Of a DNA stretch of 10,020 nucleotides, positions 1 to 10,020 are shown one piece after another (within the stretch, counting starts at the first letter, position 1; every line of letters begins with the position of its first letter). The stretch is taken from positions 171,567 through 181,586 of the forward strand of contig CAZIAQ010000002.1 in assembly GCA_964537755.1 (NCBI GenBank), read 5' to 3'. The DNA comes from an uncultured Cytophagales bacterium (GTDB lineage: Bacteria; Bacteroidota; Bacteroidia; Cytophagales; Bernardetiaceae). Below the pieces are notes generated by a model. The model was not told the DNA's origin and did no database searches. It worked only from the letters and a program-made list of their open reading frames with translations. Position numbers and translations under genes: made by a program.

Positions 1-4
1 TTTT

Positions 5-1861
5 TTATCGCCGAATCAAAGTTACGGTGTTGCGGATGTTGTAGGTGCGCCCGATCTGATCGGTGGCCCGCAACTGAAAAAAATAAACACCTGCTGGCAA
101 GGCTTCTCCGTTGTTGCGGGTGCCATCCCAGCGCGTTTCTAGGTTGTCGCTGTAAAAAATGGGATTGCCGAGGGCATTAAAGATGCGTAGTTCGTAGGTC
201 TCGATGAAGCGTCCTACGCCGCCGAAGGTGTCGTTGAGTCCGTCGCCGTTGGGCGTAAAGGCATCGGCGATGAGCATCCTGGAGGGCAGACGCACCAACA
301 AGCTGTTGGAGGCATACGCAAAGCCGGTTTGGCTGCCCACGGCCACGACTTGAAAGCGCAACACCTGCCGGCTCTGATCGGCGATCTGCTCACCAAAGCG
401 AAAACTACTCACCGGAATCGAATCAAGTACATTTCTCTCTTCGTCCAACTTGAGCAGGTAGTAGGTCAGCGGTTCAAAAGACCCCTGATAGGCAGACCAC
501 CGAAGATCAAAACGCAGCGAATCCGTCGTTACCTGCAAGCGGATCGGACATACGGCAGCACTAAAAGTGGACTGGTTGCCACAAAAATCCTGATAGCCTA
601 CCTGATAGCAAAAGACTTGTGCGTTGGGGTTGGCCCCAAAGTCGATGTATGCCGCTTTGTCGTTGCCGGTGAGGGTGTCGATACCGACGGAATCGCGGCG
701 GGTGAAGCGCATCCGGTTAAAGAGTGAATCGAGGAGGCTACCCCAGGTAAGTTCGATTTGGTTGGCGCGATTGACCGTTACGCGGAGGGAGTCCGGTGGG
801 CGTAGGCTGCGGGTGAGTTGGGCATCGGCACAGACCTCCTGCGAAACCGACTGCCGTCCGCCGGTGAGCGTGGCCGTGATGCGATAACAGTATCGCCTGC
901 GGCAACGCACGTCGCCATCCACGGCGGTTGTGGTGCGGGGGTCGCGGAGCGTGATGAAGTCATTGCCGTCTTTGGTGATTTGGTAACCCTCAAACTGGGT
1001 GCTATCCAGGGGCTGGGCCGTCCATTGGAGACCGAGGTTGCCGTTCCCGACGGTGAGGCGGGCGTAGGTGGTACGTATGGGCTGATCGCTGGTACGGCCA
1101 CCGGTGCAAAGGTTGGTTTGACTGATGCGGTAGCTGTAGCTGCGGTTGGGGAGGTCTAGTCCATCCAGGATCAGGGTCTCTGTTCCGATGGGGAGGTCTT
1201 GCAGGACAACAAAAGCCCCGTTGTCGGTTTGTTGCTCGAGTTGGTAGTCTGCTACGGCTGGGGTTTGGGAGAGGGTCAGTTGTAGGCGTTGGTCATCCAG
1301 GACTTCGAGGCGGTCGATGGTGATGGTGGCTGGGTTGGGTTGCGGGGCAAAAACGGTATCGGTGGAGGGGCAGTTGGGGAGCGTACCCTGTACTCGGATG
1401 TTGCGTAGCTGGGTATCGGGATAGTAGTGGATGAGGGTATCGGTGGCGTTGAGGGTGGCTCGGTTGCCATCGCCGAGGTCGATGGTGTAGGTATCTCGGG
1501 TGGTGTCGGTCAGGATCAAGAGCAGCCCCTGGTCTGGGCAAGGCAGCAGATCAAAGGCAATCGGTTGAGGTTCCCTGACGACGATGAGGTTTTCTTTGCG
1601 TAGCGAATCCCCGCCCGCCCCCGAACCTACGTACTGCGTGATGGGGTATGTGCCGGCCTGGGTGTAAGTAAATGTCGTTTGGGTAACCTTGTTGCCGTTG
1701 CCGTAGTCGTAGAGGATATTGCCCGCCGCTGCCCCCGAGCAATCAATGACTTGCACCGTCAAAGGAGCGCATCCAGTCGTGATATTGACATCAAAACAAG
1801 CCTCCTGACCCATCAAGGGGTAAGCAATAATCAGACTAAGCCAAAAAAGTATCCGCATCAA
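5..1861 (-). CDS. Secreted cell-surface protein with a T9SS type-B (gliding-motility-associated) C-terminal sorting domain and an N-terminal PKD-like domain
   Basis: 618 aa ORF. The N-terminus MMRILFWLSLIIAYPLMGQ looks like a signal peptide. The following stretch GCAPLTVQV...YDYGNGN...AGTYPITQYV fits a PKD-like fold. The C-terminus ...LIADAFTPNGDGLNDTF...RIFNALGNPIFYSDN...WDGTRNNGEALPAGVYFFQL matches the TIGR04131-type T9SS type-B C-terminal domain consensus. The stop is TAA at 5-7 on the minus strand. Confidence 0.8.
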   Translation of the reverse strand: MMRILFWLSLIIAYPLMGQEACFDVNITTGCAPLTVQVIDCSGAAAGNILYDYGNGNKVTQTTFTYTQAGTYPITQYVGSGAGGDSLRKENLIVVREPQPIAFDLLPCPDQGLLLILTDTTRDTYTIDLGDGNRATLNATDTLIHYYPDTQLRNIRVQGTLPNCPSTDTVFAPQPNPATITIDRLEVLDDQRLQLTLSQTPAVADYQLEQQTDNGAFVVLQDLPIGTETLILDGLDLPNRSYSYRISQTNLCTGGRTSDQPIRTTYARLTVGNGNLGLQWTAQPLDSTQFEGYQITKDGNDFITLRDPRTTTAVDGDVRCRRRYCYRITATLTGGRQSVSQEVCADAQLTRSLRPPDSLRVTVNRANQIELTWGSLLDSLFNRMRFTRRDSVGIDTLTGNDKAAYIDFGANPNAQVFCYQVGYQDFCGNQSTFSAAVCPIRLQVTTDSLRFDLRWSAYQGSFEPLTYYLLKLDEERNVLDSIPVSSFRFGEQIADQSRQVLRFQVVAVGSQTGFAYASNSLLVRLPSRMLIADAFTPNGDGLNDTFGGVGRFIETYELRIFNALGNPIFYSDNLETRWDGTRNNGEALPAGVYFFQLRATDQIGRTYNIRNTVTLIRR

Positions 1862-1868
1862 GGAGCCA

Positions 1869-2510
1869 TTAAAACAAAAACGCCATCACGAAATACAAAA
1901 ACAGTACCACCCAAAGCCCATCCATGAAGTGCCAGTAGAGCGTCATCAAGGTTAGCTTCATTTTTTCGTGAGGGTTGGTTACGGCAATCAACACTTTTAC
2001 CGGATCGTGGCACTTTTGATGGATGCTATATGCCTGCACCCCCACAAAAGCCAAGCCTCCCAGGAGGTGCAAGACGTGTAGCCCCGAGACCAAATAGAGA
2101 TACGTTGTAGAGTTTTGGCTTGCCCAAGCCAGCCCAGCGGCCTGCAACTCATACCAACCCACCACTTGACAAACCGAAAAACCAATACCCAAGCCCAAAG
2201 TAATCAGGAGATAACGCCGCATCTGCAAAAAATCATCTTCATAAAACGACAACTTCGCTTGATGAATCGTTAGGCTGCTCATCAGGAGCAAACACGTGCT
2301 GATGACAAAGCCCGTCGGAAAGCGAAACCGCGCCAAGACCTCCTCCTGAATTTCATAAAAACGAAATGAAAATAACAAAAACAAAAACATGGCTGAAATG
2401 CCAATCATGCCCACGTAGAGCATCACCACATAGGGATGTTGTTTTTCGATGTGTTGGAGGGCATTGAGCGGCCGACGACGCACAGGCTGGGTATCTTTTT
2501 TGGCGGACAT
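1869..2510 (-). CDS. Heme-copper oxidase subunit III family membrane protein (cytochrome c oxidase subunit III / NorE-like)
   Basis: 213 aa, polytopic and hydrophobic. The C-terminal motif LYWHFMDGLWVVLFLYF matches the conserved YWHFVDVVWLFLF signature of cox subunit III. No subunit I or II gene is adjacent in the window. Confidence 0.65.
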   Translation of the reverse strand: MSAKKDTQPVRRRPLNALQHIEKQHPYVVMLYVGMIGISAMFLFLLFSFRFYEIQEEVLARFRFPTGFVISTCLLLMSSLTIHQAKLSFYEDDFLQMRRYLLITLGLGIGFSVCQVVGWYELQAAGLAWASQNSTTYLYLVSGLHVLHLLGGLAFVGVQAYSIHQKCHDPVKVLIAVTNPHEKMKLTLMTLYWHFMDGLWVVLFLYFVMAFLF

Positions 2511-2672
2511 AAACGCAAAGGGCTAGGCGGTGAATACAATGGATTACGGTCAAGGGATTGGGAAAGATACAAAAAATACGGCAGTCAAAAAACTTTTTCG
2601 GGTTTTATATCTTTTTTCTAATCCATTATTTGCCTTGATCCGTTACCATTATGAATCATCTGTATAAAGACA

Positions 2673-3347
2673 ATGTTAGATTATCTCTTCTATAAGTTCA
2701 AGGAAAAAATGGGCATGGATACCGATAACGAGCGGGCAGAGCGTATCGTGGAGCGATCGGTAGGTTGGTCGTTGGGGGCCGGCTTGATTCCGATCCCACT
2801 GGCCGATATGGTAGCCGTTACGGCGATCCAAATAGATATGGTACATGAGTTGTGTAAAATCTATGGCGTTGATTTTCGTCGTCGCAACCTAGAATCCTGG
2901 CTCAATACACTGGCTGGCAGTGCGTTGCCTAAGTTGGGATCACAGGCAATCAAGATGATTCCGGGCGTGGGTGCGGTCGTGGGCGGGGTCAGTATGGCGA
3001 TCCTTTCGGGGGCTTCTACCTACGCGACGGGGCGTGTTTTTGTAACGCATTTTGAGAAAGGCGGCACTTTGGAGGACTTCGATGCCGAAGCCGTCAAGAG
3101 CTTTTATCAGCAGGAGTTTGAGAAGGGCAAGCAGTTTGCCCGACAGATGCAGGACGAGTTTGTCAAGCGGGGCAAGGCTGCCCAGGATGAGTTTTCTGAG
3201 GCCGACGAAGTAGAGGTAGAAGTACAACCCACCGCCGCCAAAGACCCCCTGGATCGCCTCAACGAACTGATGGAACTCCGCCAGGCAGGGACAATCTCCG
3301 AAGAAGAATTTCAGCAGCTCAAACGCCGCCTCTTTGAAAATTTGTAA
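2673..3347 (+). CDS. DUF697-domain (YcjF-like) membrane protein with a C-terminal SHOCT domain
   Basis: The stretch LGAGLIPIPLADMVAVTAIQIDMVHELCKIYG matches the DUF697 core (IPIPGAD...YG). An acidic linker follows. The C-terminus LNELMELRQAGTISEEEFQQLKRRL fits the SHOCT short C-terminal domain. The true start may instead be the in-frame ATG at 2710 or 2716. Confidence 0.55.
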   Translation: MLDYLFYKFKEKMGMDTDNERAERIVERSVGWSLGAGLIPIPLADMVAVTAIQIDMVHELCKIYGVDFRRRNLESWLNTLAGSALPKLGSQAIKMIPGVGAVVGGVSMAILSGASTYATGRVFVTHFEKGGTLEDFDAEAVKSFYQQEFEKGKQFARQMQDEFVKRGKAAQDEFSEADEVEVEVQPTAAKDPLDRLNELMELRQAGTISEEEFQQLKRRLFENL

Positions 3348-3357
3348 TTTTGCTTTC

Positions 3358-4014
3358 ATGACGCATTCCACCATCCGAGCAGATAACCTTGACTTTTACC
3401 GCAAAATGGAACTCCAAAAGTTCCATGAACTGGCACAACTGACGGGCTTTGATACCCTCCCTGACCTGCAAGTGATCTTCCCTGATTTGGTGGACACCCA
3501 AAGCATCGCCGAGCTAGGGGCAGGCTATGGGCGTTGTGTCCTGGGGCTGCTCGAGATGGGCTACGCCGGAGAAATATTTGCCGTCGATCGTATCCCCCAT
3601 CTATTGCAACTGATCGAAGAACAAACTACTCACCCCCCCGTAAGCCCGATCCAACAAGACATCCGAGACCTACAACTGCCCACAGCGGTCGATGCTGTCT
3701 TGTGGCTCTGGTCAGGCATACTCGAACAAACTCCCGAGGATCAAATGCTTTGCCTCCATCGCATCTACTCCCAACTCCACCCACAAGGCAAGGCATACAT
3801 CGACGCACCCCGCGATCAAATCAAATACGTCGGCAAAAAGATAGACCGAAAATACATCCGCGTCGAAACCGAGTGGGGAACCCTGGAGGGCTATATGCCC
3901 TATCCCGAAGATATGGCTCGGATGTCTGAGGCGGCCGGCTTCTCCTCCCTCGAGCAACGCCCTTATAGCTCTGCTACGGGACTCGAGCGGGAGATGTACA
4001 TCCTGACCAAGTGA
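3358..4014 (+). CDS. Class I SAM-dependent methyltransferase
   Basis: Motif I ELGAGYGRCVLGLLEMGY is a GxGxG SAM-binding loop, followed by AVDRI and AVDAVLWLWSGILE (motif II/III-like). I prefer the ATG at 3358 over the TTG at 3334 used by the ORF track. The gene starts 10 bp after the upstream stop. Confidence 0.6.
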   Translation: MTHSTIRADNLDFYRKMELQKFHELAQLTGFDTLPDLQVIFPDLVDTQSIAELGAGYGRCVLGLLEMGYAGEIFAVDRIPHLLQLIEEQTTHPPVSPIQQDIRDLQLPTAVDAVLWLWSGILEQTPEDQMLCLHRIYSQLHPQGKAYIDAPRDQIKYVGKKIDRKYIRVETEWGTLEGYMPYPEDMARMSEAAGFSSLEQRPYSSATGLEREMYILTK

Positions 4015-5165
4015 AAACATCGCCCCCTATGCGCCCCTTGCTTCGCTTGCTTTTGCATCCCCTGCTCTTCCTCCTGACCTTCATTGCTACGACATTTGCG
4101 GGGGCAGAGTGGATATGGGGGCGGCCTTTTTTTTGGGTTTCACCTGCCCTGACGTGGGCGCACTTTTGGGATGGGCTACATTACTCGATCCCTTTTTTGG
4201 GCATCCTGACCGTACATGAGTTTGGGCATTACTTTGTGGCGCAATACCACCGGCTGCGGGTCAGCTTGCCGTACTACATTCCGCTTTGGTTGGGCTTTTT
4301 ACCACTTTTTGCGGGTGCGCCTTCCATCGGGACAATGGGCGCGTTTATCCGTATCAGGAGCCGGATATGGTCTCGGAAGGTGTATTTTGATGTCGGGATT
4401 GCGGGGCCACTAGCGGGCTTTGTGGTAGCATTGGGTGTGTTGTGGTACGGATTTACTTTTTTGCCGCCCGCCGAGCATATCTTCGAGATTCATCCCGAGT
4501 ATGCCCAGTATGGTCTGGCTTATGCCGATCACGTGTATCAGGATGCCCCCGAGGGTGGCGTTCGGCTGGGCACAAATCTGCTTTTTGAGGCGTTCAAATA
4601 TTGGGTCGCAGATCCGGCATTGCTCCCCAATGATTTCGAGATCATGCACTACCCGTATTTGCTGGCCGGTTATCTGGCTTTGTTTTTTACGGCCCTCAAC
4701 CTACTACCCATCGGCCAACTCGACGGCGGGCATGTCCTTTACGGGCTGGTGGGCTACCGCTGGCATCAGCGTATTGCACGGCTGTTTTTCTTTGTCTTTT
4801 TGGGCTATGCGGGATTGGGGCTGTTTTCGGTATCCGATGTATGGGAATCTCCGACGGGCTTTATCTTGTATGTGGGCTATCTGTACTGGGTATGGGCGCG
4901 TGAGTTTCGGCACTGGCAGGCGGCTTTGGTGGTGGCTCTGGTGCTGGTTTTGTGCCAATGGGGTATTGCGGCTTTGTTTCCAGGCATTGAGGGCTACCAT
5001 GCCTGGCTGTTGTTTGGTTTTTTGCTGGGGCGTGTGGTGGGTATCTCTCATCCGGGGGCAGAGGAGTCTGTTCCGCTTAGCCCGATCAGGAAGGCGTTGG
5101 GTGTGCTGGCTCTGGTAGTCTTTGTGCTTTGCTTTACGCCCCAGCCGCTGCTCATGGTGGAATAA
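4011..5165 (+). CDS. M50 family (site-2 protease-like) integral membrane zinc metalloprotease
   Basis: It has the HExxH zinc motif in TVHEFGHYFVAQYH and the LDGG motif in NLLPIGQLDGGHVLYGL, plus multiple TM helices. A GTG start at 4011 overlaps the upstream TGA (GTGA), which suggests translational coupling. An alternative in-frame ATG lies at 4029. Confidence 0.8.
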   Translation: MKTSPPMRPLLRLLLHPLLFLLTFIATTFAGAEWIWGRPFFWVSPALTWAHFWDGLHYSIPFLGILTVHEFGHYFVAQYHRLRVSLPYYIPLWLGFLPLFAGAPSIGTMGAFIRIRSRIWSRKVYFDVGIAGPLAGFVVALGVLWYGFTFLPPAEHIFEIHPEYAQYGLAYADHVYQDAPEGGVRLGTNLLFEAFKYWVADPALLPNDFEIMHYPYLLAGYLALFFTALNLLPIGQLDGGHVLYGLVGYRWHQRIARLFFFVFLGYAGLGLFSVSDVWESPTGFILYVGYLYWVWAREFRHWQAALVVALVLVLCQWGIAALFPGIEGYHAWLLFGFLLGRVVGISHPGAEESVPLSPIRKALGVLALVVFVLCFTPQPLLMVE

Positions 5166-5170
5166 CCAAA

Positions 5171-5220
5171 CCGCCAAAGCGGCCTACAGACTGTCTTTGG
5201 GGTAAGTCATATTTTTTTTG
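5171..5220 (+). terminator. Possible structured 3' region or weak terminator after the M50 gene
   Basis: CCGCcaaaGCGG is a short stem-loop at 5171-5182. CCAAAG (5174-5179) and CTTTGG (5195-5200) form an outer inverted repeat. It encloses the ACAGaCTGT palindrome (5186-5194), and a T8 run follows at 5212-5219. The geometry is not that of a canonical intrinsic terminator. Confidence 0.2.
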
Positions 5221-5256
5221 TACTTTCGCTTAAACCATTTCTGAAACAATCATGCC

Positions 5257-5469
5257 ATGCAAACAAACGTAGGAAAAATAGACCGACTGATCCGCTACGC
5301 CGTAGCCCTTATCTTGGTGGTCTTGTACGCCAGTGGAGTCGTTGCCGGAACCCTAGGCTGGGTTGTCTTGGTTGGGGGCATTGCCCTGGCCGCCACGGCG
5401 ACGGTTCGCTTTTGTGGGCTATACACCCTGATTGGGGTCAATACCTGCCCGCTCAAAGATCGCCCTTGA
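5257..5469 (+). CDS. DUF2892 (YgaP-like) small inner-membrane protein
   Basis: 70 aa. KIDRLIRYAVALILVV...GWVVLVGGIALAATATVRFCGLYTLIGVNTCP matches the DUF2892 pattern of two TM helices with a conserved C-terminal CPLY..G..TC. Confidence 0.55.
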   Translation: MQTNVGKIDRLIRYAVALILVVLYASGVVAGTLGWVVLVGGIALAATATVRFCGLYTLIGVNTCPLKDRP

Positions 5470-5827
5470 GTTGTTGGAGTTCTTCTTTGAGGCGTATGAT
5501 CTCCTGGCGGCAGTGAATCTCCTGACGTAGGTACGCGATCTGTAAGGCTTCGTAGTGCTGGCGCAAGGTTTCGCGTTCGGAAGCGGCAGGTGTATCATCT
5601 ATGGGGGCATCGGCTTTGTAGTCCCAGAATAAGAGATGGTCGATGCTCACCTGAAAGTATCCCGCCAAACGAATCAAGATGGGCAGGGGCGGTAGGCTTC
5701 TTTGGCTCTCATAAGCCGTGATGGTGTTGCGCTTGAGGTCGAGTATCTGGGCCAGCTGATCCTGGGTTAGGTCGTGTTCCTGGCGCAGCCAACGCAGGTT
5801 ATCTGCCAAATGCAAGGTGCTTTCCAT
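5453..5827 (-). CDS. XRE-family helix-turn-helix transcriptional regulator with a C-terminal coiled coil
   Basis: LRWLRQEHDLTQDQLAQILDLKRNTITAYESQRSLPPLPILIRLAGYFQVSIDHLLF is a Cro/C1-type HTH. The C-terminal heptad-rich stretch LRQHYEALQIAYLRQEI...IIRLKEELQQLKGDL looks like a coiled coil. It starts 5 bp downstream of the SIR2-like gene, so the two are a likely operon. Confidence 0.7.
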   Translation of the reverse strand: MESTLHLADNLRWLRQEHDLTQDQLAQILDLKRNTITAYESQRSLPPLPILIRLAGYFQVSIDHLLFWDYKADAPIDDTPAASERETLRQHYEALQIAYLRQEIHCRQEIIRLKEELQQLKGDL

Positions 5828-5832
5828 GGTGG

Positions 5833-6939
5833 CTATAGCTGCTGTTCTTCAAGTATTTCCTGGAGGGCTTCCCCGAGGCTAAGGACATCTTGTTTGATGC
5901 GGTTGAGTTGGCGTTCGGATTCGTCCTCGTCGATGACCCCATTGGTGATCTTTCGCTGGAGGCGGTTGTAGCGGCTCATCAGCAGGGTGAGCGTCGTGAG
6001 GAGTTCCTCCTCCTGGGGCAGGGGAGCTAGGTAGCTTTCGATTTTGAGCAAAGCCGCCTTCACTTCGTCTTTTCGGATGTATCCCTGGATGATTTCCCAG
6101 GGCGTTTGTACGGTATCGCTCGTCGAGAGTGGGCGGAGCATCCCGCGTTCCTGACAGCGGTCGTAGAGGGTCTGAACAAAATCATCCATGCTTAGGTCAA
6201 TGAAATCAATCCGAAAGTGATCCATACAAAAGTTGAGCGTCTCGACCGAATCCTGGCTATAAGAAGCGTAGCGCAAGAAGTTTCCCGTATGCAAACTCAA
6301 CAAACGCAAGAGCAACTTAACGTACCATTTATCGAACTTAAAGCCCAAAAAAATAAAGTTTTTGGCACTTTGGAGTTGGCTCTCCAGCCCGCGTGGTAGC
6401 TTCCGATCCCCCAGGATGGCGAACAAAAACTCGAAGAGGTCTTCGTGGGTAAAGATCAGCGATTCATCATCCTCAATAGCACCAAAGAGATTGTAGATCA
6501 GGGGATAATCTTGCGTAGGACGTTCGATCGCTTGGGGGTTCTCGTACTTGCGGTAGTAGTCGAAGCGATGGGGCAAGTTGTACTGCTCAAAAGACTGACG
6601 CAGCATCAAGTCCGGCGAAACAGAGATACACAGATGGAAAGGAATTTGGAGAATTTGCTCAAAAAGCGGCGAGGGACTATGCCGAGCATAAAACTGCTGA
6701 ATATCAAAAACGGCCCTCGTTTTGGCCAAAGGGTCGCGAAAGAAAAAAAACTCATCGTCGTTGTAATAACGTACCTTTGCCTGGTTGCTTAGGTCGAGGC
6801 TTTCCAGGAGCGACTGATAAAGCGATAAGCCCTCGGCATTACGCGCCACCTCAGGGCCTAGCATCAACACACAACGCTCGGTACGGATCGTTTCTACAAT
6901 AAAATCCCAGTTTACTTGATCGGGTGGCTTAACGGGCAT
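5833..6939 (-). CDS. Divergent SIR2-like (SIR2_2 / DHS-like NAD-binding Rossmann fold) protein with a C-terminal alpha-helical extension
   Basis: 368 aa. By eye the order of elements matches SIR2_2. There is an N-terminal Gly-loop-like CVLMLGPEVARNAEG. PSPLFEQILQIPFHLCISVSPDLMLRQSF sits where SIR2 has iiTTNYDxllE. PLIYNLFGAIEDDESLIFTHEDLFEFL sits where SIR2 has KLHGS...vlTeeDY. NFIFLGFKFDKWYVKLLLRLL sits where SIR2 has lfiGYSlsD. The catalytic Asn and His positions appear to be S/P and F. The C-terminal roughly 90 aa are helical: LTLLMSRYNRLQRKITNGVIDEDESERQLNRIKQDVLSLGEAL. Confidence 0.5.
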   Translation of the reverse strand: MPVKPPDQVNWDFIVETIRTERCVLMLGPEVARNAEGLSLYQSLLESLDLSNQAKVRYYNDDEFFFFRDPLAKTRAVFDIQQFYARHSPSPLFEQILQIPFHLCISVSPDLMLRQSFEQYNLPHRFDYYRKYENPQAIERPTQDYPLIYNLFGAIEDDESLIFTHEDLFEFLFAILGDRKLPRGLESQLQSAKNFIFLGFKFDKWYVKLLLRLLSLHTGNFLRYASYSQDSVETLNFCMDHFRIDFIDLSMDDFVQTLYDRCQERGMLRPLSTSDTVQTPWEIIQGYIRKDEVKAALLKIESYLAPLPQEEELLTTLTLLMSRYNRLQRKITNGVIDEDESERQLNRIKQDVLSLGEALQEILEEQQL

Positions 6940-7002
6940 ACATGATAATTTGAGGCAAGATAGCGAAAAAAAAAATACGAACCATCAAGCAACTTTTTGC
7001 TC

Positions 7003-7019
7003 TACAAAGCCTCTTTGTA
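7003..7019. promoter_or_regulatory. Perfect 7-bp inverted repeat TACAAAG-cct-CTTTGTA in the divergent intergenic region; candidate operator
   Basis: Read directly from the sequence. It sits 28 bp upstream of the DUF4249 start and about 64 bp upstream of the divergent SIR2-like start. An A10 run lies at 6966-6975. Confidence 0.3.
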
Positions 7020-7046
7020 AGAAGAGTAATCAAAACAAGAAAACAG

Positions 7047-7859
7047 ATGCGCATTTATTTTGTATGGATTTTGATGATCGGTACCCTGCTCACCGCTTGC
7101 GAACAAGTGATCGACTTACCCCTCCGCAGCATGGAGGAACCGCTCGTTGTCATACAAGGGCAGGTCGTGGATACGGTGGGCTATTCCTGGGTCATCCTTA
7201 CCCAATCTCTTGATTTCTACAACCCTACGCAAGCCCCCCGCATCTCGGGGGCCCAGGTGAGTATAAGCGACGATACGGGCAACGAAATGATCTTTCGGGA
7301 GGACAGCCCGGGCTTTTACGTCCCCACAGACCCCGCCTTCAAGGGAGAGGTCGGGCGCACGTATAGCCTTTCGGTACAAGTCCAGGAAGAATTTTTTAGG
7401 GCTAGCTCCCAACTCCTACCCGTTACCCAAATCGACTCCCTGACGGTGCGCTATGTAGCCGGCCGGCCGTTCCGAGACGACGGGTATTACCTGTACTTTT
7501 TTGCCAAAGAACCCCCCAACGAAAAGAACTTCTATCGCTGGAGGGTCTATCTCAATGACAGCCTATTTGATGGCTTCGATGATATTTTGCTCGCCGATGA
7601 TCGCTTTGTCCAGGACAACATCGAAAACCTAGAACTTCCCTACGCCTTCGATCTGGGCGATACGGTGGCTTTGGAGCAGTACTCGATCAATGAAGATGTC
7701 TTCGATTATTATAGCGATCTGTTGAGCCTGGCGGGCAACGACGGTGGTTTGTTTTCGCCGCCACCCGTCAATCCACGCACCAACATCAGCAATGGCGGTT
7801 TGGGTATTTTTAGTGCTTCCTCGCTGATACGTGTCGTACAGATCATTGAAGATGAATAA
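7047..7859 (+). CDS. DUF4249-family lipoprotein
   Basis: The signal peptide carries a lipobox (MIGTLLTAC). The C-terminal NISNGGLGIFSASS resembles the DUF4249 C-terminal N..NG.G.FGA motif. The family is typical of Bacteroidota. Confidence 0.55.
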   Translation: MRIYFVWILMIGTLLTACEQVIDLPLRSMEEPLVVIQGQVVDTVGYSWVILTQSLDFYNPTQAPRISGAQVSISDDTGNEMIFREDSPGFYVPTDPAFKGEVGRTYSLSVQVQEEFFRASSQLLPVTQIDSLTVRYVAGRPFRDDGYYLYFFAKEPPNEKNFYRWRVYLNDSLFDGFDDILLADDRFVQDNIENLELPYAFDLGDTVALEQYSINEDVFDYYSDLLSLAGNDGGLFSPPPVNPRTNISNGGLGIFSASSLIRVVQIIEDE

Positions 7860-7860
7860 C

Positions 7861-8403
7861 TTATAGGTTAGAGAATGCCGTTACGCGGGCTTGTATCCTC
7901 GGGCGTTCTCCGAGCGGCACCAAAACGATGATGTCCGTTGAGATGGTCTCGCCATCGCGGAGGATAAAACCTGCCTGGACACGCTCGGTGCGCGTGATCG
8001 TTTTTCCTTCGGCGTTGGTATCTTGCCGCTCAAAGGGGACAATAAACTGGTTGGCACGTACTTCGGCACTTTTGGAGGTCATGCGACGACCCGTAGCATT
8101 GATGCAATCAAAGACCCCAAAAACGGATGGATCCATGATACTCCCCCCAAAAGCTCCCTGAAAGCCCGTTCCGGTCAAGACAATTTTTGGGCAACCGCTT
8201 TGGTTAGTCAGATAAACCGTAATTTCGTACCGTGAAAATTCTTCTTTGCCCGCGCTTTGGGTGCGTTCATTGGTTACCGAAAAGCCCACCGACAAACCAT
8301 CCTGATTGGATGATTGGTTCTCTTCCAGGGGGATCACCTGTTGGGCAAGTCCTTGAAAACAAATCCAAAAGAAGGCCATGGCAAATACACACAACTTTTT
8401 CAT
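7861..8403 (-). CDS. Secreted hypothetical protein with a signal peptide
   Basis: 180 aa with signal peptide MKKLCVFAMAFFWICFQGLAQQ and no motif I recognise. It is convergent with the DUF4249 gene, and the two stops are 1 bp apart. Confidence 0.45.
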   Translation of the reverse strand: MKKLCVFAMAFFWICFQGLAQQVIPLEENQSSNQDGLSVGFSVTNERTQSAGKEEFSRYEITVYLTNQSGCPKIVLTGTGFQGAFGGSIMDPSVFGVFDCINATGRRMTSKSAEVRANQFIVPFERQDTNAEGKTITRTERVQAGFILRDGETISTDIIVLVPLGERPRIQARVTAFSNL

Positions 8404-8414
8404 AGGTCTTTTTA

Positions 8415-8435
8415 TTTTTTTTCCCTCAAAAAAAA
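8415..8435. promoter_or_regulatory. T8-CCCTC-A8 palindrome in a 47-bp divergent promoter region
   Basis: tttttttt ccctc aaaaaaaa sits between the divergent starts at 8403 (minus) and 8451 (plus). It could form a hairpin, or it could be an A-tract/UP-like element shared by both promoters. Confidence 0.2.
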
Positions 8436-8450
8436 CAATTATCGTTCCAA

Positions 8451-8999
8451 ATGAAAATCGCCATCATCTCTGGCAGCACCCGTCCAGGTCGCAACAGCCA
8501 CCGCCTAGCACTGGCTCTCGAGCAGTATCTGAAAAACCAAGCCGATACATCGGTACAACTGATCGACTTAGCCGCCCTTGACCTACCTCCTTTCGTAGAA
8601 CGCCTGCGGTTACTCGAAGACCCATCAGCGGAACTGCTCGCCGCCAGCACAGACCTAAAAAATGCCGATGCCGTGATTTTGGTCAGCCCAGAGTACAACG
8701 GTAGCTTCTCTTCTGCCCTCAAGGGATTCGTTGATCGTATGGGCAAGGACGAGCTAGGCGGAAAACCCATCGGCGTTGCCACAGCATCGACGGGGGCGAT
8801 GGGCGGTATGCGGGCAGCCCTGGCACTCCAACAGCTCATCCTGGCCGTGCAGGCCTATCCCCAACCCCAGATGCTCCTCTGTGGGCAGATCACCCAACAG
8901 ATCGACGAAACGGGGGCTTTAATCAACCCTGATTTTCTTTCTAAAATCGAAACCTTTGCGCAGGCACTCCTTAGCTTTGCCCAAAAAATGAAAGCCTAA
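8451..8999 (+). CDS. NADPH-dependent FMN reductase family oxidoreductase (flavodoxin-like fold)
   Basis: MKIAIISGSTRPGRNSHRLALAL...ADAVILVSPEYNGSFSSALKGFVDRM is the typical FMN_red (PF03358) N-terminal SGS.R..S.N motif plus the P-EYN core. Confidence 0.8.
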   Translation: MKIAIISGSTRPGRNSHRLALALEQYLKNQADTSVQLIDLAALDLPPFVERLRLLEDPSAELLAASTDLKNADAVILVSPEYNGSFSSALKGFVDRMGKDELGGKPIGVATASTGAMGGMRAALALQQLILAVQAYPQPQMLLCGQITQQIDETGALINPDFLSKIETFAQALLSFAQKMKA

Positions 9000-9652
9000 C
9001 GCGAGAGCATCGGGCGCGTTGCTACCTGTACCAATACCTCCCGCTTGACCTCATGCGCGCCCTCAAAAGGAATCACGCGCACCTGCGGAAAGACCCGTTG
9101 CAACAGAGACATCTGCCGCTCGAGCGTCTCGGGGGTATAAAATGGGTCTTCGCTGCCCACAAAGAAGTTTACTTCGATCTCGTCCGTGTTCAGGTAGCGG
9201 ACATCCTGCGGTGTGATCTCCTCGGGGAAGCCACCCGCCCAAAAAAACAACCGCTCAAACGGCACCTGATGCGCCAGGGCCCAACGGATCACGGCTGCCG
9301 CCCCCTGCGAGAAGCCAAAAAGCGTAAGACCTGCTGTATCAGGGGCTTCTGCGGTCTCGGCCGCAAAGACGGCGTTGAGGTAAGTGTACATATTTTGGAG
9401 GCTCATCTCCCGCTCCTCCCGCGTGATCCAGGAGGCACCCACGTGCTGGTACTTGTCGTCGAGATAAAAACGGGACAAGCCCTGGGGCGCAATCACGAAG
9501 TTTTCCTGTGGCTCCAGGGCATCAAAGCGACGGACAAAATGCCGCGCCAGTTGGCCATAGCCATGACAGGCCATCCAGATATGCCGCGTGGATGGGGTCA
9601 GGGCATGATACGTGGTATAAGGTGCCTGGATGGTAAGCGAAACGTGTTTCAT
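8996..9652 (-). CDS. Alpha/beta hydrolase, phospholipase/carboxylesterase family
   Basis: 218 aa. The nucleophile elbow is GFSQGA, with a likely Asp at GSEDPF and His at FEGAHEV completing a Ser-Asp-His triad. Size and motif order fit PF02230-type esterases. Its stop overlaps the FMN-reductase stop (convergent). Confidence 0.7.
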   Translation of the reverse strand: MKHVSLTIQAPYTTYHALTPSTRHIWMACHGYGQLARHFVRRFDALEPQENFVIAPQGLSRFYLDDKYQHVGASWITREEREMSLQNMYTYLNAVFAAETAEAPDTAGLTLFGFSQGAAAVIRWALAHQVPFERLFFWAGGFPEEITPQDVRYLNTDEIEVNFFVGSEDPFYTPETLERQMSLLQRVFPQVRVIPFEGAHEVKREVLVQVATRPMLSR

Positions 9653-9763
9653 CAGCCAAAGATAAGCAATATGGAGCGGTTTTGTGCAAGGGCAGGGGCG
9701 TTTTTGGTTTGCTGTAGTTTTTTAGTATGTTTGCTTTGGGGTGAGAGGTAAATCAAAAAAAAT

Positions 9764-10020
9764 ATGTACATCAGCAAAGTTAAAATCCAAAACTATCGTA
9801 ATTTCTCAAGTTTAGAACTTGATTTACAACCTTTTACACTTATTATTGGTGAAAATAATGTTGGTAAAACTAACTTGCTTAATGCGATTGGGTTGATACT
9901 TAGTCCTGATATTTCCTTTTTCCAAAAAAGAGTGTTGGAAACAGATGACTTTCATTATCAGAATGTTTTGCTTTTTAAAAAGCAAGTAATTACTGAAAAT
10001 GATTTTTCTAAACTCAACTT
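9764..10020 (+). CDS. Partial (N-terminal 85 aa, runs off window) AAA_15/OLD-family-like ATPase. The P-loop N-terminus resembles GajA, AriA and OLD defence ATPases.
   Basis: Translation: MYISKVKIQNYRNFSSLELDLQPFTLIIGENNVGKTNLLNAIGLILSPDISFFQKRVLETDDFHYQN... The pattern I.I.NFR.F....i.f....liiG.NN.GKTNlL.Ai, with Walker A GENNVGKT, is the hallmark N-terminus of OLD/AAA_15/AAA_21 ATPases. The gene is about 28% GC, against about 57% in the rest of the window. The ORF track missed it because there is no stop inside the window. Confidence 0.6.
   Translation, partial: MYISKVKIQNYRNFSSLELDLQPFTLIIGENNVGKTNLLNAIGLILSPDISFFQKRVLETDDFHYQNVLLFKKQVITENDFSKLN

Follow-up and report, generated by a model that had tools for sequence, protein, structure and literature searches.

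Defence sirtuins are usually regarded as killers that act by depleting NAD, and filaments are formed by the SIR2 domains of ThsA, Avs5, KomC and FAM118B. In ThsA-like sirtuins, an Asn and a His are needed for NAD processing, and the activity of FAM118B is abolished by either H206A or N163A (PMC12700824). Avs5 is described as a single polypeptide in which the effector, a SIR2 NADase, forms the N-terminal domain (PMC11897194). Conflict systems in which STAND and other NTPases are coupled to effectors through effector-associated domains (EADs) have also been described (Kaur, Burroughs, Iyer and Aravind, eLife 2020, PMC7159879; Kaur et al., eLife 2021, PMC8195603), the second of these studies naming nSTAND1. 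Our literature search found no text on a pair of a SIR2-like protein and nSTAND1 or on the loss of catalytic residues in it, and nothing relevant on SIR2 or SIR2-TIR proteins of STAND systems that are inactive by nature.

The locus examined here lies in a stretch of 10,020 nucleotides, called the window below. Its SIR2-like gene has the following features.

5833-6939, minus strand: gene for a 368-aa SIR2-like-EAD11 protein, an intact ORF with the stop codon included (Pfam SIR2_2 and EAD11)
6115-6939, minus strand: SIR2-like Rossmann domain, residues 1-275
6850-6861, minus strand: L-G-P-E loop, residues 27-30, which replaces the canonical G-A-G NAD-binding loop
6610-6627, minus strand: ISVSPD motif, residues 105-110, with S108 at the position of the catalytic Asn of TTNYD
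6481-6495, minus strand: YNLFG motif, residues 149-153, with F152 at the position of the catalytic His of KLHG
5869-6090, minus strand: EAD11 (effector-associated domain 11), residues 284-357, a helical homotypic adaptor (Pfam PF19964, E 4.1e-13)

The product is 100% identical to an NCBI entry named "MAG: SIR2 family protein [Bernardetiaceae bacterium]". An earlier note made from the DNA letters had assigned it a SIR2 fold with Asn and His substitutions in ISVSPD and NLFG, and both claims were borne out. The fold was recognized by Pfam SIR2_2 (PF13289, above the gathering score), by phmmer and hhalign comparison with SeThsA and by a structural match, and every one of the nearest structural neighbours is an active NADase. 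The substituted residues were mapped with phmmer against SeThsA (7uxt) and with an hhalign comparison between the family profile and residues 118-227 of SeThsA (probability 94.7%), and the two methods agreed in placing S108 and F152 under the canonical residues. The protein lacks the catalytic Asn and His of ThsA-DSR-type sirtuins, as well as their GAG loop. A profile search of PDB sequences with the family alignment did not find sirtuins, and PHROGs gave no phage-specific match for the protein.

The family is mainly found in Bacteroidota (1,038 clusters at 50% identity, E<=1e-10), and throughout it the NAD site is changed from GAG to GP(E/D), from TTNYD to S-x-(S/T/N)-P-D and from HG to (F/L)G. 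Since position 152 is His in 0/222 aligned family domains, these changes are a property of the family and not chance. Position 108 is Ser in 115, Thr in 51 and Asn in 39 of the 222 domains. Other positions hardly vary: N150 is present in 210/222 domains, and in the loop, where 212 of the 222 domains are aligned, G28 is found in 211/212 and P29 in 202/212. Strong conservation extends to D110, G153, G199, K204, W205 and Y206, and the window copy keeps all the family-invariant residues. Such conservation without His152 indicates a maintained function and not decay. Even without the His, a SIR2 domain might bind NAD or some other nucleotide, or cleave it, via the invariant N150, D110, S160 and D167, and the strong conservation of these four residues fits a ligand pocket and an interface equally well.

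The C-terminal tail, which the earlier note had likened to the adaptor modules of NTPase conflict systems, proved to be EAD11, scoring 49.5 bits against a gathering score of 26 over residues 284-357 of 368. Helices were modelled at residues 280-289, 293-304, 311-332 and 338-367. The proposed connection to such systems was supported by the genomic neighbours of the homologs as well. A gene for the STAND NTPase nSTAND1 is the immediate same-strand downstream gene in 75 of the 78 relatives that had enough flanking sequence (96%; median gap 31 nt), so that the relatives have a two-gene operon with the SIR2-like gene first and nSTAND1 second. In the nSTAND1 proteins of the relatives, the Walker A and B motifs are intact and the C-terminal region varies (WD40/TPR, or a transmembrane segment and a coiled coil). 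An N-terminal RYPGxKPF motif is an invariant feature of this SIR2-like and nSTAND1 pairing. The reciprocal sample consisted of 80 metagenome loci retrieved by an nSTAND1 profile, 70 of them with at least 1 kb upstream, and a SIR2(-like) ORF was found upstream of nSTAND1 by HMM in 67/70. One of the three remaining loci scored weakly (L137, E 6e-3), and the other two (L138 and L153) had no HMM match, but divergent SIR2-like-TIR ORFs were seen in them by eye. One relative, P0084, is a single-polypeptide fusion with the order nSTAND1-SIR2like-EAD11-SIR2like-EAD11.

EAD11 was not detected on the nSTAND1 partners themselves. Separate genes for EAD11-TIR, CHAT-EAD11 or EAD11 with an unknown domain adjoin the SIR2like-EAD11 and nSTAND1 genes in 12 related loci. 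Approximately 65 of the 78 loci contain the two genes alone, with no EAD11-tagged effector inside 10 kb, and an adaptor model therefore requires effectors encoded elsewhere. A search of a database of 5.8 billion proteins with the EAD11 alignment found nothing at E<=1e-3.

The catalytic motifs were then compared with domain content among the SIR2 partners of nSTAND1. Distant SIR2 and nSTAND1 pairs retain the canonical GAG/TTNYD/HLHG motifs: the 18 partners with His152 have N108 in 16/16 and the GAG loop in 12/13, and an extra domain in 0/18. An extra terminal domain is present in 132/134 His-less partners (Fisher p=2e-21, with kinship ignored), where the lengths of the extra domains were taken from stop-to-stop ORFs. 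Those identified by Pfam were TIR_2, CHAT, Trypsin_2, EAD7 or EAD11. The His-less sequences are not monophyletic in a neighbour-joining tree without support values, and in this tree the isolated His losses near the canonical clade each accompany a fusion, with trypsin in L156, CHAT in L150 and L158 and EAD7 in L133. Near-perfect tracking of His loss by another effector or adaptor domain is expected if SIR2 catalysis became dispensable.

These observations are consistent with a history that we rate at about even odds. The SIR2 NADase of SIR2 and nSTAND1 operons would have lost its His repeatedly, and the Asn and the GAG loop at a later stage, upon fusion or tethering of another effector (TIR, caspase-like CHAT, trypsin or an EAD-recruited protein). 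The outcome would be a pseudoenzyme adaptor that links an NLR-like NTPase to interchangeable death effectors, and the window would contain this adaptor in a free-standing form. Another possible explanation is that the His-less domain is still a killing enzyme, which attacks NAD+ or a related nucleotide through a non-canonical site (for example N150, D110 and S106/S108). The only role of EAD11 would then be to polymerise this enzyme after its activation by nSTAND1, and the window copy would be an orphan effector. The strongly conserved alternative residues at canonical pocket positions, the 39 domains that have Asn at position 108, the active NADases among the nearest structural neighbours and the lack of another recognisable effector in most loci would all suit such an enzyme. 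However, all three canonical NAD-site motifs are altered together, equivalent His or Asn mutations kill activity in ThsA-like sirtuins (PMC12700824), and loss of the His goes with another effector or adaptor domain (132/134 versus 0/18). We consider a killing enzyme unlikely.

Next to the SIR2-like gene, the window holds a small regulator-type gene and an upstream palindrome.

5453-5827, minus strand: gene for a 124-aa XRE-family HTH protein with a long C-terminal helix (Pfam HTH_3, E 6.2e-13)
5633-5797, minus strand: HTH_3 DNA-binding domain, residues 11-65 of the 124-aa protein (Pfam)
5459-5584, minus strand: single long helix, residues 82-123, predicted by an AF2 single-sequence model
7003-7019, no strand assigned: perfect palindrome TACAAAG-N3-CTTTGTA, 64-80 nt ahead of the start codon of the SIR2-like gene

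The 124-aa protein is an XRE HTH, as the earlier note had it, with a predicted helical tail. HTH_3 matched residues 11-65 with 49 bits against a gathering score of 23, and the helix was predicted in a model of low confidence overall (pLDDT 59, with 77-92 in the last blocks). This helix is possibly a dimerisation coiled coil, going by the model. A cryptic EAD11 in the tail was also considered and ruled out (BLASTP E 0.65, hhalign probability 0.1%). An NCBIfam RstR-like match of the protein was below the cutoff. The HTH gene lies on the same strand, 5 nt downstream of the SIR2-like gene, and is probably co-transcribed with it. The palindrome lies in a 107-nt divergent intergenic region and, having been noticed post hoc, is a weak candidate for an operator.

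The earlier note had gone further and proposed that the two genes form a module or a new defence system, perhaps a regulator-toxin pair. To state this as an alternative, the SIR2-like and XRE-HTH genes would by themselves make up a complete unit, be it for defence, for abortive infection or as a toxin with its regulator, and the HTH would control or neutralise the SIR2-like protein. The pairing did not recur. We retrieved 165 related loci around SIR2-like or nSTAND1 relatives, two of which (L001 and L002) are copies of the window sequence, and an HTH relative was found in 0/163 of the others (phmmer --max, E<=1). No relative of the HTH protein besides itself was detectable among 5.8 billion proteins. 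In the closest homolog of the SIR2-like protein (74% identical), nSTAND1 occupies the slot held by the HTH in the window, so the HTH gene is a lineage-specific occupant of the place where relatives encode nSTAND1. The same strand and 5-nt gap, the upstream palindrome and a resemblance to phage-type repressors, CapH and C proteins at the level of the HTH domain only do speak for a module. Against it, besides the confinement of the pairing to one sequence lineage, the HTH has no EAD11 for docking on the SIR2-like protein, and the latter is without the catalytic residues that a toxin should have. A two-gene module is therefore very improbable. The HTH is not a conserved component, antitoxin or sensor of the system and is most plausibly a local transcription regulator, and the 5-nt spacing leaves room for a functional link with the SIR2-like gene.

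The window itself encodes no nSTAND1, and tblastn showed no remnant of one (E>0.7), which ruled out an nSTAND1 pseudogene. A second EAD11 ORF was not found in the 10-kb window. Since nSTAND1 and EAD11 effectors are both absent from the 10 kb, the window copy is an orphan component. The flanking genes are housekeeping genes, and searches for signatures of insertion in the window found no tRNA, no Rfam match and no convincing flanking repeats. It could be that a rearrangement removed the NTPase and brought in an unrelated HTH, leaving a non-functional remnant in which the SIR2-like gene is drifting. The absence of a partner that 96% of relatives have, the housekeeping flanks without other defence genes in 10 kb and a genomic context unlike that of the 74% homolog would be explained in this way. 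The ORF is intact with its family-invariant residues in place, and dN/dS against the closest homolog is approximately 0.03, well below 1, with dS saturated so that a recent relaxation is possible. Furthermore, orphan copies are known in other related loci (L046, L054, L060 and probably L006), and the EAD principle explicitly permits dispersed EAD-tagged genes (PMC7159879). A recent remnant is thus the less likely outcome, and indeed quite improbable. Most likely the window copy acts in trans, its partners lying at other sites in the genome, an arrangement for which the EAD principle leaves room.

Taken together, we favour, with a probability of roughly 60%, the reading that the SIR2-like domain is an NTPase-coupled assembly adaptor that recruits other effectors, that the window copy is an orphan and that the HTH is a local regulator. 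The option of an inactive sensor or decoy in the earlier note comes close to this reading. In the mechanism that we envisage, the SIR2 domain of this lineage began as the effector of the NTPase, an NADase, and later turned into an assembly platform that is non-catalytic, or at least non-canonical, and still coupled to the NTPase. Other effectors may have been brought in by direct fusion (TIR, CHAT or trypsin) or alternatively by an EAD7 or EAD11 tether to effectors that bear an EAD tag and come from genes nearby or at other sites. By analogy with the filament-forming SIR2 domains of ThsA, Avs5, KomC and FAM118B, sensing of an invader would cause the NTPase to oligomerise and nucleate a SIR2-like assembly, in which the attached or recruited effector would be activated by induced proximity.

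More than 1,000 clusters, mostly in Bacteroidota, have retained the fold and the STAND NTPase partner and given up the catalytic residues. If the adaptor reading is true, this would be a clear example, in bacteria, of a pseudoenzyme scaffold derived from an immune effector, would parallel the Death-domain adaptor logic of animal immunity and would show effector swapping in NLR-like systems. It would also mean that the annotation "SIR2 family protein" need not imply NADase activity. The apparent SIR2 and HTH "system" of the window is a lineage-specific juxtaposition and no new defence module.

Among known systems, an assignment to Thoeris, DSR, Lamassu or Avs was ruled out, the PADLOC matches of the SIR2-like protein being weak (best LmuA, E 4.6e-4). 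Compared with Thoeris ThsA (SIR2-SLOG; PDB 6lhx, 7uxt and 8btp), the protein has no SLOG/Macro sensor by Pfam, lacks the catalytic Asn and His and has an NTPase partner instead of ThsB; the PADLOC ThsA match had an E value of 0.038, and no TIR gene was found among the Pfam-scanned neighbours in the window. The sirtuins of DSR2, SIR2-HerA and KomC share the SIR2_2-type fold, but their catalytic motifs are not conserved here. The large C-terminal sensor of DSR2, a HerA neighbour and a KomA/KomB context are also missing: the protein has 368 aa, short of the >600-aa sensor type of DSR1 and DSR2, and its neighbours are housekeeping genes. The HTH_3 domain gave weak profile matches to XRE-family regulators of defence operons and prophages (CapH, the C proteins of R-M systems and RstR-type repressors), and the HTH gene sits in an operon with a defence-type gene. 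However, none of the matches reaches its family cutoff or extends beyond the HTH, a partner protease such as CapP is missing, and the association with the SIR2-like gene lacks the conserved co-occurrence of an XRE antitoxin-type pair (0/163).

Two further comparisons are with Avs5 and the EAD/STAND systems. In Avs5 (AVAST type 5; PDB 9nc9 and 9jap), SIR2, STAND and sensor are in one chain, whereas in the relatives studied here they are separate genes, with an NTPase of a different clade and a SIR2 that lacks the Asn, the His and the GAG loop and carries EAD11. The window protein has no NTPase within its 368 aa, and PADLOC gave no Avs match for it and no STAND or Avs model match for the nSTAND1 partners of the relatives. 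The EAD/STAND systems differ in that the published EADs are on the core NTPase and the effectors, whereas here EAD11 is on the constant His-less SIR2-like protein and nSTAND1 has no detectable EAD11; the window copy, moreover, is without any NTPase. They are alike in the small helical EAD at a protein terminus, in having nSTAND1 in the same operon in the relatives and in permitting dispersed EAD genes. The SIR2-like-EAD11/nSTAND1 layout follows the published EAD/STAND principle and is a variant of those systems.

The earlier note's two-ORF layout with 5-nt spacing was borne out, with 5 nt between the TAG stop of the first gene and the ATG of the second:

5833-6939, minus strand, SIR2-like gene, 368-aa ORF
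5453-5827, minus strand, HTH gene, 124-aa ORF

Residues 110-220 of the 368-aa protein matched SIR2_2 (E 1.9e-9) and residues 284-357 matched EAD11, 'effector-associated domain 11' (E 4.1e-13), both above the curated Pfam cutoffs, and the 124-aa protein matched HTH_3/XRE (E 6.2e-13). An identical 368-aa protein in a Bernardetiaceae MAG is labeled 'SIR2 family protein' by NCBI. The remaining genes of the window are housekeeping types: CHU_C T9SS protein, COX3-like, DUF697, methyltransferase, M50 peptidase, YgaP-like TM protein, DUF4249, FMN reductase and esterase. GC content is ~0.47 at 6250-7000, where the N-terminal half of the SIR2-like protein is encoded together with the sequence preceding the gene, versus 0.53-0.55 over the C-terminal half, in the HTH gene and in the flanks; this drop might reflect different origins of the two halves of the locus. 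Toward the right end (9700-10020) GC falls to 0.39, and a 180-aa ORF at 7861-8403 (minus strand), with a signal-peptide-like N-terminus, had no match in Pfam or PHROG.

The earlier note had also suggested that the catalytic Asn and His of SIR2 effectors are replaced, and this was confirmed. The same register was obtained by phmmer against SeThsA (7uxt; E 0.013) and by hhalign of the family profile against SeThsA residues 118-227 (probability 94.7%). ISVSPD aligns with TTNYD, placing S108 at the Asn position, YNLFG aligns with YKLHG, placing F152 at the His position, and the glycine loop for NAD binding reads L-G-P-E. A word-indexed search gave 82 homologs, and 1.84 billion cluster representatives, scanned exhaustively with HMMER, gave 1,787 at E<=1e-3, including 1,038 at E<=1e-10. 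Across 222 aligned domains from 220 proteins, position 152 is Phe in 145, Leu in 46, Met in 9 and other residues in the rest, with His in none, and position 108 is Ser in 115, Thr in 51 and Asn in 39. G28, P29, D110, N150, G153, G199, K204, W205 and Y206 are near-invariant. ThsA-like sirtuins need the corresponding His and Asn: NAD processing by FAM118B is abolished by H206A or N163A (PMC12700824). Since the substitutions are found family-wide at positions that ThsA-like sirtuins require, they are a property of the family and not a chance feature.

What accompanies the SIR2-like gene elsewhere is a STAND NTPase, nSTAND1 (PF20703; named by Kaur et al. 2021, PMC8195603). It lies directly downstream in a 74%-identical homolog (P0002), in P0005 and in Rapidithrix thailandica (P0014). 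When 83 SIR2-like genes from GTDB species genomes and these contigs were examined, 75 of the 78 with at least 600 nt downstream were followed directly by a same-strand nSTAND1 gene (median gap 31 nt). Reciprocally, an nSTAND1 profile fetched 80 metagenome loci (25-47% identity). Upstream sequence was 1 kb or longer in 70 of them, and a SIR2(-like) ORF was found right upstream by HMM in 67/70. Of the exceptions, L137 scored weakly (E 6e-3) and L138 and L153, without an HMM match, carry divergent SIR2-like-TIR ORFs seen by inspection. One 1,158-aa chain (P0084) reads nSTAND1-SIR2like-EAD11-SIR2like-EAD11. This protein and P0085 (645 aa; SIR2like-EAD11-SIR2like) are Rosetta-stone fusions with duplicated His-less domains. 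The NTPases retain Walker A (GKSGLGKSS) and Walker B (DQFEE), and EAD11 was not found on nSTAND1 proteins. Just ahead of Walker A, an N-terminal R-Y-P-G-x-x-P-F motif is invariant in 15/15 aligned partners (e.g. L003, 6107-6150) and could be where the SIR2(-like) partner docks. Beyond the NTPase, the C-terminal portions are markedly different: a transmembrane segment and ~150 aa of coiled coil in L003 and L005, WD40 and TPR arrays in the 1,711-aa Rapidithrix protein (L004). A Chitinophagaceae contig (L042) holds two SIR2-like/nSTAND1 pairs on the same strand ~3 kb apart (4178-6916 and 10001-12381), with different tail types.

The nSTAND1-anchored loci form a graded motif series, in which the canonical motifs, being common to ThsA, were taken as ancestral:

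Distant pairs: PFLGAGA, TTNYD, HLHG (fully canonical)
Intermediate group: GPE, TTTFD, YHLFG
Window's clade: GPE, S-x-S/T/N-P-D, YNLFG

In both locus sets together, the partners with His152 (n=18) kept N108 (16/16) and GAG (12/13) and had no extra terminal domain (0/18), whereas 132/134 His-less partners had an additional domain of 50 aa or more (Fisher's p 2e-21, phylogeny-uncorrected). The canonical control L160 is SIR2_2 alone.

Extra domains of SIR2-like partners (Pfam; L, loci; P, proteins)
C-terminal EAD11: the majority
C-terminal TIR_2: L129, L161, L142, L124, P0103, P0206
N-terminal TIR: P0093
N-terminal CHAT: L150, L158
N-terminal Trypsin_2: L156
N-terminal EAD7: L133
C-terminal EAD7: P0076, P0078, P0079

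The His-less sequences are not one clade in a neighbor-joining tree without support values. In each isolated loss among or beside canonical sequences (L156; L150 with L158; L133), the protein is fused to an effector or adaptor, which suggests that His loss with domain fusion occurred as replicated events. A separate EAD11-bearing gene is present in 12 loci, encoding EAD11-TIR (L016, L023, L070, L075, L078), CHAT-EAD11 (L061) or EAD11 with an unknown domain (L009, duplicated as L004; L043, L044, L059, L062, L072). In L032 and L053 the SIR2-like gene is immediately preceded by a stand-alone TIR gene.

Read most simply, the His-less domain would be the constant, NTPase-coupled element and serve as an assembly adaptor, with killing taken over by TIR, CHAT, trypsin or EAD-recruited effectors. 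According to PDB entries and papers, related SIR2 domains form filaments when active, which would make induced proximity through SIR2-like assembly plausible. The main rival explanation is that the protein is still an enzyme, with the conserved N150, D110, S160 and D167 forming a non-canonical active site.

The HTH protein, proposed earlier to form one system with the SIR2-like protein, is not supported as its partner. It had no detectable relative but itself in a 5.8-billion-protein database and none in the other 163 fetched loci (phmmer --max, E<=1) besides the same-sequence copies L001 and L002. Two short direct-repeat pairs (5570-5703 versus 5908-6038, near-constant offset 335-338 nt) join its gene to the EAD11-coding region, but they are probably due to chance because the two show no significant similarity at the protein level. 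The HTH gene is probably co-transcribed with the SIR2-like gene. Its 3' end overlaps that of the convergent YgaP-like TM gene (5257-5469, plus strand) by 17 nt (5453-5469), leaving no space for a terminator between them. The 107 nt between the divergent SIR2-like and DUF4249 genes contain a perfect 7-3-7 palindrome, TACAAAG-N3-CTTTGTA (7003-7019), 64-80 nt ahead of the SIR2-like start. Even with 2 mismatches allowed, the window has no second match; as a post hoc find, the palindrome could tentatively be an HTH operator. A scan covering sigma-70-type promoters gave no match; Bacteroidota promoters are unlike the sigma-70 consensus.

The window has neither an nSTAND1 remnant (tblastn E>0.7) nor another EAD11 ORF. 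Given also the HTH without relatives and the housekeeping neighbors, the window's SIR2like-EAD11 gene is an orphan, and a lineage-specific XRE gene sits where the NTPase is normally encoded. Further orphans are L046, L054, L060 and probably L006, a 58% homolog. L006 adjoins a defense-type gene of another kind, with a convergent RiboL-PSP-type HEPN gene fragment (4476-4769, minus strand) in nSTAND1's place before the contig ends. The window's SIR2-like ORF is intact and keeps all family-invariant residues, and dN against the 74% homolog is 0.185 (ratio ~0.03, dS saturated), pointing to purifying selection through most of its history. With neither NTPase nor effector locally, the copy most likely would act in trans on or with proteins encoded at other sites of the genome, and dispersed copies are anticipated by the EAD principle (PMC7159879). 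Alternatively, it may be a recent remnant.

PADLOC v2 gave no strong match for the SIR2-like protein or its nSTAND1 partners, and none to a STAND/Avs model. A literature search of incomplete coverage found no description of the obligate SIR2/nSTAND1 pairing, of clade-wide loss of NAD-site motifs or of a coupling between this loss and the gain of an effector or adaptor. Both the EAD principle and the domain families have already been described (Kaur et al. 2020, PMC7159879; Kaur et al. 2021, PMC8195603). The window gene shares the SIR2_2 and EAD11 architecture but lacks the catalytic residues that define defense sirtuins, and unlike EAD-coupled NTPase systems it has no NTPase in its operon. The SIR2-STAND fusion Avs5 is the closest experimentally studied relative in logic. 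The altered motifs are confirmed and a SIR2+HTH system is not supported; the underlying SIR2-like/nSTAND1 family is a variant on the published EAD/STAND theme.

Follow-up and report, generated by a model that had tools for sequence, protein, structure and literature searches.

A probable gajA gene start at a sharp composition boundary in an uncultured member of the Bernardetiaceae

The window, a stretch of 10,020 nucleotides from an uncultured bacterium of the Bernardetiaceae, ends inside an open reading frame which begins with the ATG at 9764 and runs without a stop through 85 codons (257 bases) to the last base. An in-frame TAA (9749–9751) lies four codons before this ATG. The translation begins MYISKVKIQNYRNFSSLELDLQPFTLIIGENNVGKTNLLNAIGLILSPDISFF, the whole 85-codon reading being MYISKVKIQNYRNFSSLELDLQPFTLIIGENNVGKTNLLNAIGLILSPDISFFQKRVLETDDFHYQNVLLFKKQVITENDFSKLN, and residues 29–36 (GENNVGKT, bases 9848–9871) form a Walker A motif of the GxxxxGK[ST] pattern expected of GajA. 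This gene start and the features of the window that bear upon it are collected in Table 1.

Table 1. Features at and upstream of the composition boundary in the window.
Feature	Coordinates	Strand	Size	Basis
Probable gajA 5' end, ATPase domain of a class 2 OLD nuclease	9764..10020	+	first 85 codons	translation, Pfam, PADLOC
Intergenic spacer, divergent esterase gene to gajA; contains the GC step	9653..9763		111 bp	
Candidate Bacteroidota-type promoter, TTTG-N19-TATGTTTG (-33 / -7 elements)	9703..9733	+		pattern match
Alpha/beta hydrolase, Abhydrolase_2-type esterase	8996..9652	-	218 aa	ORF, Pfam PF02230
SIR2_2 + EAD11 (effector-associated domain 11) protein	5833..6939	-	368 aa	domain match
HTH_3 protein, directly after the SIR2_2 + EAD11 gene	5453..5827	-	124 aa	

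The 85-residue fragment was screened against Pfam, PADLOC and the PDB. It contains an AAA_15 domain (65.3 bits, cut-off 32.1, E 1e-17). The original prediction had described a P-loop N-terminus of the OLD/AAA_15 type at this position, and the domain, the Walker A motif and the agreement of the translation with the motif that it quoted all bear this out; it had also placed the effector part of the protein beyond the window, and the frame does run open to the window end. Among the PADLOC models the GajA model PDLC00077 scored highest (105.5 bits, E 7e-31, model positions 1–80) and was followed by further GajA models, while the top models of other kinds were those of AriA (66.3 bits), Old (54), PtuA (47) and AbiLi (44). 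The GajA model thus outranks those of the other OLD/AAA_15 families. The top PDB matches are the GajA entries of Bacillus cereus (8wy4, 8jq9, 8j4t and 8sm3; E ~2e-5), in which the Walker A sequence GMNDIGKT aligns with GENNVGKT of the fragment. From the candidates first listed for this N-terminus (GajA, AriA, PtuA and the ATPases of retrons and abortive-infection systems), GajA is singled out by PADLOC, by the PDB matches and by the gajB gene found in 76/76 assessable relatives.

Housekeeping ATPases of the RecF, SMC or ABC type were considered as well. Both SMC_N (31.5 bits, cut-off 40) and ABC_tran (15.7 bits, cut-off 25) fall under their curated cut-offs on the fragment, while AAA_15 lies above its own, and a housekeeping protein of this kind is therefore excluded; RecF appears among the PDB matches only at E 3e-3.

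Like the members of the PDLC00077 GajA subfamily, the window gene specifies an N-terminal ABC-type ATPase with a Walker A motif, and no difference is visible over the 13% of the protein that lies in the window. The GajA-GajB system of B. cereus VD045 (8SM3, 8JQ9, 8WY4) aligns with residues 3–66, Walker A included, and its operon order, gajA then gajB, is also that of the relatives of the window gene. B. cereus GajA is nevertheless a distant homolog, with E 2e-5 to the fragment and E 2.4e-11 (46 bits) to the full-length protein of the closest complete relative, that of Emticicia (L009). It has 578 amino acids as against ~635–640 in the relatives of the window gene, and its host belongs to the Bacillota whereas that of the window belongs to the Bacteroidota.

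Relatives were collected by scanning a single genome of each species for the N-terminal motifs, which gave 80 loci with 50–89% identity to the fragment. At 73/80 of these an open reading frame of 599–670 amino acids starts at the match. Four loci fall outside the 76 at which the downstream gene could be assessed: two run off the contig end, the locus L066 has a 100-residue frame whose end is ~300 bp from the contig end, and L062 is a relic. At all 76 assessable loci a GajB-like UvrD helicase lies downstream, at a distance of 5–92 nt from gajA in 73 cases and of 1.1–2.0 kb in the three (L024, L079 and L081) in which gajA is disrupted.

The closest complete relative is found in Emticicia sp. SJ17W-69 (L009, protein P0130), with 88–89% identity over the fragment. 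Its GajA (8001–9905) has 634 amino acids and possesses AAA_15 and OLD-like_TOPRIM (63.7 bits) domains. PDLC00077 is matched end to end (616 positions) with 613 bits by this protein and with 757 bits by that of Thermoflexibacter ruber DSM 9560 (L011). The Toprim Glu and DxD of the Emticicia protein align with the residues E379 and D432/D434 of B. cereus GajA, given as catalytic in PMC10781630. Its gajB follows gajA after four bases and codes for a protein of 517 amino acids with UvrD-helicase and UvrD_C domains (GajB PDLC00118, 330 bits). A full-length search gave a subclade of proteins with 634–642 amino acids, whose identity to the window is 81–89% over the 85 residues. The highest amino acid identity to the fragment, 92%, is that of the protein P0001 of a metagenome-assembled genome (MAG; L001), which is thus the closest relative. 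At the four loci with 81–92% identity (L001, L009, L090 and L092) the gene pair is in each case gajA-gajB, with gajB immediately after gajA on the two subclade contigs inspected (L090 and L092), and gajB is also present in L004 and L005-8.

Taken together, the segment 9764–10020 very probably holds the 5' end of gajA, which comes first in a compact, AT-rich Gabija (GajA-GajB) operon acquired horizontally by a member of the Bernardetiaceae (Cytophagales, Bacteroidota) with ~53% GC. The composition break, the start of the reading frame, the Walker A N-terminus and the affinity to GajA are all seen in the window. By analogy with the relatives, the rest of gajA would bring the gene to ~635–640 codons and would specify a dimerisation insert and a C-terminal Toprim nuclease domain; gajB, predicted to code for a UvrD-like SF1 helicase of ~515–550 amino acids, would follow within a few bases. 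The system would then be an ordinary new copy of a common and well-known two-gene anti-phage system, and the value of the assignment lies mostly in annotation.

In the composition profile of the window, GC is 0.528 over bases 1–9652, and 257-bp windows within this part have a mean of 0.528 (sd 0.051, minimum 0.377). The value for 9764–10020 is 0.284 (z = -4.8), below all of them. In 30-bp bins GC is 0.50 at 9680–9709, 0.33 at 9710–9739 and 0.20–0.37 onward, the step being sharp (~30–50 bases) and located at ~9710, ~50 bp 5' of the gajA ATG. Codon usage changes with it, GC3 being 0.26 in the gajA fragment as against 0.54–0.69 for every one of the 11 genes upstream. Both an abrupt fall in GC and a switch in codon usage had been predicted here; the switch is confirmed, as is the fall itself (from 0.58 in the neighbouring esterase gene to 0.28), but its position is ~9710, in the spacer, and not ~9760.

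The esterase gene adjacent to the spacer (GC3 0.69) is the last gene of host composition ahead of the boundary. Its product is 100% identical to a protein (P0010) annotated as alpha/beta hydrolase of "MAG: Bernardetiaceae bacterium". This gene is no part of the Gabija system and serves as the host-side landmark of the junction.

The last 15 bases 5' of the gajA ATG are A-rich (AAATCAAAAAAAATATG) and have no Shine-Dalgarno sequence; leaders of this kind are usual in the Bacteroidota. The spacer also contains the only match to TTTG-N17-21-TAnnTTTG, the consensus of Bacteroides and Flavobacterium promoters, on both strands of the window, where 0.14 matches are expected; at least one match was found in 25/200 shuffled windows. 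The motif ends 30 bp short of the gajA ATG and, from its pattern and position, is a candidate for the gajA promoter. A scan of the window for sigma-70 promoters and terminators gave no signal above chance. A perfect 12-nt inverted repeat (TGTACATATTTT / AAAATATGTACA) is present at 9385–9396 and 9759–9770, its arms 362 nt apart, the first inside the esterase gene and the second over the gajA start codon; it is probably a chance match.

The flanks of the cassette differ from one relative to the next. In the MAG with the closest protein (L001) a Na/Ala symporter gene lies upstream and a PemK toxin pair downstream. In Emticicia (L009) the neighbours are a cell-surface Ig_7 protein and Reg_prop/OmpA, in T. 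ruber (L011) an FAA hydrolase and threonyl-tRNA synthetase, and on an ENA metagenome contig (L090) DUF433 and SnoaL_3 / AAA_14 / PDDEXK_2. On a Logan contig (L092, 1640–10256) gajAB belongs to a defence cluster, with an extra UvrD-type helicase, DarT and an ADP-ribosylglycohydrolase (DarG-like, as in DarT-DarG) immediately upstream and DUF3800 downstream. The element thus occupies non-homologous sites, and the different flanks in each member of the subclade indicate a mobile cassette. At the DNA level the window resembles L001 (84–85%) from the gajA start codon onward and not before it, and no conserved DNA upstream of gajA is common to the window and its relatives.

In L001, L009 and L011 the AT-rich segment consists of gajA-gajB alone (~3.4–3.8 kb), after which the composition of the flanks resumes; on this pattern host-like composition would return after ~3.5 kb in the window genome too. 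Over 68 loci (among L009–L088) the mean GC of the cassette is 0.325 as against 0.374 for the flanks. The cassette is below its flanks in 59/68, its GC lies at 0.27–0.36 in most of the 68 across hosts, and the correlation with flank GC is weak (r = 0.40). Marked examples are Geobacillus thermocatenulatus (0.30 vs 0.48), Christiangramia crocea (0.28 vs 0.45) and Exiguobacterium (0.30 vs 0.47). With a contrast of 0.24 to its host, the window exceeds the maximum of these 68 relatives (0.18) and ranks first among the 69 loci compared; this is its one unusual feature beside the PDLC00077 subfamily. The window cassette is thereby a clean example of an AT-rich composition kept in a much GC-richer host, with a difference of 24 points.

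The deviating composition and codon usage, the varied sites in relatives and the similarity that starts at the ATG together support the horizontal acquisition which had been proposed for this gene, and the import of a compact cassette with a persistent composition of its own is well supported. The proposal of a defence island, taken as a cluster of several systems, goes further than the data, the unit in L009 and L011 being two genes between housekeeping genes and only L092 lying beside DarTG; the "island" is probably a two-gene cassette. A search for the tRNA genes, integrase and direct repeats that might flank such an island failed to bring any to light: neither the window nor 8 related loci contain a tRNA gene, the window has no integrase gene, direct repeats are absent from the visible junction, and the visible edge thus bears none of these marks of mobility (tRNA, integrase or transposase, repeats). 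Neither PLSDB plasmids nor IMG/VR contigs yielded a relative with at least 60% identity. As to an empty site, no relative came out of a metagenome scan in which the esterase was the query, and the nearest esterase homolog (62%, L089) has no Gabija system adjoining, but that locus is not syntenic.

The SIR2_2 + EAD11 and HTH_3 genes are the only other conflict-type genes in the window. They lie 2.8 kb upstream of gajA, with four ordinary genes between. PADLOC gave nothing significant for the pair, only a weak match to LmuA (17.5 bits), and its domain architecture looks like that of a biological-conflict system. Since their GC3 is host-like (0.62–0.65), these two genes are not part of the AT-rich import.

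Against a working system stands the possibility that the window holds a decayed Gabija remnant, in the form of an N-terminal relic or of a pseudogene with a frameshift. Decay does occur among the relatives. In the nearest of them, L001 (10001–13502), gajA is frameshifted at a T6GA5 run (10282–10292) and gajB carries an in-frame stop and a frameshift, which may be either real decay or sequencing error in the MAG. In a Lishizhenia MAG (L062, 4587–4844) all that is left of GajA is an N-terminal stretch of ~64–85 amino acids, and both the Toprim domain and gajB are missing. In a Polyangiaceae MAG (L024, 8001–11287) gajA is split by an insert of ~1.4 kb; the gene is also interrupted in L079 and L081, and L004 and L005-8 are fragmented. 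With the system of L001 degraded and only a relic left in L062, the intactness of gajA in the window genome is not guaranteed, the visible portion being 85 of ~640 codons. These codons are, however, all open, and identity to L001 is higher for amino acids (92%) than for nucleotides (84%), the pattern expected of a constrained coding region. The start codon also lies in a proper context, a promoter-like motif is present, and the frames at the 73 genome loci given above and all ten of the subclade proteins listed (P0130–P0139) are full length or nearly so. A remnant is accordingly regarded as unlikely, and by analogy with the complete relatives gajA would be intact.

The proteins P0130–P0139 (e.g. 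L009:8001–9905 and L001:10001–11922) differ in how far their two halves are conserved. The ATPase part (alignment columns 1–400) is ~85–100% identical, whereas the Toprim/C-terminal part occurs in two variants which are ~50–56% identical to each other and 74–87% identical within each. The pattern points to recombination at the level of domains within the nuclease half of GajA in this Cytophagales subclade, and such mosaicism, along with the frequent decay, fits a picture of defence genes as modular cargo with a fast turnover. Because the close relatives are mosaic, with only the ATPase part ~90% identical throughout, the unseen part of the window gene could be a third module. A gajA in which the conserved ATPase N-terminus is joined to a noncanonical, hitherto undescribed C-terminal nuclease module or partner gene is very improbable; were it true, the exceptional GC contrast would mean that the gene had arrived very recently from an AT-rich donor not yet sampled.

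A different ATPase of the AAA_15/OLD type would be a stand-alone class 1 OLD protein, PARIS AriA, Septu PtuA, a retron-associated OLD protein or AbiL. The N-terminal P-loop fold is common to all of these, as is reflected in the PADLOC scores of AriA, Old, PtuA and AbiLi. Class 1 OLD (Old of phage P2; OLD of Thermus scotoductus, 6P74) shares with GajA the ATPase and Toprim domains, and 6p74 matches the fragment at E 3e-5. The ATPases of PARIS (AriA), Septu (PtuA) and retrons Ec78-Ec83 have the AAA_15-type P-loop N-terminus in common with the fragment, and retron and PtuA ATPases are found among its PDB matches (E ~5e-4, ranking below GajA). The mosaic C-terminal half of the close relatives also means that modules are swapped in this clade. 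On the other side, the GajA model is ahead by ~39 bits on only 78 aligned residues, and at every one of the 76 assessable loci, all with at least 50% N-terminal identity, the downstream gene is a UvrD-type helicase (gajB), with AriB, PtuB, reverse transcriptase and msDNA partners absent. The relatives with 81–92% identity all combine ATPase and Toprim domains with GajB. Class 1 OLD proteins are described in PMC10568477 as single genes without a helicase partner, an adjacent UvrD/PcrA/Rep-like helicase being what separates class 2; such a lone gene contrasts with the GajB found beside gajA in all close relatives of the window. That the fragment belongs to one of these other systems is therefore held to be extremely unlikely.

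A chimeric join of GC-rich and AT-rich organisms in the assembly has next to no probability: the source is indeed a MAG, its GC contrast is above that of all 68 relatives, and the junction is without a second assembly because an independent short-read Logan contig of 3,973 bp (L002/L003) stops at ~9268, inside the esterase gene and before the boundary, but the step falls within a normal divergent spacer, after which a complete gene start follows at once, no repeat able to cause a misjoin is present at the junction, and AT-rich gajAB lies between GC-richer housekeeping genes in isolates too (T. ruber DSM 9560, G. thermocatenulatus, C. crocea and Exiguobacterium).

For the Gabija operon that is very probably present here, a mode of action can be proposed from the B. 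cereus system. GajA and GajB would form a 4:4 complex, with a GajA tetramer binding four GajB, which is the assembly reported in PMC10781630 and PMC10822852. The Toprim domain of GajA would nick or cleave DNA, and at normal NTP levels nucleotide binding to the ATPase domain would hold GajA inactive; PMC8136825 reports that DNA nicking by GajA is suppressed at physiological NTP concentrations through the ATPase domain. The visible Walker A lobe would, by this analogy, belong to the nucleotide-sensing domain. Phage replication would lower the nucleotide pools or expose DNA ends, and GajA would be released. GajB would then sense the DNA ends produced by GajA and hydrolyse (d)ATP/(d)GTP, by which the response would be reinforced and the infection aborted; the sensing of GajA-made termini by GajB, and cleavage and nucleotide depletion that reinforce each other, are described in bioRxiv 10.1101/2023.05.02.539174. 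On the phage side, Gad1 is reported to block DNA binding (PMC10781630), and a preprint (PMC12407980) links the choice of target by Gabija to phage proteins which antagonise RecBCD. In the accounts of PMC8136825 and PMC10781630, phage protection and nucleotide-regulated nicking are known for B. cereus and a few other systems only. For the window subfamily this mechanism is extrapolated, because it is distant from the sole biochemically studied GajA.

Truncation as a trait of the clade was also considered and rejected. A protein search with the 85-residue query returned solely fragments of 57–148 amino acids, whereas the genome and full-length searches gave mostly intact proteins of ~600–670 amino acids, and the excess of fragments is therefore put down to a bias of the short query. 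In such a word-indexed protein search, which could give a false impression of truncated genes, short queries appear to favour short targets despite the existence of hundreds of full-length relatives.
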